A DNA stretch of 64,000 bases from Longimicrobiales bacterium (GTDB lineage Bacteria; Gemmatimonadota; Gemmatimonadetes; Longimicrobiales; Gaopeijiaceae), in the NCBI GenBank assembly GCA_965248195.1, contig CBDFIQ010000001.1, forward strand, positions 480,001-544,000, in the 5' to 3' direction. Of the stretch, positions 1-64,000 are shown one piece after another. Numbering within the stretch: the first letter of the stretch is position 1; every line of letters begins with the position of its first letter. The notes under the pieces are model-generated. The model ran no database searches, was not told the origin of the DNA, and worked only from the letters and a program-made list of their open reading frames with translations. The translations under genes were made by a program, and so were the position numbers.

Positions 1-776
1 GTAGACTCGATAAACATCCCCGTGAGACCGTAGTTCGCGAGGAATATCCAGCCGCTCCACTTCGCAAATTGGTTCTCAAGGTCGGCCAATCGTGGGGATA
101 CGGATTCTGCAATATGGAGCTCACTCGAAAGGCGCTCGCGAACGGCCGAATAGCACTCCAGCAACCCGCCTCGGTTCGCACCCTCTAGCAAACCAACAAA
201 CGGGGCGAGCTTCGCCTTGATAAGGGGGATGTTGAGATCCTTGCCAAAGATCAGGTTCTTACCCGGCAACGGTAGGATATAGGAGCCGTTCCGCTCCTCC
301 CATTCGTAAGACTCCAAGTGCTTCGCATCGGAAGGGGCCCAATCCTGAACTTTCACTTCATTGCTAAGCAACAGAACCATAAGGAGATGCTCAAAGAAAT
401 TCGCCGCCATAGGTTGTCCAGCTGCACTCAGAACGGATTGGGGTGAATCAGCCGTGTCCAAGAGGCCTGTCGCATAATCCAGCAGGCTAAGTACCTCGGG
501 GCCCATGTTGAGAAGAGTCTTCGCGTCATCTGCTGCCCTATTCACCTCGCTGAGAGGCGACGTAGCGGCTAGGCGATGGATGTACCAAGACTCGGTGAGC
601 CGATTCACGACTAGATCCTCGACATCTACGACGGACGCGTGGGCGAAGGCGTTCCCCCAAGATTGAAGAACCGCGTGAGGGCGAGCGCGCCTTCGGTAAC
701 TTTGATAAAAGAACCCGACCACACCCGAGACGAGGGCAATGACCAACTCTGGTAAGATGCTCACGAAGAATTCCAT
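1..776 (-). CDS. Hypothetical protein with N-terminal TM helix, runs off the window; probable cassette ORF
   Basis: Manual translation MEFFVSILPELVIALVSGVVGFFYQ is open to base 1; GGAGGAGG RBS; starts just after a GTTAGCT core; visibly lower GC. Confidence 0.75.
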   Translation of the reverse strand, partial: MEFFVSILPELVIALVSGVVGFFYQSYRRRARPHAVLQSWGNAFAHASVVDVEDLVVNRLTESWYIHRLAATSPLSEVNRAADDAKTLLNMGPEVLSLLDYATGLLDTADSPQSVLSAAGQPMAANFFEHLLMVLLLSNEVKVQDWAPSDAKHLESYEWEERNGSYILPLPGKNLIFGKDLNIPLIKAKLAPFVGLLEGANRGGLLECYSAVRERLSSELHIAESVSPRLADLENQFAKWSGWIFLANYGLTGMFIES

Positions 777-802
777 TCAGGCCTCCTCCATGTTGGCGCG
801 CC

Positions 803-886
803 AGCTAACTCCCTTTGCTTAAACGCTTCCGACGGCCCGCTTGCCAAAGCCTCGGACGCGCTACGACTGAACAGAATGAGTTGGTA
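803..886 (-). repeat. Possible attC site of a different sequence family
   Basis: Plus strand AGCTAACTC...GAGTTGGTA imperfect inverted ends directly upstream of the 1-776 ORF; internal pairing is weak. Confidence 0.4.
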
Positions 887-1368
887 AGTCGGCTCCGCGC
901 CAGACCTTGGGATCGATCCAGCGGGCATCCTGCCCGAGGGATCGGGTTCTTCTCTGTTCCTAGCCGGTTGGGGAGCCTTTCTCCCCTAGGTGTGGGTCCT
1001 GGGTAGGTGAGCGATCTCGAAGGCGCTCTCACGCGATTCCATCCATCTGGTGGTGAGGCGTTGAAACATGAAAAGTGGCCACTATCTATGTTTCCACCCC
1101 TCGGACCATGATTGCACGGAGCTTCTGGACGGAGAGTTCGAGGAACTTCAGGAGCTTGAAATGCGGCTCTTCAGCAGACTCGATCACCTAGTCGGTGCTG
1201 CACTTCAAAGTTTATCCTCAATCCCGCCCGCCGTCGGATCACGAGAGAGCTTGGCACCTCGCGATTCGACCACGACTCCCTGGGCCACGTCCCGCGAGAT
1301 CGTCGACAAGCGCTTGGTATAGCCAGTCGGATTCCCCCTCAACCCCTATCGCCTCGCGGCGCAGAGCA

Positions 1369-1491
1369 TGAATCACCCCGGGTTTGCCGGAGACTCCATC
1401 AGTTGAGAGGATGGAGTCATGAAAAGGAAAGGACAGTACTCCCCAGAGGTACGGGAGCGAGCCGTTCGGATGGTTTTCGAGCACGAGCCTC
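1369..1491 (+). mobile_element. IS3-family (IS51-group-like) left end and orfA stub, truncated by the next IS
   Basis: TGAATCACCCCGGGTTTGCCGGAGACT terminal IR; ORF from 1419 MKRKGQYSPEVRERAVRMVFEHE is typical of OrfA. Confidence 0.75.
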
Positions 1492-1530
1492 GGAACCTGT
1501 CAACGACAATGGGACACTCTACGGGATTAA

Positions 1531-2538
1531 TTAGAGAGCAATATCCTGTGTGGTGAGGGAAGGGATGGGAGGATTGATGTAGACGGCCTCCGGGAGCGGT
1601 TTGGGCTTCGGCACACCTGTGACGAAGCGTTCGGGATGAGCGGCCCATGCTTCGCGGAGCACGGATTTCCTGCCGGCAATGACCTGATCGGCGTTCCCGA
1701 AGTGGACCTGCTCGGGGGTTAGCATCGAGATACCGCCATGGCGGTGCTCGGCATTGTACCAGCGGAAGAACGATCGACACAACGTCTTGGCCTGGCCCTG
1801 ATCCCCGAACCGCCCGGGAAACGAGGGATGGTACTTCAAGGTTTTGAACTGAGCCTCGGAAAACGGGTTGTCATCCGACACCTGAGGCCGGCTCAACGAG
1901 CGAGTCACGCCGAGGTCAGCGAGAAGTTGAGCGGTGCATTGGCTCGTCATTGGAGCTCCCCGATCCGAGTGCAGGGTCAGGACCCGGGGCTGGACGCCAT
2001 GCTTCAGGCAGCTCTGCTGGATCAACCGGCCGGCCAGGGCCGAGTTCTCCCGGTCCGCCACCATCCAGCCCACGACGTAGCGGCTGTAGATGTCCATGAT
2101 GACGTAGAGGTAGTAATAGCTCCACTTCTTCGGCCCGAGTAGCCGCGTGATATCCCAGGACCACACCTGGTTCGGCGCCGTGGCCATCAACTCGGGCTTC
2201 TTGTACTCGGGATGGGTGCGCTGCGCCCGGCGTTCCTGAACCGGCACCTCGGAGGCCAGAACACGATACATCGTGCGTTCGCTGCACAGGTAGACCTCTT
2301 CGTCGAGCAGCGTGGCCACCACCTCGGCGGGTGAGCGGTCCACGAACCGCTCCGAACACAGCGTGTCGAAGACCTCGCCTCGTTCCGTCTCGCTCAATGC
2401 CCGGGCGGGCGTCGGGCGGGGCTGCCGTTGCCCGGTCGATGGGCCTCGACGACGGTAGAACGTCGATCGGGAGACCTCGAGAGCCGCGCACGCCGGTTTT
2501 ACACCGACGTGCTTAGCCAGCTCATCGGCCGCCTTCAA
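1531..2538 (-). CDS. IS3-family transposase OrfB (rve DDE)
   Basis: WSWDIT, LHSDRG, DNPFSEAQFKTLK motifs. Confidence 0.9.
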   Translation of the reverse strand: MKAADELAKHVGVKPACAALEVSRSTFYRRRGPSTGQRQPRPTPARALSETERGEVFDTLCSERFVDRSPAEVVATLLDEEVYLCSERTMYRVLASEVPVQERRAQRTHPEYKKPELMATAPNQVWSWDITRLLGPKKWSYYYLYVIMDIYSRYVVGWMVADRENSALAGRLIQQSCLKHGVQPRVLTLHSDRGAPMTSQCTAQLLADLGVTRSLSRPQVSDDNPFSEAQFKTLKYHPSFPGRFGDQGQAKTLCRSFFRWYNAEHRHGGISMLTPEQVHFGNADQVIAGRKSVLREAWAAHPERFVTGVPKPKPLPEAVYINPPIPSLTTQDIAL

Positions 2539-2984
2539 GAGTTCGTCCCGTCGTCGAGGCTTATCCCCAGCAGCCCCGCAACTTTTCCCTGCACGTCGAT
2601 GATCAGGTGTGCCTTCCTGAGCTCATTCTCGAGCCGTGCGTTTTGCCGCTCCAGCTTGCGTACCTTCTCATCCAGCGGATTCCGCTCCGGCTTGCGGCCG
2701 CGTTTCTTCGACAGGGCCTTCAGCGACCCGCTATGCGCCGCCTTGCGCCACGTCGTCAGGTGCGACGAGTACAGGCCCTCGCGCCGCAGGAGCTGACCCA
2801 CCTCGCCGGGCTCGGTGCACCGGTCCGCTTCTTCGACGATCCGCAGCTTGTACGATGGACTGAACCGCCGGCGTAGCGGCCTATCTACTACCTCCGGGTC
2901 CGCAGGAGCTGCCGCGCTTCGCTTGGCCTCCCCGATTCCAGGGGCACTACCATTCTCTTCCATTCTCTCTCGCAGTCCCAACAT
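2535..2984 (-). CDS. IS3-family transposase OrfA (HTH and coiled coil)
   Basis: RRRFSPSYKLRIV...LRREGLYSSHLTTWR; 4-bp overlap with orfB. Confidence 0.85.
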   Translation of the reverse strand: MLGLRERMEENGSAPGIGEAKRSAAAPADPEVVDRPLRRRFSPSYKLRIVEEADRCTEPGEVGQLLRREGLYSSHLTTWRKAAHSGSLKALSKKRGRKPERNPLDEKVRKLERQNARLENELRKAHLIIDVQGKVAGLLGISLDDGTNS

Positions 2985-3024
2985 GTTCGTTTTCTCTGCC
3001 TTCGCCCTACTCTAATTCTTTGCG

Positions 3025-4400
3025 GGTAGTGTCCCTAGATTTGTGTAAAAGCGGATAAGCTGGACAGGAGGGAAAGAAAAACGGAAGCTCCTCTGTTGTT
3101 GTTCACTGTCACATGAACCCGGGAGTCCGGGTCTGCAGAGCAGGCTCGGAACCGGAGAGGAGCTTCCGATGCAAGAGATTGTGGAGATCGGTCGGGCCAC
3201 GCAAGACGAGCTACGCGATGATTTGCGCGAGCTGTTTCAAGGCGCGATCCGGCTGACGCTCGAGATGGTGCTGGAAGAGGAGCTGAAGGCCATGGTAGGT
3301 GCACGCCGCTTCGAGCGGGTGGGAAGCCGGAAGGACCATAGGAACGGCACATACCTGAGGCGGCTGCTGACGAGCCTGGGGCAGATCGAGGTCGCCATGC
3401 CCCGGAGCCGGGACAACGGTTCGCCGGCCGACGTGATCGGCCGCTACCAGCGCAGGAGCCCCGAGCTCGACGAGATGATGGTCGAGGCGTATGTGAGCGG
3501 CGTGTCACAGCGCAAGATGGGCGACGTCACCGAGGCGCTGATGGGCGAGCGTGTTGGGCGCTCGACGGTGAGTCGTGTGGCAAAACGGCTCGACGAGGCC
3601 GTGGAAGGGCTGCGCCGTGCGCCGATCGAGGGGCCTCACCCCTATCTGTACCTGGACGCCACGTTCTTGGACGCCCGCTGGGCCCGCAAAGTCGAGAACG
3701 TGAGTGCGCTCGTGGCGTATGCAGTGGGCCCTGAGGGTCACCGACGGCTCCTGGCCGTCACGCTGGGCGCTGAGGAGTCGCAGCAGAGCTGGTCGGAGCT
3801 CCTCGAGCAACTCCAGGACCGCGGCCTCGGCGGTGTCGAGCTCGTGATCGCCGATGAGCACGCAGGCCTGGCAGCTGCGGTCCGCCGCTTCCTGCCCGAG
3901 GCACGCCGTCAGAGGTGTACGGTCCATCTGCAGCGTAATGTGGGGGCGAGGGTCCCCCACCGCCTACGCAAGCGCGTGGCGCGTGAGGTCTCGGTGATCT
4001 TCCAGACATCCGGACTCGCCGAGGCGAAGAAGCTCCTGGGCGAGTTCGGCGCACGCTGGAAGAAGGAGCTGCCCGAGGCCGTGGAGGTCCTGGAGCGGGG
4101 CTTCGGGGCAGCGACGCAGTTCTACGCGTTCCCCGAGGCGCACTGGCCCCGGCTGCGTACCACCAACAGCCTCGAGCGGCTGCACGGCGAGATCAAACGC
4201 AGGATCAAGGCCGCCGGCGCCTTCCCGGACCGGGCCAGCGCCCTCAGGCTCATCACGGCCGTCGCACTCAGGACCACACACGTCTGGGGCGACCGGCGTT
4301 ACCTCGACCTCTCACTCCTCCAGAAACAGGAGGTCGCCCAAGCAGCCTAGCCGAAGGCGAGGAGCTTCCTCCGCTTTTACACACAAATCGGGACTTGACC
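3025..4400 (+). mobile_element. IS256-family element, 1376 bp
   Basis: Imperfect IRs GGTAGTGTCCCTAGATTTGTGTAAAAGCGG and GGTCAAGTCCCGATTTGTGTGTAAAAGCGG; same element at 10011 and 23514. Confidence 0.95.
3169..4350 (+). CDS. IS256-family (Mutator) transposase, 393 aa
   Basis: RNG, YLYLDA, VIADEHAGL, QRCTVH, RTTNSLERLHGEIKRR motifs. Confidence 0.95.
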   Translation: MQEIVEIGRATQDELRDDLRELFQGAIRLTLEMVLEEELKAMVGARRFERVGSRKDHRNGTYLRRLLTSLGQIEVAMPRSRDNGSPADVIGRYQRRSPELDEMMVEAYVSGVSQRKMGDVTEALMGERVGRSTVSRVAKRLDEAVEGLRRAPIEGPHPYLYLDATFLDARWARKVENVSALVAYAVGPEGHRRLLAVTLGAEESQQSWSELLEQLQDRGLGGVELVIADEHAGLAAAVRRFLPEARRQRCTVHLQRNVGARVPHRLRKRVAREVSVIFQTSGLAEAKKLLGEFGARWKKELPEAVEVLERGFGAATQFYAFPEAHWPRLRTTNSLERLHGEIKRRIKAAGAFPDRASALRLITAVALRTTHVWGDRRYLDLSLLQKQEVAQAA

Positions 4401-5332
4401 GGGACCCTCGCCCCCACATTACGCTGCAGATGGACCGTACACCTCTGACGGCGTGCCTCGGGCAGGAAGCGGCGGACCGCAGCTGCCAGGCCTGCGTGCT
4501 CATCGGCGATCACGAGCTCGACACCGCCGAGGCCGCGGTCCTGGAGTTGCTCGAGGAGCTCCGACCAGCTCTGCTGCGACTCCTCAGCGCCCAGCGTGAC
4601 GGCCAGGAGCCGTCGGTGACCCTCAGGGCCCACTGCATACGCCACGAGCGCACTCACGTTCTCGACTTTGCGGGCCCAGCGGGCGTCCAAGAACGTGGCG
4701 TCCAGGTACAGATAGGGGTGAGGCCCCTCGATCGGCGCACGGCGCAGCCCTTCCACGGCCTCGTCGAGCCGTTTTGCCACACGACTCACCGTCGAGCGCC
4801 CAACACGCTCGCCCATCAGCGCCTCGGTGACGTCGCCCATCTTGCGCTGTGACACGCCGCTCACATACGCCTCGACCATCATCTCGTCGAGCTCGGGGCT
4901 CCTGCGCTGGTAGCGGCCGATCACGTCGGCCGGCGAACCGTTGTCCCGGCTCCGGGGCATGGCGACCTCGATCTGCCCCAGGCTCGTCAGCAGCCGCCTC
5001 AGGTATGTGCCGTTCCTATGGTCCTTCCGGCTTCCCACCCGCTCGAAGCGGCGTGCACCTACCATGGCCTTCAGCTCCTCTTCCAGCACCATCTCGAGCG
5101 TCAGCCGGATCGCGCCTTGAAACAGCTCGCGCAAATCATCGCGTAGCTCGTCTTGCGTGGCCCGACCGATCTCCACAATCTCTTGCATCGGAAGCTCCTC
5201 TCCGGTTCCGAGCCTGCTCTGCAGACCCGGACTCCCGGGTTCATGTGACAGTGAACAACAACAGAGGAGCTTCCGTTTTTCTTTCCCTCCTGTCCGGCTT
5301 ATCCGCTTTTACACAAATCTAGGGACACTACC
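4401..5332 (-). mobile_element. Inverted 5' part of an IS256 copy (transposase truncated, ATG at 5188)
   Basis: Reverse complement of the left end through GAGGGTCCC. Confidence 0.9.
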
Positions 5333-5785
5333 GAGGGTCCCCCACCGCCTACGCAAGCGCGTGGCGCGTGAGGTCTCGGTGATCTTCCAGACATCCGGAC
5401 TCGCCGAGGCGAAGAAGCTCCTGGGCGAGTTCGGCGCACGCTGGAAGAAGGAGCTGCCCGAGGCCGTGGAGGTCCTGGAGCGGGGCTTCGGGGCAGCGAC
5501 GCAGTTCTACGCGTTCCCCGAGGCGCACTGGCCCCGGCTGCGTACCACCAACAGCCTCGAGCGGCTGCACGGCGAGATCAAACGCAGGATCAAGGCCGCC
5601 GGCGCCTTCCCGGACCGGGCCAGCGCCCTCAGGCTCATCACGGCCGTCGCACTCAGGACCACACACGTCTGGGGCGACCGGCGTTACCTCGACCTCTCAC
5701 TCCTCCAGAAACAGGAGGTCGCCCAAGCAGCCTAGCCGAAGGCGAGGAGCTTCCTCCGCTTTTACACACAAATCGGGACTTGACC
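5333..5785 (+). mobile_element. 3' part of an IS256 copy with right IR
   Basis: Starts GAGGGTCCC, encodes RVPHRL...AQAA, ends GGGACTTGACC. Confidence 0.9.
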
Positions 5786-6534
5786 GTTGTTACTGCTACC
5801 CACTCACCGTCCAGGATGGCTTCAGTCGTTATCTGCTCGCCTGCCAGGGGCTCGAGGGCACCACCTACTCCGCCTCCCGTCGCGTCTTTACTCGCCTTTT
5901 CCGTGAGTTCGGCCTGCCCCAGCGCATCCGCACCGACAACGGGACACCCTTCGCTTCCATTGCTCTCGGCCGCCTCTCCCGACTCTCCGTCTGGTGGATC
6001 AAGCTCGGTATCCTGCCCGACCTCATCGAGCCCGCCTCACCCCAACAGAACGGCCGTCACGAACGCATGCACAAAGACCTCAAGGCCGAGGCCACCATCC
6101 CGCCTGCCGGAAACCGTTCCGCCCAGCAGAAGCGCTTCAACTTCTTCCGCACCGACTTCAACCAGATCCGTCCTCACGAAGCCCTAGGCCAGAAGCCGCC
6201 TGCTTCCGCATATCAACCCTCCACCCGCTCGTTCCCGACGAAGCTGAGCACACCCGACTACCCTGCTCACTTCGAAGTCCGCAAAGTCTCAACAAACGGA
6301 GGTATCCGATGGCACTCCGTCTGGATCAACGTCTCTCACCTGCTCGGTGGAGACTACATCGGTCTCGAAGAGATCGACCACGACATCTGGGCCGTCTACT
6401 TTGGCCCCGTCTCGCTCGGCTGGCTGCACATAAGAAAAGGTGCCATCCTCGACCACAATGGCTCCTCTTCTCGTAACCCAAAACTGTAACCCATCAAGGT
6501 TCAGTTTTTGTTACCCATCAGGGTTCGGGCTCAG
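5786..6534 (+). mobile_element. IS481-family element, 3' fragment (transposase remnant to 6489 plus right end)
   Basis: Frame reads PLTVQDGFSRY...IRTDNGTPF...PQQNGRHERMH; tandem TGTWACCCATCA end repeats mirror the left end at 22967. Confidence 0.85.
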
Positions 6535-6564
6535 CGGCCGACTAAATTTTAAAGTAATTACGAT

Positions 6565-6834
6565 GTGCTTACGGGAGGTACGGAGTTGAAAGCCAAGATC
6601 GTTCGAATTGGAAACTCACGCGGCGTCCGAATTCCGAAACCTCTGCTTGAGGAGGCAGGGCTAGAGGAGCAGGTGCACCTGAGAGTCGTCGAAGGCGGAA
6701 TAATGATCGAGTCAGAGAGGGCTCCCAGAGCTGGATGGGCCGATGCCGCGGCTCTAGCGAACGAGCGTGGCGATGACACGTTCGTCGATGATGCGGTCCC
6801 GACCCGATTCGATGAGACCGATTGGGAATGGTAG
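6565..6834 (+). CDS. AbrB/MazE-family antitoxin (start may be TTG 6586)
   Basis: IVRIGNSRGVRIPKPLL motif; overlaps the toxin gene. Confidence 0.9.
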   Translation: MLTGGTELKAKIVRIGNSRGVRIPKPLLEEAGLEEQVHLRVVEGGIMIESERAPRAGWADAAALANERGDDTFVDDAVPTRFDETDWEW

Positions 6835-7166
6835 CAGGGGAAGCGGCGGTTCGCCGTGGAGACGTCTTCGTTGTGGCCCTGGATCCCACCGTCGGGAGGG
6901 AGATCAAGAAGACTCGCCCGTGCGTTGTGCTTTCTCCGGACGAACTGAATCGACACCTCAACACCGTCGTTGTGGCTCCCATGACAACCGGCGGGCACCC
7001 CTATCCGTTTCGAATCGCTTGCCGTTTCCAGAAGCGAGACGGATTCGTGGTGCTAGATCAGCTGAGGGCCGTCGACACACATCGGCTGACACGCAAACTT
7101 GGACGCCTCAGCCCTCGGGCGACCGCGAGCTCGCTCAGTGTTTTGCGGGAGATGTTCGCCGATTGA
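6828..7166 (+). CDS. PemK/MazF-family endoribonuclease toxin
   Basis: RRGDVFVVALDPTVGREIKKTRPCVVLSPD, DQLRAVD motifs. Confidence 0.92.
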   Translation: MVAGEAAVRRGDVFVVALDPTVGREIKKTRPCVVLSPDELNRHLNTVVVAPMTTGGHPYPFRIACRFQKRDGFVVLDQLRAVDTHRLTRKLGRLSPRATASSLSVLREMFAD

Positions 7167-7177
7167 TTCTGAAGGCT

Positions 7178-7279
7178 GCCTAACGTCTCGCGATTCTACT
7201 GCGCGGCCAATCTGGTCACCGAGCGCGGAACGCGCGAGCCCCCCGCTCCTGCCGCGACTGTAGCAATCGCTTGCTATGC
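7178..7279 (-). repeat. attC site 1 (empty; inverse core mutated)
   Basis: GCCTAAC...GCAATCGCTTGCTATGC; same family as other attC sites. Confidence 0.85.
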
Positions 7280-7338
7280 GGCTCCCTGGGTGGGACTGAG
7301 ACCGTTGTGGCATCCGAGCCCACATGTATCGCGCTTCC

Positions 7339-7905
7339 CTACCTCCTTACCTCGTGGCGGAGTGCCACCATCCCGCTTGTGTACGCCTTCACCTCCACGA
7401 GGTGCAGGGCGACATCCTTGTCGAGCCCGTCGAAGAATGGAATTCCTTCACCGATCAGTATGGGCATGATCGAATAGCGAACTTCGTCAGCCAGTCCGAG
7501 CCGAAGGCATTCACCCGAGACGGCGCCCCCTCCGACGAACCAAATGCTGCAGAAGGTTGGTTTCAGCCGCTCATTCACGAAGTGCGCGAGTTCGCCCGAG
7601 TAGAACTCGACCGTATCCCTCGTCTTCGGCAAGTCGCGACGGGTCAGGACGAAGGTCGGCTTGTCGCCATAGGACCAGCCGAACCCCCTGGCCTCGAAGT
7701 CCAATGCTGTCTCATAGGTTCGCGAGCCCATGACGTAGCAGTCGATCGTCTTGAGGAACTCCTGCGTGACCTCCGGATCCAGGATGTCCCCGTCCTCGAA
7801 CTCGTCTGACGTTTCAAGCCAGTCGACGCGCCCGTCCTTTCGGGCGATGAACCCGTCGAGGCTCGCCACCATGTGGATGGTTACGCAGGACTCTGTGCTC
7901 GCCAT
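7339..7905 (-). CDS. Dihydrofolate reductase/RibD C-terminal family protein (cassette)
   Basis: ASLDGFIA, MGSRTYE, VGGG, PILIGEGIPFF; GGAGG RBS before ATG 7905. Confidence 0.9.
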   Translation of the reverse strand: MASTESCVTIHMVASLDGFIARKDGRVDWLETSDEFEDGDILDPEVTQEFLKTIDCYVMGSRTYETALDFEARGFGWSYGDKPTFVLTRRDLPKTRDTVEFYSGELAHFVNERLKPTFCSIWFVGGGAVSGECLRLGLADEVRYSIMPILIGEGIPFFDGLDKDVALHLVEVKAYTSGMVALRHEVRR

Positions 7906-7981
7906 GGTCACGCCTCCGCGTTTGGGTGTGAGAGCGGCCAAGGCCCTGAACGACGCCACACGACAGCTGCCGGGGGGAGCC

Positions 7982-8082
7982 GCCTAACGTCTCTGCAATT
8001 CTGCTGCGCGCCTAATGTGGTGACCGCAAGCGAAGCGCGCGAGCCTGTTGCCTGCCGCGACTGCAGCAAACGCTTGTTAGGT
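7982..8082 (-). repeat. attC site 2 (empty)
   Basis: GCCTAAC...GTTAGGT 101-bp imperfect palindrome. Confidence 0.92.
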
Positions 8083-8091
8083 AGCCGATCG

Positions 8092-8352
8092 CTATCTGTA
8101 GATGTCGCGTCGATGGCCGATCTTGACCACCGTGACGACGCGCTCATTATCGTCGACCACGTAGAGAATCCGGAACTGGCCCTGGCGGACTCGGTAACGA
8201 TCCTGGCCCGTGAGTTTCTCGCACCCCTGAGGACGCGGATCGACCTTCAGAGTGGAGATCTTGTCGACGATGCGAGTGCGGTCCGATTTACGGCCTACTG
8301 CTTCGAGCTCTTTGGCCGCGGAAGGCTTGATGAAAAGCTCATAGCTTTCCAC
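8092..8352 (-). CDS. RelE/ParE-family toxin
   Basis: PRPQGCEKL, YRVRQGQFRILY, IGHRRDIY. Confidence 0.92.
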   Translation of the reverse strand: MESYELFIKPSAAKELEAVGRKSDRTRIVDKISTLKVDPRPQGCEKLTGQDRYRVRQGQFRILYVVDDNERVVTVVKIGHRRDIYR

Positions 8353-8572
8353 TGCGCCTCAAGTCCTTGACGACGCTCTCGAACGAGAGGTTGGGTTCAG
8401 AGGTTCTGGATTCGAACGCCTCCAAATCGGTGACGTCTTCCGAGAGGCTCTCGCGAACCGCCAAGTTGACGAGTTCCGAGAAGCTTCGATCGGTCTCTGC
8501 CGCCTTGAGGCGGAGGGCGCGATGAATCGACCCGTCGAAATAGACCGTGGTGCGGCGTGTATCCTCGCTCAT
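8339..8572 (-). CDS. Ribbon-helix-helix (CopG-like) antitoxin
   Basis: RTTVYFDGSIHRALRLKAAETDRSFSELVN; overlaps the toxin gene. Confidence 0.85.
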   Translation of the reverse strand: MSEDTRRTTVYFDGSIHRALRLKAAETDRSFSELVNLAVRESLSEDVTDLEAFESRTSEPNLSFESVVKDLRRSGKL

Positions 8573-8578
8573 GCTCGC

Positions 8579-8607
8579 AATATGACCATATAACGTCATA
8601 GCGTCAA
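8579..8607 (-). promoter_or_regulatory. Sigma70-type promoter with operator palindrome for the TA cassette
   Basis: TTGACG-17 nt-CATATT, 6 nt before the ATG; TATGAC-N8-GTCATA palindrome at 8581-8600. Confidence 0.7.
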
Positions 8608-8621
8608 GACGTCACACGGCT

Positions 8622-8678
8622 ACCTAACGGATCTGCGATTCTGCTGAACGGCTAATGTGGTGACCGCAAGCGCAGCGT
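8622..8678 (-). repeat. attC site 3 (half site, other arm missing)
   Basis: ACCTAACGGATCTGCGATTCTGCTG...CCGCAAGCGCAGCG, then similarity stops. Confidence 0.75.
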
Positions 8679-8716
8679 CGACCGCCCGAGATCCTGAGGG
8701 ACTTCTCCGGTTACGA

Positions 8717-9007
8717 CTATTCGGACCTACCCCGCGTTGAGATGACCCAGGCCACCAAGCCGAGAACGAGAAGGAGAACGTTCACCAAGACGAAGGACGC
8801 GCCGACCTTTTCCAGATAGGTCGGGTCCGTCGAGAAGAAGTGCGCGGGGCTCCACGTCGATCCGGTCTTGGTCGGAGTGAGGGGCATGACGACCGCGATC
8901 CCCAGAGCGATTGATTGAGTCACCAAAACGCCTGCGAGCCAATCGGGGAGACGATTCTGCGGATCCTTGCTGGGAGGCCTGCTGCCTTCGCGACCGGAAC
9001 GTGTCAT
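8717..9007 (-). CDS. Small two-TM membrane protein (cassette)
   Basis: Two hydrophobic segments; fills the space between attC sites. Confidence 0.7.
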   Translation of the reverse strand: MTRSGREGSRPPSKDPQNRLPDWLAGVLVTQSIALGIAVVMPLTPTKTGSTWSPAHFFSTDPTYLEKVGASFVLVNVLLLVLGLVAWVISTRGRSE

Positions 9008-9059
9008 CTCACCTTCACTCCAATGGAACTCGGCCGGGAGAACCAAGGAAAGACTCGCC

Positions 9060-9160
9060 GTCTAACGTCTCTGCGATTCTGCTGCGCGCCAAAGATGCCC
9101 TCCGCAAGCGAAGCGCACGAGCCTGATGCATACCGCGAATGCAGCAATCGCTTGTTAGGC
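9060..9160 (-). repeat. attC site 4 (empty)
   Basis: GTCTAAC...GTTAGGC, 101 bp; stop codon of the 9155-9529 ORF lies in the inverse core. Confidence 0.92.
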
Positions 9161-9529
9161 GTCATCACGCCTCGGCGACCTTAGCGAGATGATCAGGGCG
9201 GCCACCGCGCACAGAAGCGCGGCCCCTGGGACCAGCAAGAGCGGACGGGGAGCGCCCAGGGAAGCGCCGCTGATCAGCTGGGCTCCTACCACGCCTATTG
9301 AGAGGACGCCAGCGGCCCACACTAGGGATGGGGACCTTCCGAGTCTCTTAACAAGGAGGACCAAGGTGATTCCAGCCACGATGAGATTGAGGCCGATCCA
9401 TCGGGCCCAGGTGGCAAGCACTGGATCAAACCGGGCCAGATCCATTCCCTGCAGCGTCTCCGCCACCCACGGGAAGTCCACGACCTGATCGATCGTTAGG
9501 TTGAACGTTCCGATGCCGATACACCACAC
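9155..9529 (-). CDS. Four-TM membrane protein (cassette; start uncertain)
   Basis: Hydrophobic ORF ending at TAA within attC. Confidence 0.7.
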   Translation of the reverse strand: MWCIGIGTFNLTIDQVVDFPWVAETLQGMDLARFDPVLATWARWIGLNLIVAGITLVLLVKRLGRSPSLVWAAGVLSIGVVGAQLISGASLGAPRPLLLVPGAALLCAVAALIISLRSPRRDDA

Positions 9530-10010
9530 CGCGACGATGTAGAGCAGAATGGTTGGAAGTCTGTTAATGCCGTGCCGCCTTTGATGACGCCTAACGTCTC
9601 TGCGATTCTGATCTTATAAGGCGAAAGGCTGACCTCACTCGAGCGTGGCGTTACGCTGATCTTGCTCAAAGGCCTGCGGCACCCAACCCAAGGAGGCCAG
9701 CCATGTTTGTCGCAGGAATCGATGCTCACGCAACGTATTCGGTGATCGCCATCGTGAGCAATACAGGTCAGCTCGTGGCCGGACCCATCCGGATCAAGAA
9801 CACACAAGAGGATCGACTCGATGATCTACTTCAGCAGTATCAGCCCCTGGAGGTGGTCGTCGAGACGAGTCCGGCCTGGCCGTGGCTCTTCGATCGACTC
9901 CAAGAGCGGGGGATCGACTTCGTGCTCGCTCACGCCAAGCGGCTCCGAGTCATTGCCGAGTCCAACTACAAGAGTGACGACATCGACGCCGAGTTGTTGG
10001 CGCGTATGCG

Positions 10011-11386
10011 GGTAGTGTCCCTAGATTTGTGTAAAAGCGGATAAGCTGGACAGGAGGGAAAGAAAAACGGAAGCTCCTCTGTTGTTGTTCACTGTCACAT
10101 GAACCCGGGAGTCCGGGTCTGCAGAGCAGGCTCGGAACCGGAGAGGAGCTTCCGATGCAAGAGATTGTGGAGATCGGTCGGGCCACGCAAGACGAGCTAC
10201 GCGATGATTTGCGCGAGCTGTTTCAAGGCGCGATCCGGCTGACGCTCGAGATGGTGCTGGAAGAGGAGCTGAAGGCCATGGTAGGTGCACGCCGCTTCGA
10301 GCGGGTGGGAAGCCGGAAGGACCATAGGAACGGCACATACCTGAGGCGGCTGCTGACGAGCCTGGGGCAGATCGAGGTCGCCATGCCCCGGAGCCGGGAC
10401 AACGGTTCGCCGGCCGACGTGATCGGCCGCTACCAGCGCAGGAGCCCCGAGCTCGACGAGATGATGGTCGAGGCGTATGTGAGCGGCGTGTCACAGCGCA
10501 AGATGGGCGACGTCACCGAGGCGCTGATGGGCGAGCGTGTTGGGCGCTCGACGGTGAGTCGTGTGGCAAAACGGCTCGACGAGGCCGTGGAAGGGCTGCG
10601 CCGTGCGCCGATCGAGGGGCCTCACCCCTATCTGTACCTGGACGCCACGTTCTTGGACGCCCGCTGGGCCCGCAAAGTCGAGAACGTGAGTGCGCTCGTG
10701 GCGTATGCAGTGGGCCCTGAGGGTCACCGACGGCTCCTGGCCGTCACGCTGGGCGCTGAGGAGTCGCAGCAGAGCTGGTCGGAGCTCCTCGAGCAACTCC
10801 AGGACCGCGGCCTCGGCGGTGTCGAGCTCGTGATCGCCGATGAGCACGCAGGCCTGGCAGCTGCGGTCCGCCGCTTCCTGCCCGAGGCACGCCGTCAGAG
10901 GTGTACGGTCCATCTGCAGCGTAATGTGGGGGCGAGGGTCCCCCACCGCCTACGCAAGCGCGTGGCGCGTGAGGTCTCGGTGATCTTCCAGACATCCGGA
11001 CTCGCCGAGGCGAAGAAGCTCCTGGGCGAGTTCGGCGCACGCTGGAAGAAGGAGCTGCCCGAGGCCGTGGAGGTCCTGGAGCGGGGCTTCGGGGCAGCGA
11101 CGCAGTTCTACGCGTTCCCCGAGGCGCACTGGCCCCGGCTGCGTACCACCAACAGCCTCGAGCGGCTGCACGGCGAGATCAAACGCAGGATCAAGGCCGC
11201 CGGCGCCTTCCCGGACCGGGCCAGCGCCCTCAGGCTCATCACGGCCGTCGCACTCAGGACCACACACGTCTGGGGCGACCGGCGTTACCTCGACCTCTCA
11301 CTCCTCCAGAAACAGGAGGTCGCCCAAGCAGCCTAGCCGAAGGCGAGGAGCTTCCTCCGCTTTTACACACAAATCGGGACTTGACC
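10011..11386 (+). mobile_element. IS256-family element with 8-bp TSD CGTATGCG
   Basis: TSD at 10003-10010 and 11387-11394. Confidence 0.96.
10155..11336 (+). CDS. IS256-family transposase
   Basis: Same protein as 3169-4350. Confidence 0.95.
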   Translation: MQEIVEIGRATQDELRDDLRELFQGAIRLTLEMVLEEELKAMVGARRFERVGSRKDHRNGTYLRRLLTSLGQIEVAMPRSRDNGSPADVIGRYQRRSPELDEMMVEAYVSGVSQRKMGDVTEALMGERVGRSTVSRVAKRLDEAVEGLRRAPIEGPHPYLYLDATFLDARWARKVENVSALVAYAVGPEGHRRLLAVTLGAEESQQSWSELLEQLQDRGLGGVELVIADEHAGLAAAVRRFLPEARRQRCTVHLQRNVGARVPHRLRKRVAREVSVIFQTSGLAEAKKLLGEFGARWKKELPEAVEVLERGFGAATQFYAFPEAHWPRLRTTNSLERLHGEIKRRIKAAGAFPDRASALRLITAVALRTTHVWGDRRYLDLSLLQKQEVAQAA

Positions 11387-12124
11387 CGTATGCGACTCGC
11401 GGGCCTCATCCCCGAGGTCCATCCGAAGTGCGTCGAGCAGCGGGAGCAGGCGGTACTGCTACGCAACCGGGCACGACTCGTACGCGAACGCACACGCATG
11501 GTGAACCGCATCCATGCCCAGATCCACAACGTCGGGCTTCATCTGGAGCGTGGGCGTCTGCTCACCCAGGATGGACGCCAGTGGGTGCATGACGTGGCGT
11601 GGCCGCTGCTCGGAGCCGAGCGGCGTCTGTTCATCGACATGCAGTGGGAACTCATCGACCAGATCGTGCCGATGATCAAAACGCTTGATCGCAGGGTTGA
11701 GCACGTAGGCCGCAAGGTCCCCGCTGTAGCTCTGCTCGAGACCATCCCGGGCGTCGGTTCCTATCGGGCATTGCTCATCGCCACCGAGACGTTGCCCATC
11801 AAACGATTTCGTACACCGGGGCACCTGGTCAGCTACGCCGGTCTAGCCCCTCGCTCCTCACAGTCAGGGCTCCGGCCCATCCGCCACGGATCGATCCCCG
11901 CCGGGGCCAACCGTTGGCTGAGGGGCACCTTCGTCCGGACCGTCGTGAGCCACGTCACTCACGCGCCCGACAGCTGGCTATCACAGTCGTACGAACTGAT
12001 CAGGCAACGGCTCGGGTGGCAGGTCGCTCGGGTCGCTACCGCTCGGCGCCTCGCTCGTGCTGTGCACGCGATGCTCCGTACGGGTGAGGTCTGGCACGAT
12101 GAACCCGTGGCTCGATCAAACTGA

Positions 12125-12451
12125 GATGACACACGATGATGGACCGTACCACGACAGGGGTGAGCTCCGCGCGCAGCATGTCGCACGACGACCCTCAGAT
12201 TCTGATTGAGCCCCCCGCTCGCATAGCAGATCTTCGGACATCCCCGCGCTGGGATGAAACCTGAATAGATGCCTGAGTTCCTCGTGAGAGGAGACTCACC
12301 CAAGATCGGACGCGACGTTGGTACTGAAGGATGAAAAACGGAAGATGATCACGCAGGCCTTGAGCTACAGACCAGTGGACCGAGCCACCCCTCCGGGACC
12401 CCGGACGGGTAAGGGAGGGCTACGCCCTGTTGACTCCCTTCACCTTATAGA
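12125..12451 (+). ncRNA. Candidate bridge/seek RNA region of IS1111 copy 1
   Basis: 327-nt end with hairpins and target/donor-matching segments; RNA boundaries unknown. Confidence 0.7.
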
Positions 12452-13076
12452 TGCTGCGCGGCTAATGTGGTGACCGCGGGCGAAGCGCGCGAGCGTGATA
12501 CCTACCGCGACAGTAGCGATCGCTTGTTAGACAGCGCTGAACCCGAGGTCGGCACTTGGATAGTTACCGCCGACCTCGCCTCCGTGGGCGGCCAGGACCT
12601 CTAGGACGAAATCAGTCTTGCCGTTCAGGTACGCAAGCCGGACGGTTCCGACTTCCTCCGCAAGGCGTTGCTTCAGTACCGCGTACTGACGGGCTATCTC
12701 CGAGTCCCCTCGGAGGGCATCGCGGAAGATCAACGTGTTGCGGGAGTAGCGAGAACTGGGTTCAGCCAACGAAACGTGGTGCTTTCGGAGGCCGTCGAGC
12801 GTGCGGGGGAAATAGTGTCGGTCCGGCAGGTCATCCTTCGCGCGATACTCGAAGCCCAGCGACTCTAGGGTCGGGACCACGGCCAGGGCCTCCACGAGAT
12901 CTGGAACCCCCACGAGAATGTCGACGATGGGCTTGGCCTCTAGTCCTGGAACCGACGTACTGCCCACGTGATCCACAGAGATGATCCACCGCGGGAGCCA
13001 GCGGATGAGTTCTCCACGAACCCGCTCGAACTCGAGCGGAACCTGTCAACGACAATGGGACACTCTACGGGATTAA

Positions 13077-14084
13077 TTAGAGAGCAATATCCTGTGTGGT
13101 GAGGGAAGGGATGGGAGGATTGATGTAGACGGCCTCCGGGAGCGGTTTGGGCTTCGGCACACCTGTGACGAAGCGTTCGGGATGAGCGGCCCATGCTTCG
13201 CGGAGCACGGATTTCCTGCCGGCAATGACCTGATCGGCGTTCCCGAAGTGGACCTGCTCGGGGGTTAGCATCGAGATACCGCCATGGCGGTGCTCGGCAT
13301 TGTACCAGCGGAAGAACGATCGACACAACGTCTTGGCCTGGCCCTGATCCCCGAACCGCCCGGGAAACGAGGGATGGTACTTCAAGGTTTTGAACTGAGC
13401 CTCGGAAAACGGGTTGTCATCCGACACCTGAGGCCGGCTCAACGAGCGAGTCACGCCGAGGTCAGCGAGAAGTTGAGCGGTGCATTGGCTCGTCATTGGA
13501 GCTCCCCGATCCGAGTGCAGGGTCAGGACCCGGGGCTGGACGCCATGCTTCAGGCAGCTCTGCTGGATCAACCGGCCGGCCAGGGCCGAGTTCTCCCGGT
13601 CCGCCACCATCCAGCCCACGACGTAGCGGCTGTAGATGTCCATGATGACGTAGAGGTAGTAATAGCTCCACTTCTTCGGCCCGAGTAGCCGCGTGATATC
13701 CCAGGACCACACCTGGTTCGGCGCCGTGGCCATCAACTCGGGCTTCTTGTACTCGGGATGGGTGCGCTGCGCCCGGCGTTCCTGAACCGGCACCTCGGAG
13801 GCCAGAACACGATACATCGTGCGTTCGCTGCACAGGTAGACCTCTTCGTCGAGCAGCGTGGCCACCACCTCGGCGGGTGAGCGGTCCACGAACCGCTCCG
13901 AACACAGCGTGTCGAAGACCTCGCCTCGTTCCGTCTCGCTCAATGCCCGGGCGGGCGTCGGGCGGGGCTGCCGTTGCCCGGTCGATGGGCCTCGACGACG
14001 GTAGAACGTCGATCGGGAGACCTCGAGAGCCGCGCACGCCGGTTTTACACCGACGTGCTTAGCCAGCTCATCGGCCGCCTTCAA
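13077..14084 (-). CDS. IS3-family transposase OrfB
   Basis: Same protein as 1531-2538. Confidence 0.9.
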   Translation of the reverse strand: MKAADELAKHVGVKPACAALEVSRSTFYRRRGPSTGQRQPRPTPARALSETERGEVFDTLCSERFVDRSPAEVVATLLDEEVYLCSERTMYRVLASEVPVQERRAQRTHPEYKKPELMATAPNQVWSWDITRLLGPKKWSYYYLYVIMDIYSRYVVGWMVADRENSALAGRLIQQSCLKHGVQPRVLTLHSDRGAPMTSQCTAQLLADLGVTRSLSRPQVSDDNPFSEAQFKTLKYHPSFPGRFGDQGQAKTLCRSFFRWYNAEHRHGGISMLTPEQVHFGNADQVIAGRKSVLREAWAAHPERFVTGVPKPKPLPEAVYINPPIPSLTTQDIAL

Positions 14085-14530
14085 GAGTTCGTCCCGTCGT
14101 CGAGGCTTATCCCCAGCAGCCCCGCAACTTTTCCCTGCACGTCGATGATCAGGTGTGCCTTCCTGAGCTCATTCTCGAGCCGTGCGTTTTGCCGCTCCAG
14201 CTTGCGTACCTTCTCATCCAGCGGATTCCGCTCCGGCTTGCGGCCGCGTTTCTTCGACAGGGCCTTCAGCGACCCGCTATGCGCCGCCTTGCGCCACGTC
14301 GTCAGGTGCGACGAGTACAGGCCCTCGCGCCGCAGGAGCTGACCCACCTCGCCGGGCTCGGTGCACCGGTCCGCTTCTTCGACGATCCGCAGCTTGTACG
14401 ATGGACTGAACCGCCGGCGTAGCGGCCTATCTACTACCTCCGGGTCCGCAGGAGCTGCCGCGCTTCGCTTGGCCTCCCCGATTCCAGGGGCACTACCATT
14501 CTCTTCCATTCTCTCTCGCAGTCCCAACAT
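14081..14530 (-). CDS. IS3-family transposase OrfA
   Basis: Same protein as 2535-2984. Confidence 0.85.
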   Translation of the reverse strand: MLGLRERMEENGSAPGIGEAKRSAAAPADPEVVDRPLRRRFSPSYKLRIVEEADRCTEPGEVGQLLRREGLYSSHLTTWRKAAHSGSLKALSKKRGRKPERNPLDEKVRKLERQNARLENELRKAHLIIDVQGKVAGLLGISLDDGTNS

Positions 14531-14815
14531 GTTCGTTTTCTCTGCCTTCGCCCTACTCTAATTCTTTGCGTGCTCCGTGTCTCACGTACGTTGGCAGAGA
14601 GGGAGCGGCCAAGCCTCATCGTACGGGCGCACGACAATCCCGGCGCCCTTCTCCATCCCGACGGAATCGGAAGACTGCATCAATGCCCCATACGTGGCGC
14701 GTTCTAACGTCTCTGCGATTCTGATCTTATAAGGCGAAAGGCTGACCTCACTCGAGCGTGGCGTTACGCTGATCTTGCTCAAAGGCCTGCGGCACCCAAC
14801 CCAAGGAGGCCAGCC

Positions 14816-15853
14816 ATGTTTGTCGCAGGAATCGATGCTCACGCAACGTATTCGGTGATCGCCATCGTGAGCAACACAGGTCAGCTCGTTGCCGGACCCA
14901 TCCGGATCAAGAACACGCAAGAGGATCGGCTCAATGATCTACTGGAGCAGTATCAGCCCCTGGAGGTGGTCGTCGAGACGAGTCCGGCCTGGCCGTGGCT
15001 CTTCGATCGACTCCAAGAGCGGGGGATCGACTTCGTGCTCGCTCACGCCAAGCGGCTCCGAGTCATCGCCGAGTCCAACTACAAGAGTGACGACATCGAC
15101 GCCGAGTTGTTGGCGCGTATGCGACTCGCGGGCCTCATCCCCGAGGTCCATCCGAAGTGCGTCGAGCAGCGGGAGCAGGCGGTACTGCTACGCAACCGGG
15201 CACGACTCGTACGCGAACGCACACGCATGGTGAACCGCATCCATGCCCAGATCCACAACGTCGGGCTTCATCTGGAGCGTGGGCGTCTGCTCACCCAGGA
15301 TGGACGCCAGTGGGTGCATGACGTGGCGTGGCCGCTGCTCGGAGCCGAGCGGCGTCTGTTCATCGACATGCAGTGGGAACTCATCGACCAGATCGTGCCG
15401 ATGATCAAAACGCTTGATCGCAGGGTTGAGCACGTAGGCCGCAAGGTCCCCGCTGTAGCTCTGCTCGAGACCATCCCGGGCGTCGGTTCCTATCGGGCAT
15501 TGCTCATCGCCACCGAGACGTTGCCCATCAAACGATTTCGTACACCGGGGCACCTGGTCAGCTACGCCGGTCTAGCCCCTCGCTCCTCACAGTCAGGGCT
15601 CCGGCCCATCCGCCACGGATCGATCCCCGCCGGGGCCAACCGTTGGCTGAGGGGCACCTTCGTCCGGACCGTCGTGAGCCACGTCACTCACGCGCCCGAC
15701 AGCTGGCTATCACAGTCGTACGAACTGATCAGGCAACGGCTCGGGTGGCAGGTCGCTCGGGTCGCTACCGCTCGGCGCCTCGCTCGTGCTGTGCACGCGA
15801 TGCTCCGTACGGGTGAGGTCTGGCACGATGAACCCGTGGCTCGATCAAACTGA
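14816..15853 (+). CDS. IS110-family DEDD transposase/recombinase, 345 aa
   Basis: GIDAH, VVET, KSDDIDA; LETIPGVG; SYAGLAPRSSQSG; AGGAGG RBS. Confidence 0.96.
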   Translation: MFVAGIDAHATYSVIAIVSNTGQLVAGPIRIKNTQEDRLNDLLEQYQPLEVVVETSPAWPWLFDRLQERGIDFVLAHAKRLRVIAESNYKSDDIDAELLARMRLAGLIPEVHPKCVEQREQAVLLRNRARLVRERTRMVNRIHAQIHNVGLHLERGRLLTQDGRQWVHDVAWPLLGAERRLFIDMQWELIDQIVPMIKTLDRRVEHVGRKVPAVALLETIPGVGSYRALLIATETLPIKRFRTPGHLVSYAGLAPRSSQSGLRPIRHGSIPAGANRWLRGTFVRTVVSHVTHAPDSWLSQSYELIRQRLGWQVARVATARRLARAVHAMLRTGEVWHDEPVARSN

Positions 15854-16180
15854 GATGACACACGATGATGGACCGTACCACGACAGGGGTGAGCTCCGCG
15901 CGCAGCATGTCGCACGACGACCCTCAGATTCTGATTGAGCCCCCCGCTCGCATAGCAGATCTTCGGACATCCCCGCGCTGGGATGAAACCTGAATAGATG
16001 CCTGAGTTCCTCGTGAGAGGAGACTCACCCAAGATCGGACGCGACGTTGGTACTGAAGGATGAAAAACGGAAGATGATCACGCAGGCCTTGAGCTACAGA
16101 CCAGTGGACCGAGCCACCCCTCCGGGACCCCGGACGGGTAAGGGAGGGCTACGCCCTGTTGACTCCCTTCACCTTATAGA
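15854..16180 (+). ncRNA. Candidate bridge/seek RNA region of IS1111 copy 2
   Basis: CGCGCAGCA 15899-15907, GATTCTG 15927-15933, ATAGATG 15994-16000 and AAGATC 16031-16036 match target or donor. Confidence 0.75.
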
Positions 16181-16324
16181 TGCTGCGCGGCTAAGATGCC
16201 CTCCGCAAGCGGAGCGCGCGAGCCTGATGCTTACCGCGACCGCAGCAATCGCTTGTTAGAACGTGCCTAGCAACCTTTGTACTACAGATGCACTCTTCTC
16301 AACAAAACACCCGGGAATCATCAC

Positions 16325-17017
16325 ATGCAGCCAATCGGTCCCGTTGAGCCCGATCTCGTGACCATTCCCGCCGGAGACTTTCTCATGGGAAGCGAAACCG
16401 GCGCCGGTAATGAAAAGCCAGTGCACCGCGTATGGGTGGATGCCTTTGCGATCGCCAGATATCCCGTGACGCGTCGAGACTATGCGGCCTTTCTCGAAGC
16501 CACCGGGCATCCGCCAACAAAGTTCTGGGGTGATCCCAGATTTCAGCTCCCGAATCAGCCTGTTGTGAGTCCGAGTTGGTTCGACGCTGTTGCCTACTGC
16601 GATTGGTTGTCCGGGCAGACCCGCAAACACTACCGTTTGCCCACAGAAGCCGAGAGGGAAAAAGCAGCTCGCGGCGGGCTGGAAGGGTGCGACTATCCCT
16701 GGGGCAACGAGCCACCGGAAGACTTGCGCGGAGTGAACCCGCCTCTAGAAGAAGTGGGGACAGAGGGTCCCAACGGCTACGGACTTTACAATATGTCCGT
16801 CGGCGTGCACGAGTGGTGCTCGGATCGCTATAGCCCGAACTATTATGAGGCGTCTCCAAACCGAAACCCCGAAGGACCCTCCGGCGGCGACCGTCGTGCA
16901 GCACGCGGAGGGGCCTGGCGGCATGCCGTCCGGTACTCCCGCTGCTCGGCGCGAAGCAGCATCGGCCCAGAGAAGACGTTCAACGATTTCGGCTTTCGTT
17001 GTGCCCTGACGCTTTGA
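16325..17017 (+). CDS. Formylglycine-generating enzyme (FGE-sulfatase/SUMF1) domain protein; cassette in reverse orientation
   Basis: FLMGS, RLPTEAEREKAARGG, YPWG, PNGYGLYNM, GFRC. Confidence 0.92.
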   Translation: MQPIGPVEPDLVTIPAGDFLMGSETGAGNEKPVHRVWVDAFAIARYPVTRRDYAAFLEATGHPPTKFWGDPRFQLPNQPVVSPSWFDAVAYCDWLSGQTRKHYRLPTEAEREKAARGGLEGCDYPWGNEPPEDLRGVNPPLEEVGTEGPNGYGLYNMSVGVHEWCSDRYSPNYYEASPNRNPEGPSGGDRRAARGGAWRHAVRYSRCSARSSIGPEKTFNDFGFRCALTL

Positions 17018-17367
17018 CTGCGGACGAGACGGCTACTCGATTAGGCGAGGTCTCATCCCCCTTAATGACACCTCGAAACGCAACCAGATTGGCGAAGAAA
17101 TCCCGGCTCAGCCCCGTTAAGGCGGCCTGTTCCTCGATTCGGTGGTGGCGCTCCTCCCAGCATGCCTGGATCCCAAAGCCCGATCGCTACTCCCTCGACC
17201 GTGATCCGGAGCCTCGGAATGTCAGGTGCCCGTTACCTGGCTGCCGGGGCGTGGCCTAACGGATTTGCGATTCTGATCTTATAAGGCGAAAGGCTGACCT
17301 CACTCGAGCGTGGCGTTACGCTGATCTTGCTCAAAGGCCTGCGGCACCCAACCCAAGGAGGCCAGCC

Positions 17368-18405
17368 ATGTTTGTCGCAGGAATCGATGCTCACGCAACG
17401 TATTCGGTGATCGCCATCGTGAGCAACACAGGTCAGCTCGTTGCCGGACCCATCCGGATCAAGAATACGCAAGAGGATCGGCTCAATGATCTACTGGAGC
17501 AGTATCAGCCCCTGGAGGTGGTCGTCGAGACGAGTCCGGCCTGGCCGTGGCTCTTCGATCGACTCCAAGAGCGGGGGATCGACTTCGTGCTCGCTCACGC
17601 CAAGCGGCTCCGAGTCATCGCCGAGTCCAACTACAAGAGTGACGACATCGACGCCGAGTTGTTGGCGCGTATGCGACTCGCGGGCCTCATCCCCGAGGTC
17701 CATCCGAAGTGCGTCGAGCAGCGGGAGCAGGCGGTACTGCTACGCAACCGGGCACGACTCGTACGCGAACGCACACGCATGGTGAACCGCATCCATGCCC
17801 AGATCCACAACGTCGGGCTTCATCTGGAGCGTGGGCGTCTGCTCACCCAGGATGGACGCCAGTGGGTGCATGACGTGGCGTGGCCGCTGCTCGGAGCCGA
17901 GCGGCGTCTGTTCATCGACATGCAGTGGGAACTCATCGACCAGATCGTGCCGATGATCAAAACGCTTGATCGCAGGGTTGAGCACGTAGGCCGCAAGGTC
18001 CCCGCTGTAGCTCTGCTCGAGACCATCCCGGGCGTCGGTTCCTATCGGGCATTGCTCATCGCCACCGAGACGTTGCCCATCAAACGATTTCGTACACCGG
18101 GGCACCTGGTCAGCTACGCCGGTCTAGCCCCTCGCTCCTCACAGTCAGGGCTCCGGCCCATCCGCCACGGATCGATCCCCGCCGGGGCCAACCGTTGGCT
18201 GAGGGGCACCTTCGTCCGGACCGTCGTGAGCCACGTCACTCACGCGCCCGACAGCTGGCTATCACAGTCGTACGAACTGATCAGGCAACGGCTCGGGTGG
18301 CAGGTCGCTCGGGTCGCTACCGCTCGGCGCCTCGCTCGTGCTGTGCACGCGATGCTCCGTACGGGTGAGGTCTGGCACGATGAACCCGTGGCTCGATCAA
18401 ACTGA
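17368..18405 (+). CDS. IS110-family transposase
   Basis: Same protein as 14816-15853. Confidence 0.96.
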   Translation: MFVAGIDAHATYSVIAIVSNTGQLVAGPIRIKNTQEDRLNDLLEQYQPLEVVVETSPAWPWLFDRLQERGIDFVLAHAKRLRVIAESNYKSDDIDAELLARMRLAGLIPEVHPKCVEQREQAVLLRNRARLVRERTRMVNRIHAQIHNVGLHLERGRLLTQDGRQWVHDVAWPLLGAERRLFIDMQWELIDQIVPMIKTLDRRVEHVGRKVPAVALLETIPGVGSYRALLIATETLPIKRFRTPGHLVSYAGLAPRSSQSGLRPIRHGSIPAGANRWLRGTFVRTVVSHVTHAPDSWLSQSYELIRQRLGWQVARVATARRLARAVHAMLRTGEVWHDEPVARSN

Positions 18406-18732
18406 GATGACACACGATGATGGACCGTACCACGACAGGGGTGAGCTCCGTGCGCAGCATGTCGCACGACGACCCTCAGATTCTGATTGAGCCCCCCGCT
18501 CGCATAGCAGATCTTCGGACATCCCCGCGCTGGGATGAAACCTGAATAGATGCCTGAGTTCCTCGTGAGAGGAGACTCACCCAAGATCGGACGCGACGTT
18601 GGTACTGAAGGATGAAAAACGGAAGATGATCACGCAGGCCTTGAGCTACAGACCAGTGGACCGAGCCACCCCTCCGGGACCCCGGACGGGTAAGGGAGGG
18701 CTACGCCCTGTTGACTCCCTTCACCTTATAGA
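18406..18732 (+). ncRNA. Candidate bridge/seek RNA region of IS1111 copy 3
   Basis: As copy 2 with a C>T at 18451. Confidence 0.72.
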
Positions 18733-18850
18733 TGCTGCGCGGCTAATGTGGTGACCGCAAGCGAAGCGCGCGAGCCTGATGCCAACCGCGACTGCAGCAA
18801 TCGCTTGTTAGGCAGCTGGCGGTGATCGGCCAACTCGCAACGCTCGGGAC

Positions 18851-19780
18851 TCAACCCACCGGATAACAAGCGAGGTCCTCGCCGACTCTCACGACTCCGT
18901 CGTAGCGAGTCCTGACCTCAGTAACGCCCTCCTCGAGGTCCCCAACGAATAGGTGACTGAGGATTAACTGTTCGACGTCCGCGTCCGCAGCAACTTGGCC
19001 AACGACGTCGGGGGTTGCATGGAAATCGAGCGTTTCCCCCGATGCCGTGGGGGAGACTGCCAGGTGCATCACCAAAGCCGAGGCGTTGCGTGAAAATGAG
19101 ACGAAGGCTGGGTCGCTGCCGGTCTGATCACCGCTGAACACAACGCTCACGCCCTGAGCCTCCACCCGGTAGGCGAGCGAGGGGACATTCGCATGCGGCA
19201 CTGGTAGCGCACGCACCGTCAGACCCGCTTCCTGCAAGATCACGGTGGAGCCAGCCATTTCGACATCAACCATTACCGGGTCGAGACGCACGCCTCGCCC
19301 TGGCCCGCCGAGTGTGCCGCCGAGAATCTGAAAGGCACCAGCCTCCGGATCGAAGAGCCGCGAGAGAAACAGGTTCAGCGGTGGGTAGGCCTCGTTTCCG
19401 GAAGGACCCGCGATACGAAGTGGCTCTTGGCGGAGGCCATCACTCAGCCAGAGAATGGCGGAAAGGCCAGAAACGTGGTCTGGATGAAAATGGCTGAGTG
19501 CGAGGAGATCCAAGTCCGCCAGCTGCGCGCCCGACTCGCCGACGCGCAGAAACGATCCTCCACCTGCGTCCACCATGATCCGGGAACGACCATCGACCCA
19601 AACCACATAGCTAGACGAGGCTCGACCCGTTCCAGCGCGTGGGCCACCAGACCCGAGGACCTGCACGGCCACGCCGGTAGCGGGGCACTGCTCTTGATCG
19701 ACGACGCAGGACGATGCAAAAAAAACGAAGAGGAAGCATGTCGTGTGGAACACCCGCAAGTTGAGACCCATATTCGGCAT
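18851..19780 (-). CDS. MBL-fold metallo-hydrolase (RNase Z/arylsulfatase-like) with signal peptide (cassette)
   Basis: VLGSGGP, VDAGGG, SHFHPDH, FSGD, LSH motifs. Confidence 0.9.
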   Translation of the reverse strand: MPNMGLNLRVFHTTCFLFVFFASSCVVDQEQCPATGVAVQVLGSGGPRAGTGRASSSYVVWVDGRSRIMVDAGGGSFLRVGESGAQLADLDLLALSHFHPDHVSGLSAILWLSDGLRQEPLRIAGPSGNEAYPPLNLFLSRLFDPEAGAFQILGGTLGGPGRGVRLDPVMVDVEMAGSTVILQEAGLTVRALPVPHANVPSLAYRVEAQGVSVVFSGDQTGSDPAFVSFSRNASALVMHLAVSPTASGETLDFHATPDVVGQVAADADVEQLILSHLFVGDLEEGVTEVRTRYDGVVRVGEDLACYPVG

Positions 19781-19942
19781 CCCTTTCTCTTCGACAAGAT
19801 CCGAGCGTAAGCCCGCTGGGAGCCAGCTGCCTAACGGATCTGCGATTCTGATCTTATAAGGCGAAAGGCTGACCTCACTCGAGCGTGGCGTTACGCTGAT
19901 CTTGCTCAAAGGCCTGCGGCACCCAACCCAAGGAGGCCAGCC

Positions 19943-20980
19943 ATGTTTGTCGCAGGAATCGATGCTCACGCAACGTATTCGGTGATCGCCATCGTGAGCA
20001 ACACAGGTCAGCTCGTTGCCGGACCCATCCGGATCAAGAACACGCAAGAGGATCGGCTCAATGATCTACTGGAGCAGTATCAGCCCCTGGAGGTGGTCGT
20101 CGAGACGAGTCCGGCCTGGCCGTGGCTCTTCGATCGACTCCAAGAGCGGGGGATCGACTTCGTGCTCGCTCACGCCAAGCGGCTCCGAGTCATCGCCGAG
20201 TCCAACTACAAGAGTGACGACATCGACGCCGAGTTGTTGGCGCGTATGCGACTCGCGGGCCTCATCCCCGAGGTCCATCCGAAGTGCGTCGAGCAGCGGG
20301 AGCAGGCGGTACTGCTACGCAACCGGGCACGACTCGTACGCGAACGCACACGCATGGTGAACCGCATCCATGCCCAGATCCACAACGTCGGGCTTCATCT
20401 GGAGCGTGGGCGTCTGCTCACCCAGGATGGACGCCAGTGGGTGCATGACGTGGCGTGGCCGCTGCTCGGAGCCGAGCGGCGTCTGTTCATCGACATGCAG
20501 TGGGAACTCATCGACCAGATCGTGCCGATGATCAAAACGCTTGATCGCAGGGTTGAGCACGTAGGCCGCAAGGTCCCCGCTGTAGCTCTGCTCGAGACCA
20601 TCCCGGGCGTCGGTTCCTATCGGGCATTGCTCATCGCCACCGAGACGTTGCCCATCAAACGATTTCGTACACCGGGGCACCTGGTCAGCTACGCCGGTCT
20701 AGCCCCTCGCTCCTCACAGTCAGGGCTCCGGCCCATCCGCCACGGATCGATCCCCGCCGGGGCCAACCGTTGGCTGAGGGGCACCTTCGTCCGGACCGTC
20801 GTGAGCCACGTCACTCACGCGCCCGACAGCTGGCTATCACAGTCGTACGAACTGATCAGGCAACGGCTCGGGTGGCAGGTCGCTCGGGTCGCTACCGCTC
20901 GGCGCCTCGCTCGTGCTGTGCACGCGATGCTCCGTACGGGTGAGGTCTGGCACGATGAACCCGTGGCTCGATCAAACTGA
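19943..20980 (+). CDS. IS110-family transposase
   Basis: Same protein as copies 2 and 3. Confidence 0.96.
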   Translation: MFVAGIDAHATYSVIAIVSNTGQLVAGPIRIKNTQEDRLNDLLEQYQPLEVVVETSPAWPWLFDRLQERGIDFVLAHAKRLRVIAESNYKSDDIDAELLARMRLAGLIPEVHPKCVEQREQAVLLRNRARLVRERTRMVNRIHAQIHNVGLHLERGRLLTQDGRQWVHDVAWPLLGAERRLFIDMQWELIDQIVPMIKTLDRRVEHVGRKVPAVALLETIPGVGSYRALLIATETLPIKRFRTPGHLVSYAGLAPRSSQSGLRPIRHGSIPAGANRWLRGTFVRTVVSHVTHAPDSWLSQSYELIRQRLGWQVARVATARRLARAVHAMLRTGEVWHDEPVARSN

Positions 20981-21142
20981 GATGACACACGATGATGGAC
21001 CGTACCACGACAGGGGTGAGCTCCGCGCGCAGCATGTCGCACGACGACCCTCAGATTCTGATTGAGCCCCCCGCTCGCATAGCAGATCTTCGGACATCCC
21101 CGCGGAACCTGTCAACGACAATGGGACACTCTACGGGATTAA

Positions 21143-22150
21143 TTAGAGAGCAATATCCTGTGTGGTGAGGGAAGGGATGGGAGGATTGATGTAGACGGCC
21201 TCCGGGAGCGGTTTGGGCTTCGGCACACCTGTGACGAAGCGTTCGGGATGAGCGGCCCATGCTTCGCGGAGCACGGATTTCCTGCCGGCAATGACCTGAT
21301 CGGCGTTCCCGAAGTGGACCTGCTCGGGGGTTAGCATCGAGATACCGCCATGGCGGTGCTCGGCATTGTACCAGCGGAAGAACGATCGACACAACGTCTT
21401 GGCCTGGCCCTGATCCCCGAACCGCCCGGGAAACGAGGGATGGTACTTCAAGGTTTTGAACTGAGCCTCGGAAAACGGGTTGTCATCCGACACCTGAGGC
21501 CGGCTCAACGAGCGAGTCACGCCGAGGTCAGCGAGAAGTTGAGCGGTGCATTGGCTCGTCATTGGAGCTCCCCGATCCGAGTGCAGGGTCAGGACCCGGG
21601 GCTGGACGCCATGCTTCAGGCAGCTCTGCTGGATCAACCGGCCGGCCAGGGCCGAGTTCTCCCGGTCCGCCACCATCCAGCCCACGACGTAGCGGCTGTA
21701 GATGTCCATGATGACGTAGAGGTAGTAATAGCTCCACTTCTTCGGCCCGAGTAGCCGCGTGATATCCCAGGACCACACCTGGTTCGGCGCCGTGGCCATC
21801 AACTCGGGCTTCTTGTACTCGGGATGGGTGCGCTGCGCCCGGCGTTCCTGAACCGGCACCTCGGAGGCCAGAACACGATACATCGTGCGTTCGCTGCACA
21901 GGTAGACCTCTTCGTCGAGCAGCGTGGCCACCACCTCGGCGGGTGAGCGGTCCACGAACCGCTCCGAACACAGCGTGTCGAAGACCTCGCCTCGTTCCGT
22001 CTCGCTCAATGCCCGGGCGGGCGTCGGGCGGGGCTGCCGTTGCCCGGTCGATGGGCCTCGACGACGGTAGAACGTCGATCGGGAGACCTCGAGAGCCGCG
22101 CACGCCGGTTTTACACCGACGTGCTTAGCCAGCTCATCGGCCGCCTTCAA
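21143..22150 (-). CDS. IS3-family transposase OrfB
   Basis: Same protein as other copies. Confidence 0.9.
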   Translation of the reverse strand: MKAADELAKHVGVKPACAALEVSRSTFYRRRGPSTGQRQPRPTPARALSETERGEVFDTLCSERFVDRSPAEVVATLLDEEVYLCSERTMYRVLASEVPVQERRAQRTHPEYKKPELMATAPNQVWSWDITRLLGPKKWSYYYLYVIMDIYSRYVVGWMVADRENSALAGRLIQQSCLKHGVQPRVLTLHSDRGAPMTSQCTAQLLADLGVTRSLSRPQVSDDNPFSEAQFKTLKYHPSFPGRFGDQGQAKTLCRSFFRWYNAEHRHGGISMLTPEQVHFGNADQVIAGRKSVLREAWAAHPERFVTGVPKPKPLPEAVYINPPIPSLTTQDIAL

Positions 22151-22596
22151 GAGTTCGTCCCGTCGTCGAGGCTTATCCCCAGCAGCCCCGCAACTTTTCC
22201 CTGCACGTCGATGATCAGGTGTGCCTTCCTGAGCTCATTCTCGAGCCGTGCGTTTTGCCGCTCCAGCTTGCGTACCTTCTCATCCAGCGGATTCCGCTCC
22301 GGCTTGCGGCCGCGTTTCTTCGACAGGGCCTTCAGCGACCCGCTATGCGCCGCCTTGCGCCACGTCGTCAGGTGCGACGAGTACAGGCCCTCGCGCCGCA
22401 GGAGCTGACCCACCTCGCCGGGCTCGGTGCACCGGTCCGCTTCTTCGACGATCCGCAGCTTGTACGATGGACTGAACCGCCGGCGTAGCGGCCTATCTAC
22501 TACCTCCGGGTCCGCAGGAGCTGCCGCGCTTCGCTTGGCCTCCCCGATTCCAGGGGCACTACCATTCTCTTCCATTCTCTCTCGCAGTCCCAACAT
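22147..22596 (-). CDS. IS3-family transposase OrfA
   Basis: Same protein as other copies. Confidence 0.85.
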   Translation of the reverse strand: MLGLRERMEENGSAPGIGEAKRSAAAPADPEVVDRPLRRRFSPSYKLRIVEEADRCTEPGEVGQLLRREGLYSSHLTTWRKAAHSGSLKALSKKRGRKPERNPLDEKVRKLERQNARLENELRKAHLIIDVQGKVAGLLGISLDDGTNS

Positions 22597-22966
22597 GTTC
22601 GTTTTCTCTGCCTTCGCCCTACTCTAATTCTTTGCGTGCTCCGTGTCTCACGTACGTTGGCAGAGAGGGCCGCGCTGGGATGAAACCTGAATAGATGCCT
22701 GAGTTCCTCGTGAGAGGAGACTCACCCAAGATCGGACGCGACGTTGGTACTGAAGGATGAAAAACGGAAGATGATCACGCAGGCCTTGAGCTACAGACCA
22801 GTGGACCGAGCCACCCCTCCGGGACCCCGGACGGGTAAGGGAGGGCTACGCCCTGTTGACTCCCTTCACCTTATAGATGCTGCGCGGCTAAGATGCCCTC
22901 CGCAAGCGGAGCGCGCGACCCTCCCGTTCTCGCGACTGCAGCAATCGCTTGTTAGATGGCGGCGGG

Positions 22967-23513
22967 GGTACGCTGACCCATGATAGGTAACACTTTGCTG
23001 AACCATGATGGGTGACAGTCTCAGATCCTAACATGGGCCTCCACAAGGAGGCGCCATGCCATGGTTGGAGACCGATCCCATGAACGAACGAAAGCGATTC
23101 ATTCTCGAAGCTGCCGCCGGCCTGTTCTCGCACACGGAGCTCTGCCTGCGTCACGGCGTCAGCCGTAAGACCGGCTACAAGTGGCTCGAACGCTACGAGT
23201 CTGAGGGACCCGACGGCCTCGGAGATCGCCCTCATCGTGTCCGGGCGCATCCACACACCACCGAGCCACACGTAGTCGATGCCGCCTTGGAACTCCGCGG
23301 ACAGCGGCGACGCTGGGGTGCCGACAAGATCCGCGCTCGGCTGCTGACTCTGCACCCTGACTGGAGTGTCCCCTCCGCCCGCATCCTCCACAAGTACTTC
23401 CTCCGCGGGGGACTCGTGAAGAAGCCGCGCAGGAGTCGTAGGCGTCCGCATCCAGGCAAGCCCACAGCTCCCTTCGACGCACCCAACGCCATCTGGTCGG
23501 CTGACTTCAAGGG
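22967..23513 (+). mobile_element. IS481-family element, 5' fragment (ORF from 23056, truncated by IS256)
   Basis: MPWLETDPMNER...GVSRKTGYKWLERY...WSADFKG. Confidence 0.9.
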
Positions 23514-24889
23514 GGTAGTGTCCCTAGATTTGTGTAAAAGCGGATAAGCTGGACAGGAGGGAAAGAAAAACGGAAGCTCCTCTGTTGTTGTTCACTGTCA
23601 CATGAACCCGGGAGTCCGGGTCTGCAGAGCAGGCTCGGAACCGGAGAGGAGCTTCCGATGCAAGAGATTGTGGAGATCGGTCGGGCCACGCAAGACGAGC
23701 TACGCGATGATTTGCGCGAGCTGTTTCAAGGCGCGATCCGGCTGACGCTCGAGATGGTGCTGGAAGAGGAGCTGAAGGCCATGGTAGGTGCACGCCGCTT
23801 CGAGCGGGTGGGAAGCCGGAAGGACCATAGGAACGGCACATACCTGAGGCGGCTGCTGACGAGCCTGGGGCAGATCGAGGTCGCCATGCCCCGGAGCCGG
23901 GACAACGGTTCGCCGGCCGACGTGATCGGCCGCTACCAGCGCAGGAGCCCCGAGCTCGACGAGATGATGGTCGAGGCGTATGTGAGCGGCGTGTCACAGC
24001 GCAAGATGGGCGACGTCACCGAGGCGCTGATGGGCGAGCGTGTTGGGCGCTCGACGGTGAGTCGTGTGGCAAAACGGCTCGACGAGGCCGTGGAAGGGCT
24101 GCGCCGTGCGCCGATCGAGGGGCCTCACCCCTATCTGTACCTGGACGCCACGTTCTTGGACGCCCGCTGGGCCCGCAAAGTCGAGAACGTGAGTGCGCTC
24201 GTGGCGTATGCAGTGGGCCCTGAGGGTCACCGACGGCTCCTGGCCGTCACGCTGGGCGCTGAGGAGTCGCAGCAGAGCTGGTCGGAGCTCCTCGAGCAAC
24301 TCCAGGACCGCGGCCTCGGCGGTGTCGAGCTCGTGATCGCCGATGAGCACGCAGGCCTGGCAGCTGCGGTCCGCCGCTTCCTGCCCGAGGCACGCCGTCA
24401 GAGGTGTACGGTCCATCTGCAGCGTAATGTGGGGGCGAGGGTCCCCCACCGCCTACGCAAGCGCGTGGCGCGTGAGGTCTCGGTGATCTTCCAGACATCC
24501 GGACTCGCCGAGGCGAAGAAGCTCCTGGGCGAGTTCGGCGCACGCTGGAAGAAGGAGCTGCCCGAGGCCGTGGAGGTCCTGGAGCGGGGCTTCGGGGCAG
24601 CGACGCAGTTCTACGCGTTCCCCGAGGCGCACTGGCCCCGGCTGCGTACCACCAACAGCCTCGAGCGGCTGCACGGCGAGATCAAACGCAGGATCAAGGC
24701 CGCCGGCGCCTTCCCGGACCGGGCCAGCGCCCTCAGGCTCATCACGGCCGTCGCACTCAGGACCACACACGTCTGGGGCGACCGGCGTTACCTCGACCTC
24801 TCACTCCTCCAGAAACAGGAGGTCGCCCAAGCAGCCTAGCCGAAGGCGAGGAGCTTCCTCCGCTTTTACACACAAATCGGGACTTGACC
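23514..24889 (+). mobile_element. IS256-family element with non-matching flanks
   Basis: Same 1376-bp element; no TSD. Confidence 0.95.
23658..24839 (+). CDS. IS256-family transposase
   Basis: Same protein as 3169-4350. Confidence 0.95.
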   Translation: MQEIVEIGRATQDELRDDLRELFQGAIRLTLEMVLEEELKAMVGARRFERVGSRKDHRNGTYLRRLLTSLGQIEVAMPRSRDNGSPADVIGRYQRRSPELDEMMVEAYVSGVSQRKMGDVTEALMGERVGRSTVSRVAKRLDEAVEGLRRAPIEGPHPYLYLDATFLDARWARKVENVSALVAYAVGPEGHRRLLAVTLGAEESQQSWSELLEQLQDRGLGGVELVIADEHAGLAAAVRRFLPEARRQRCTVHLQRNVGARVPHRLRKRVAREVSVIFQTSGLAEAKKLLGEFGARWKKELPEAVEVLERGFGAATQFYAFPEAHWPRLRTTNSLERLHGEIKRRIKAAGAFPDRASALRLITAVALRTTHVWGDRRYLDLSLLQKQEVAQAA

Positions 24890-25584
24890 GCCGAACTCAC
24901 GGAAAAGGCGAGTAAAGACGCGACGGGAGGCGGAGTAGGTGGTGCCCTCGAGCCCCTGGCAGGCGAGCAGATAACGACTGAAGCCATCCTGGACGGTGAG
25001 TGGGTAGCAGTAACAACCGTCGAGGGTCTTGAACTGACCCTTGAAGTCAGCCGACCAGATGGCGTTGGGTGCGTCGAAGGGAGCTGTGGGCCTGCCTGGA
25101 TGCGGACGCCTACGACTCCTGCGCGGCTTCTTCACGAGTCCCCCGCGGAGGAAGTACTTGTGGAGGATGCGGGCGGAGGGGACGCTCCAGTCAGGGTGCA
25201 GAGTCAGCAGCCGAGCGCGGATCTTGTCGGCACCCCAGCGTCGCCGCTGTCCACGGAGCTCCAAGGCGGCATCGACTACGTGTGGCTCAGTGGTGTGTGG
25301 ATGCGCCCGGACACGATGAGGGCGATCTCCAAGGCCGTCGGGTCCCTCAGACTCGTAGCGTTCGAGCCACTTGTAGCCGGTCTTACGGCTGACGCCGTGA
25401 CGCAGGCAGAGCTCCGTGTGCGAGAACAGGCCGGCGGCAGCTTCGAGAATGAATCGCTTTCGTTCGTTCATGGGATCGGTCTCCAACCATGGCATGGCGC
25501 CTCCTTGTGGAGGCCCATGTTAGGATCTGAGACTGTCACCCATCATGGTTCAGCAAAGTGTTACCTATCATGGGTCAGCGTACC
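24890..25584 (-). mobile_element. IS481-family element, inverted 5' fragment (ORF from 25495, truncated by IS256)
   Basis: Near-identical reverse complement of 22967-23513, extending to LFREFG. Confidence 0.9.
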
Positions 25585-25593
25585 GTGAGCACT

Positions 25594-25609
25594 GTCTAAC
25601 AAGCGATTG
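25594..25609 (+). repeat. attC inverse-core remnant in plus orientation
   Basis: GTCTAACAAGCGATTG matches the start of the family top strand. Confidence 0.6.
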
Positions 25610-25628
25610 AAATGAGGGAGCGTAGAAC

Positions 25629-26045
25629 GTGAATTCGGACCGAGCGGCCACCCCTCACCTTCCGCGCCCGGTTTTGCTCTTTTCCGGAGGCTGACGGTTT
25701 TGTCGTTGGTCGGCGCGGGTCGTCGCTAGGTTGGACCGCCACCAGGAGCTAGCGCTGCTTCCGCTCAGCGACGAAGAGGCTGGGCCTTTGCTGGCCTCCG
25801 TGCCGGAGGACAAGCGAGGGGAATGTTGGTGGCTCATACTCCGCGATGGCACTGCTGTCGAGGGGGATCTAGGTGGAGGAGTGATGCTCCTTGCGGAGAT
25901 GCGTCTCACCCGTCCGCTGGGCCGCGTCCTTCGCGCGGTACGACTCTCTCCGGTGATTGACGCGCTTGACAGGGCCTTGGCCCGGAACCGTGCGCGCCTC
26001 GGCCGCTTCGTCCCGGAGGGCCCCGCACCGCGGCGATATCCCTGA
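25629..26045 (+). CDS. DCC1/DUF393-like thiol-disulfide oxidoreductase with in-frame TGA at 25692-25694 (candidate selenocysteine)
   Basis: GTG 25629 with GGGAG RBS; reads PVLLFSGG*RFCRWSARVVARLDR...LALLPL; hairpin starts 11 nt after TGA. Confidence 0.7.
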
Positions 26046-26067
26046 TGTGGCTCGGCCCTTCTGCGCC

Positions 26068-26227
26068 ATTTAACAAGCGATCACTACCGACGCGGTAGCC
26101 ATCAGGCTCGCGCGCGGCGCTTGCGGTCGGCACATTAGCCGCGTAGCAGAGCCGGAGGCACACATCGCGTGCCGGAGACGACCGAGCACCGCGAAGCGGG
26201 CGGAGATCAATCGCAGATCCGTCCGGC
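26068..26227 (+). repeat. Degenerate attC site 9 in plus orientation with an insertion of about 58 bp
   Basis: ATTTAACAAGCGATC...CCGCGTAGCAGA [insert] AATCGCAGATCCGTCCGGC. Confidence 0.7.
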
Positions 26228-26292
26228 AGCGTGAGAGATGAGCCGGACGCACAAGGCGGGCGTGAAACACAGACAGAAGCAAGACACCATCG

Positions 26293-27093
26293 ATGACAGT
26301 ACTAGTGGTTGGAGCGACAGGTAAGACGGGGCGGGCCCTAGTGGAGCAGTTGCTGGGCAAGGGTCACGATGTTCGCGCTATTGTCCGCTCGCCTCGCAAA
26401 CTCCCCGCGAAGGTTCGGGATCACCCAAACGCGACAGTCATAGAGGCGAGTGTGCTCGACTTGACTGATGAGGAGATGGCAGAGCATGTAAGGGACTGTG
26501 ATGCCGTGGTCTCGTGCTTGGGGCATGTAATGGATCTAAAGGGGATGTTTGGAGACCCTAAGAGGCTGTGCACAGACGCGACGCGCCGACTGTGTGATGC
26601 AATCGAGAAGAATCGCCCCACCAAACCCACCAAATTCATCCTCATGAACACGGTTGCGGTCCAGAATCCCGACCTCGAAGAGAAGAGAGCCTGGTTCGAG
26701 CGTTGGCTCCTGGCTCTCTTGCGCCACACCCTGCCTCCGCATCGGGATAATGAAACTGCGGCAGAGCATCTCCATCAGAGCGTGGGGAAGGAGAGTAAAC
26801 ACGTTGATTGGTGCGGCGTCCGCCCAGATTCGTTGGTCGACGCTGAGATTTCTTCGTATGACATAGAAGAGTCCCCCTCCACCAGTATTCTCACTGGCCG
26901 CCCTACCGCCCGAGCCAATGTAGCTCACTTCATGGTCGAGCTCGTCGAGAACGCAGAGCTTTGGAGCACATGGCGGTTCGGGATGCCGGTCATAATGAAC
27001 TCCAACGGGAGAAGCGAATGGGCAGTTCAGATCAGCTGGGCCGGATGTGGAAATGTGGTCTTAAGGATTCTCACGAGATGGAGAGAGAGATGA
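26293..27093 (+). CDS. NAD(P)H-binding Rossmann-fold protein (atypical SDR)
   Basis: VLVVGATGKTG, DAVVSCLG, VRP, RANVAHFM. Confidence 0.9.
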   Translation: MTVLVVGATGKTGRALVEQLLGKGHDVRAIVRSPRKLPAKVRDHPNATVIEASVLDLTDEEMAEHVRDCDAVVSCLGHVMDLKGMFGDPKRLCTDATRRLCDAIEKNRPTKPTKFILMNTVAVQNPDLEEKRAWFERWLLALLRHTLPPHRDNETAAEHLHQSVGKESKHVDWCGVRPDSLVDAEISSYDIEESPSTSILTGRPTARANVAHFMVELVENAELWSTWRFGMPVIMNSNGRSEWAVQISWAGCGNVVLRILTRWRER

Positions 27094-28337
27094 GCCGAAT
27101 CACAATTACCGCGATCGTGACGTTCGCCCTCGGCAGCCTGTCGGCGAACGGATCTTCCCAAGCTCTCCCCTGGGTAGCGCCCGAATCCGTCGGCATATCC
27201 GCTGAACGACTCAGCCGGGTGGATGCTCTCTTCGAGTCGTATATCGCTGATGGCCGAATGGCCGGAGTCGTTGTGGCGATCGCGAGGAAGGGAAGGCTGG
27301 CTCACTTTCGGACCCTCGGTCGGATGGATATGGCGAAGGATCCGCCAATGAGAGAGGACGCCATATTCCGGATGGCTTCAATGACCAAGCCCATTACGAG
27401 CGTCGCCGTTCTGATGCTCCACGAGGAGGGGCATTTTCAGCTCGAGGATCCCGTGTCTTGGTATATCCCCGAACTTTCCGGAATGTGGCCTGAGACGACG
27501 CCAGCCCAGGAAGGCGAAGTACGGGAGATGACCGTCAGGGATCTGCTGACCCACACGGCGGGACTGCCGGCGAGCGGGCGTGATCCCCGGCATGACCAGG
27601 TGTGGGACGACGCTGATCTAACGCTCAAGCAGATTATGGCTGGGATCGGCAAGCATCCCCTGGCGTATGCTCCCGGAACAGAGTGGAGATATAGTCGCGC
27701 GACAAGCGTCCTGGGGTATCTCGTAGAGGTCCTGTCTCACCAGCCTTTCGAGGCGTTTCTCGAGGAGCGGATCTTTCGGCCGCTCGGAATGGTGGATACC
27801 GGTTTCTTCGTTCCGGAGGTGGAGTCCCATAGGCTACCGGCAGCCTACGCGGTCAATGAAGAGAGTGTGACCGAGGAACTATGGCCGCAGCCGCGAGCTC
27901 AGGATCTGCAGCTCCCCAACGCACCGCTCGGAAGCGGCGGTCTCTTCTCAACGGCCAATGATTACCTTCGCTTTTCGCAGATGCTTCTGAACGGAGGTGA
28001 TCTCGACGGCGTTCGCCTGCTAAGCCCCAAGACAGTCGAGCTCATGATCACGGATCACCTCCCTCCTGGAGTGGACCTTCCAGTCCGGTTTGGCCGGCGA
28101 TATCGACTGGCGGGCTACGGCTTCGGACTGGGCGTTCGCGTAAGAGACGACCTCGCCGAATCACAAATGCCGGGCAGCCTCGGGGAGTATGGTTGGGGCG
28201 GCGCGTATGGAACGTATTTTCTTATCGATCCCAAAGAAGAGCTTGTGGCGATGTTCCTGCCACAGCTGCGCGGGTCGGCCTTTTTCCCGATCCGTCGACA
28301 ATTCAACAACGCCGTATATCAGGCGCTCGTGAACTGA
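27090..28337 (+). CDS. Serine hydrolase, beta-lactamase/AmpC-like family, secreted
   Basis: ASMTK (SxxK), LLTHTAG, WRYS, GWGG; ATGA overlap with the previous gene. Confidence 0.92.
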   Translation: MSRITITAIVTFALGSLSANGSSQALPWVAPESVGISAERLSRVDALFESYIADGRMAGVVVAIARKGRLAHFRTLGRMDMAKDPPMREDAIFRMASMTKPITSVAVLMLHEEGHFQLEDPVSWYIPELSGMWPETTPAQEGEVREMTVRDLLTHTAGLPASGRDPRHDQVWDDADLTLKQIMAGIGKHPLAYAPGTEWRYSRATSVLGYLVEVLSHQPFEAFLEERIFRPLGMVDTGFFVPEVESHRLPAAYAVNEESVTEELWPQPRAQDLQLPNAPLGSGGLFSTANDYLRFSQMLLNGGDLDGVRLLSPKTVELMITDHLPPGVDLPVRFGRRYRLAGYGFGLGVRVRDDLAESQMPGSLGEYGWGGAYGTYFLIDPKEELVAMFLPQLRGSAFFPIRRQFNNAVYQALVN

Positions 28338-28359
28338 GCGGGAAACCTGGGGACATGAC

Positions 28360-28893
28360 ATGACTGAACAACAAGGCAAATCGCTGACTAGACGGTATCG
28401 TGGTGCGATTCTTGGGATAGTAGTTGCGGGTCTGTTGGTCACAGCGTTTCTAGGGTGGTCCATGACATGCCCCTGTGAGCGAACGCCTGGAGGTTATTTG
28501 TTCGGTGGCAGCGCTGAGGAACAGATTGCCGATTGGTCTTTCGCCAACGATGTCCCTCTGTGTCAGATTCAAGTCGGCGCCGGCCTGCTGCCTTACTCAA
28601 TCAACCTCAACTGTATGGCAACGAGCACCGGAGAACTTTATCTCAGCTGTGGCCAGTGCGATGCCAAACGGTGGGGCGGTGTAGTGCTTGACAACAGCAG
28701 CCTTAGAATGCGACTGGACGGGACTGTATACCCTGTGACTGCTATCCGGGTACTGGATCCAAACGAACTAGATCGTGCGTGGGACGCGAGGGTGGACAAG
28801 CTGCAGGTTCACAGTTCACCTATAAACCCGGCAGTACCTGTTGGCACACCCCGTCCGGATCATTGGTGGTCGTTCCATGTGGTAGCCCGTTAA
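28360..28893 (+). CDS. Hypothetical membrane-anchored, Cys-rich protein
   Basis: N-terminal TM; CPC and CGQC. Confidence 0.75.
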   Translation: MTEQQGKSLTRRYRGAILGIVVAGLLVTAFLGWSMTCPCERTPGGYLFGGSAEEQIADWSFANDVPLCQIQVGAGLLPYSINLNCMATSTGELYLSCGQCDAKRWGGVVLDNSSLRMRLDGTVYPVTAIRVLDPNELDRAWDARVDKLQVHSSPINPAVPVGTPRPDHWWSFHVVAR

Positions 28894-28957
28894 AGTGGAG
28901 TTGGCCGCGGCGGGCAACCCATCTTGAGTTCCACCCTAATCGCCGAGGAGACGACCG

Positions 28958-29326
28958 ATGGCCCGCGTTCTTGTGATCGATGACGACGAGGAACACCGCA
29001 CGCTCGTCAGACACATGCTAGTCGGGGAAGGCCACCAGATCGACGAGGCGCTCGACGGTGCAGAAGGCCTGCGGCTCTTCGGGAAAAGCCCGCCCGATTT
29101 GGTTCTCACCGACATCAACATGCCCGGTTTGGATGGGCACGAGGTGATCACGGCCATCCGGGTGCTGCACCCCGAGGTCCCGATCATTGCGGTTTCGGGC
29201 GGGGGTGCGATTGCGAAAGACGAGCTCCTCGTGAAGGCCTCGGCTCTTGGCGCGGTCGAGATCATCATGAAGCCCTTCGAGTTCACGCAACTCGTCGGCG
29301 CGGTCAAACGGGCGCTTGCGCGATGA
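28958..29326 (+). CDS. Single-domain response regulator (CheY-like)
   Basis: VIDDD, DINMP, SG, KPF; GAGGAG RBS. Confidence 0.95.
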   Translation: MARVLVIDDDEEHRTLVRHMLVGEGHQIDEALDGAEGLRLFGKSPPDLVLTDINMPGLDGHEVITAIRVLHPEVPIIAVSGGGAIAKDELLVKASALGAVEIIMKPFEFTQLVGAVKRALAR

Positions 29327-29354
29327 TTGATCCCGAGCTCTGAGGTGCTGTGGG

Positions 29355-29972
29355 TCAAGAGGTACTGGCGCCTTGGTACTCAACCACCCGTAGGTTCCTC
29401 CACCGCACCTTGATCCCGCCCCCATCGTGGATCTGGAGCGCGATGTGACCTGTGGCCTCACCGATCTTTTCGTCCGTGAGGTCGATCATCTCGGTGCCGT
29501 TCAGCCAGGTCGTGACGCGTGAGCCGACGACCCGGATCTTCATCTCGTTCCAGTCGCCCATGCGGAGCGCGTGGTCCTTCTCCGGTTCCGGCTGGACGAG
29601 CCAGCCGCGCCCATACGATTCGTAGATCCCGCCCGAGTAGAGCCCCGGTGGGGCGACTTCGGTCTGAAATCCGGTGATGATCACGCCGTCGAGCGTCGAA
29701 CGGAAAAAGACACCGCTATTGCCGTCCGCCTCCTGCCCGAACTCGAGCGTAAGCTCGAAGTCCTTGTACATCGCGTCCGTGCGGAGGTAGCCGTACGCCG
29801 CGTCCGGGCCGCTCTCACAGACGAGCTCGCCGTCTTCGACGTACCAGCGCTCGGTTCCGTGGATCGTCCACCCGTCGAGGCTCTCGCCGTCGAAGATGGA
29901 GACGGGCTCCTGGGCCACGAGCGGGGTCGCGATCAGCAGAGCCGCGACCACTCTGCGCGGGATGTGTCTCAG
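29355..29972 (-). CDS. DUF1080 (3-keto-disaccharide hydrolase-like) protein; start uncertain
   Basis: FDGESLDGW, NSGVFFR, GHIALQIH, WRNL. Confidence 0.88.
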   Translation of the reverse strand: MRHIPRRVVAALLIATPLVAQEPVSIFDGESLDGWTIHGTERWYVEDGELVCESGPDAAYGYLRTDAMYKDFELTLEFGQEADGNSGVFFRSTLDGVIITGFQTEVAPPGLYSGGIYESYGRGWLVQPEPEKDHALRMGDWNEMKIRVVGSRVTTWLNGTEMIDLTDEKIGEATGHIALQIHDGGGIKVRWRNLRVVEYQGASTS

Positions 29973-29973
29973 C

Positions 29974-30750
29974 TCAGCCCCCCCCACCGATTGGCCGGAT
30001 CTTGATGTTGCGATACCAGACCGGCGTACCGTGATCCTGCAGCCCAATCGAACCGGAGGGTGCGCGGGCGTAGTGCTCCTCCTCGCCGAACTTGCTCGCC
30101 GCGACCAGCGCCTCCCACTCCTCCGCATACAGCTCGTACTCGACCGTCATCTCCCCGTTGAGCCAGTGCTCGACATGATTTCCCTCGACCACGATCCGCC
30201 CGGTGTTCCACTCACCGACCGGCTTCGTCGGGCGCACGAGCGCCGACTGCAGGTCGTAGTTGTCGCCTGTGAGATGCGTGTTCATGTCCATCGTGCCCAT
30301 GTCGATGTAGGCCGCATCGTCGAGCACCTGGTACTCCGCGGCAACCTGGAACAGGCCCTTGCCGTCCTTTTCCTGCACGCGGTAGAAGACGCCGCTGTTT
30401 CCTTCCGGGCCGACCTTGAAATCGAAGACCAGCGCGAAGTCCGTGAACTTCGCAACGGTGATGATGTCGCCCCCGTCCATGTTACCGCTCGTCGACTGAC
30501 CGACGAGCTCGCCTCGCTCGACCTTCCAGCCTCCGGTCGGGAAGTCCTCGCGACCGTATCCCCGCCAACCGTCCGTGGAGACACCGTCGAAGAGCAAGGT
30601 CCAGCCGGCCGCCACCTCTTCTGCGGCGAGCATGTTGGGTCCCGGCGCCTCAGCCATCGCGTCGGCGGTGGGCGCGTCGTCCCCACCGCTCCCGCATGCG
30701 GCGATCGTAAAAAGTGCCAGCAGCGCCGCGAATCCGGTGAGTGTCCTCAC
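29974..30750 (-). CDS. DUF1080 lipoprotein
   Basis: Lipobox IAAC; LFDG, GNSGVFY, EYQVLD, GLQDHG, YRNIKI. Confidence 0.92.
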   Translation of the reverse strand: MRTLTGFAALLALFTIAACGSGGDDAPTADAMAEAPGPNMLAAEEVAAGWTLLFDGVSTDGWRGYGREDFPTGGWKVERGELVGQSTSGNMDGGDIITVAKFTDFALVFDFKVGPEGNSGVFYRVQEKDGKGLFQVAAEYQVLDDAAYIDMGTMDMNTHLTGDNYDLQSALVRPTKPVGEWNTGRIVVEGNHVEHWLNGEMTVEYELYAEEWEALVAASKFGEEEHYARAPSGSIGLQDHGTPVWYRNIKIRPIGGGG

Positions 30751-32114
30751 AGGACCTCCATTTTCTCTGGATCCCAGATGACCACCTTCTCGTCGAAGTA
30801 GCTGTCGTTGCACGCGAGTGCCGGGGCGGCCGCCCTCAGCCCGAAGCTCGCGTCTTCGGTCACGGGTGTACCCTCTCTGACGCCGCTGAAGAAGTGCATG
30901 AAGTGGTCGAAGTGCGCGCCTTTGTACGTGTCCTCGGCCAAGTAGACGCTCTCGGCCGGCGGAAGCATCTGCGCCCGGGCCTCGACCGCCTGCGCCATCT
31001 CGTCGCTCTTCATCTGTAGGAAGACGTCCGTCGGGTTGACCGCCTTGTTGCGACGCAGCACGACCTCGGTCCACGTCACGTCCATGGCGCCCTCGCTTCC
31101 CACCAGCCGGAGGAACGTGGTGCCCGACGTGCCATCGACGAAGTTGACTCGCAGCGAGAGGTTGAATGGGGGATGCGTGTCGGCCTCGGGGTAGTCGAAC
31201 ATACCGAGCAGGATGTCCGGCACCTCGCGGCCGTCCTTCCAGTACCGGAGGCCCCCTTGGGCCATGATCTTGCGCGGTCCCTTGGACGACGTCACGAGGT
31301 GCAGGCTCGAGAAGAGGTGCACGAAGAGATCTCCCGAGACGCCCGTTCCGTAGTCGCGGTAGTTCCTCCATCGGAAGATGCGGAGCGGATCGTACGGCAG
31401 CCGGGGGGCGCTGCCGAGGAACATGTCCCAGTCCACGGTCTGCTCCGAGGCGTCTTCCGGGATCTCGTACTGCCAGGCGCCGATCGGGTCGTTGCGGGCC
31501 CAGAAGCCTTCGGCGTAGTTGAGCTCGCCGATCGCGCCCTCCTCGAGCAGCTCCTTGGCCTTCTCGTTTCCGAGCGAGCTCATGCCCTGGCTGCCCACCT
31601 GAAAGGTCTTGCCGGACTCCTGCTGAGCTCGGACAAGCTCTGCGCCCTGCTCGATCGTGTGCACCATCGGCTTCTCGCAGTACACGGCCTTTCCAGCTCG
31701 CAGCGCGTCCACCGACATCTGCATGTGCCAGTGATCGGGGGTCCCGACGATGACGGCGTCGATGTCGTCTCGCGCCAGGATCTCACGGTAGTCTCGCGTG
31801 GTGAAGACGTCTGCACCGTGGAGTTCCTTGGCACGCTCCAGCCGGCCGTCGTAGCAGTCGGCAGCGGCGACGAGCTTCACGCCTGGCACCTGAAGCGCCG
31901 TGTCCACGTCGGTCATGCCCATGCCGCCCGCGCCGATCACCGCGAGTTGAACCTGGTCGTTGGCGGACTGGTATCGGCGAGCGGCAAGCGCGTGCACGTC
32001 TCGGCGCTCAGCAGCCGACAGGATCCTAGGTGTCGCGCCGGCGGCCAACGCTCCGAGGGCGAGGTTGCCGACGAACGCGCGCCGGGACTGAGGGACTCCA
32101 CCGGAACTCGTCAA
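30747..32114 (-). CDS. Gfo/Idh/MocA oxidoreductase with Tat signal
   Basis: SRRAFV, IGAGGMG, TPDHWH, YCEKP. Confidence 0.95.
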   Translation of the reverse strand: MTSSGGVPQSRRAFVGNLALGALAAGATPRILSAAERRDVHALAARRYQSANDQVQLAVIGAGGMGMTDVDTALQVPGVKLVAAADCYDGRLERAKELHGADVFTTRDYREILARDDIDAVIVGTPDHWHMQMSVDALRAGKAVYCEKPMVHTIEQGAELVRAQQESGKTFQVGSQGMSSLGNEKAKELLEEGAIGELNYAEGFWARNDPIGAWQYEIPEDASEQTVDWDMFLGSAPRLPYDPLRIFRWRNYRDYGTGVSGDLFVHLFSSLHLVTSSKGPRKIMAQGGLRYWKDGREVPDILLGMFDYPEADTHPPFNLSLRVNFVDGTSGTTFLRLVGSEGAMDVTWTEVVLRRNKAVNPTDVFLQMKSDEMAQAVEARAQMLPPAESVYLAEDTYKGAHFDHFMHFFSGVREGTPVTEDASFGLRAAAPALACNDSYFDEKVVIWDPEKMEVL

Positions 32115-32511
32115 AGCACTGGATCTCCGTGGGGTTTGGGCGGCCGGCGCCCCTTGCTGGGCAGCAATCGGGCCGGACTGTAGAATACGCAGCGGGCGCG
32201 ACGATCGCCAGCGATCCTAACCGGTGACTTGACCGCCAGAGCGCCTTGCATCCTGATTGCCTCCCGTAGAACGGCGGAGGCTGACCACAGCTGGGCTTGG
32301 GGAGGGAACTTGCGGTCTCCCGGGGTTGTCGGGCCCTCGCGGTCTCCCCTACGTTGCCATCCACGCTGCACGGATCCGCTACGGATTGGTGCCGAGTGGC
32401 TCGTGAGAAGGGGGCTGAGAAGAGCGGGCCACGCAGATCCTTACGCTGTCACCTCCGAGAGAAGGCGAAGCCGTCAGAGTTGGTCGGACTCGCATGATGC
32501 AATGGGGAGCC

Positions 32512-33636
32512 ATGAGCAAAAAGAGATTCGAGTCCCTGACCGCACCCTGCACGCTTCTCATGCTCATCTCCCTGGCCGTTCTCACTGTGCCGGTTAGAGC
32601 CCAGACCAATAACTCGTCCGTGCGGGGACTCCTAACCGGATACGGGTCCGTGGGCTATTCGGCGGTGCCGAGCGATCAGTTTCAGAACGACTTCACCACG
32701 AAATTTGCCCCCACTCTTCTCTTCCAGGTCCATGACGACATCCTGTTCGAGGGAGAGTTCGACTTCGAACTCGAGGACAATGGGACGGAGGTGCATCTCG
32801 AACACGCCCAGATCCACTACCTGGGGTTCGAGCACTTGCAGTTCTCTGCCGGCATGTTCCACCTGCCGTTCGGCGTCTGGATGCACGCGGACTGGATCAA
32901 CCGGATGCCGACCCCGCCGCTCCTCTACGAGGACTCCCACGGCGCACCTCCCGAAGGCGCCCTACTTCCGCTCCCCCTCGACGTGGGTGTGATGGCCAAG
33001 GCGACCCTCCCCCTGATCGACGGGTGGAGAACCTCCGCAGCCCTCTGGGTGTCGCAGGGGCCGGCTTCGGGTCTCGGGATCCACGCTCATGGAGATGAGG
33101 GCCAGGACGACGAACCGGCCTCGGACGCTGCCCCTCTCAGCTATGGTGCCAACTTCGAAGACAACAACTCGGACAAGATGGTGGGGCTCCGGCTTCGAGC
33201 GGTCTCCGGCGGCGGACTGACCCTGCAAGGGTCCGGATTTCGCGCGGTCTACGACGAGGCCGGGGACTTGAGCGTTCACGGCCTGAACCTGTCCCTGATC
33301 TGGACCCCCGGGAGGGGGCCACAGCCCCTGCTCGACTTCCGAGGAGAAGGGATTTTGCTCATCCAGGAATATCCCGACCAGAATGCGGTGGAGTCCGTGG
33401 AGTACGGTGGATATTACCTTCAAATCAGCCGGCGGCTCGACGCATTCGAGCCCGTGGTGCGATGGTCGCACCTTCCGCGGGCTCTTGCCGGTGACGGGCC
33501 GGTCGTGGAAAGGCGGCGACAGCTCGCTGTCGGGTTGAACTACTGGATCTCCCCCTCGGTGCCCGTCAAGTTCGCTTACCACTTCGAGCTAGGCGGAACC
33601 GACGGCTTTTCCCTCGCATGGGTAGCGGGGTTCTAA
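32512..33636 (+). CDS. Outer-membrane beta-barrel/porin-like protein
   Basis: Signal peptide, GMFHLPFG, DNNSDK, C-terminal Phe. Confidence 0.75.
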   Translation: MSKKRFESLTAPCTLLMLISLAVLTVPVRAQTNNSSVRGLLTGYGSVGYSAVPSDQFQNDFTTKFAPTLLFQVHDDILFEGEFDFELEDNGTEVHLEHAQIHYLGFEHLQFSAGMFHLPFGVWMHADWINRMPTPPLLYEDSHGAPPEGALLPLPLDVGVMAKATLPLIDGWRTSAALWVSQGPASGLGIHAHGDEGQDDEPASDAAPLSYGANFEDNNSDKMVGLRLRAVSGGGLTLQGSGFRAVYDEAGDLSVHGLNLSLIWTPGRGPQPLLDFRGEGILLIQEYPDQNAVESVEYGGYYLQISRRLDAFEPVVRWSHLPRALAGDGPVVERRRQLAVGLNYWISPSVPVKFAYHFELGGTDGFSLAWVAGF

Positions 33637-33924
33637 ATGAAGATTCCACATCGCATGGCGCTCCTCGGATTTGCCGTCTCGCTGATGGCCGTCGGATGCG
33701 CGGGGTCAACGGGTCAGCAGCGGGTCGCCGATGTCGACCAAGGAGCTCGCATCTGGACAGGGATGTGCGTCCGCTGCCACAACCGCCGTTCGGCCCCCGA
33801 GTTCACTGTCGAGCAGTGGCCGGTCATTGTGAACCACATGCGCACCCGGGCGGACCTGACGAAATCGGAGGCCGAGGCTGTGGCCTCTTTTGTGCGGGGG
33901 CTGAGGGAGCGGGTGAACCCGTGA
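33637..33924 (+). CDS. Small monoheme c-type cytochrome lipoprotein
   Basis: Lipobox AVGC; CVRCH; distal HM. Confidence 0.85.
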   Translation: MKIPHRMALLGFAVSLMAVGCAGSTGQQRVADVDQGARIWTGMCVRCHNRRSAPEFTVEQWPVIVNHMRTRADLTKSEAEAVASFVRGLRERVNP

Positions 33925-34116
33925 AGCGACCGGCGCCGGGGCGGGGAGTGGCGCCATCTCTTTGCCGACTCGGATCACTACCCGATCAATCCATAGCCTG
34001 CACGCCGATTCAGAACTCGGTCTCCCGGGCTGTTGGAGAGGGGGAGTGACACCGGATCCGGCTCACCAGAGTTAGTCGCGCTTGCATAGCGCGTGGGTCA
34101 AGAGGACATTGGGGGT

Positions 34117-34962
34117 ATGAACAGAAAGTCGGACCCGCTGGCATTGTTCCGTGCGCTCCATGGGCGCCGCGTCTGGAGCGTTGCGGTGGCCTACCTCGTC
34201 GTCGGTTTCGGACTCGTCGAGGCCTCGGAGCTCGTTTTCTCACGCTTCCAGCTACCAGCGACTGCAGTAGACGTAGTCCTCGCCGTCCTCCTCTTCGCAT
34301 TTCCGGTCGCCCTGCTCTTGGCTTGGAAGATTGGGACCGACGAGAAGGGCATTGAAGTCCCGGCCGTCTTTCCGCTGTTTGCCCTTCTTCTTGTTGGCAC
34401 CGGGTCTGCGTGGCTGGGAGTGCGGGTGCTCCAAACCGGCCAAGCCGAAACACCCGCGCCTCCCGGTGCGGAGCCGCTAGTCGTTTTGATGGACTCTCCG
34501 CATCCTGCCAGGGTCTACGACGAGGAGACGCGGGCCGTTAACGGAACCAACGCCGACGTACTCAGGGACATCCTCCTCGATCTTCCCATTCGACGCCAGC
34601 GGGAATCGATCGGTCCGGATTGGCATCGTGACGAGGAGATTCTTCAGTTCGATCCCGACTTGATCGTGATTCACTACTCGGGCTTCCGGCAGGAGGACGG
34701 TACCGGGCCGCGCGCGCGACTGAAGCTGCTGATCAGCTACTTCGCGGAGTCGGATACCCGCTTCCTAGTCTATAGTCGAGCCAACGAGGAGGCCCTCGGA
34801 CAGAACATGAGGGACCTGCTTTCGGACTTGGAGGCAGAGTACCCAGGCCTAATGTCGCGGATGGGCGTATTCGGACTCTTGGACTATGGTCCTCCTAGCT
34901 GGCTCAGCCCCTTGACGGCGAATCCGATCAAGCTACGCGTCAAGGAGATACTCGGCCTTTAG
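34117..34962 (+). CDS. Membrane protein with three N-terminal TM helices
   Basis: RRVWSVAVAY...FPVALLLAW N-terminal module followed by a soluble domain. Confidence 0.75.
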   Translation: MNRKSDPLALFRALHGRRVWSVAVAYLVVGFGLVEASELVFSRFQLPATAVDVVLAVLLFAFPVALLLAWKIGTDEKGIEVPAVFPLFALLLVGTGSAWLGVRVLQTGQAETPAPPGAEPLVVLMDSPHPARVYDEETRAVNGTNADVLRDILLDLPIRRQRESIGPDWHRDEEILQFDPDLIVIHYSGFRQEDGTGPRARLKLLISYFAESDTRFLVYSRANEEALGQNMRDLLSDLEAEYPGLMSRMGVFGLLDYGPPSWLSPLTANPIKLRVKEILGL

Positions 34963-35074
34963 CAGGAGGCGTAGCTCGTCGGGTGTGGCCCGGTGTGACG
35001 TTAGATGCCACTTCAAGTAGTGTCGGAAGTCGACCTCCCGTTACGTTGGGCGATCAAACCGCTCCAGGCTGGAG

Positions 35075-35542
35075 GTGGTGAAAATGGGCGTGGACGTCTC
35101 GACCGCGATCACCATAGTTTGTCCGCGGCTCCGGGTGAGCGATTTCGCAGGGGACCCGAGCAACGCGCCGGAATGGTACGTGAATATCAAGTCGGTCGAC
35201 TGGGTGACCGAGCCCATACCCGAGATCGGATCTCGCGTGGCCTTCGTCGCCCGTTTCCTTGGACGCCGCCTCGCCTACACCTATGAGATCACCGAGTTGA
35301 AGCCTGGCCGTCGAATGGTCATGCGAACGGCCGAAGGGCCCTTTCCAATGGAGACTATCTATACCTGGGAGGATGCACCCAAGGGCGCCACGAGAATGAC
35401 ACTCAGGAATCGAGGCCAGCCGTGGGGCTTCTCGCGAATCATGGCCCCTCTCATGGTCTTGGCGATGCGGCGGGCAAATCGGAAGGATCTGCGACTCCTC
35501 AAGGCGATTCTGGAGAGCCGTGGCTCCGCGGCAGAAGCATGA
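35075..35542 (+). CDS. SRPBCC/polyketide-cyclase family protein
   Basis: [28 protein letters not shown]. Confidence 0.88.
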
Positions 35543-35640
35543 TGGTGGTTCGTGGGAGGCTTCCGGAAGCTCCCCCGGATGAGGGCTATCACTTCACGAG
35601 CGCGACCCACGACCATGCGGTGACCACAACGTTCGTTCCA

Positions 35641-37164
35641 CTATCGGGCGCCCGCGCCGCCCTGCGCCGAGGGGGTGGACGCGGGTTCGAGATCCGCACG
35701 ATCGAGCTGGTTCACGCCGTCGATGATCCTGGCGTAAGCCCGCACGATCTGCCCGAGGCCCACGGCCGGAATCCAGTCCGGTGTGTCCTGCTCGGTATGC
35801 TTGATCTCGGGTGAGGTGATGACCTGAATAGACGGAACGTCCCGGGCCATCCTGCCCATCTCACCTGACGCGCCGGGCTCCATGTCTCCTGTGACCGCTA
35901 CGTTCAAGCGGTTGAAGGAGTCGAGCACGGTGCCGAGCAGTCTGTCACTGCCCCACACCCACCACCGCATGGGGGAGACCGCGTTCGTCTTACGCAGAGT
36001 CGGTCCCCAGTACTTCGTCCGCACGATGGCCACGTGCTCCAGATTGATGGCGAGCACGGTGTTCGCGAGCGCGGTCTCGAGATTGTCGTGGAGCCAACGG
36101 GTGCCCGGCCCGGAGTGATGCCCCACCGAGCCGAGAAAGCGGATGGTGCGCCGGCGCTCGAACTGGGGAACCTTCGCGAAGTGCTCGAGCAGGCCCATCA
36201 TGGCGGCAAGCCCCGACGCGTTGTCCGAGGCCGCTTGGAAGTAGCCGTCCATGTGCGCGATGATGAGGATCTCCTCATCGCTCATCCCCGGAAGTGTGCC
36301 CCAGACGCTGGACGCCTGGAGGCCTGCAACCACCTCGCTCTGCATCTCGAGGTTCACCGTAACTCGCTCGCCCCTCCCGAGCAGCTCACGGAGCATCAAG
36401 CCGTCCTCGTACCCGAGGTTGAAGCCCGGCCTACCCGAGGTCCGTTGCCAGACCGCGAAGTTATCCGAGATTCCGTACACGATTCCGACCGCCGCCGCCC
36501 CGTACTCGAACGCTCGGGCAACCGACCCCTCCGTTCGAATCGAATGCCGGAGCGTACCCGGCCTCGGAATATCCATGATCAGCACGGCCTTTCCACGAAC
36601 ATCGCGCCCGATGTAGTCGGCGTCGCTACCGGTCCCGAGCCACACCAACTCGAAATCGAGCCCGCCGGGAGGCGTCGATTCAGCGCCCTGCGGCGGTCGG
36701 GCAGACTCCAGCTCGAACGATCGGACACCTGCGCCGAAGGTGATCGTCCAGCTCTCGGGCTTCCACTGCGGCCCTACGTCGAAAGACTGCCGGTGTACGT
36801 CCTCCAGGCCGTTCGCGCGGAAGTATCGCTCGACCCAGTCCTGCGTCTCCTCGTGGCCGACTGTGCCGATGTTCCGGCCCCAGAAAACGTTGCCGCGGTC
36901 CCGATCGGCGAGAGAAATCGCGTCGACCTCCATGACAATGGACTTCAGCCGATTCCCATCGATATCTGCATATTTCTGGTCATCGGCCCGTAACGGGATC
37001 TGGATGAAGGCGTCGTCCCGTACGTCGCCGGAGGAGTCGAGGAGCGGTTGTCCCAGAGGGTTCGGGGCGTTCTGAGCGGTCAGGGAACCACTCGTGAGGA
37101 CCGCGAGAATCGCCATTGCCCCCAACATTCGCCCACCATGGCACCGCTCTTGAACGGGGACCAT
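35641..37164 (-). CDS. M28-family metallopeptidase with PA domain
   Basis: IIAHMD, ASDNASG, INLEH; GGAGG RBS before ATG 37164. Confidence 0.85.
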   Translation of the reverse strand: MVPVQERCHGGRMLGAMAILAVLTSGSLTAQNAPNPLGQPLLDSSGDVRDDAFIQIPLRADDQKYADIDGNRLKSIVMEVDAISLADRDRGNVFWGRNIGTVGHEETQDWVERYFRANGLEDVHRQSFDVGPQWKPESWTITFGAGVRSFELESARPPQGAESTPPGGLDFELVWLGTGSDADYIGRDVRGKAVLIMDIPRPGTLRHSIRTEGSVARAFEYGAAAVGIVYGISDNFAVWQRTSGRPGFNLGYEDGLMLRELLGRGERVTVNLEMQSEVVAGLQASSVWGTLPGMSDEEILIIAHMDGYFQAASDNASGLAAMMGLLEHFAKVPQFERRRTIRFLGSVGHHSGPGTRWLHDNLETALANTVLAINLEHVAIVRTKYWGPTLRKTNAVSPMRWWVWGSDRLLGTVLDSFNRLNVAVTGDMEPGASGEMGRMARDVPSIQVITSPEIKHTEQDTPDWIPAVGLGQIVRAYARIIDGVNQLDRADLEPASTPSAQGGAGAR

Positions 37165-37232
37165 CAGATCTACCTCCGATACCTGCGTGGAGGCTCCTTG
37201 CGGCGCTCGGCCAGGAAGGCAACGACCTAGCA

Positions 37233-38738
37233 TCACTGCACCCCCGAAAGAACCTCCTCGAAGGTCTCGACGGAGATTCCGACCGCCAACTGGTCGATCA
37301 CGGCGCGCCGGATCCGGATCCACTCGTCGTCCCACTCGCCCAAGTCGAAGAGGCGGGCGTTTCGGTTGTTCAGCCGGAGCTGCCAGGGGTCACCGTCGAA
37401 CACGCCCTCGCGAAACGATCCCTCCTGCTCTGCGATGATGGTGAATTCTGCGACAGCCCGGCCATCCAGGTTCACAAGCATGACGTCGGCCTCGGCGCGC
37501 ACGACGCGCTCGCCTGAGGTGACGCGGTAGGTCACGGTGTCGCCGATTTCATACGTCACCCATCTCCGGCTCGAAGTCCTGCCGGAATTCTGGTCGGAGC
37601 TTCGGCCTCCGCCCCAACCACGGCCCCGGCACTCGTCACCGCCCAGACCCGCTCCGCGGCCACGGTCCCGCCCCCGGCCCGGTCCGTCACATTCGTCGCG
37701 GCCCGCATCCCGCCCCCGCCTCCGGCTCAGATCCTGCCTCCGGATCACGGCTGTGCGTTCCTTGACCTCTACGTTCTCATCCGAGATCCTGATCGAGGTG
37801 ACTTCGACCATGACACCGTAGTCCGCGCCGATAAGATTGAGTGCCCGGCCCACCAACGCGGAGGACTGGGGGATGCGTCCGCGCAGCAGCCCGCGGAGCT
37901 CCCGGCGCAGAATGTTGGCATCCGCCATCTGCACGAACGGCGGGGGGTCACGCCAATACCCTGTCTCCATGCCTTCGTCGAGGTCGACCTCGAGCTCGGC
38001 ACCCACGATGTCACGGACCCGCCCGGTCGCGGACACAGGGAGCGCGGCCACGACCACCGTCCCCATCGCCAACGTGCGATCCTGAAGCCCACGTACTTCC
38101 AGAACGATGGGGCGAGGGGTCGAGCGGCGCACAGACAGAGCCCGCTCGGCCACGCCGTAGGCGGCTCTCGGCCTACGGTCCCCCAGCTCGACCTCGGCCC
38201 AGTCGATGATGACACGTGTTTGCGCATCGAGAGAGGCCTCCCTCTGGTCCCGCGACGGCGAGAAGTTGTCCCGCACGGAAGCGAACGCTCGAATGGCATC
38301 CTCCCATCGTCCCTCGCGCGAAGCGTCCTCGCCCTCGACCATGTACCACCCGATGGCCCTTTCGAAGGCAGTCCGGCGGGCCACCCGGTAGCCGTCAGGC
38401 TCCAGGAGCCGCATTCCGACCGAGCGCACACGTGACATGAGCCGATCGATCGCCTGGAACTGACGAGCGGCGCCAACCGGCTCACCCCGGCCATCGACAT
38501 AATCGGCCTCTTCAAGAGCGAGCATTATCGCCGAATCGCCCACGATCAACAGCCGGTCTCTGGCCTCCTGAAGCGACGAGTCTCTTTCCACCGCGTCCGC
38601 ATACCGGTACGCGGCCTCCATGTACCGGCCCTGGGCCTGAAGCTCGAGCCCGTCGTTGAACCGGTCTGTCGCCGACGCGCACGCCGTGGCGAAGAGGAGC
38701 GGAAATGCGAAAAATAAGCTTCTGCGTGTCGTGGCCAT
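37233..38738 (-). CDS. Lipoprotein with TPR-like helices
   Basis: Lipobox ATAC; helical N-terminal half; Gly/Arg low-complexity insert. Confidence 0.75.
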   Translation of the reverse strand: MATTRRSLFFAFPLLFATACASATDRFNDGLELQAQGRYMEAAYRYADAVERDSSLQEARDRLLIVGDSAIMLALEEADYVDGRGEPVGAARQFQAIDRLMSRVRSVGMRLLEPDGYRVARRTAFERAIGWYMVEGEDASREGRWEDAIRAFASVRDNFSPSRDQREASLDAQTRVIIDWAEVELGDRRPRAAYGVAERALSVRRSTPRPIVLEVRGLQDRTLAMGTVVVAALPVSATGRVRDIVGAELEVDLDEGMETGYWRDPPPFVQMADANILRRELRGLLRGRIPQSSALVGRALNLIGADYGVMVEVTSIRISDENVEVKERTAVIRRQDLSRRRGRDAGRDECDGPGRGRDRGRGAGLGGDECRGRGWGGGRSSDQNSGRTSSRRWVTYEIGDTVTYRVTSGERVVRAEADVMLVNLDGRAVAEFTIIAEQEGSFREGVFDGDPWQLRLNNRNARLFDLGEWDDEWIRIRRAVIDQLAVGISVETFEEVLSGVQ

Positions 38739-38976
38739 GGTCGATCCTTACCCCGAGCCCGTGGAATTGTCGCATGCAATCATGTCTCTTCTCAAGTTTC
38801 GAATCGCAACAGCGACGGCGCAACAATTTTTCGTCACAATCTTCACCGTCCGCTCGTTCTCCTATGGACGGGGGTGGCGAGGCCCTTGCCCCGGTGGGGC
38901 GCCCGCGTCAGATCCCTTCGAAGGGATGACGCCTGTGCGAAAGGAGCGTTGCGCTACTTTCGGAGATCCGAGCCAC

Positions 38977-39480
38977 GTGAGCTTTGAAGCGACATTCGAG
39001 GAGCTTTATCCGGGCCTGTTCCGGTACTGCCACCGATTGACCGGCGATCCGGATCTGGCCGACGACGTGGCCCAGGAGGCCTTCGTGCGGCTGTACGACC
39101 GTCGGGTGGAGGGGACGGAGGAAGGCCTTCGAGCGTGGCTCTTCCGTACGGCCACGCATCTGGTGCGGGATCGGCACCGCGTGGGCGAAAACCGACGGCG
39201 GCTTCTCGAAGCCCATCCCGTCGAGCCGGGCGGCCCGGAGCCTCCCGACGAGGCGGTTCAAAGACAGGAGCAGGTGGCCCATGTGCGTAAGGCACTGGAA
39301 CACCTGAGCGAACGAGAACGGGAGATGCTGCTCATGCGGCACGCAGGCTTCAGCTATCGAGAAGTCGCTGAGGCGGTCGAGGTCGCGCCGAGCTCGGTGG
39401 GCACGCTACTGGCGCGTGCCGAAAGGAATTTCGTGAGTGTTTATAAAACTCCAGGAGAGAGTGATGTCGCACCTCGATGA
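38977..39480 (+). CDS. ECF RNA polymerase sigma factor
   Basis: ADDVAQEAF, WLFR, GFSYREVAE, SVGTLLARA. Confidence 0.93.
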   Translation: MSFEATFEELYPGLFRYCHRLTGDPDLADDVAQEAFVRLYDRRVEGTEEGLRAWLFRTATHLVRDRHRVGENRRRLLEAHPVEPGGPEPPDEAVQRQEQVAHVRKALEHLSEREREMLLMRHAGFSYREVAEAVEVAPSSVGTLLARAERNFVSVYKTPGESDVAPR

Positions 39481-40321
39481 CGGACGGCTTCGTGCCCTGA
39501 TGGACGAGGAGTTGGGCGACGCGGACGCGGGTGCGCTGCGGCTTCACCTAGAGGATTGTGACGCCTGCAGGGATCGCATGGCCGAGCTGGAGGAACGCTC
39601 CACGCTGGTCGTCCAGGCGCTCCGGCTGCTCGACACGGCCGCACCCTACGCAGGAGCGCGCGACGCGGTGCTCGAACGCATCGGGTCGTTGCCTGGTGAG
39701 GCGCGGGTCGGCCCGACCCGACCCGTGGCTTCGGTGCAGCGCGCTGGGTCGAAGCGCGGTGCGACGGCGCTCCGCACATCGCTCGCCCGCGCCGCGATTT
39801 TGGTGCTCTTCTTAGGCGTCGGGGTCGTGACGGCGCTGCCGGCTTCACCCGTACGCGGGTGGATCGCCGCCGGCTGGGCGCGGGCCGCTGATCTCTTCGA
39901 CTCCCAGGACGAGGCAGGGACCCCGGTCGGTCCCACCGAAGAGGCCACTCCCTCGACTCCGGACGGAAGCGTCGGGACCCAGAGCGGCACTCCCGCGGGG
40001 GTGCGACTCGACGCCACCCCCGGGGAAATCTCGATCGTGCTACGTGGGATCGGGTCCGGCACCTTGATCGTGGTCCGTTTGGTTCCAGGTGGAGAGGCCG
40101 GCGCCTTCGCCGACGACCCGGCCACCTTCCGCACCGCCGAGGGACGCATCGAGGTGATCGGCGCGGCGGACCGCGTTCTTGTGGATCTCCCTCAGGACGC
40201 TGCCGCCGCATCGATTGAGGTGAACGGCGGTATATACCTCAGAAAGGAAGGCGACCGGATCGACGTGACCGGTCCGATCGAGGCGAGAACGACCGAGGAA
40301 ATCCACCTGAGGGTGCGGTAG
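39464..40321 (+). CDS. Zinc-finger (zf-HC2/ZAS) anti-sigma factor with TM helix
   Basis: HLEDCDAC (HxxxCxxC) followed by a TM segment. Confidence 0.88.
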   Translation: MSHLDDGRLRALMDEELGDADAGALRLHLEDCDACRDRMAELEERSTLVVQALRLLDTAAPYAGARDAVLERIGSLPGEARVGPTRPVASVQRAGSKRGATALRTSLARAAILVLFLGVGVVTALPASPVRGWIAAGWARAADLFDSQDEAGTPVGPTEEATPSTPDGSVGTQSGTPAGVRLDATPGEISIVLRGIGSGTLIVVRLVPGGEAGAFADDPATFRTAEGRIEVIGAADRVLVDLPQDAAAASIEVNGGIYLRKEGDRIDVTGPIEARTTEEIHLRVR

Positions 40322-40365
40322 CGCGCGGCCCGTGGGATTGAGATTGGAGGAGACCTGGTAGACCG

Positions 40366-42693
40366 ATGATGTCCCCGCTGATGCTCACCGCCGCGCTTGT
40401 AGTCATGCAGGTGCCTGCCGGTGGAGCGACCCCTGACGGAGCCGCCCCCAGGGGAGAGTTTCGCGACGACGAGACACCCGCCGGAGTGATCGAGGGGGTC
40501 GTGCGCACCCACGAGGGGACGCACGCTCGCCCCCTCCCCTACGCCATCATCCAGGTCTCGACCCTAGGCAAGCAGCGGGTGACCCTGGCCGACAGCCTAG
40601 GGCGATACCGTATCGAGGAGGTGCCCCAGGGGACGGTGCGTCTGCGGGTCAGCCATGTCGCTCACCGTTCGGCGCGGGTGACCGTGGCGATACCCGACGG
40701 TGGAACCGTCTCCCTCGACATCGATCTCGAATGGAGCCCCCTGGCGCTCCAGCCGATCAGGGTGCTAGCCGATAGGCTGGCCCCACCGAGAAATCCAGCA
40801 CGAACGGACACGCCCCTTCCCACCTTGGAGGTGATGGCTCTTGGAGTGAGCCCGGGACTCGGCGAGACCGGACTCGGCGAGGCGGCCGCGGCTCTGCCCG
40901 GTAACGATCCGGCCGATCCCTCGGACGTCCTGTTCATGCGGGGTTCGACGACCGATCTGAAGCTCGTTCTGCTCGACGGCGCACCCATCTATACGCCGTT
41001 CCACCTCGGGGGTCTTCTCAGCAGTTTCGATGCGTCTGCGCTCGGAGCGGCAGCTCTGCACACGGGGGGCGCTCCAGCTCGCTACGATGGAGGGCTGTCC
41101 TACATCCTCGACCTACGGACTCGCGCGCCCCAGCGTGATCGGCTTCACGTGCGGGGAGGCCTCGACCTCATCAGCGCTAACATCGCGGCCGAAGGACCGA
41201 TCGGGAGAGGTGTAAGTTTCGCTGCCTCCAGCCGAAGCCTGCACGACTACGGGGCCGCGATCTTGGGCGGTGGGCACACCCCATACGGGTACCGGGACGC
41301 TCTGGGTCGCATCGACACTCGGTTGGGTGGGGGTCATTCCCTGAGCGCCACTGCATTCTGGAACCGGGAGTCCGTCCTCCTCAATCTCACGCGAAGTGAC
41401 GCGAGCCCCGGCGCGGCATTTGCAGTCCCCAAGAACGCGACATGGGGGAATCACGCGCTTGTCCTCGCTTACCGCGGGCGTTTGGGCGACATCGCGCTCG
41501 ACGCAACGGCCTCCGCAAGCGGCTACCAGGCCGAGCTTCCGCTGCGGCCGTCTCAAGACGGCCCGACCCCTCCGGCCGATAACGACGGGCTCCTGGCCGG
41601 AGCAGAGACCGGCCGATTGCGTCTGGCCCTCGACGGTTCCGCCCCGCTGGGCCGGTCCCGGCTCCGATTTGGCGCGGTGCTTGACCGGACGGAGACCCTC
41701 TACTCGGCTCGCCCGTTCACGGATGTAGGAACTGGCACCGGCGTCGCACGGGCAGCAGAGGGACTCGCGGCCGGCGTGTACTTGGACGGCGTACGGAACC
41801 TGGCTCCGGGGCTCGACTTGCGAGTCGGCCTACGCGCCGACGCGTTCTCGACCGAAAGAGGTGTCCGTCTCGCACCCAGAGTCGCTTTTTTATGGAGCCT
41901 GAGTGGTGAGGCGCTCCTGACCGTGGCGGCCGGCCGGTACCACCAGTTCTCGCGAGCCTCGGACCAGCAGATCGACTTCACGGTGGCGGGCGGAACGCTC
42001 GCTGCCCCGGCCGGAACGCTCCTCTCGGTCGCCACGGCGGACCATGTGGCCGTGTCGCTGGACCAGGCGCTGACCAGTCGCGTACACCTCGGGATCGAAG
42101 GATTCTGGAAAGGGTTCACCGGCTTAGGAGCGCCCGGGGGTGAAGTTCTGCACAACTCGGGGGTCGACCTCCAAGTGCTCCACGAGAGCGCTCCTGTCAC
42201 GGCGTGGCTCGGATACAACCTGTCCTGGTTCTGGTCCGGAGGAAGTGGGTTCGGCGGAACATCGAATTTCGCCGGCCGGCAACTTCTCAGCGCCGGCTTG
42301 AGAGGATCAGACGACGCGCGGACCGGGGGCGCGGTAACCGTTTCATACAGCGCGGGTCTGCCGTACACGAGCATCCCGTTCGGGAGCAGAGGCAACCAGG
42401 ACGTTACCGCCGCCGAGGCGACCGCGCTTCCGGCCGGGCTCGCTCAAGAGGACCCCGCGTTCTCGGGACGCCCCGATGACGGATTCCTGCGCCTCGACGT
42501 CGAGCTTTTCACCCGTTTCACGGCGCGCATCAGCGGGCACGAGTTCGACGTCCGACCCTACCTCCGCGTGATCAATGCGCTCGACCAGCGCGACGCCCTC
42601 TTCTACTACTTCGAGCCGTGGCGCGACGAAGAGCTCCGCCCGCTCGCACAGCGTAGTCTCCTCCCAGTCCTCGGCGTGGAGTGGCGGTTCTGA
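40366..42693 (+). CDS. TonB-dependent receptor with carboxypeptidase-regulatory-like N-terminal domain
   Basis: Plug motifs RG...LLDGAPI, ARYDG; ends LGVEWRF. Confidence 0.88.
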   Translation: MMSPLMLTAALVVMQVPAGGATPDGAAPRGEFRDDETPAGVIEGVVRTHEGTHARPLPYAIIQVSTLGKQRVTLADSLGRYRIEEVPQGTVRLRVSHVAHRSARVTVAIPDGGTVSLDIDLEWSPLALQPIRVLADRLAPPRNPARTDTPLPTLEVMALGVSPGLGETGLGEAAAALPGNDPADPSDVLFMRGSTTDLKLVLLDGAPIYTPFHLGGLLSSFDASALGAAALHTGGAPARYDGGLSYILDLRTRAPQRDRLHVRGGLDLISANIAAEGPIGRGVSFAASSRSLHDYGAAILGGGHTPYGYRDALGRIDTRLGGGHSLSATAFWNRESVLLNLTRSDASPGAAFAVPKNATWGNHALVLAYRGRLGDIALDATASASGYQAELPLRPSQDGPTPPADNDGLLAGAETGRLRLALDGSAPLGRSRLRFGAVLDRTETLYSARPFTDVGTGTGVARAAEGLAAGVYLDGVRNLAPGLDLRVGLRADAFSTERGVRLAPRVAFLWSLSGEALLTVAAGRYHQFSRASDQQIDFTVAGGTLAAPAGTLLSVATADHVAVSLDQALTSRVHLGIEGFWKGFTGLGAPGGEVLHNSGVDLQVLHESAPVTAWLGYNLSWFWSGGSGFGGTSNFAGRQLLSAGLRGSDDARTGGAVTVSYSAGLPYTSIPFGSRGNQDVTAAEATALPAGLAQEDPAFSGRPDDGFLRLDVELFTRFTARISGHEFDVRPYLRVINALDQRDALFYYFEPWRDEELRPLAQRSLLPVLGVEWRF

Positions 42694-42741
42694 CGTCACG
42701 AATCGCCACCGCAGTCTGACGTCACGAATCGCTGCCGCAGT
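42689..42741. repeat. Two tandem 26-bp repeats containing a TGACGTCA palindrome
   Basis: TCTGACGTCACGAATCGCYRCCGCAG x2. Confidence 0.85.
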
Positions 42742-42811
42742 TCGTTTCTCTAGTGTTCCGATGCCCGAGTTCGCGAGCCCAGCTCCGACTCCCTTCGATT
42801 GGAGAAACGAG

Positions 42812-44314
42812 ATGTCACTCCCCACACCGTCATCGCTCCTCGCCCACTCGGCGCTGCTCACGGCAATCCTGTGTACGGCTGCCCTGTGGACTCTTCCGGC
42901 GCGCTCCGAGGCCCAGGTCATTGCGCTCAAAACCGTCCCGCTCGCAACCGGTGATCAGTTCCTGCTCCTCCCCTCCGAACGTCTCGGGATGGGAGGCGTC
43001 TCCGTCGCGCTCGACGACATGCTGCTCGATCCGTTCGTCAACCCTGCCAAGGGGGCGCTCATCGACGAGTCGGTCCTTCTGGGAACTCCGACATTCTACG
43101 GGATCTCCAACCAAAGCGGCGCCGGCCGGTCTCTCCCGTTTACAGCGCTCTTCCGCTCGGACGGCGGCTTCGGCGCCATTTCGTTTGCTCTTCAGCAGCT
43201 GGTAGCGGGGCAGAGGCGCGACATCTTCTTTGCGACCGACGTGATTTGGCCTGGGCCGGAGCCACGCCTCCGCGTTTTGTCCGCCACCAATCTGTACGTG
43301 AACGGATCGGTCGGCACGGAGCTCGGCGAAAGCGGCTTCTCGGTAGGCGCGGGCGCCTCCTGGGCGGGCCTCGACGCTCTCGACGGGGTGGAGCACCTCT
43401 ACGCCCTGAGCAACGCAATCGAACAATCGGGCCACCAGGCTGATTACCGGGCGGGCCTGTTCTGGGACCGAGGGGATCAGCACTTCGAGGCCGTGCTCGT
43501 CCACAACCGATTCAACATGAAGCACAATGTGTCTTACATCGACTGGCGTTGGGACCCGGAAAGGCAACGAACCATCTTGACCGAGCGAGTCGAAACCAAC
43601 CGCGATCGTACCCGCACGACGGGTCTCCAGTTGGGTTTCTCACGCCCGATCACCGAAAGCGGGTGGAGGGTCGGCGGCACATGGACCGTGAACCGCAAGA
43701 CACATCCCAAGATTCCGAACTACGAGATCATGAACATCCCTCGGGATCCGGGGATATCCTGGGCTTACGACTTCGGAGTCGGCATCGCGAAGTCGAGCGG
43801 GCCCGCCACCTTCGGAATCGACGTGGTCGTCGAACCGATCTGGAGCGACACATGGGTGGAAGCCGCGGTGGATACGGTCGGTGTCAACGAGCAGGTGGTC
43901 CGCAAGGGAGACAAGACCGTGGAGAATGACTTCTTTTTTACCAACGTGCAGATGCGTCTCGGGCTCGCATATGAGCTCGAGCATGCATCGTTCCAGGCGG
44001 GCGTAGAGGTGCGCTCCTACGCCTACAGCTTAAAACAACGTGATCACATTCAGGATACGAAGCGCGATCAGGAGGAAAGCTGGATGGAGTGGTCGCCGAG
44101 CTTCGGCGCCAAGGCCAAGTTCTCCGAGTTCGAGATCGGCTACCAGGGGCGGCTGACCACGGGGTCCGGCCGGCCGGGCGTACAGTGGACGGGGGAGCGA
44201 GCGGACGCCGTACTGATGGCAGCCGACTTCATCATCGCACCCAGCGGCCCGTTGACGCTACAGGACGCTCTCGTGGTCACCCATCGCCTGACCGTCTCGG
44301 TGCCGATCCGGTGA
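42812..44314 (+). CDS. Secreted, probable outer-membrane beta-barrel protein
   Basis: Signal peptide, GMGG motif, amphipathic strands; GGAG RBS. Confidence 0.75.
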   Translation: MSLPTPSSLLAHSALLTAILCTAALWTLPARSEAQVIALKTVPLATGDQFLLLPSERLGMGGVSVALDDMLLDPFVNPAKGALIDESVLLGTPTFYGISNQSGAGRSLPFTALFRSDGGFGAISFALQQLVAGQRRDIFFATDVIWPGPEPRLRVLSATNLYVNGSVGTELGESGFSVGAGASWAGLDALDGVEHLYALSNAIEQSGHQADYRAGLFWDRGDQHFEAVLVHNRFNMKHNVSYIDWRWDPERQRTILTERVETNRDRTRTTGLQLGFSRPITESGWRVGGTWTVNRKTHPKIPNYEIMNIPRDPGISWAYDFGVGIAKSSGPATFGIDVVVEPIWSDTWVEAAVDTVGVNEQVVRKGDKTVENDFFFTNVQMRLGLAYELEHASFQAGVEVRSYAYSLKQRDHIQDTKRDQEESWMEWSPSFGAKAKFSEFEIGYQGRLTTGSGRPGVQWTGERADAVLMAADFIIAPSGPLTLQDALVVTHRLTVSVPIR

Positions 44315-44376
44315 AGCGCACGCCGGTTGCTCGAGCACCTCATCTCGAGCATCGACAACCCGACCATGGGTGACCG

Positions 44377-44757
44377 GTGATCTACCTGCTGCTGGCCGAC
44401 GCCGTGGTCATTCTTCACTTCACTTTTATCGTTTTCGTGGTGTTTGGCGCGCTCACGGCATACCGCTGGCCCAAGATGGTCTGGGCTCACGTTCCATGCG
44501 CGCTGTGGGGAGCATGGATCGAAATCACGGGTGGAATTTGTCCCCTGACTCCGTTTGAAGTTCGCTTTCGCGAGATGGGGGGGACGGAGGGATACGCGGG
44601 CGGTTTCATCGAGCACTACCTGGTGCCGATCATCTACCCGTCCGGCCTGACACGGTCCGCCCAGTTGCTCCTGGGAGGCGCGGTGGTCGCCGTCAACGTA
44701 AGCGCTTATGGATTCCTGCTGTGGCGTCGCCGGTCAGCCAAGCCCTTGGAAGGGTGA
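44377..44757 (+). CDS. DUF2784 family membrane protein
   Basis: LADAVVILH, CPLTPFE, GFIEHYL. Confidence 0.9.
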   Translation: MIYLLLADAVVILHFTFIVFVVFGALTAYRWPKMVWAHVPCALWGAWIEITGGICPLTPFEVRFREMGGTEGYAGGFIEHYLVPIIYPSGLTRSAQLLLGGAVVAVNVSAYGFLLWRRRSAKPLEG

Positions 44758-44778
44758 TCGGAAAGGGGGGTGGGCCTG

Positions 44779-46935
44779 CTACCGGCTCCGCAGCTTGAAG
44801 ACGTAAAGCGCGTTTCCGTTCTGGGGATGCCGGATCTCTGGTGACAACGCACGCGGCACACCACGAGGACTTCCGCCGCCCACCCCGGCGCTGATGGCGA
44901 TGTACTGCTCTCCATCCGCCTCGAATGACACCGGAAAGCCTTGGACCGACGTCCCGAGCCTGGTCTGCCATAGAACGTCGCCGTTCCGAACGTCGTAGGC
45001 GCGGAAGTAGCGATCGAGGTCGCCCGCGAACACCAGGCCGCCCCCCGTGCTGAGCGTTGCCGTGAGGAAGGCCGCCCGCTGTTCGACACTCCAGAGCTCT
45101 TCCATGGTATCGATTTCGTAGGCGCCGAGTTTGCCCAGGCGACCGTTGGTTCCGGGCATGACATTAAAACGCCGGGACGCGCTCGTGCCGCCCGAACCGG
45201 GCTCGAGCACCATCGGGCGCCCCTGGATCTCCAGGCAACTCTGTGAGAGCGGAACGATGAGCGCGTTCACTTCGGGGCTATAGGACATCGAGGGCCAGTT
45301 GTGGCCGCCTGCGGTGCTCGGGCACACCGACACCCAGTCGCCGATTCCGGCCGAAGCGATGTCTTCGCGGTAGCGCACAACGCCGGTTCGGGGATCGATG
45401 AAGTCGAAAATGTTCTGGTAGACCGATTCCTTGTGCGCCAAGTACTGTCCGCTCTCCCGGTTCAGCTTCCAGAGGATTCCGTGTTTCCCCATAGCAAAAA
45501 GCAGGCGTTGCCCGTTGCGATCGATCAGGATCTGCTCGAAGGCCTCGTCCAGGTCGAGCGATTCTCCGGGAACGTGCTGGCGGTACCAGACGATGGAGCC
45601 GTCGTCCGGATCGATCGCCAGGGTGGAGTTGGAGTAGAGTGCTGCGTCCTGAACGGTGAGGCCACGGCTCGCGGCCACCCACGGCTTGGCCTGGGCCGTC
45701 CCCCAGTAGATGAGCCCGAGCTCGGGATCGTAGCTGCCGGTGTTCCACACGTCGACACCCCCTCGGAGCTCCAACGGCAGATCACCCCAGGTGTCGCCCC
45801 CGGGCTCTCCCGGACGGGCAACCGTGAAGGTGCGCCACACTTCCTCGCCAGTGACGGCGTCGTGCGCCGTGATAAAGCAACTCTCTTCGAAGAAGCGGGT
45901 GCACCCATTGATGCCGTTCAGTACCTTCCCCTCGACGACGATCGGACCGGCCGCGTTGGTGAAGCCCTGGTGATAGTCGGCGATCTGAGTCTCCCACACC
46001 GTCTCCCCCGTGCGGGCGTTCAGCGCCACCATGTAGGCGTCCCTGGTCGGGACGAAGATGTTCTCGCCGTAGATCGCCAGGTTGCGGAGTTGACTGAAAC
46101 CACCGCGTGAAAAGTCGTCCGCGAATTCGCGCCTGTACTGCCAGAGCAGAGTGCCGTCGGTCCCGTCGAGGGCCTGAATGACGTTGCCCGGATTGGCGAG
46201 GTAAACGATGCCGTCATGCACCAGGGGCGTCGGCTGGCTGGTCCCGTCGCCCATGGCCCACACCCAGGCGAGGCTCAAATCGTCTACGTTGCTCCGGTCG
46301 ATCTGGTCGAGTGGGCTGTAGCCCTGCGAATCGTAGGTCCGCCGGTAGATGAGCCAATCCCCATCGTCTGGATCGAGGAGCTCCTGCTGCGTAACCGGCT
46401 CGAAGTCGGCGACCTCGTGGAAGGTTTCAGTCACGCCTACGGGACTAGCCCGCCCGCCATCGGCCGCCGCCGCCCGCCTGCCTGCGGCAGCAGCCGCAGA
46501 AACCTCGGCCACGGCCCCAGTGAGCATCGACCCTACGTTCGTTTCGCGATCCGCTTGGACCACCCGGCCGTCCCTCTCCAGACCGTTGGCCGCGAGCAGG
46601 TAGACCGTGATGGCATCGTATTCGGCGCCCCTCAACGAGTTCGGAGCCGTGGGAGGCATCGTGCGAACCGTCGCACGGAATTCGCTCAGCGTGCGCTCTG
46701 TCCAGACCGCACGGAAGTTGGGACCCGCCAACTCGGGCGCCTCGAAGGATCCCAGGAGGTTTACGAGGTGGCAGCCCGCGCACGCCCTCTCATAAGCAAC
46801 CTGGCCAGCGGTGTGCACCTCCTCGGACAGCGAGAGAGGACCTGCGTCCTGAGCGCTCAGTGACGACCCCGGTGAGAGGAGAAGCGGCGCAGCCGCGATC
46901 ACAGCCCAGGAAAAAGACTTCACAAAGTTCTTCAT
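44779..46935 (-). CDS. PQQ-dependent dehydrogenase with N-terminal cytochrome c domain
   Basis: CAGCH; YSPLDQI; PQQ propeller Trp repeats; [10 protein letters not shown]. Confidence 0.92.
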
Positions 46936-47197
46936 AGGAGTGTGTCCAGTAGGTCGACGGATCCGGTTTTGGGCGGGTGGCGCACGCGCACGGCGGCCCA
47001 GCTCCCCGCACCGGTGCTCGCCTCAGTCTGTGTCCCCTGCGCACGCACCGCAACCGCCTCACCTTCCCTTACAATCGTTGGCTCCAACCGTTGGCCCGTG
47101 AGCGGTGTCTTATTGTCTGAACGCTCGCGTGCGAGTGCCGGGGCCAAGGACCGACACGACGCACGATCCTGCGACGGATCGAGGGGGGTGGTTTTTG

Positions 47198-49654
47198 ATG
47201 GACACGGCAATCCAGGATCTGAAGTTCGTCTTCCGGTCGATGGCCCGGCGTCCCGGGTTCACGGCGGCGGTCCTTCTCACGCTGGGGCTCGGCATCGGTG
47301 CGAATACGGCGATCTTCAGCGTCGTCAACGGCGTGCTGCTCGATCCCCTTCCTTTCGAGGCGGCCGATCGTCTGGTCACGCCGAACGTCATGTCGACCCA
47401 GGGCTTTTACATCTCGACTTCGATCCCGAACTACTACGACTGGAAGGACCAGTCCCGCTCATTCGAGGCGTTCGGAGCGTACAGGGGCACCAACGCGGTA
47501 CTGACCGGCCTGGACCGGCCGGAAGTGGTCCGGGCGAGGCAGGTATCGGGCGATTTTTTTGAGGTGCTTGGTGTCGATGCCGCCTTCGGCCGAACGATCA
47601 CCGCGGAGGAGTCCGAGCCCGGAGCCCCGGCGATCGCGACAATCAGCCACCGCTTTTGGGAGAATCGGTTGGGGGGCGATGCCGACGTATTGGGCCGCAC
47701 TCTGACGTTGAACGACCGACCCTTCGAGATCATTGGCGTGATGCCGGAGGGCTTCGAGTTCCCGTCGCCCACGGATGACGTCTACCTGCCGATGGGCTAC
47801 TTCTCCGAGATGCTCGCGTGGAACATGCGCTCGAGCTCCTCCGGAACTCGAGCCATCGGCCGTCTCCTCCCGGATGTGAGCATCGAACAGGCTCAGACCG
47901 ATCTGTCACGGATCACGCAGGCCATTCGCGAAGGCGAGGATGAGACGGCCGCGGCCCCCGAACTCGTGTCCGTCTCCGACTTCTATGTGGGCGACATGCG
48001 GACGCCGGTGTGGATCTTGATGGGAGCCGTAGGCTTCGTGCTCCTGATCGCGTGCGCCAACGTGGCGAATCTCCTTCTGGCCCGGGGAGAGGGCCGTCAA
48101 CGTGAGCTGGCTGTACGGGCCGCCATGGGGGCGAAGCGCAACCGTGTAATCCGGCAACTCCTCACGGAAAGTCTTGTCCTGGGTCTTCTTGGGGGCGCTC
48201 TGGGCGTGGCGCTGGCCTCGCTGGCCGTAGCGGCCATGGTCCGGTCGCTGCCGGATACCTTTCCCTCGCTTCTCACGAGCCGGATCGCGATCGACCCCAC
48301 GGTGCTCGGCTTCACGTTCGCGTTAGCCCTCGTGACCGGCCTCATCTTCGGGTTCGTCCCCGCGTGGCGGTCGTCGAGTCCGAATCTCGTCTCGACGCTC
48401 AAGGAGGGGGGACGCGGCGGGTCGTCCAAGGGCGGGCAAAGCATGCGCTCGGCGCTGGTGGTGGCCGAAGTAGCCCTCTCTCTCCTGCTCCTCACCGGAG
48501 CCGGCCTCCTGATCAAGAGCCTGGACCAGCTCCGCCAGGTGGACAAGGGCTTCGACGAGACCAACGTCCTCACCCTGAGCGTGCCGCTCTCCGAAGCGAA
48601 GTACACGGAGGAGGGTGTGTGGCAGTCCTTCCAGGAAGAGCTTCTGCGGCGCGTAAAGGCGCTTCCAGGAGTCGAATTCGCGGCTACGAGCAACATTCTT
48701 CCGCTCGGAAGAAACGGTTGGGAGACATCGATCTCACCCGAAGGTGTGGACCCCCGCGACCAAGATAACCGGAACTCCGTGCTCAACATGATCGTCCACA
48801 CAGATTACTTCGATGCCATGAGCATCCCGATCATCAGGGGCCGCGGCTTCACGCTGGCCGATAACGCATCGAGTTCGCCGGTCGCCGTCGTCGATGAAAC
48901 GTTGGCCGAGAGCTACTGGCCAGGCGAGGATCCAATCGGGAAGCGGATCACGATGGAGTGGGACCGAAACGACCAGCCCGGCCTGTCGAAGGATGATGTT
49001 CCGGTGTACCGGACGGTGGTCGGCGTCGCCAAGCACGTCCGTCACTACGAGTTACAGGAGCCTTCACGCATCGAGATCTATCGGCCCACGCTTCAAGCCA
49101 ACGATACTTGGGGCTTCTCCCCGTTTCTCATCGTGAAGACGGCCACCGACCCGGTTCCTCTCGTGCAGGCCGTTAGGGACGAAATTACGGCGATGGACGG
49201 CGACCAACCCGTGTTGCTGGTCCGGACGATGAGTGACGTGGTCGAATCTCAGGTCGCCACCTTCTCCGCGATGCGCGGACTCCTGGTCATTTTCGGAGCG
49301 TTGGCGCTCGCGCTGGCTGCAATCGGCATTTACGGCGTCATGTCTTACTCCGTGGCCCAGAGAGTACGCGAGATCGGCATCCGCATCGCGCTGGGCGCCC
49401 AAGCGGGACAGGTACGGTGGCTGATGTCGAAGCAGGGCCTGCGGCTCGCGTTGGCCGGGCTCGCTCTCGGGTTGGTCGGCTCTGTGGCGATAACGCGCGC
49501 GCTTCAGAGCCTGCTCTTCGGTGTGGGGGCAGCCGAGCCCGCGACTATGGCCTGGGTATCGGTCATCTTGCTCGCGGTGACGATCCTCGCCACCTACGTT
49601 CCAGCTGCGCGGGCCACACGCGTCGACCCGGGGACCGTCTTGCGCGAGGAGTGA
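47198..49654 (+). CDS. ABC transporter permease (duplicated MacB/FtsX, ADOP-type)
   Basis: LGIGANTAIFSVV, LLIACANVANLLL, REIGIRIALGA, ARATRVDP. Confidence 0.95.
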   Translation: MDTAIQDLKFVFRSMARRPGFTAAVLLTLGLGIGANTAIFSVVNGVLLDPLPFEAADRLVTPNVMSTQGFYISTSIPNYYDWKDQSRSFEAFGAYRGTNAVLTGLDRPEVVRARQVSGDFFEVLGVDAAFGRTITAEESEPGAPAIATISHRFWENRLGGDADVLGRTLTLNDRPFEIIGVMPEGFEFPSPTDDVYLPMGYFSEMLAWNMRSSSSGTRAIGRLLPDVSIEQAQTDLSRITQAIREGEDETAAAPELVSVSDFYVGDMRTPVWILMGAVGFVLLIACANVANLLLARGEGRQRELAVRAAMGAKRNRVIRQLLTESLVLGLLGGALGVALASLAVAAMVRSLPDTFPSLLTSRIAIDPTVLGFTFALALVTGLIFGFVPAWRSSSPNLVSTLKEGGRGGSSKGGQSMRSALVVAEVALSLLLLTGAGLLIKSLDQLRQVDKGFDETNVLTLSVPLSEAKYTEEGVWQSFQEELLRRVKALPGVEFAATSNILPLGRNGWETSISPEGVDPRDQDNRNSVLNMIVHTDYFDAMSIPIIRGRGFTLADNASSSPVAVVDETLAESYWPGEDPIGKRITMEWDRNDQPGLSKDDVPVYRTVVGVAKHVRHYELQEPSRIEIYRPTLQANDTWGFSPFLIVKTATDPVPLVQAVRDEITAMDGDQPVLLVRTMSDVVESQVATFSAMRGLLVIFGALALALAAIGIYGVMSYSVAQRVREIGIRIALGAQAGQVRWLMSKQGLRLALAGLALGLVGSVAITRALQSLLFGVGAAEPATMAWVSVILLAVTILATYVPAARATRVDPGTVLREE

Positions 49655-49742
49655 CCCGACCCTCGCGCGTCGCTCTCAAACACTCTAACCTCCCCGGACG
49701 CCGCCCCGAAGGCTGGACAGCCTTCCAACGCCGCGAGGAGGG

Positions 49743-51779
49743 ATGATGGAGTCGAGGTACTCAGATCCGACGTCGGGCCCGCCGCCTCATGCGGGCCCAC
49801 CACATCACCCGGGCTCACGACATCACGTGGGCCCACTACATCCCCTGGGCTCACCACATCACTCGAGCGCGGTATGTCACGTTGCGGCACGAGCGCTGGC
49901 CGCCGCACTGGCCTTCTTGCCAGGGGCCGCCGCCCATGCTCACAGCACCCTTCCGTCCCTTCCCATCACCCAGGACCAGAGCTTCGAAGTTTTCGAGGCC
50001 TCGATCCCCGACCTCCAGGAAGCGATGGCAGACGGGCGGGTCACGGCGGTGCAGCTCGTGGACGCATACCTGGCCAGAATCAGCGCCTACGACCAAGGAG
50101 GTCCTGCGCTGAACAGTATGGTCTACCTGAACCCGAACGCCCGGGCGCAGGCGGCGGCACTCGACCAGGAGCGCGCACTCCGTGGGACCAGGGGACCGCT
50201 CCACGGTATCCCGATCATCCTGAAAGACAATTACGACACGGCGGACCTGCCGACTTCAGGCGGATCCATCGCGCTGGCCGGCATGCTCCCCCCCGATGAC
50301 GCCTTCCAGGTCCGCAAGCTGCGGGAGGCCGGAGCAGTCATTCTGGGAAAATCCAACATGCACGAGCTGGCGGCCGGGATCACGACCATCAGTTCGGTTG
50401 GAGGTCAAACCCGTAACCCGTATGACCCGTCCCGGAACCCCGGCGGATCCAGTGGTGGGACCGGTGCGGCGATCGCGGCCAGCTTCGCGGCCATCGGATG
50501 GGGCAGCGACACCTGCGGATCGATTCGCATTCCTGCCTCACACCACAACCTTTTTGGGCTCCGTCCGACCAAGGGGCTCTCGAGTATCGACGGGATCATC
50601 CCCCTATCACACACACAGGACGTGGGTGGCCCGTTGGCCCGCACCGCGACGGACCTCGCCATCGGGCTGGACGCGACCATAGGAGCGGACGCGGCCGACC
50701 CGGCCACCCGGATCCTGGCGGATCGACCTCTCCCCGGGTTCGTGGACGCGCTCGACGCCGAGGCTCTTCAGGGGGCCCGGCTCGGGGTGCTGACCATGCT
50801 GTTCGGCGAGGCTACGGAGGACCGGGAGCACGCTGAGTTGGTTCGAGCCGCTCTCGACAGCATGAGTGAAGCCGGAGCGGAGCTCATCGACATCGAGATC
50901 CCAGGTTTGGATTCCATCCTGTCCGGGTCGAGCATGATCGGGCTCGAGTTCAAGTGGGACCTCATCGATTACTTGGCCGTCACGCCTGCCGCACAGGTCA
51001 AGTCCCTCCAAGACATCCTCGATCGGGGCCTCTATCACGTTCGATTGGAGGCCAACTTCCGGCGGCGCGCTGCTACGGAGGAGATGGACAGCGTCGCGTA
51101 CAGCCGTGCCATGGCCAAACGTGCCGCGGCACGCGACGCCGTGCTCGCGACCATGGATGAGCTATCCCTCGACGCCCTGGTCTACCCCACGATACGTCGT
51201 AGGGCAGCCCAAATCGGGGATCCCCAGCGAGGCTCGAACTGCCAACTGAGCGCGACGACGGGGCTTCCGGCGCTGAGCGTCCCTGCGGGTTTTACAAGTG
51301 CGGGGCTTCCCACCGGACTCGAGTTGCTCGGTGGACCGTTGGAAGACGCACGATTGCTGGCGCTGGGATTCGCCTACGAGCAATCTACCCAGCCCCGGCG
51401 CGCCCCGGGGCGTACGCCGCCGTTGGAGGACGGCCGGGCTCCCGAGCCCGTCACGTTCGTAGTCGTCGCGCAGGGGGGCCGTGCCACCGCTCAGGTTCTC
51501 TTTTCGTGGGATGTCGGCACGAGTGCCTTGTCGTATGAGGCGACCGTTTCCGGAATACCGGCTGAAGAAATCCGTGGGGTGGGCCTGCACCGGGCGCAGA
51601 GGGACCAAGAGGGCGGGGTCATATACCGGCTCTCGGGTCCGGTCGGCCAAGAGATGTCTGGCACGATTACCTTGAGCGCTGGAGGGCGGGAAGCTTTGAT
51701 GGGGGGTGACCTCTACCTACGCCTGTACTCGGCGGAGGTCCCCTCCGACGGGCCACGGGCCCCACTCCCCGTTCCCTGA
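49743..51779 (+). CDS. Amidase-signature enzyme with C-terminal CHRD-like domain
   Basis: LKDN, GGSSGG, GSDTCGSIR; LH...G...GDLYL C-terminus. Confidence 0.92.
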   Translation: MMESRYSDPTSGPPPHAGPPHHPGSRHHVGPLHPLGSPHHSSAVCHVAARALAAALAFLPGAAAHAHSTLPSLPITQDQSFEVFEASIPDLQEAMADGRVTAVQLVDAYLARISAYDQGGPALNSMVYLNPNARAQAAALDQERALRGTRGPLHGIPIILKDNYDTADLPTSGGSIALAGMLPPDDAFQVRKLREAGAVILGKSNMHELAAGITTISSVGGQTRNPYDPSRNPGGSSGGTGAAIAASFAAIGWGSDTCGSIRIPASHHNLFGLRPTKGLSSIDGIIPLSHTQDVGGPLARTATDLAIGLDATIGADAADPATRILADRPLPGFVDALDAEALQGARLGVLTMLFGEATEDREHAELVRAALDSMSEAGAELIDIEIPGLDSILSGSSMIGLEFKWDLIDYLAVTPAAQVKSLQDILDRGLYHVRLEANFRRRAATEEMDSVAYSRAMAKRAAARDAVLATMDELSLDALVYPTIRRRAAQIGDPQRGSNCQLSATTGLPALSVPAGFTSAGLPTGLELLGGPLEDARLLALGFAYEQSTQPRRAPGRTPPLEDGRAPEPVTFVVVAQGGRATAQVLFSWDVGTSALSYEATVSGIPAEEIRGVGLHRAQRDQEGGVIYRLSGPVGQEMSGTITLSAGGREALMGGDLYLRLYSAEVPSDGPRAPLPVP

Positions 51780-51923
51780 TGACTCGACGTTGCCTCGACC
51801 GATGACGTCGGGTCGGTTCGGCCCACTGACTCCGGGCGTGCACGGGTGTACTTCTAGCCGTGGCCTGAGTATTCTATTGGGTGAACCCAGGTAAGTCGAT
51901 CGTTCAGGAGTGAAGAATAAGTC

Positions 51924-52328
51924 ATGGCCAAGCCTCCCCTCCCGTTGATCGTGAAGTGGAGAGACCTCGCTCAAGAGGGTCGGTTCTATACCGACATCGC
52001 CAAGGATTACCCCGACTATACGGCAAGTCAGATCCGGCATTATTGCCTCGGACACTCCGGCGCCAAGGCTCCGGGTCCGATACAAAAACGTAGGCGTTGG
52101 TCCGACAACCCCTGGCTCCAGGGAGAAAAGTCGCCCCACGCGCTCCTGGACGAAAAACAGGTTCGGGACGTCTTGGGAGACTGGGATGACGAGAAGGGCT
52201 ACTGGCGTAACGCCGCCGGACACTGGGCCAAGCTTCTGAGAGTCTCACCGAGTACGATTCTAGCGGTCCGGCGGGGCGACACGTGGAAACACCTTAACCA
52301 CCCCAACGCCGGCCGTAAGAAGCAGTAG
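51924..52328 (+). CDS. Small basic HTH-containing protein
   Basis: GEKSPHALLDEKQVRDV...VSPSTILAVRRGDTWKH. Confidence 0.7.
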   Translation: MAKPPLPLIVKWRDLAQEGRFYTDIAKDYPDYTASQIRHYCLGHSGAKAPGPIQKRRRWSDNPWLQGEKSPHALLDEKQVRDVLGDWDDEKGYWRNAAGHWAKLLRVSPSTILAVRRGDTWKHLNHPNAGRKKQ

Positions 52329-52334
52329 GGCTAC

Positions 52335-53387
52335 CTACATACGGCGGCAATCTCTCTCAAGGCGATCCCTGGCCCTTTCCGGGGATTCGATATCCTCGTA
52401 AAAGTCGTCGATGTATTCCACCACATCCCTGCCACTGTCCTCTTCCAGCCCCTCTTGGCTGGTGTAGAGCGCTACGAGATCCGTGCGAATCCCTAGGAGC
52501 TGGGCGTAGACCGTCGAGAAATCGAAATTCGGACGGCAGAAACCCCGGTAAATCCGCTGCCGCACGCTCCTGATGCCTAGGCCTTCATTGGGCCGAGCGT
52601 ATCGCGTCGACACGAACCCCGTCCAGTCGAAGTCGTAAGGGACCGGAACGTAAGCACCCCTAGGAGTCCGCAAGACTTCGACGTTGTGGAAGCGCACCAT
52701 CGACCAGTCGGTATTGCCGACCATGTACTGGAAGACTGACATGCGCACGGCCTCTTCGGCGCCGAAGTTATTTGGGCTAGCCTGTTGGATCTCCAAGAAC
52801 AGCGCCCCCAACCGCTCCGCCATCGCCTCGGATTCCTCCCTAAAGAACGCATACCGAACCACGGGGTCATCGTCGTCTTCCCCGTCGGCATACGTGACGC
52901 GGGCCAACCTCACCCGGAAGCTCTCATCGGTCAGGAGGTTGAAGGTACGGTAGACGAGATACTCCTCGAGAACGTGCTGTTCATCATCATCTCGGTCCCG
53001 GCAATGGCTGACCAGCCTGATCCCGTTCTGTCCATCGAAGACCGTCCCGCCCATGCTGTTCCTGGGAAAGTTGACTCGCAGGGGAGGGAACCGGCAATTC
53101 TCGAGCCTGTAGAGTCCCCGTGTTCTGACCCGGATATCGATCGTGCGCTCAGCGCCCTCATCGTCGATCATTCTCAGGATCGCGGGTCGGTATTCGCTGT
53201 CCTGCTCCCGGTCGCCTCGAAGGGCCCCATAGTCGGTCTCGATCGTAAACTCGATCAGCTCATGGGAGGAGAAGAGGGCCGGAACCTGTGGTTCATCGAG
53301 GGCTGGAGCCTGCCCAGCCGCCCTCACCGGGGCGATCGAAATGAGCACCGCCACACAACACAGCAGTACGGGATATGCTATTTTCAT
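52335..53387 (-). CDS. Secreted protein, CotH/kinase-like fold suspected
   Basis: RTRG, EYLVY, MVGNTDWS...HN...PYDFD. Confidence 0.75.
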   Translation of the reverse strand: MKIAYPVLLCCVAVLISIAPVRAAGQAPALDEPQVPALFSSHELIEFTIETDYGALRGDREQDSEYRPAILRMIDDEGAERTIDIRVRTRGLYRLENCRFPPLRVNFPRNSMGGTVFDGQNGIRLVSHCRDRDDDEQHVLEEYLVYRTFNLLTDESFRVRLARVTYADGEDDDDPVVRYAFFREESEAMAERLGALFLEIQQASPNNFGAEEAVRMSVFQYMVGNTDWSMVRFHNVEVLRTPRGAYVPVPYDFDWTGFVSTRYARPNEGLGIRSVRQRIYRGFCRPNFDFSTVYAQLLGIRTDLVALYTSQEGLEEDSGRDVVEYIDDFYEDIESPERARDRLERDCRRM

Positions 53388-54492
53388 GCCGGTTCCCTCC
53401 GCTTGGCTCGACTCCTGAGTGACCGTAGCTCGGCGGCCTGAACGTGGTCGCCACCCTCCTTGCGAATCGTGTCCAACATGAGGCCGGGCTGCACGCCGGG
53501 CTTGAGGCGGACCAGGTACTGGAGAACGGATGCACCGTCACTCCCAGGGATGATCTCGGCCAACCGCCACCGTACGGCCATATCCTTCAGCGGGCCCTCG
53601 ACCACTTTCTGTGCCTCGCCGGCGAGCTTCGTATAAATAAGCAGGACCGCGTAGAGCTTTTTCTCCGTATGAACGTCCGTCTCCTCATCCAGGTACTGCT
53701 CGAGGCGAGCCACCCGGCCAACCATCTCCCCAAGATCCGTTTGCGGCATCGCCGTGAGCAACGCCTGGTCTCCGATCGAAAGCGCCGTTTTCGCTGACGC
53801 CGGCCCGGCCAAAACGTCTCCGAGCCCAAGGGCGGAAGTACGGTGCATCTGGTCCACATAGATGTTGCCGAATCTCCTCTTCCACAGAACCAGATTGACG
53901 ACATTGAATACGACGGACGCGAGGAGGGCGGTCCCGAGTCTTCCGCTGCCGGCCGCGAGGCCGACGCCGATCGCGAGAAAGACGTACACCGCATCTTTCG
54001 TGTCCTCCAGGGTCGTCCGGAACCGCACGGCCGCGACGATTCCGGCAAGGCTGAAGGCGAGAGTCAAGCTGGTTTTGACAACGATGACGATCCCGGTCAC
54101 CACCACCGGTAGGATGATCAGGGTGTGTACGACCGATTGGTCGTATCCGCCGCCCTTTTGATGATGATGTACGTCCAAGCCACCGGAATCATGATGGCGA
54201 GGGCTCCAAGCAAAGAAAGGGCCTCAACAGCCAGGCCCGCCCAACCTGGGACACCTGGCTCCTCTGCCATCGGGACACCACCGAACGTGCTCGTGATCTC
54301 GTCCGTAAAGGCCGCATCACCGCCGGCTTCGAGGAATGCCTCGGTCAGCCCAGGGTTCGCCCACAGAAGAGCCGCCACGGCGCCTAAGAAAACGACGTAA
54401 TAACCAACGACTCGAATCAACGGCCGTGCGACTCCACCTCCGCCCGGGGCCTTCGCCTCGGAGGTCCCCCCGTTCCCGGTGGCCTCGCTCAC
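53384..54492 (-). pseudogene. DUF4956-like membrane protein with a frameshift near 54155
   Basis: Frame 1 ends WTYIIIKR; frame 2 continues GGYDQSVVHTL...AFSLAGIVAAVRFR. Confidence 0.8.
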
Positions 54493-54908
54493 AGCGCGTT
54501 CTCGCTTCCGAACTCGGCGAGCAGCTCGTCGTCGAGGTCATCCGCATATTCAGAGGTCCAGAGGATGAGATCGATGAGCTCGCCCGGATCAAGGTCCTCG
54601 ACAGGACGCCCGGAGGTGAGGCAGACCAGGCCATCGCCGTCTATGGAAAACGCCGCTCGGCCGAGAGAGGCATGGTTCAACTCGAGCAGGCGCTCATAGA
54701 AAGCGGCATCGGCGGTCTCGGGAACCCTCATGATGGAGAGGCGGACCACGACGAGGCTTTCGGCGTGCTCGGGGTCGTTCACGACGCGCACCGAGCCGGT
54801 GGCCGAGCCCCGCTCGATGGGTTCCTCGAAGCCGGCGACAAGGGTCTCGTCCTCGAGACCGTCGAGAATGCGGTCCACCAGATCCATCAACGAGCGTATT
54901 GCGGGCAT
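54489..54908 (-). CDS. YbjN/CesT-like chaperone-fold protein
   Basis: FYERLLELN, AAFSID, DDLDDEL. Confidence 0.75.
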   Translation of the reverse strand: MPAIRSLMDLVDRILDGLEDETLVAGFEEPIERGSATGSVRVVNDPEHAESLVVVRLSIMRVPETADAAFYERLLELNHASLGRAAFSIDGDGLVCLTSGRPVEDLDPGELIDLILWTSEYADDLDDELLAEFGSENAL

Positions 54909-54956
54909 GAGGCAACTTCGGGAGCTATCGACTGGCTGGCAAGCAGAAAAGCCCGC

Positions 54957-56057
54957 TTACATCTCCTCCCACCAGGTGGAGCCCAACGGTCGGAAGTGGC
55001 TCAACCGCCTACCCGCCTTGAACGCCATGCAGCGGTTGTGGTAGACGTAGTGGTCCTCCCCGTAGACGGTCAAAGACCCCAGCCCGTCCAGTCCGCCAAC
55101 CACTAGCCCATTGATCGTGAAAGCGTCGTCGTCGTCGGGCGTGACGCGTCCCGCGAGAACGACGCCATTCCAGGTGAAATTGTCGCCGGGTGTAAAACGT
55201 CCCCCTACGATGAGCACACCTCTTCCGCAAGCGCTGGAGGGCGCGGTCAGATTCCCACTCCACCGGGTCACCGTGAAGGAGTCGGCGGGCAACGCGCACG
55301 AGGGCCAAGTGTTCTGGTAGTCCACCGGGAAGTTCGTACTCGTCAACAATGACCAATCGATCCCCAAGGAATCCAGGACCGCAGCGTAAGACCCGTAGGT
55401 CAAAGAATCCGCGCTTCCGTTGAGGGGGGAGCCGCTGATGTCCAGGCCCCCAGAGCCCATCAGCATCCCGACGATGTCCTCGGAGGTCTGCTCACAATCC
55501 GCCACTGACGCCTGGTCGTTGCCCCACAACCTCGTGTCGTCAACGAGGTCGACATCCCCCGATGCCTGGGTCACTGCCGCCACATGGTCCAGCGCGACTT
55601 CGCGCTTGACGGCGTACTGATAGACGGTCCGGCGCGCCGCGGATCCGGTGAAGGTCGGATCGGTATACACCCCTTCGGACCCCAGCAGGTAGAGCGTCTC
55701 GAAGTCACTGATCTCGGACACCAGCCGCACGGTGACCACGGCGTCCCCACCCTCGATCGAATACGTGACGGTATCCTCGTGAACGCCGATCTGCTTGCCG
55801 ATGTAGGACCGCAGGCCGGCCCGGGCGATGGAGAGCGCAGTTTGGGTCTCCTTGGCGTGGACCGACAGCAACGCCTCGCTGAGCACTATCTGGTAGCCCG
55901 CAGCGCCGGCCACCCCAATGCCAAAAAGGAGCAGGACCACCAGCGCAAGCACGAACCCGCCTCTGGGGTCGTCGATGACCTCGAGCCCGCTGTGCCTCAC
56001 CTGGGGCGAGCCTGCCGTGCTCAATTCCTGTTTCTCAAGGGAATACCCACGGTCCAC
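54957..56057 (-). CDS. PilX-like minor pilin
   Basis: GFVLALVVLLL N-terminus, ARAGL; last gene of the pilin cluster. Confidence 0.75.
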   Translation of the reverse strand: MDRGYSLEKQELSTAGSPQVRHSGLEVIDDPRGGFVLALVVLLLFGIGVAGAAGYQIVLSEALLSVHAKETQTALSIARAGLRSYIGKQIGVHEDTVTYSIEGGDAVVTVRLVSEISDFETLYLLGSEGVYTDPTFTGSAARRTVYQYAVKREVALDHVAAVTQASGDVDLVDDTRLWGNDQASVADCEQTSEDIVGMLMGSGGLDISGSPLNGSADSLTYGSYAAVLDSLGIDWSLLTSTNFPVDYQNTWPSCALPADSFTVTRWSGNLTAPSSACGRGVLIVGGRFTPGDNFTWNGVVLAGRVTPDDDDAFTINGLVVGGLDGLGSLTVYGEDHYVYHNRCMAFKAGRRLSHFRPLGSTWWEEM

Positions 56058-56854
56058 TCATAGGAGTAGGAGTTGATGCCTCCGATGGAGTCGGTGGCGA
56101 TGGCGGACGCGGTCACGCGAATTTTTTCTATATTGGCCAATGATGCCCCCGTGATCGAGTTCTGGTAGAAAGAGCTCGGCAGTCTGTACTGGAATCCCGT
56201 GTCGGGCTTGATACCGGTCGCAAACTCCCGAAGCGTGTCTCCCGTCACACCACGGTAAACCGCCAGCGTCTGTGGATCGAGCTCCGATTGATCGATCTTG
56301 AACTCCACCTCCCGGTAGATCATGATGACCTCCCCGAGAGTGGCCCCTGCGGGGATCGACAGGCGCCCGAAGTCAGCAGTGGCACCCACGGTATCGGCGC
56401 CGCTCTGTGTCAGGCACTCGTTGGCATCGACGGCACCGGAAGACAGGAGGAGGTTGGACCAGTTGTCCGCCGTGTACGTCCAAGTTCCGCTGCCGTCCTG
56501 CCTGGCGTATCCGGCGACCTCGTCTCCGTCTATCTTGGTGAGGCCCGGCATGTACACATAGCCCTCAGTGGGGCTTTGTGAGCATACCCCTCCCATCGCG
56601 ATCGGAAGGCGCACCACGAAGCGTCGGTTCTCGGCCGTGGTGACCCCGCCGCCTGCCACACCCCGGACCTCGGAGGCAATGAGGTCGGTCACCACGCGGA
56701 GATTATCCTGAACGCGGGTCCGTTGGACGACGAAGCGGTAGAAGTTGTTCTGCGTCAGGAAAACCGAGGACACCAGACCCACGATGACGGAAGAAAGAGT
56801 GAGGGCCACCAGAGCTTCGAGGAGGGTGAAGCCGGCTTGGCGACGCCTTACCAG
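56021..56854 (-). CDS. PilW/PulJ-like prepilin (start approximate)
   Basis: AGFTLLEALVAL type IV cleavage motif. Confidence 0.85.
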   Translation of the reverse strand: MVRRRQAGFTLLEALVALTLSSVIVGLVSSVFLTQNNFYRFVVQRTRVQDNLRVVTDLIASEVRGVAGGGVTTAENRRFVVRLPIAMGGVCSQSPTEGYVYMPGLTKIDGDEVAGYARQDGSGTWTYTADNWSNLLLSSGAVDANECLTQSGADTVGATADFGRLSIPAGATLGEVIMIYREVEFKIDQSELDPQTLAVYRGVTGDTLREFATGIKPDTGFQYRLPSSFYQNSITGASLANIEKIRVTASAIATDSIGGINSYSYEWTVGIPLRNRN

Positions 56855-57240
56855 ACGCGGTCCACGAAGGCGGAGCCCTTGAAGGACGGCCCCGAGCCGC
56901 TCGAGGGGACGCCCGATACCGCGACGTGGCGGACAACCGCCGTCGAGTCGCTCACCGTCACCGACCAGGTATACGTTTCTCCGCGAATCGACGTCGAGGA
57001 CGTGGTCGTGCCGACGGTCAGCGCAGCGTAATCCACCAACTCCAGGCTGTCCAACCGCTCCTGCCCTACGAGGGCGAGCTCGGATCGGAGAGCCGCCCTC
57101 TCCATCTGCAGGGACAGGGTGCCTCCTAGTCCCATGACCATCAGCACTCCCATGGAGAAAATCACCAGGGCGCCGATGACTTCGATCAGCGTGAAGCCAT
57201 CCGCCGACAAGCGCAAAACCTTGTGACGTCTTGTACTCAA
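56848..57240 (-). CDS. PilV/PulI-like prepilin
   Basis: DGFTLIEVIGAL. Confidence 0.85.
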   Translation of the reverse strand: MSTRRHKVLRLSADGFTLIEVIGALVIFSMGVLMVMGLGGTLSLQMERAALRSELALVGQERLDSLELVDYAALTVGTTTSSTSIRGETYTWSVTVSDSTAVVRHVAVSGVPSSGSGPSFKGSAFVDRVW

Positions 57241-57743
57241 CGCGAGTCGACCTTTGAGGCTCCCATGACGTTAAAAGATACATCGTATACGTTCACTCCA
57301 GCCGCAAAGCTGGCCGTCCCCAGAGGAGACCCCGAGCCACTCAGGTCACCCACGCCGCGAGCATCGAAGACCAAACTGTCCTCGGTCAATTGAAGATTCA
57401 CAGAGTCGAGCGGAATATCATCGTCCCGACCAAACTCTCTCCTTAAGATCGTATCGCCCGACTCCAGCCTGATGACATAGCTACCGCCAGCCTCATCAAA
57501 ATCCACGATAACCACCTCCCTGCCCCTTACGGCATTGGTCCGGGCAAGGCTCAGGTCCATCGCGAAGACCTGAGCAGCCCGCTGGGCAGCCGTTCGAGAT
57601 TGGTAACTCGAAAACACGGCCGAAGCCAGCCCCAGCGTAATCGTGAAGAGAATGAGGGAAACCAGCATCTCGCCCACAGTAAACCCTAGCTGGGTCGAGG
57701 AATCCTCACCTCTCGTCACGACCTCGTCGGCGATGCGCCTCAT
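57237..57743 (-). CDS. FimT/GspH-like prepilin
   Basis: LGFTVGEMLV, DLSLARTNAV, FDARG. Confidence 0.82.
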   Translation of the reverse strand: MRRIADEVVTRGEDSSTQLGFTVGEMLVSLILFTITLGLASAVFSSYQSRTAAQRAAQVFAMDLSLARTNAVRGREVVIVDFDEAGGSYVIRLESGDTILRREFGRDDDIPLDSVNLQLTEDSLVFDARGVGDLSGSGSPLGTASFAAGVNVYDVSFNVMGASKVDSR

Positions 57744-57851
57744 GTATTTGACCGTTAAAGCTCCTCCCGGTGCCAATGCCCCAATCAAAGATCGGCCACA
57801 AACGGCCGTGACTCAACCATTTCGTGATCCCACCCACACACACGGACCGTA

Positions 57852-60800
57852 TCATTCTGATGCCGCCGGCGTCCCCTCGCCACCCGTGGCCATGCGCGAA
57901 ATTTCACGCACCGCCACCGCAAGTCCTGAAATAGAGATGGCGTCCTCCGCCCTGATTTCCTCCATTAGATCGCGGAAGCGAACGAACTCACTCGTGCCTG
58001 TGTCGATTCCGCCGTCCTCACCGCACGACTTCAGTGCCCGCCAGGTCAGGCGATAGTGAGCGCGGCTCAGATCCTCAGCCAGGGCTTGCGCGGCCCGCTG
58101 CTCCCACCTGTCCTCCCCCGCGGACCCGAAGATCGCCTGCCGAAGCCATGGAACATGGAAAAGTTCAGATGCTCGGTAGTACGCACGTCCGGCCACCAGC
58201 GGTTTCGCGCCTGTTTCCTGGGCCACCCGCAAGATCTCGAGAAGTTGATCGAGAAATCGAAGCGTGATGAGACTCTTCGCGAGATCCGGGTCGGCTCCGT
58301 GACGCTCGATTTCGGCTAACCTTCGTTCGAATACGACCCGGTCATCCCCGGTCACAAACTCTGCGAAGTCGGCCCGCAACCTCCCGAGCCCGTGCCCGTG
58401 GCGCTCGATGACAGTGGCTGTCTGTTCGTTAACCTCGACGTTGAGCAGCAGCCAACGGGTGGTGCGTTCGAGCACACGAGCGAGGCCCAGCAGCCACCGA
58501 TAGGCAACGCTCGACGGCAGCGCGTCACCCTCACCGCTGACGCGTCGGGCCAGGGCGGCGTGGTCGGCAAGCCTGGCAGCGATCAGCCAAGCTCCAGCGA
58601 CCTCGGAGGGGGTGCGCCCTGTATCTCGCGAAACACGATTCACGAAGGTGGCGCCCATGAGATCGACGAGGTCGTTCGTGAGTTCGCAGGCGATGATTTC
58701 GCGACGCAGCCGATGGCGAGCGAGGCTCTCCTCGCCAGCCGCCTCCATTGCGGCAGCCGGAAAGTAATTCCGCAGGTAATCCTCGGCCGCCGGATCGTCC
58801 GGAAGGTCACTATTCAGCAAGCGACCCATCAGGTCGAGCTTGACGTACGCCAGGAGCACACAGAGCTCGGGGCGTGCCAGAGACCGGCCGAGCTCTTCGA
58901 GCCGAGTCCAGAGTACCTCCCACGTGGGGAGATTCTCAGCCGCCCGGTCGAGACCCCCTGTCTTCTCGAGCGAGGACATGACATCCCGAAAGTCATCCTG
59001 CCCGTCCTTGGCTCGGAGCTCGTCCAGAGATATCGCAAGGCTCTGGCTCTCGTTGTCGGCCAACACGAATGTCGCGACAGGGTCGGTCAATTCCTCCAGA
59101 ACGCGATTTCGGCGCTCCTCGTCCATGGACCCCGATCCGACCGAGTGTCCGAAGAGGATCTTGAGATTCACCTCGCGGTCGGAGAGGTCCACCCCGCCGG
59201 AGTTGTCCAAGGCATCCGTATTGATCCGACCGCGGCGTAGCGCGAAATCGATGCGGGCGCGCTGTGTGAAGCCGAGGTTGCCGCCCTCCCCTACGACTCG
59301 ACACCGCAACTCATCGGAGCTGACACGAACGGCATCGTTGGGCGGATCGCCCGCGTCGGCATTCGACTCGTCAGGGGCCTTCACGTAGGTGCCGACTCCA
59401 CCGCTCCAAAGAAGCTCGGCGGGAGCACGAAGCACGGCCTGAATCAGCGACTCGCCGTCCAGGGCTCCTGCATCATCCGGAATACCCAATACTTTTTTGG
59501 CCGCGGGCGTAAGATCCACTTCCTTTGCGCCCCGTGGAACGATCATCGCGCCCTCGCTCATGCAACTCCGATCGTAGTCCTCCCAGCTCGAGGGCCCGAG
59601 ACGAAAGACCCGCTCCCGCTCGCGGAAAGCGATCTCCGGGTCGGGAGCAGGATCGATGAAGACGTGCCGGTGGTCGAACGCAGCAATCAGCTTGATATGC
59701 CTCGAAAGAAGCATCCCGTTTCCGAAAACGTCACCGCTCATGTCCCCGATGCCCACGACCGTGAAGGGTTCGGACTGAATATCCTTCCCCCGCTCGCGGA
59801 AGTGGCGCTTCACGCACTCCCAAACACCGCGTGCGGTGATCCCGACCGTCTTGTGGTCGTATCCCGTGGATCCTCCCGAGGCGAAAGCATCTCCCAGCCA
59901 GAATCCGTATTCAGCCGCGACCGCATTGGCCACATCGGAGTAGCGCGACGTACCCTTATCCGCAGCAACCACCAGGTACGGATCGGGCGGGTCCCAGCAC
60001 ACAACGCTCTCGGGCGGCACCGTTGTGCCGTCGACGTCCAGGTTGTCTGTGAGATCGAGCAGGCCCCGGATCAAAGTCTTGTACTGCTCCAAGGCCTCGT
60101 CGGCCATCTCCTCCCTGTTGTGCAGCGTCCGTAGGGTGATGAACCCCCCCTTGGATCCGGCCGGAACGATGACCGCATTCTTGACCATCTGGGTGTTGAC
60201 GAGTCCGAGGATCTCGGTACGGAAGTCATCCCGGCGATCACTGTAGCGGATCCCTCCGCGGGCAACCAACGCGCCCCGCAGGTGAACCCCCTCCAGCCTC
60301 GAGGATCGCACCCACACCTCAGAGAGGAGCCTTGTCGGTGCGATGTCCTGGAGCTCTCCTACGGCGATCTTGAAGGATACGTACGGCACGCCCCCCGATC
60401 GGCGCGTTGGAGCCCGCCCTCCGTTCCGGAAAAAATTCGTGCGCACTGTGGCGGAGACGAGGGCGGACATCCTCCGGAGCGCCCGATCATCCGCGAGAAG
60501 CGACACCGACGTCATGAGCTGCGTCAGCAGCGACGTGAGATCGTCGACGAGTTCCCTGCGCCGCTCGAGGGACCCGCCGTCGAGGTCGAACTTCGCCTTG
60601 AAAATCTCGAAGAGAACCCGTGTGATATTCGAATAGGATAGCAGGGCGGTTGGAAGAGAGAGGCGACTCGGGACCACCCCTAGTTGGAACGCGTATGCGG
60701 CGTACGCCCTCAGGACATCCACCTCCCGCCATGAGAGGCCCACGAGAAGAACGAGCGCGTTGAGCGCATCGTTCGTGGCGTCGCCACGCCGCACCGCGAG

Positions 60801-62822
60801 AATTGCCTCGGTTAGCCGGGTCCCCTGGTCGTCCGCATCCAACGGAGATCCCGTGGCGTCCTGTACGGAAAAGGAGTAGATGACCGCAGCCGGGGCCTTC
60901 GCACCGCTGATCGGGTAGGGCGTAACGGCGATGACCCGCAGGCCCACATTTTCCAAAATCGGCATGAAATCCGAGAGGATGAGCCGCTCTCCCCGGAGGT
61001 AGAGCTTGAGTTGGGTCGTGGGACCGAGGGCCTCGGGCCCGTCGGCATGGGTCTTTCCGGCGTCGTCCCGGTCAGCGTTGGCGTCTTCAGCCTCATCCCT
61101 ATCGACCTCGGCCCCACGATCGCCGGAAAACGAGATGGACACCATACGATCATCCGCGACCATCCCCTCGAGCTCCAGGATGTCCTGAACGGCCACATCG
61201 GGATCGGTCGACGCCCTGTACTCCGGGCTGAACGCCTCGCCATAGCGGCCCGCAAGACGCTGCGCTTCATCGGCCGGCCGCACTCTCTCGAGACCGCTGC
61301 GCACACGGTCAGACCAGGACCGGATGATCTCCGTGACCTCGGTCTCGAGGTCACGGCTCTCCACCCGCGACACCGACTCTGCTGGCGCAGCCAGGTGAAA
61401 ATGGAGACGGGCCTGGTCTCCCTGGCCCAGTGCTAAATGGTAATTCAGAACCTCCGCCTGAAACCGTTTGATCAACGCTTCTTCGATGGCCCCCCGGACT
61501 TCGCCTGAAAAGCTATCCTTCGGAAGGATCACCATGACCGAAACACCCCGGCGCAGGGGGTCCTCGCGCAAGGTCACGTGAACATCGCCCGTGTGGTACG
61601 ACGTGAGCACGATCTGAATGTCGGCGGCGATCTGGTCGGCCGACGAAAGAAAGAGTTCCTCCTTCGGCATAGAGCTGAAGATCGTGTTGATTTCCTTGTA
61701 GTCGTGCGATCCTTCCTGCGCATCCGCACCCTCGAGAATCATTTGGAGCTTGCGCCGGAGTATGGGAATCTTGTTGGAGTCCTCTACGTAGGCCTTGGAC
61801 GTAAAGAGACCGATGAACCGGTGTTCCCCCGCGACCTCGCCGTCGCTCGAGAGCTTCTTGACCCCGATATAGTCCATCCGGACCAATCGGTGTACGGTCG
61901 AGTGGGCGCTGGTCTTGGTGATGATCAGCAGGGGACCTCCCATCACCAGGTCCCTCGTGTCCGCGTCGGTTTCACTGACGAGAACAGGCTCGGCGAACTG
62001 CGATTCAGCCTCGTTCCGGAGCACCCCAAGGCCCGACCCCGGCTGTACGACGATCGCGGGACCATCGTCGAGCTCCACGATGTCGTATTCGCGGTAACCC
62101 AGAAATACGAAGGCGCCGTCCCGAATCCACCGGAGGAACGTCTGCACCTCCTCCAACTCCTCACGCAGGTCGGGCAGTGCCCCGTCGTATTCGGCAAGCT
62201 CGACCACGGTGCTGTTTACCGCGTCGATCATAGGGTGGAAGTCGTCCGTGACCCGGACCACATCCTCGAGGCGTCGGCTCGCCTCGATCCGGAGTGCCTC
62301 CCGCGCTCCGGCATCCATGATCCGCGAGACCTCACAGTAGACCAGGGACTCAACGCTCTCACCGTTCTTGGCAGGTCCTACGCTGATTATCTCACTGCTG
62401 GCGTTCCTCTCCACGTGCATGACCGGGTAGATGAGATGCTCGATCGATACGTCCTCGTCGTGGAGGAACTCGCGAAGGGAATCCACGATGAAGGGGCGCT
62501 CGGATATGCTGGTCCTCAGGACCGTTACCGGCGCGTACCAGCCCTCGTCGTCCACCTCAGGATTGAAGATATCGACGTCCACACGGTCCGGGTGGCTGTC
62601 CTGCAAGAACCGCCAGGCACCGAGGGCGATGTGGGCGAGGGTATCCTCACTCCGTCCGGAAAGAAATTCCTTGGTGGCCCTGGAAAGGAAAATTTCGGTG
62701 AAGGCGACCACCGACTCCGCCTCATTCGGATCGACCTGCCGCTCGAGTTGGCGGCATACGGCGTCAATCGTCGGAGACTCTTCACGGAGGCGGTGAGCCA
62801 CCGCGTTGGAGGTGTCGCTCAT
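57852..62822 (-). CDS. gdhB: Large NAD-specific glutamate dehydrogenase
   Basis: 1656 aa; ARGGIRYSDR, VKNAVIVP, AADKGT, GDMSGDVFGNGML, EGGNLG. Confidence 0.96.
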   Translation of the reverse strand: MSDTSNAVAHRLREESPTIDAVCRQLERQVDPNEAESVVAFTEIFLSRATKEFLSGRSEDTLAHIALGAWRFLQDSHPDRVDVDIFNPEVDDEGWYAPVTVLRTSISERPFIVDSLREFLHDEDVSIEHLIYPVMHVERNASSEIISVGPAKNGESVESLVYCEVSRIMDAGAREALRIEASRRLEDVVRVTDDFHPMIDAVNSTVVELAEYDGALPDLREELEEVQTFLRWIRDGAFVFLGYREYDIVELDDGPAIVVQPGSGLGVLRNEAESQFAEPVLVSETDADTRDLVMGGPLLIITKTSAHSTVHRLVRMDYIGVKKLSSDGEVAGEHRFIGLFTSKAYVEDSNKIPILRRKLQMILEGADAQEGSHDYKEINTIFSSMPKEELFLSSADQIAADIQIVLTSYHTGDVHVTLREDPLRRGVSVMVILPKDSFSGEVRGAIEEALIKRFQAEVLNYHLALGQGDQARLHFHLAAPAESVSRVESRDLETEVTEIIRSWSDRVRSGLERVRPADEAQRLAGRYGEAFSPEYRASTDPDVAVQDILELEGMVADDRMVSISFSGDRGAEVDRDEAEDANADRDDAGKTHADGPEALGPTTQLKLYLRGERLILSDFMPILENVGLRVIAVTPYPISGAKAPAAVIYSFSVQDATGSPLDADDQGTRLTEAILAVRRGDATNDALNALVLLVGLSWREVDVLRAYAAYAFQLGVVPSRLSLPTALLSYSNITRVLFEIFKAKFDLDGGSLERRRELVDDLTSLLTQLMTSVSLLADDRALRRMSALVSATVRTNFFRNGGRAPTRRSGGVPYVSFKIAVGELQDIAPTRLLSEVWVRSSRLEGVHLRGALVARGGIRYSDRRDDFRTEILGLVNTQMVKNAVIVPAGSKGGFITLRTLHNREEMADEALEQYKTLIRGLLDLTDNLDVDGTTVPPESVVCWDPPDPYLVVAADKGTSRYSDVANAVAAEYGFWLGDAFASGGSTGYDHKTVGITARGVWECVKRHFRERGKDIQSEPFTVVGIGDMSGDVFGNGMLLSRHIKLIAAFDHRHVFIDPAPDPEIAFRERERVFRLGPSSWEDYDRSCMSEGAMIVPRGAKEVDLTPAAKKVLGIPDDAGALDGESLIQAVLRAPAELLWSGGVGTYVKAPDESNADAGDPPNDAVRVSSDELRCRVVGEGGNLGFTQRARIDFALRRGRINTDALDNSGGVDLSDREVNLKILFGHSVGSGSMDEERRNRVLEELTDPVATFVLADNESQSLAISLDELRAKDGQDDFRDVMSSLEKTGGLDRAAENLPTWEVLWTRLEELGRSLARPELCVLLAYVKLDLMGRLLNSDLPDDPAAEDYLRNYFPAAAMEAAGEESLARHRLRREIIACELTNDLVDLMGATFVNRVSRDTGRTPSEVAGAWLIAARLADHAALARRVSGEGDALPSSVAYRWLLGLARVLERTTRWLLLNVEVNEQTATVIERHGHGLGRLRADFAEFVTGDDRVVFERRLAEIERHGADPDLAKSLITLRFLDQLLEILRVAQETGAKPLVAGRAYYRASELFHVPWLRQAIFGSAGEDRWEQRAAQALAEDLSRAHYRLTWRALKSCGEDGGIDTGTSEFVRFRDLMEEIRAEDAISISGLAVAVREISRMATGGEGTPAASE

Positions 62823-62923
62823 GGGTAGGCCGGTCTGAGCTTGGTCGCTTCAGGACCGCGATCAAGTGGGGAATTAAGGCTCTTTCACCGTACACCTGAA
62901 AGATAGAGACGGGTGACAGGCCG

Positions 62924-62972
62924 GTTCAACCCTGGTCGACGCCGGCGCGACCCGTTCAACCCTGGCCGACGC
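62924..62972. repeat. Two 19-bp direct repeats, period 30, in a divergent intergenic region
   Basis: GTTCAACCCTGGYCGACGC at 62924 and 62954. Confidence 0.8.
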
Positions 62973-63030
62973 ACACCCGGATCTTCTAGCTTGAAGTGCC
63001 GATCCACGCTTTGACCCTTCTAGGCAATTG

Positions 63031-64000
63031 ATGCGCTTTCTTCATGCGGCCGACGTACATCTGGACTCTCCGTGCTCGAGCCGGTCGGAGACGGTCCGCC
63101 ATCAGCTGAGGGACGCGTCGCGCCTGGCCTTCCAGCGGCTCGTCGATCTGGCGCTCAGCGAGCGCGTGGATGCGGTACTGATCGCAGGCGACCTCTTCGA
63201 CGACGAGCGCCTCTCGTTTCAGACCGAACGCTTCTTGCTGGAGCAGCTGCATCGCTTGGACACCGAAGAAATTCCTGTCGTTTACGCCACGGGAAACCAT
63301 GATCCCGGACGAGCCGGGCTTCGCTCCCTCGAACTGCCTTGGCCGGGCAACGTGACCACTGCTCGAGACAGGACGCCGGTCCGCATCAACATCGAGGGTG
63401 CCGGTCGCGATTCTGAAGATCGGGAGGTTCGAGGAGTGGTAACTGCGGCCGGGCACGAGACGGCCACCGAGAGGGGCGATCTTTCAACAGTCTTTCCGAC
63501 CCCCGAGGGGCGTCTAGCCGAGATCGCCGTCCTCCATACTCAGGTCGTCGATTCGCCGGGGTCGGCCGCCCACCAGAGTTATGCGCCTTCCCGACTCGAC
63601 GGACTCCGGAGCTCCGGTCACGACTATTGGGCGTTGGGACACGTCCATAAGCGCTCGGTTCTGTGTGAGCACCCGGGCATCCACTATTCTGGAAACCTAC
63701 AGGGGCGGACGCATGGCGAACGGGGTGCGAAGGGTTGCCTGCTCGTCGAGGTACAGCCGGGAGCGCCACCCGATGTGGAGTTCAAGAGGCTGGCGCCGAT
63801 TCAGTGGGAGGACGTCGAGATACGCGACCCATCCGAAGCGACGACGCTCGACGCACTGATCGAAACGGTTGCGGGGGAGTGGGACGAGGTGACCGGGGGT
63901 GAGAGCGGGACCGATTGGATCGGCCGGATTCGCATCTCAGGCGCGACGCCTCTCTGGCGGGAGCTGTCCTGGGACGACGACCAGAACCATCTGCGCGATG
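63031..64000 (+). CDS. SbcD/Mre11 (YhaO-like) DNA-repair exonuclease, runs off the window
   Basis: MRFLHAADVHLDSP, AGDLFD, GNHD, YWALGHVH. Confidence 0.92.
   Translation, partial: MRFLHAADVHLDSPCSSRSETVRHQLRDASRLAFQRLVDLALSERVDAVLIAGDLFDDERLSFQTERFLLEQLHRLDTEEIPVVYATGNHDPGRAGLRSLELPWPGNVTTARDRTPVRINIEGAGRDSEDREVRGVVTAAGHETATERGDLSTVFPTPEGRLAEIAVLHTQVVDSPGSAAHQSYAPSRLDGLRSSGHDYWALGHVHKRSVLCEHPGIHYSGNLQGRTHGERGAKGCLLVEVQPGAPPDVEFKRLAPIQWEDVEIRDPSEATTLDALIETVAGEWDEVTGGESGTDWIGRIRISGATPLWRELSWDDDQNHLRD

What the first reader, a model, noticed from the sequence alone, without database searches (positions are those of the whole stretch)
15854..16180. Right end of the attC-targeting IS1111 reads as a guide (bridge/seek) RNA with both target and donor guides
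Seen: the target is GATTC-TG-CTGCGCG and the predicted circle junction is TATAGA-TG-ATCTT. The 327-nt end contains CGCGCAGCA (15899-15907, reverse complement of core plus right target) and GATTCTG (15927-15933, left target plus core). Further on is ATAGATG (15994-16000, left donor plus core), a GTGA-capped hairpin, then AAGATC (16031-16036, reverse complement of GATCTT). A second possible right-target guide, AGCAG, follows the GAGC/GCTC hairpin after GATTCTG, which would parallel the donor loop. Both left guides extend to match the product junctions (GATTCTGAT, ATAGATGC). Known: IS110/IS1111 recombinases use an element-encoded RNA for target and donor recognition, encoded downstream of the CDS in IS1111. 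Inference: this is an RNA-programmed recombinase aimed at this host's attC family. The matches are short, and whether this ortholog is already described cannot be judged here.
Basis: partly seen in the sequence, partly recalled or inferred. Interest (0 to 1): 0.9.

Follow-up and report, generated by a model that had tools for sequence, protein, structure and literature searches.

The report
Guide RNA of an attC-hunting insertion sequence
The non-coding right end of this insertion sequence encodes a guide RNA that steers its recombinase to one 14-base site in the host's integron recombination sites; this kind of system is already known, but here it comes from a new bacterial lineage with many naturally re-aimed relatives.

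Summary

**What it is.** A 1.46-kb IS1111-like element encoding a DEDD/Ser "IS110 family RNA-guided transposase". Four copies lie in the window and at least 13 left ends in the genome. All sit at GATTC-TG^CTGCGCG, mostly in attC sites.

**Target guides: confirmed.** In about 120 relatives the RNA scaffold is conserved while two loop strands change with the flanks.
- The right guide matches core plus right flank at 8 or more of 9 bases in 55 of 70 cognate pairs, against 0.04% of 5,529 non-cognate pairs.
- A 90%-identical relative has both guides slid 3 bp along the same attC.

**Left donor guide: likely.** ATAGATG tracks the right IS end in 70 of 71 elements, but that reflects only about 4-5 independent changes.

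**Not supported.**
- The right donor guide AAGATC: its GATC appears to be a helix strand and its AA varies freely.
- The GAGC/GCTC hairpin and the second right-target guide AGCAG.

**Novelty.** The kind is known (seekRNA/bridge RNA, and attC-targeting ISKpn4/ISPst6). This is a new Gemmatimonadota lineage that hits a different attC position.

The parts
14724..16182 (+). IS copy A (1,459 bp). The core TG is present at both junctions: 14722-14723 in the left flank and 16181-16182 at the right end.
   Evidence: identical copies with identical junctions elsewhere in the window and genome.
14728..14734 (+). Left subterminal inverted repeat TATAAGG. Its partner is CCTTATA at 16172-16178.
   Evidence: Read. 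It is conserved as (C/T)TATAA(A/G)G and C(C/T)TTATA in relatives.
14816..15853 (+). Transposase gene, 345 aa, a DEDD + Ser RNA-guided recombinase.
   Evidence: PF01548 + PF02371. NF033542 scores 194.2 bits against a cut-off of 140. A family profile aligns to IS621 (8wt6) and ISCro4 (9t56), with D7, E54, D92, D95 and S260 opposite the catalytic residues.
15884..16040 (+). Conserved guide-RNA scaffold of about 157 nt: the target-binding loop plus a three-helix donor module.
   Evidence: Alignments A1 and A3. In the structure count, 94.3% of cells are paired against 31-48% when slid, and 15 of 31 pairs show changes on both sides. The length matches published long seekRNAs of 148-172 nt (table in PMC13604230).
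15886..15896 (+). P1 5' strand, GGGG..GCTC. It pairs with GAGC.CCCC at 15937-15945 and closes the target loop.
   Evidence: Compensatory G-C to A-U changes occur at two P1 pairs: 6 sequences at one pair and 1 at another.
15897..15907 (+). Right-target guide, the 5' strand of the target loop. Bases 15899-15907 (CGCGCAGCA) are complementary to the top strand TG-CTGCGCG.
   Evidence: Covariation with the right flank: 55 of 70 cognate pairs match at 8 or more of 9 bases, against 0.036% of 5,529 non-cognate pairs.
15909..15921 (+). P2 hairpin inside the target loop: GTCG at 15909-15912 pairs with CGAC at 15918-15921.
   Evidence: A U-A to C-G change on both sides occurs in 20 of 73 sequences.
15927..15935 (+). 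Left-target guide GATTC + core TG (15927-15933), same sense as the target top strand. It is followed by AT (15934-15935), which matches the first two bases of the left IS end.
   Evidence: the match runs 4-6 bases beyond the core in 61 of 75 cognate pairs. For the extension: left ends of type AC carry the RNA extension AC in 17 of 17 elements. Type AT carries AT in 37 and AC in 18.
15946..15962 (+). Conserved linker GCTCGCATAGCAGATCT. GATC at 15958-15961 is the proposed 5' strand of helix P5. The linker is also an unproven candidate for reading the left IS end.
   Evidence: It does not covary with the target.
15963..15992 (+). P3 hairpin. The outer stem is 15963-15966 with 15989-15992 and the inner stem is 15968-15971 with 15982-15985. 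Its length varies among relatives.
   Evidence: 6 of 8 pairs show changes on both sides.
15994..16001 (+). Left-donor guide ATAGA + core TG, followed by an invariant C. It lies single-stranded between P3 and P4.
   Evidence: Its variable base equals the last base of the right IS end in 70 of 71 elements (A 26, G 40, C 4; L043 is the exception). L031 has ATGGC in both places. On the tree these amount to only 4-5 changes.
16003..16027 (+). P4 hairpin, with a GTGA loop in this copy.
   Evidence: The fifth pair is U-A, A-U or C-G, with changes on both sides in 31 of 73 sequences.
16031..16036 (+). GATC at 16033-16036 is better read as the 3' strand of helix P5, pairing with 15958-15961.
   Evidence: The bases before GATC vary (AA, AC, GA, CA, CT, AT, TC) with no relation to the left-end type. 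L090 has GATAC with GTATC, and so does L044, read by eye.
16146..16164 (+). Conserved small hairpin GGGC-TAC(G)-GCCC followed by TTGACT (16159-16164) near the right end.
   Evidence: Nearly invariant columns in A1. A role as the -35 box of a junction promoter is an inference from ISEc11 (PMC11187229). The spacing to TATAAG in the left end would be 22 nt.
17276..18734 (+). IS copy B, intact, at the same position in another attC.
19851..22879 (+). IS copy C. Its guide-RNA gene is split in the P3 loop by an IS3-family element (about 21105-22669).
9611..12453 (+). IS copy D. Its transposase gene is split by an IS256/Mutator-type element (about 10011-11380).
9075..9088 (+). Unoccupied perfect 14-bp target GATTCTGCTGCGCG in an attC. 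It is one of only two left in the genome.

Best explanation
This is an IS1111-like insertion sequence whose DEDD/Ser recombinase is aimed by an RNA encoded just downstream of its own gene (scaffold 15884-16040).

Shown by sequence comparison. The RNA's first module is an internal loop between stem P1 and hairpin P2.
- Its 5' strand (CGCGCAGCA) is complementary to the top strand of core plus right target.
- Its 3' strand (GATTCTG) is identical to left target plus core, so it can pair with the bottom strand.
- Together they specify the 14-bp site GATTC-TG-CTGCGCG in one arm of this host's attC sites, 15 nt after the AAC of the 5' core.

Probable. The second module is a three-helix junction (P3, P4 and a weakly supported P5). 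It presents ATAGATG, which matches the right IS end plus core; this serves as the left donor guide.

Possible. The two bases after the left target guide (AT) and the C after the left donor guide read the first bases across the product junctions. This resembles the handshake guides of IS621, but here they sit on the left guides.

Unresolved. How the left IS end is recognised. AAGATC is probably not the guide.

Inferred from published relatives, not shown here. The RNA is made from the transposase transcript, binds the enzyme and is needed for both excision and insertion.
For: Enzyme. Pfam PF01548 + PF02371. NCBIfam 'IS110 family RNA-guided transposase' scores 194 bits against a cut-off of 140. 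The catalytic D, E, D, D and S are aligned with IS621 (residue identities from PMC11208158, passages).

Site specificity.
- All 13 left ends in the genome follow GATTCTG.
- The 11 right ends precede CTGCGCG (9), TTGCGCG (1) or CTGCGCA (1). At least 3 of these junctions lie outside attC-like sequence.
- Of 18 attC sites of this family that could be assessed, 9 are occupied and only 2 empty ones keep the perfect 14-mer. The other 7 carry mismatches.

Guides.
- There are 67 different guide combinations among relatives.
- The right guide matches its own flank at 8 or more of 9 bases in 55 of 70 pairs, with a mean of 7.93. Non-cognate pairs have a mean of 4.16, and 0.036% of 5,529 reach 8.
- Single-base compensations occur in L021, L022/L065, L087 and L118.
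- A 3-bp register shift occurs in L061, which is 90% identical in protein, and a third register occurs in L085.

Structure. 94.3% of cells are paired against 31-48% when partners are slid. 15 of 31 pairs show double changes, and 0 of 500 shuffles reach the observed values.

Order of guides. It is as in IS1111 seekRNAs (PMC11187229).

Left donor guide. 70 of 71 elements are concordant over three base states, plus L031.
Against: - No RNA, binding or activity data exist for this element.
- Rfam has no matching family.
- Single-sequence folding is no better than shuffles, with z of -0.74 and -0.66.
- Donor-side support rests on few independent events. There are 5 changes of the right-end base on a FastTree of 94 transposases. 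Of the 4 independent pairs, 3 go the same way, 1 is unchanged and none goes the opposite way, and the sign test is not significant.
- No RNA segment covaries with the left IS end within the scaffold.
- The published short seekRNA of ISEc11, which is the target loop only, sufficed for transposition (PMC11187229). A donor loop may therefore be dispensable in this group.
- 7 of 70 right-guide pairs match at fewer than 7 of 9 bases. Examples are L044, L093, L050 and L045.
- The subterminal repeats are shorter (7 bp perfect) than the 11-13 bp given for IS1111.
Confidence: 0.85

Rival explanations
1. The donor loop is a simple internal loop around the GTGA hairpin, with ATAGATG as left donor guide and AAGATC (16031-16036) as right donor guide pairing with the top strand of G-ATCTT at the left IS end.
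For: - AAGATC is exactly complementary to the core G plus ATCTT.
- RNAalifold on 26 sequences draws a CCG/CGG stem that would enclose such a loop.
- In this copy and its close relatives the match is 6 nt.
Against: - Across relatives only GATC(GG) is conserved.
- The two bases before it are AA, AC, GA, CA, CT, AT, TC, GT or GG, and they are spread alike over left ends of type ATCTT, ATCCT and ACCTT.
- Elements with left end ACCTT keep GATC, which gives a mismatch.
- In L090 and L044 (read by eye) the motif becomes GTATC. The upstream GATC becomes GATAC while the left end stays TGATC. This indicates an RNA-RNA helix.
- The chance of a 6-mer in 327 nt is 8%.
Confidence: 0.12
2. Target-only guide (strict seekRNA model). 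Only the first module reads DNA. The IS ends are recognised by the protein through the subterminal inverted repeats. The agreement between ATAGATG and the right end is inherited or structural, not a base-pairing contact.
For: - The 82-nt ISEc11 seekRNA alone supported transposition at 42% (PMC11187229).
- The concordance rests on few independent changes.
- No guide for the left end was found.
- There is one exception, L043.
Against: - The second module is as conserved as the first.
- The one freely varying base of ATAG-N-TG matches the right end in three base states in 70 of 71 elements. In L031 two positions change together.
- Durrant et al. report donor-complementary nucleotides in multi-loops of IS1111 bridge RNAs (PMC11208160, passage).
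Confidence: 0.2
3. The word matches are coincidental. The enzyme recognises the folded attC structure or its sequence directly, as integron integrases do.
For: The matches are short. attC sites are structured and repeated, so an IS confined to them would show a constant flank in any case.
Against: - 67 guide combinations follow their own flanks in relatives.
- At least 3 junctions lie outside attC-like sequence yet keep the short target.
- Empty attC sites of the same family mostly differ at target bases.
- The joint chance of the two target words is 1.5e-5.
Confidence: 0.02

Closest known systems
ISKpn4 / ISPst6 / ISPa25 (IS1111-attC group) and their seekRNAs (Siddiquee et al. 2024, PMC11187229; Tetu & Holmes 2008 and Post & Hall 2009 seen only as cited references)
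   Same: - An IS1111-type element that inserts at one fixed position and orientation in integron attC sites.
- The guide RNA is encoded downstream of the transposase gene.
- The top-strand match lies 5' of the bottom-strand match.
- The long RNA form is about 150 nt.
   Different: - The ISKpn4 target is CGGCTTGAA*CGAATTGTTAG, next to the 3' (GTTAG) core (table of PMC13604230). This element cuts GATTC-TG^CTGCGCG, 15 nt after the 5' (AAC) core, in the other arm.
- No plasmid-borne relative exceeds about 34% protein identity. Whether ISKpn4 is among those hits was not checked.
- The host lineage is Gemmatimonadota (record titles).
- There are no experimental data here.
ISEc11 / ISXne4 seekRNA (PMC11187229)
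   Same: - The target loop carries two strand-specific matches that overlap at the insertion point.
- Natural redirection occurs between related elements.
- The donor must be flanked by the target.
   Different: - Redirection here is seen between elements 90% identical in protein (Q and L061), against 72% for ISEc11 and ISXne4.
- It includes register shifts along one site.
- Donor-end matches were not described for ISEc11 in the sections I read.
IS621 bridge RNA (Durrant et al. 2024, PMC11208160; Hiraizumi et al. 2024, PMC11208158)
   Same: - A DEDD + Ser recombinase.
- A 2-nt core shared by target and donor.
- One guide pairs with the bottom strand on the left and one with the top strand on the right.
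- A separate donor module.
- Extra bases that read across the product junction.
   Different: - In IS621 the RNA lies upstream of the gene, and the left guide comes first in each loop.
- Its donor loop is a simple internal loop.
- Its handshake guides follow the right guides. Here the junction-reading bases follow the left guides, and no right donor guide was identified.
- The IS621 match appears only with a family profile (E 6e-14), not with the single sequence.
Predicted IS1111 bridge RNAs such as ISPa11 (Durrant et al. 2024, Fig. 6 / Extended Data Fig. 10; legends and text only)
   Same: The RNA is encoded in the right end, and donor-complementary nucleotides sit in a multi-loop rather than a simple internal loop.
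   Different: The figures could not be seen, so base-by-base comparison was not possible.
Group IIC-attC introns (PMC3001079; abstract seen in the listing)
   Same: Another mobile element that homes to attC sites using RNA.
   Different: It is a retro-element with a ribozyme and reverse transcriptase, and it is unrelated in sequence and mechanism.

Membership tests
IS110-family RNA-guided (bridge) recombinases | An N-terminal RuvC-like DEDD domain plus a C-terminal Tnp domain. | tested here: met
   PF01548 at E 3e-16 and PF02371 at E 2.5e-15. NF033542 scores 194.2 bits against a cut-off of 140.
IS110-family RNA-guided (bridge) recombinases | Catalytic D, E, D, D and a serine nucleophile (D11, E60, D102, D105 and S241 in IS621). 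| tested here: met
   The profile alignment to 8wt6 places D7, E54, D92, D95 and S260 opposite them. Four are invariant and D7 is at least 90% conserved in 14 relatives.
IS110-family RNA-guided (bridge) recombinases | A target-binding loop with one guide for each strand meeting at a shared core. | tested here: met
IS110-family RNA-guided (bridge) recombinases | A donor-binding loop with left and right donor guides. | tested here: inconclusive
   The left donor guide is concordant in 70 of 71 elements, but from few independent events. No right donor guide was found.
IS110-family RNA-guided (bridge) recombinases | The RNA binds the enzyme and is required for recombination. | not testable with these tools
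   Relatives occur in RNA-library contigs from sediments, but contigs cannot show transcription.
IS1111 group | The long non-coding region lies downstream of the transposase gene. | tested here: met
   329 nt after the stop codon against 92 nt before the start.
IS1111 group | The guide matching the top strand lies 5' of the guide matching the bottom strand. | tested here: met
   15899-15907 comes before 15927-13933 in coordinate order, that is 15899-15907 before 15927-15933. The criterion is from PMC11187229.
IS1111 group | Subterminal inverted repeats of 11-13 bp, perfect or nearly so. | tested here: inconclusive
   Only 7 bp are perfect (TATAAGG / CCTTATA). A longer imperfect repeat needs a 1-nt gap (read).
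IS1111 group | Terminal extensions of 7 (or 6) bp on the left and 3 bp on the right. | tested here: inconclusive
   If TG is counted on the left, the extensions are 6 bp (TGATCT) on the left and 2 bp (GA) on the right. If TG is counted on the right, they are 4 and 4.
IS1111 group | The C-terminal motif GL-P----S(t)G. | tested here: met
   GLAPRSSQSG at residues 252-261 (translation). G252, L253, P255, S260 and G261 are invariant.
IS1111 group | The transposase is related over its full length to that of IS1111. | not tested
   No IS1111 sequence was available. The nearest named hit is ISHvo10-like at about 31% identity.
IS1111-attC group (ISKpn4, ISPst6, ISPa25) | Inserts in attC sites in one orientation. 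| tested here: met
   All four window copies and most genome copies lie between a YTAAC core and a GTTAG core.
IS1111-attC group (ISKpn4, ISPst6, ISPa25) | The same target position, ..TTGAA^CGNATTGTTAG beside the 3' core. | tested here: not met
   Here the position is GATTCTG^CTGCGCG, 15 nt after the 5' AAC core, against the table in PMC13604230.
IS1111-attC group (ISKpn4, ISPst6, ISPa25) | Transposase and non-coding region similar to those of ISKpn4. | not tested
   No ISKpn4 sequence was in hand. All 511 plasmid records with a hit are below 60% identity, and the best listed is about 34%.

The most novel reading that the evidence does not exclude
In this lineage the donor is read asymmetrically.
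- RNA reads only the right IS end, through ATAGATG.
- The left IS end is checked only by two junction-reading bases appended to the left target guide, plus the protein acting on the inverted repeat.
- The handshake function therefore sits on the left guides, the mirror image of IS621.

If so, this family is a natural hybrid between the target-only seekRNA picture and the two-loop bridge RNA picture. It comes with 67 ready-made natural specificities, including three registers on one attC.
Probability: 0.25. Interest if true: 0.6.

Novelty: new member of a known kind. Interest (0 to 1): 0.4.

Why it matters
It adds no new principle. RNA-guided IS110/IS1111 recombinases and attC-targeting IS1111 elements are both published. 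Its value lies in three things.

1. **A clean natural experiment.** Dozens of related elements share one scaffold but carry different guides. Some are 90% identical in protein yet shifted by 3 bp on the same site. This defines which RNA positions are programmable (about 5 + 2 + 7 bases).

2. **Evidence on donor recognition in IS1111-type elements.** The two founding papers differ on this point. Here one donor guide is supported and the other is not found.

3. **Impact on integrons.** A chromosomal integron in Gemmatimonadota has about half of the assessable attC sites of one family occupied by an IS, and only two perfect targets are left. This should impair cassette excision and shuffling at those sites.

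Tried and rejected
- **Rfam 15** on 14000-19500 at E up to 1: no family.
- **Single-sequence folding** of 15854-16182 and 15870-16050: energies are no better than shuffles. Structure had to come from comparison.
- **My first regular expression** for the scaffold failed on all but two loci. I replaced it with simpler anchors.
- **Plasmid tblastn** to find ISKpn4-like relatives: only distant hits of 34% or less. A direct comparison with ISKpn4 was therefore not made.
- **Single-sequence search of PDB sequences**: nothing at E up to 0.001. The family profile did find IS621 and ISCro4.
- **Unbiased search for RNA columns that follow the left IS end**. No column shows same or complementary agreement near 1. 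The best column (159) only reflects a U-G to C-G change in P4. The left end varies at too few positions (ATCTT 33, ATCCT 10, ACCTT 10, ACTTT 1 among the 54 aligned rows).
- **A closing stem CUCG/UGAG for the donor module**, by analogy with P1: considered and rejected. UGAG pairs with the downstream GACUCG (P4, compensated), and the variants of CUCG are not compensated.
- **The linker AUAG-NN-AGAUC(A)** as right donor guide. It is complementary to TGATCT..TAT with a 2-nt bulge. It remains possible, but it is invariant where the left end varies, so it is untestable here.
- **RNA-library runs**. Contigs from four marine-sediment metatranscriptome studies cover relatives of the element at 90-99% identity, including the non-coding end. 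Contigs cannot show transcription, strand, ends or level, and DNA may be present. This is no evidence either way.
- **Earlier notes of this scan**: none for this place.
- **Promoter and terminator scan** of 14600-16300: none found. The conserved TTGACT in the right end would sit 22 nt from TATAAG of the left end in a circle junction, which is too far for a standard sigma-70 promoter. Its role is unexplained.
Full report
**The observation.**
Reading 14200-16500 and an exact-word scan confirm every word and coordinate in the finding.
- The element runs from 14724 to 16182.
- The dinucleotide TG stands at both junctions: GATTC-TG-ATCTT on the left and TATAGA-TG-CTGCGCG on the right.
- BLAST of the element against the window finds four copies. 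A and B are intact.
- Copy C is split by an IS3-family element and copy D by an IS256/Mutator-type element.
- All four copies sit at the same position of an attC-like site. A YTAAC core lies 15 nt upstream and a GTTAG core about 90 nt downstream.

**Genome context.**
In the whole genome (4.86 Mb, two contigs) there are 13 left ends and 11 right ends.
- Every left end follows GATTCTG.
- Right ends precede CTGCGCG (9), TTGCGCG (1) or CTGCGCA (1).
- At least three of these junctions are not in attC-like sequence, so the short word rather than the attC fold is what is shared.
- I found 24 matches to the conserved 3' half of this attC family. Nine are preceded by the IS right end, nine have an intact 5' half, and six show no recognisable 5' half.
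- Of the nine intact sites only two keep the perfect 14-mer (window 9075-9088 and G000:C1:1100250). The other seven differ at target bases.

**The enzyme.**
The 345-aa ORF (14816-15853) has PF01548 and PF02371. It passes NCBIfam NF033542, "IS110 family RNA-guided transposase", at 194 bits against a cut-off of 140.
- The single sequence does not reach any solved structure.
- A profile of 14 relatives (A2) matches ISCro4 (9t56, E 7.7e-15) and IS621 (8wt6, E 6.4e-14).
- D7, E54, D92, D95 and S260 lie opposite the residues that Hiraizumi et al. name as catalytic (passages of PMC11208158).

**What is known.**
I read the Results of Siddiquee et al. 2024 (PMC11187229).
- IS1111 members encode a seekRNA downstream of the transposase gene.
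- The match to the top strand lies 5' of the match to the bottom strand.
- ISKpn4 and ISPst6, which target attC sites, co-purify with such an RNA. ISPa25 is predicted to have one.
- A short 82-nt form sufficed for ISEc11 transposition.

From Durrant et al. 2024 (PMC11208160) I read the passages that mention IS1111.
- Bridge RNAs are predicted in the right end of 93% of IS1111 elements.
- Their donor-binding nucleotides often lie in a multi-loop.

**Relatives.**
- A protein-pattern scan of one genome per species gave 40 loci. All are from Gemmatimonadota or Longimicrobiales MAGs by record title, apart from one labelled Deltaproteobacteria. They are 47-91% identical.
- A scan of metagenome contigs found 363 relatives, of which 80 were returned.
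- Plasmid records hold nothing above about 34% identity.

**The target loop.**
The region after the stop codon aligns well across relatives (A1 with 26 sequences; A3 with 73 distinct sequences).
- RNAalifold and my pair count support stem P1. GGGG..GCTC at 15886-15896 pairs with GAGC.CCCC at 15937-15945.
- They also support hairpin P2 (15909-15912 with 18-21 of the same hundred, that is 15918-15921).
- Between P1 and P2 lie two variable strands: 15897-15907 and 15922-15935.
- On A3, 94.3% of cells pair, against 31-48% when partners are slid by 1-3 columns.
- 15 of 31 pairs show changes on both sides, and 0 of 500 shuffles reach the observed values.

I parsed the two variable strands and the flanks by regular expressions. 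This gave 107 scaffold hits, of which 102 were unique. Seventy had both a parsed 5' strand and a right flank, and 75 had a left flank. The rest lacked a flank on the contig or failed my patterns.
- The reverse complement of the 5' strand equals core plus right flank at 8 or more of 9 positions in 55 of 70 pairs, and at 7 or more in 63 of 70. The mean is 7.93.
- The 5,529 non-cognate pairs average 4.16, and 0.036% reach 8.
- The 3' strand equals the left flank for 4-6 bases beyond the core in 61 of 75 pairs.
- There are 67 distinct guide combinations.

Examples:
- L061 is 90% identical in protein and reads GATTCTGC-TG-CGCGGCT. That is the same attC, 3 bp further along, with both strands changed accordingly.
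- L034, L036 and L127 use the same register at 64-65% identity.
- L085 uses a third TG upstream (TG-CGATTCTGC).
- L087 and L125 read GGTTC.
- L118 and L123 read GTTTC.
- L022 and L065 read CATTC.
- L021 has one guide base changed to match CTGCAC.

Seven pairs fit poorly. Among them are L044, L093, L050 and L045, which may be rearranged or off-target copies.

This settles the target half of the finding. GAGC belongs to P1, and the downstream GCTC is TTTC in L042, L049, L054 and others.

**The donor module.**
After P1 comes a conserved linker (GCTCGCATAG-C/G-AGATC). It is followed by a variable hairpin P3, the strand AATAG-N-TGC, hairpin P4 (TGAGTC/GACTCG, well compensated) and then CC..GATCGG.
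- The base N equals the last base of the right IS end in 70 of 71 elements (A-A 26, G-G 40, C-C 4; L043 is the exception).
- In L031 both read ATGGC.
- This supports ATAGATG as a guide for the right IS end.
- On a FastTree of 94 transposases the right-end base changes only 5 times. The independent contrasts number about four: three concordant, one unchanged and none opposite. The evidence is consistent but thin.

- Only GATC(GG) is conserved.
- The preceding two bases take nine different values, spread alike over left ends ATCTT, ATCCT and ACCTT.
- Where GATC does change (GTATC in L090, and in L044 read by eye), the upstream GATC of the linker changes to GATAC and the left end does not.
- I therefore read the two GATC words as a helix, P5. 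It would close a three-way junction with P3 and P4, which fits the multi-loop wording of Durrant et al.
- P5 itself is weakly supported. Three of its five pairs never vary, there is one compensated case in A3, and its fifth pair is unpaired in 41 of 73 sequences.
- An unbiased scan found no scaffold column that follows the left IS end.
- The linker AUAG-NN-AGAUC(A) is complementary to TGATCT..TAT with a 2-nt bulge. It occupies the position that parallels the right target guide, since both are followed by CA-UG and a hairpin. It is invariant where the left end varies, so it stays a conjecture.

**Junction-reading bases.**
The left target guide is followed by A and then U or C.
- Elements whose left end starts AC have C in 17 of 17 cases.
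- Those starting AT have U in 37 and C in 18, the latter mostly close relatives of this element.
- Tree contrasts: about 3 go the same way and none the opposite way.
- The left donor guide is followed by an invariant C, and the first base of the right target is C in 63 of 71 elements.

In IS621, handshake guides follow the right guides and read the last bases of the other DNA's left half (PMC11208158). Here the analogous bases would follow the left guides. This is an inference.

**Comparison with the attC-targeting group.**
A review table (PMC13604230) gives the ISKpn4 target as CGGCTTGAA*CGAATTGTTAG, beside the 3' core. The present element inserts in the opposite arm, 15 nt from the 5' core. 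Together with the low protein identity to anything on plasmids, this suggests an independent aiming at attC sites rather than membership of that group. I could not compare sequences directly.

**Expression.**
- No sigma-70-like promoter or intrinsic terminator is found in the integrated copy.
- Metatranscriptome libraries from marine sediments contain contigs of relatives that cover the gene and the non-coding end. Contigs cannot prove transcription.

**Verdict.**
- The system is a new member of a known kind.

Noticed in passing
window 21105-22669 (inside IS copy C); also 13077-14530: An IS3-family element (149-aa HTH_Tnp_1 ORF plus 335-aa rve ORF, minus strand) is inserted in the P3 loop of copy C's guide-RNA gene. 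A 5-bp overlap of the flanking pieces suggests a target duplication. A second copy lies just left of IS copy A.
   Followed up: partly
window 10011-11380 (inside IS copy D): An IS256/Mutator-type element (393-aa ORF, PF00872 at E 5e-100) splits the transposase gene of copy D.
   Followed up: partly
L045:3535-3900: In a Longimicrobiales MAG the right end of one copy abuts ACTGAGCCCC, the sequence just after the left-target-guide word of another copy. The DNA encoding the guide (left target plus core) seems to have served as a target itself.
   Followed up: no
L031, L056, L037/L038 (junctions listed): In three lineages the dinucleotide at the right junction is CG or AG while the left junction has TG. 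Their right-target guides carry CG at the core position and their left guides carry UG. Target and donor cores may differ at the first base, with U-G wobble on one side.
   Followed up: no
window 16159-16164 and 16146-16156: TTGAC is almost invariant near the right end in all relatives and is preceded by a small GGGC/GCCC hairpin. As the -35 box of a circle-junction promoter it would lie 22 nt from TATAAG of the left end, which is too far for a standard promoter.
   Followed up: partly
window 16072-16079: AGATGATC is a same-sense copy of the predicted circle junction (AGA-TG-ATC). It lies in the poorly conserved part of the non-coding end and is kept only in close relatives (for example L019, L020, L041).
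   Followed up: partly
G000:C1:1112697-1113260 (outside the window): The best integron-integrase-like match of the genome scores 238.7 bits against a cut-off of 265. It covers only positions 120-307 of the model and has two TAG stops. It lies next to another attC/IS cluster at 1.08-1.11 Mb. The window's own attC array has no such gene nearby in this search.
   Followed up: no
G000:C2:1762105-1762333 and C2:1909504-1910027: Two partial IS pieces (bases 1-229 and 929-1459) lie on the same strand 147 kb apart. Their non-attC flanks together would make GATTCTG + CTGCGCA. They may be one copy split by a rearrangement.
   Followed up: no
window 15935 (table 3): In all four RNA-library runs the contigs read C instead of T at 15935, the second base after the left target guide. 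This is the variant carried by most close relatives.
   Followed up: no

Follow-up and report, generated by a model that had tools for sequence, protein, structure and literature searches.

An E. coli fdhF-type SECIS consists of a short stem, a bulged U and a loop containing G or GU, and in thioredoxin-fold chemistry the first residue of the active-site pair is the nucleophile and the second the resolving residue. The published bacterial SECIS model, in the part of the source covered, has a stem of 4–16 bp, a loop of 3–9 nt with G in the first two loop positions, a distance of 16–37 nt from the UGA and an energy of at most −7.5 kcal/mol (PMC13188914). DCC1 of Arabidopsis, a DxxCxxC protein, was reported in the covered part of a second source to reduce a protein partner (PMC7598583).

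We analysed a 64-kb window, meaning the whole stretch of DNA under study (C1:480001–544000 of the source genome; coordinates given below without a contig are window positions), in which an earlier note had proposed a DCC1-like selenoprotein. The analysis indicated that the locus holds a single intact gene, that its UGA very probably encodes Sec, and that its product is predicted to be a DCC1-like oxidoreductase of thioredoxin-like fold with a U22-x-x-C25 active site.

The gene, its relatives and its mobile surroundings

The frame opened with GTG at 25629–25631 and comprised 138 codons with a single internal stop, TGA at codon 22 (...PVLLFSGG-TGA-RFCRW...), before the true stop, a second TGA at 26043–26045 (Table 1). 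ORF calling under table 11 yielded only a 104-aa piece starting at TTG 25731. The proposed extension of the frame beyond that called start to the upstream GTG, with a ribosome-binding site in front of it, was borne out by the GAGGGAG sequence, and many relatives likewise had a start-capable codon 21 codons 5′ of the TGA, often after a purine-rich stretch.

Table 1 Features of the predicted selenoprotein gene and of its surroundings (window positions unless a contig is given)
Feature	Position	Strand	Basis
DCC1-like oxidoreductase gene, predicted selenoprotein, 138 aa	25629..26045	+	PF04134, read-through frame
Shine-Dalgarno-like GAGGGAG	25614..25620	+	Sequence; 8 nt before start codon
In-frame TGA, inferred Sec22, UxxC position 1	25692..25694	+	Aligns to Cys in homologues
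Cys25, predicted resolving cysteine	25701..25703	+	Nearly invariant in relatives' alignment
SECIS-like element, loop CGGGU starting 21 nt after UGA	25706..25729	+	Fold; synonymous freeze in codons +6 to +12
Left-arm fragment of the genome's attC-like repeat, 16 nt	25594..25609	+	Same start as complete repeats
Decayed attC-like repeat downstream of the gene, lacking the right core	26068..26150	+	81% match, repeat positions 2-81
Truncated IS481-like element (context)	24866..25584	-	Pfam HTH/LZ_Tnp_IS481/rve; end set by second copy
Cut attC-like repeats in the window	12452-12530, 16181-16259, 18733-18811, 22878-22955	-	Window part of the nine
Cut attC-like repeats outside the window	C1 47133, 471295, 1081494, 1089251, 1103387		Rest of the nine

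Relatives were compared as DNA at 57 loci: the window, 1 same-genus locus, 11 genome loci and 44 metagenome loci. The TGA column was covered by 48 of them, of which 47 (window included) had TGA and 1 had TGC; the other 9 stopped short of the column. Exactly 116 codons followed the TGA at 40 of the 47 TGA loci. Loci L084, L085, L138 and L139 were TGA forms with only 92–93 codons after the TGA and the C-terminal tail kept, an apparent in-frame shorter variant. Named carriers were bins of Gemmatimonadota, Vicinamibacteria, Anaerolinea and Actinomycetota. Of 401 genomes of the host phylum (Gemmatimonadota, going by the nearest named relatives), 5 held a match to the subfamily of more than 200 bits, each with one TGA (these tallies include the unpublished genome G221, with one weak stop-free match and one selA match, on which no conclusion depends). 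The class of the Actinomycetota bin gave 18 matches in 301 genomes, 5 with TGA and 13 with Cys, and the class of the Anaerolinea bin had the gene in 1 of 201 genomes, namely that bin. Several relatives were broken or shortened (L022, L041, L076 and L079, with a fragment in L024), both same-genus matches of the subfamily included. A quick tree, built without the short forms L138 and L139, left 37 of 74 branches open; the TGA label needed 8 changes on it, of which strong branches forced only 2.

The gene was flanked by two pieces of the genome's 104-nt attC-like family (27 BLAST hits), both oriented opposite to the window's main array. These were recognized by sequence similarity, since a strict attC search that required pairing missed even complete repeats. 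The IS481-like element ended about 10 nt before the upstream piece, and the downstream copy was without its right-hand GTT core. The cassette-like position between attC remnants described in the earlier note was therefore real as to the pieces and weaker as to their state, with only a left-arm fragment upstream and a decayed repeat downstream. No integron integrase exceeded the cut-off in the genome (91.8% complete), and the only IntI-like match was a C-terminal integrase fragment at C1:1112697–1113260 (L088), about 600 kb away. Because both attC-like sites were incomplete and only this IntI fragment was found, the unit is not an intact cassette. The L088 fragment is followed by an IS256 end and lies near a second attC cluster at 1.08–1.10 Mb.

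Most relatives had no attC. L055, the nearest relative in the quick tree (support 96), had a complete attC-like site right after its stop, the same-genus L022 had an attC right end upstream, and L033 and a few others had left-arm starts only; no plasmid match was found for the gene. The gene is accessory and mobile, being patchy over four phyla, set in varied neighbourhoods and lying here beside decayed attC-like sites, and it was likely captured into a cassette array in this lineage. More tentatively, and with the balance of probability somewhat against it, the gene may be a Sec gene that spreads in the form of an integron cassette and carries its SECIS within the reading frame. It would then work only in Sec-capable hosts, its element would be read by SelB of at least four phyla, and elsewhere the gene would revert to Cys or decay.

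Insertion elements of the surroundings formed patterns of their own. Nine attC-like repeats all broke off at position 79, where the end of an IS110-family element (345-aa transposase; about ten near-identical full copies) cut them, a case of attC-targeted insertion. At 22955–23055 and again at 25496–25609, the distance from an IS481-like end to the attC left arm that follows was about 10 nt; the two junctions were in opposite orientations with IS256 between them, and two further copies of the end occurred elsewhere. An IS3-like two-ORF element at 21143–22596 (minus strand) interrupted the non-coding end of one IS110 copy. Outside the window, C1:1071378–1073597 contained a cluster of 17 tRNA genes, all on the same strand and packed into 2.2 kb.

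No sigma-70-type promoter or terminator match was found at the window gene. Since it has no such promoter match, sits among IS remnants and has relatives that are often broken, the window copy may be silent. It could even be a decaying, unexpressed passenger from a true selenoprotein family, as suggested by the IS end and attC fragment that have taken the place of its upstream region, by the broken same-genus copies and by a G-to-U change that weakens its stem compared with most relatives. We consider this unlikely, because the frame, the ribosome-binding site and the core of the element are intact and the same U is also present in L073 and L084. In addition, a 205-nt metatranscriptome contig, which may be DNA at its depth of 2.4, covered 25591–25795 with 2 differences, neither of them in the TGA.

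Predicted fold and chemistry

With the TGA read as C, the product matched PF04134 (DCC1-like) at 36.2 bits, above the gathering cut-off of 27.8; a genome scan reading through the stop gave 26.3 bits against the same cut-off, and NCBIfam (June 2026) held nothing better than E 0.27 for the read-through protein. The earlier placement of the TGA at the first Cys of DxxCxxC agreed with the Cys column and failed at the Asp, as Ser occupies position −3 relative to the TGA (FSGG-U); Asp was kept in TGA relatives such as L040, L084 and L133. Because this Asp is not present, we assigned the protein to a divergent DCC1-like subfamily and not to the canonical DCC proteins. Full-length Cys relatives carry the JGI name 'DCC family ... 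YuxK', and a separate canonical Cys DCC member was located in the same genome at C1:936163.

In the AlphaFold model (pLDDT 83.6, pTM 0.78), strand 1 was followed by a helix, with residue 22 immediately ahead of that helix. The model had no Foldseek match at E 0.001, and a sequence search found no solved structure (best E 0.12). Structural matches were weak but coherent, consisting mostly of GST N-domains, glutaredoxins and thioredoxins among 50 rows, with a GST N-domain as the best (Z 5.5, rmsd 3.0 over 78 residues); ArsD and CopG also appeared among the weak matches. Given Sec, it is highly probable that the predicted activity is that of a thiol-type oxidoreductase. In the mechanism we propose, the conserved G-rich element 11–35 nt after the UGA would be bound by SelB, delivering Sec-tRNA, and, in the manner of glutaredoxins, Sec22 would sit where the helix behind strand 1 begins. 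By analogy with known UxxC enzymes, the Sec22 selenolate would then attack a disulfide, persulfide or peroxide-derived substrate, Cys25 would resolve the selenenyl-sulfide, and a cellular reductant would recycle the enzyme.

The same UxxC might instead bind or sense a metal or metalloid, a function for which one could cite the ArsD and CopG matches, the loss of the family Asp in the window copy, and the finding that no partner reductase was conserved near the TGA loci among the neighbour ORFs profiled. However, most structural matches were to glutaredoxins, thioredoxins and GST N-domains, and the covered part of the Arabidopsis DCC1 source reports reduction of a protein target (PMC7598583), which makes a metal-binding selenoprotein quite improbable.

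Among the neighbouring genes, which varied between loci, 76 of 128 ORFs near the first locus set and 46 of 125, plus 2 added by hand, near the second were profiled, the two sets differing in flanks and cut-offs. Rhodanese or peroxiredoxin genes adjoined 7 of 37 TGA loci versus 0 of 19 Cys loci by the author's count, but this contrast was gone with a broad thiol/sulfur class (about 12 of 37 versus 5 or 6 of 19). ArsR-rhodanese genes with metallo-beta-lactamase genes stood beside the TGA form in L034 and L066, and a rhodanese-lactamase fusion with SBP56 stood beside it in L070. These neighbours weakly suggest thiol or persulfide redox upkeep as the likeliest job. A role in persulfide or peroxide detoxification is rather doubtful and only a lead, because the contrast vanishes with the broad class. 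Viewed as regions, L034:2315–4947, L066:2327–3768 and L070:317–3545 combine ArsR-rhodanese, metallo-beta-lactamase(-rhodanese), 1-Cys peroxiredoxin and SBP56 genes, a possible sulfur-detoxification neighbourhood.

Decoding of the internal UGA

The check for Sec machinery suggested in the earlier note found all four genes in the source genome: selA, selB, selD and selC (tRNA-Sec, at C2:1575603) all exceeded their cut-offs. The selD gene carries an in-frame TGA of its own, as do two FdhA-type genes. The TGA form occurred in 17 genomes, counting G062/G125 and G065/G291 once each (judged identical by their matching hit sequences and selA E-values), and selA was found in 15 of the 17; the other two had a TGA-type selD, one as a fragment only, and tRNA-Sec over the cut-off in one. 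This co-occurrence discriminates little, because selA is common in the host groups (317 of 401 genomes in the host phylum sample and 201 of 301 in the Actinomycetota class sample). By the same counts, Sec appears to be used very widely in these groups, which have been little studied. In the Actinomycetota class, Cys was the form in all 4 carriers in which neither selA nor selB was detected; 9 other Cys carriers did have one of these genes, and one TGA carrier, G708, gave no selB match.

The hairpin that had been described 11 nt after the TGA, with a bulged U and a G-rich loop, was confirmed in sequence and fold as written: the isolated 27-mer folded into a stem with a bulged U and the CGGGU loop at −7.2 kcal/mol. 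Hairpin stability was rejected as evidence for a SECIS, because the z-score against shuffles was −0.32 and 845 of the 3,775 arbitrary TGA contexts that had a Cys codon close by were followed by a hairpin of −7 or better in this genome, whose G+C content is 63%; an alternative fold reached −8.1 kcal/mol, and a longer stretch folded differently. A genome-wide motif-plus-hairpin scan for more selenoproteins likewise returned mostly noise. Over the same 31 nt the relatives had −11.2 to −17.5 kcal/mol, not all in the shape of the hairpin. In geometry the window element fits the published model, with a 5-nt loop 21 nt from the UGA, and its energy is borderline against the −7.5 of that model. The likeness to fdhF drawn in the earlier note held for the short stem and the loop and not for the bulged U, which was present in only 3 of 33 aligned copies (the window copy, L073 and L084); most relatives had G in its place and a plain 7-bp stem. 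This stem paired in 96.5% of cells across the 33 copies and was nearly invariant, with no compensatory change in any of them and a covariation score reached by 473 of 500 shuffles, and RNAalifold on the aligned copies preferred a different fold.

Evidence of selection came from 43 full-length TGA genes, dereplicated at 95% to 28 with DNA identities of 56–92%. The internal codon was TGA in 28 of 28, never TAA or TAG, and the terminal stop of the same genes varied (TGA 16, TAA 7, TAG 5). The pN/pS ratio was 0.24 over the 9 codons before the TGA, indicating that the upstream part is coding, and 0.32–0.37 downstream. Synonymous change was suppressed over the hairpin, where pS was 0.12 in codons +5 to +11 versus 0.57–0.58 further down. 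Fourfold third-position entropy was 0.27 bits at the 7 hairpin sites versus 1.32 bits at 73 others (p 1.2e-5), in a test whose range was fixed beforehand from the hairpin position; neither its sites nor its sequences are independent of one another. With L086 added to the Actinomycetota class, the majority third base of the element was kept at 17 of 20 comparable sites in TGA forms versus 25 of 50 in Cys forms. This RNA-level constraint at the expected place of a SECIS, relaxed in Cys forms, is the strongest evidence obtained.

The same data bear on the alternative, raised in the earlier note, of a plain TGY-to-TGA nonsense mutation that left a pseudogene or two separate short genes. Broken or shortened relatives and the position of the window copy among IS remnants might speak for it, but a chance mutation was rejected by the identical TGA in all 28 genes despite their divergence, by purifying selection both before and after it, and by the lack of a conserved downstream start codon (the TTG chosen by the gene caller was present in 2 of 28), and conservation of the TGA across relatives excludes the plain nonsense version; we give this alternative hardly any weight. 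The homologue comparison recommended in the earlier note pointed the same way: with the window excluded, 46 of the 47 related loci covering the column had TGA, coding was conserved on both sides, the downstream element was conserved, and Cys stood at the column in other homologues. A protein search returned 273 homologues; among the best 120 listed, 103 began after the TGA column, 14 had Cys and 3 had Trp, and a further 148 cluster representatives comprised 83 with Cys, 52 beginning just after the column, 2 with Trp, 1 with Tyr and 10 beginning later. Distant representatives (P0170, P0182, P0196, P0214–P0229 and others) also began after the CxxC column, and such late starts may be hinting at further Sec-type DCC clusters.

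Reading of the UGA as Trp (or Cys) by a changed code or near-cognate read-through, to which those Trp records and the UGA=Trp recoding reported for some Actinomycetota (in the covered part of the literature) might point, is extremely improbable and was rejected, because the gene itself ends in TGA in 16 of 28 cases, the only TCA-anticodon tRNA of the source genome is tRNA-Sec, Trp at position 22 would remove the nucleophile, and the Trp records share a 90% cluster with late-starting records, which suggests gene callers using another code. Taken together, the sel genes, the TGA loci and the conserved downstream element support the Sec reading, and as judged from sequence, Sec insertion at the UGA appears very likely.

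Comparison with described systems

PF04134 was without a row among the 119 prokaryotic selenoprotein families of a 2026 Table 1 (PMC13188914), a comparison that covered this table, with the BSepDB family table outside it. A literature search whose scope excluded subscription journals found no paper linking selenoproteins to DUF393, DCC1, YuxK or PF04134, titles and abstract openings gave nothing related on selenoproteins with integrons or Gemmatimonadota, and the covered main texts of PMC12013277, PMC7539508 and PMC2398784 contained no 'DCC'. The selenoprotein family is thus probably real, unlisted and of the ordinary UxxC type, and it brings no new mechanism, UxxC thioredoxin-fold selenoproteins being a common type in the published list. 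Were this true, PF04134 would join the prokaryotic selenoproteome, and many shortened 'hypothetical protein' records, such as the 103 late starters among the best 120 homologues listed, could be corrected. The Sec/Cys pair would mark the catalytic residue of a family without a solved relative by sequence and with little bacterial biochemistry found. As the element has hardly changed between bins of Gemmatimonadota, Acidobacteriota, Chloroflexota and Actinomycetota, it offers a test of one SECIS with distant SelB proteins.

The window gene shares with Cys-type DCC1-like proteins (PF04134; YuxK/DUF393; Arabidopsis DCC1) the CxxC column and the beta-then-helix start, and differs from them in having TGA for the first Cys and Ser for the Asp at −3. 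Its subfamily is set apart by a conserved GPAPRRYP-like tail and shares about 25–30% identity with the phylum's ordinary Cys copies. With integron cassettes and attC arrays lacking a linked integrase, it has in common the flanking attC-like pieces, but both of these are incomplete. Its element resembles the fdhF-type SECIS in the short stem and the G/GU-containing loop; unlike there, the bulged U is not conserved in the DCC1-like family, and the first loop base in the window copy is C, with G second. The FdhA-type and SelD genes of the same genome have UGA-to-loop distances of 18, 19 and 33 nt, and the window gene has one of 21 nt. The UxxC thioredoxin-fold selenoproteins of the covered part of the published list (Sec thioredoxin, glutaredoxin, DsbA-like and SaoT; PMC13188914) match the window gene in the UxxC, the Cys homologues, the element inside the coding sequence within 16–37 nt and the predicted Grx/Trx-like fold, whereas the DCC1-like protein, by its absence from that table and from the NCBIfam matches, belongs to a different sequence family.
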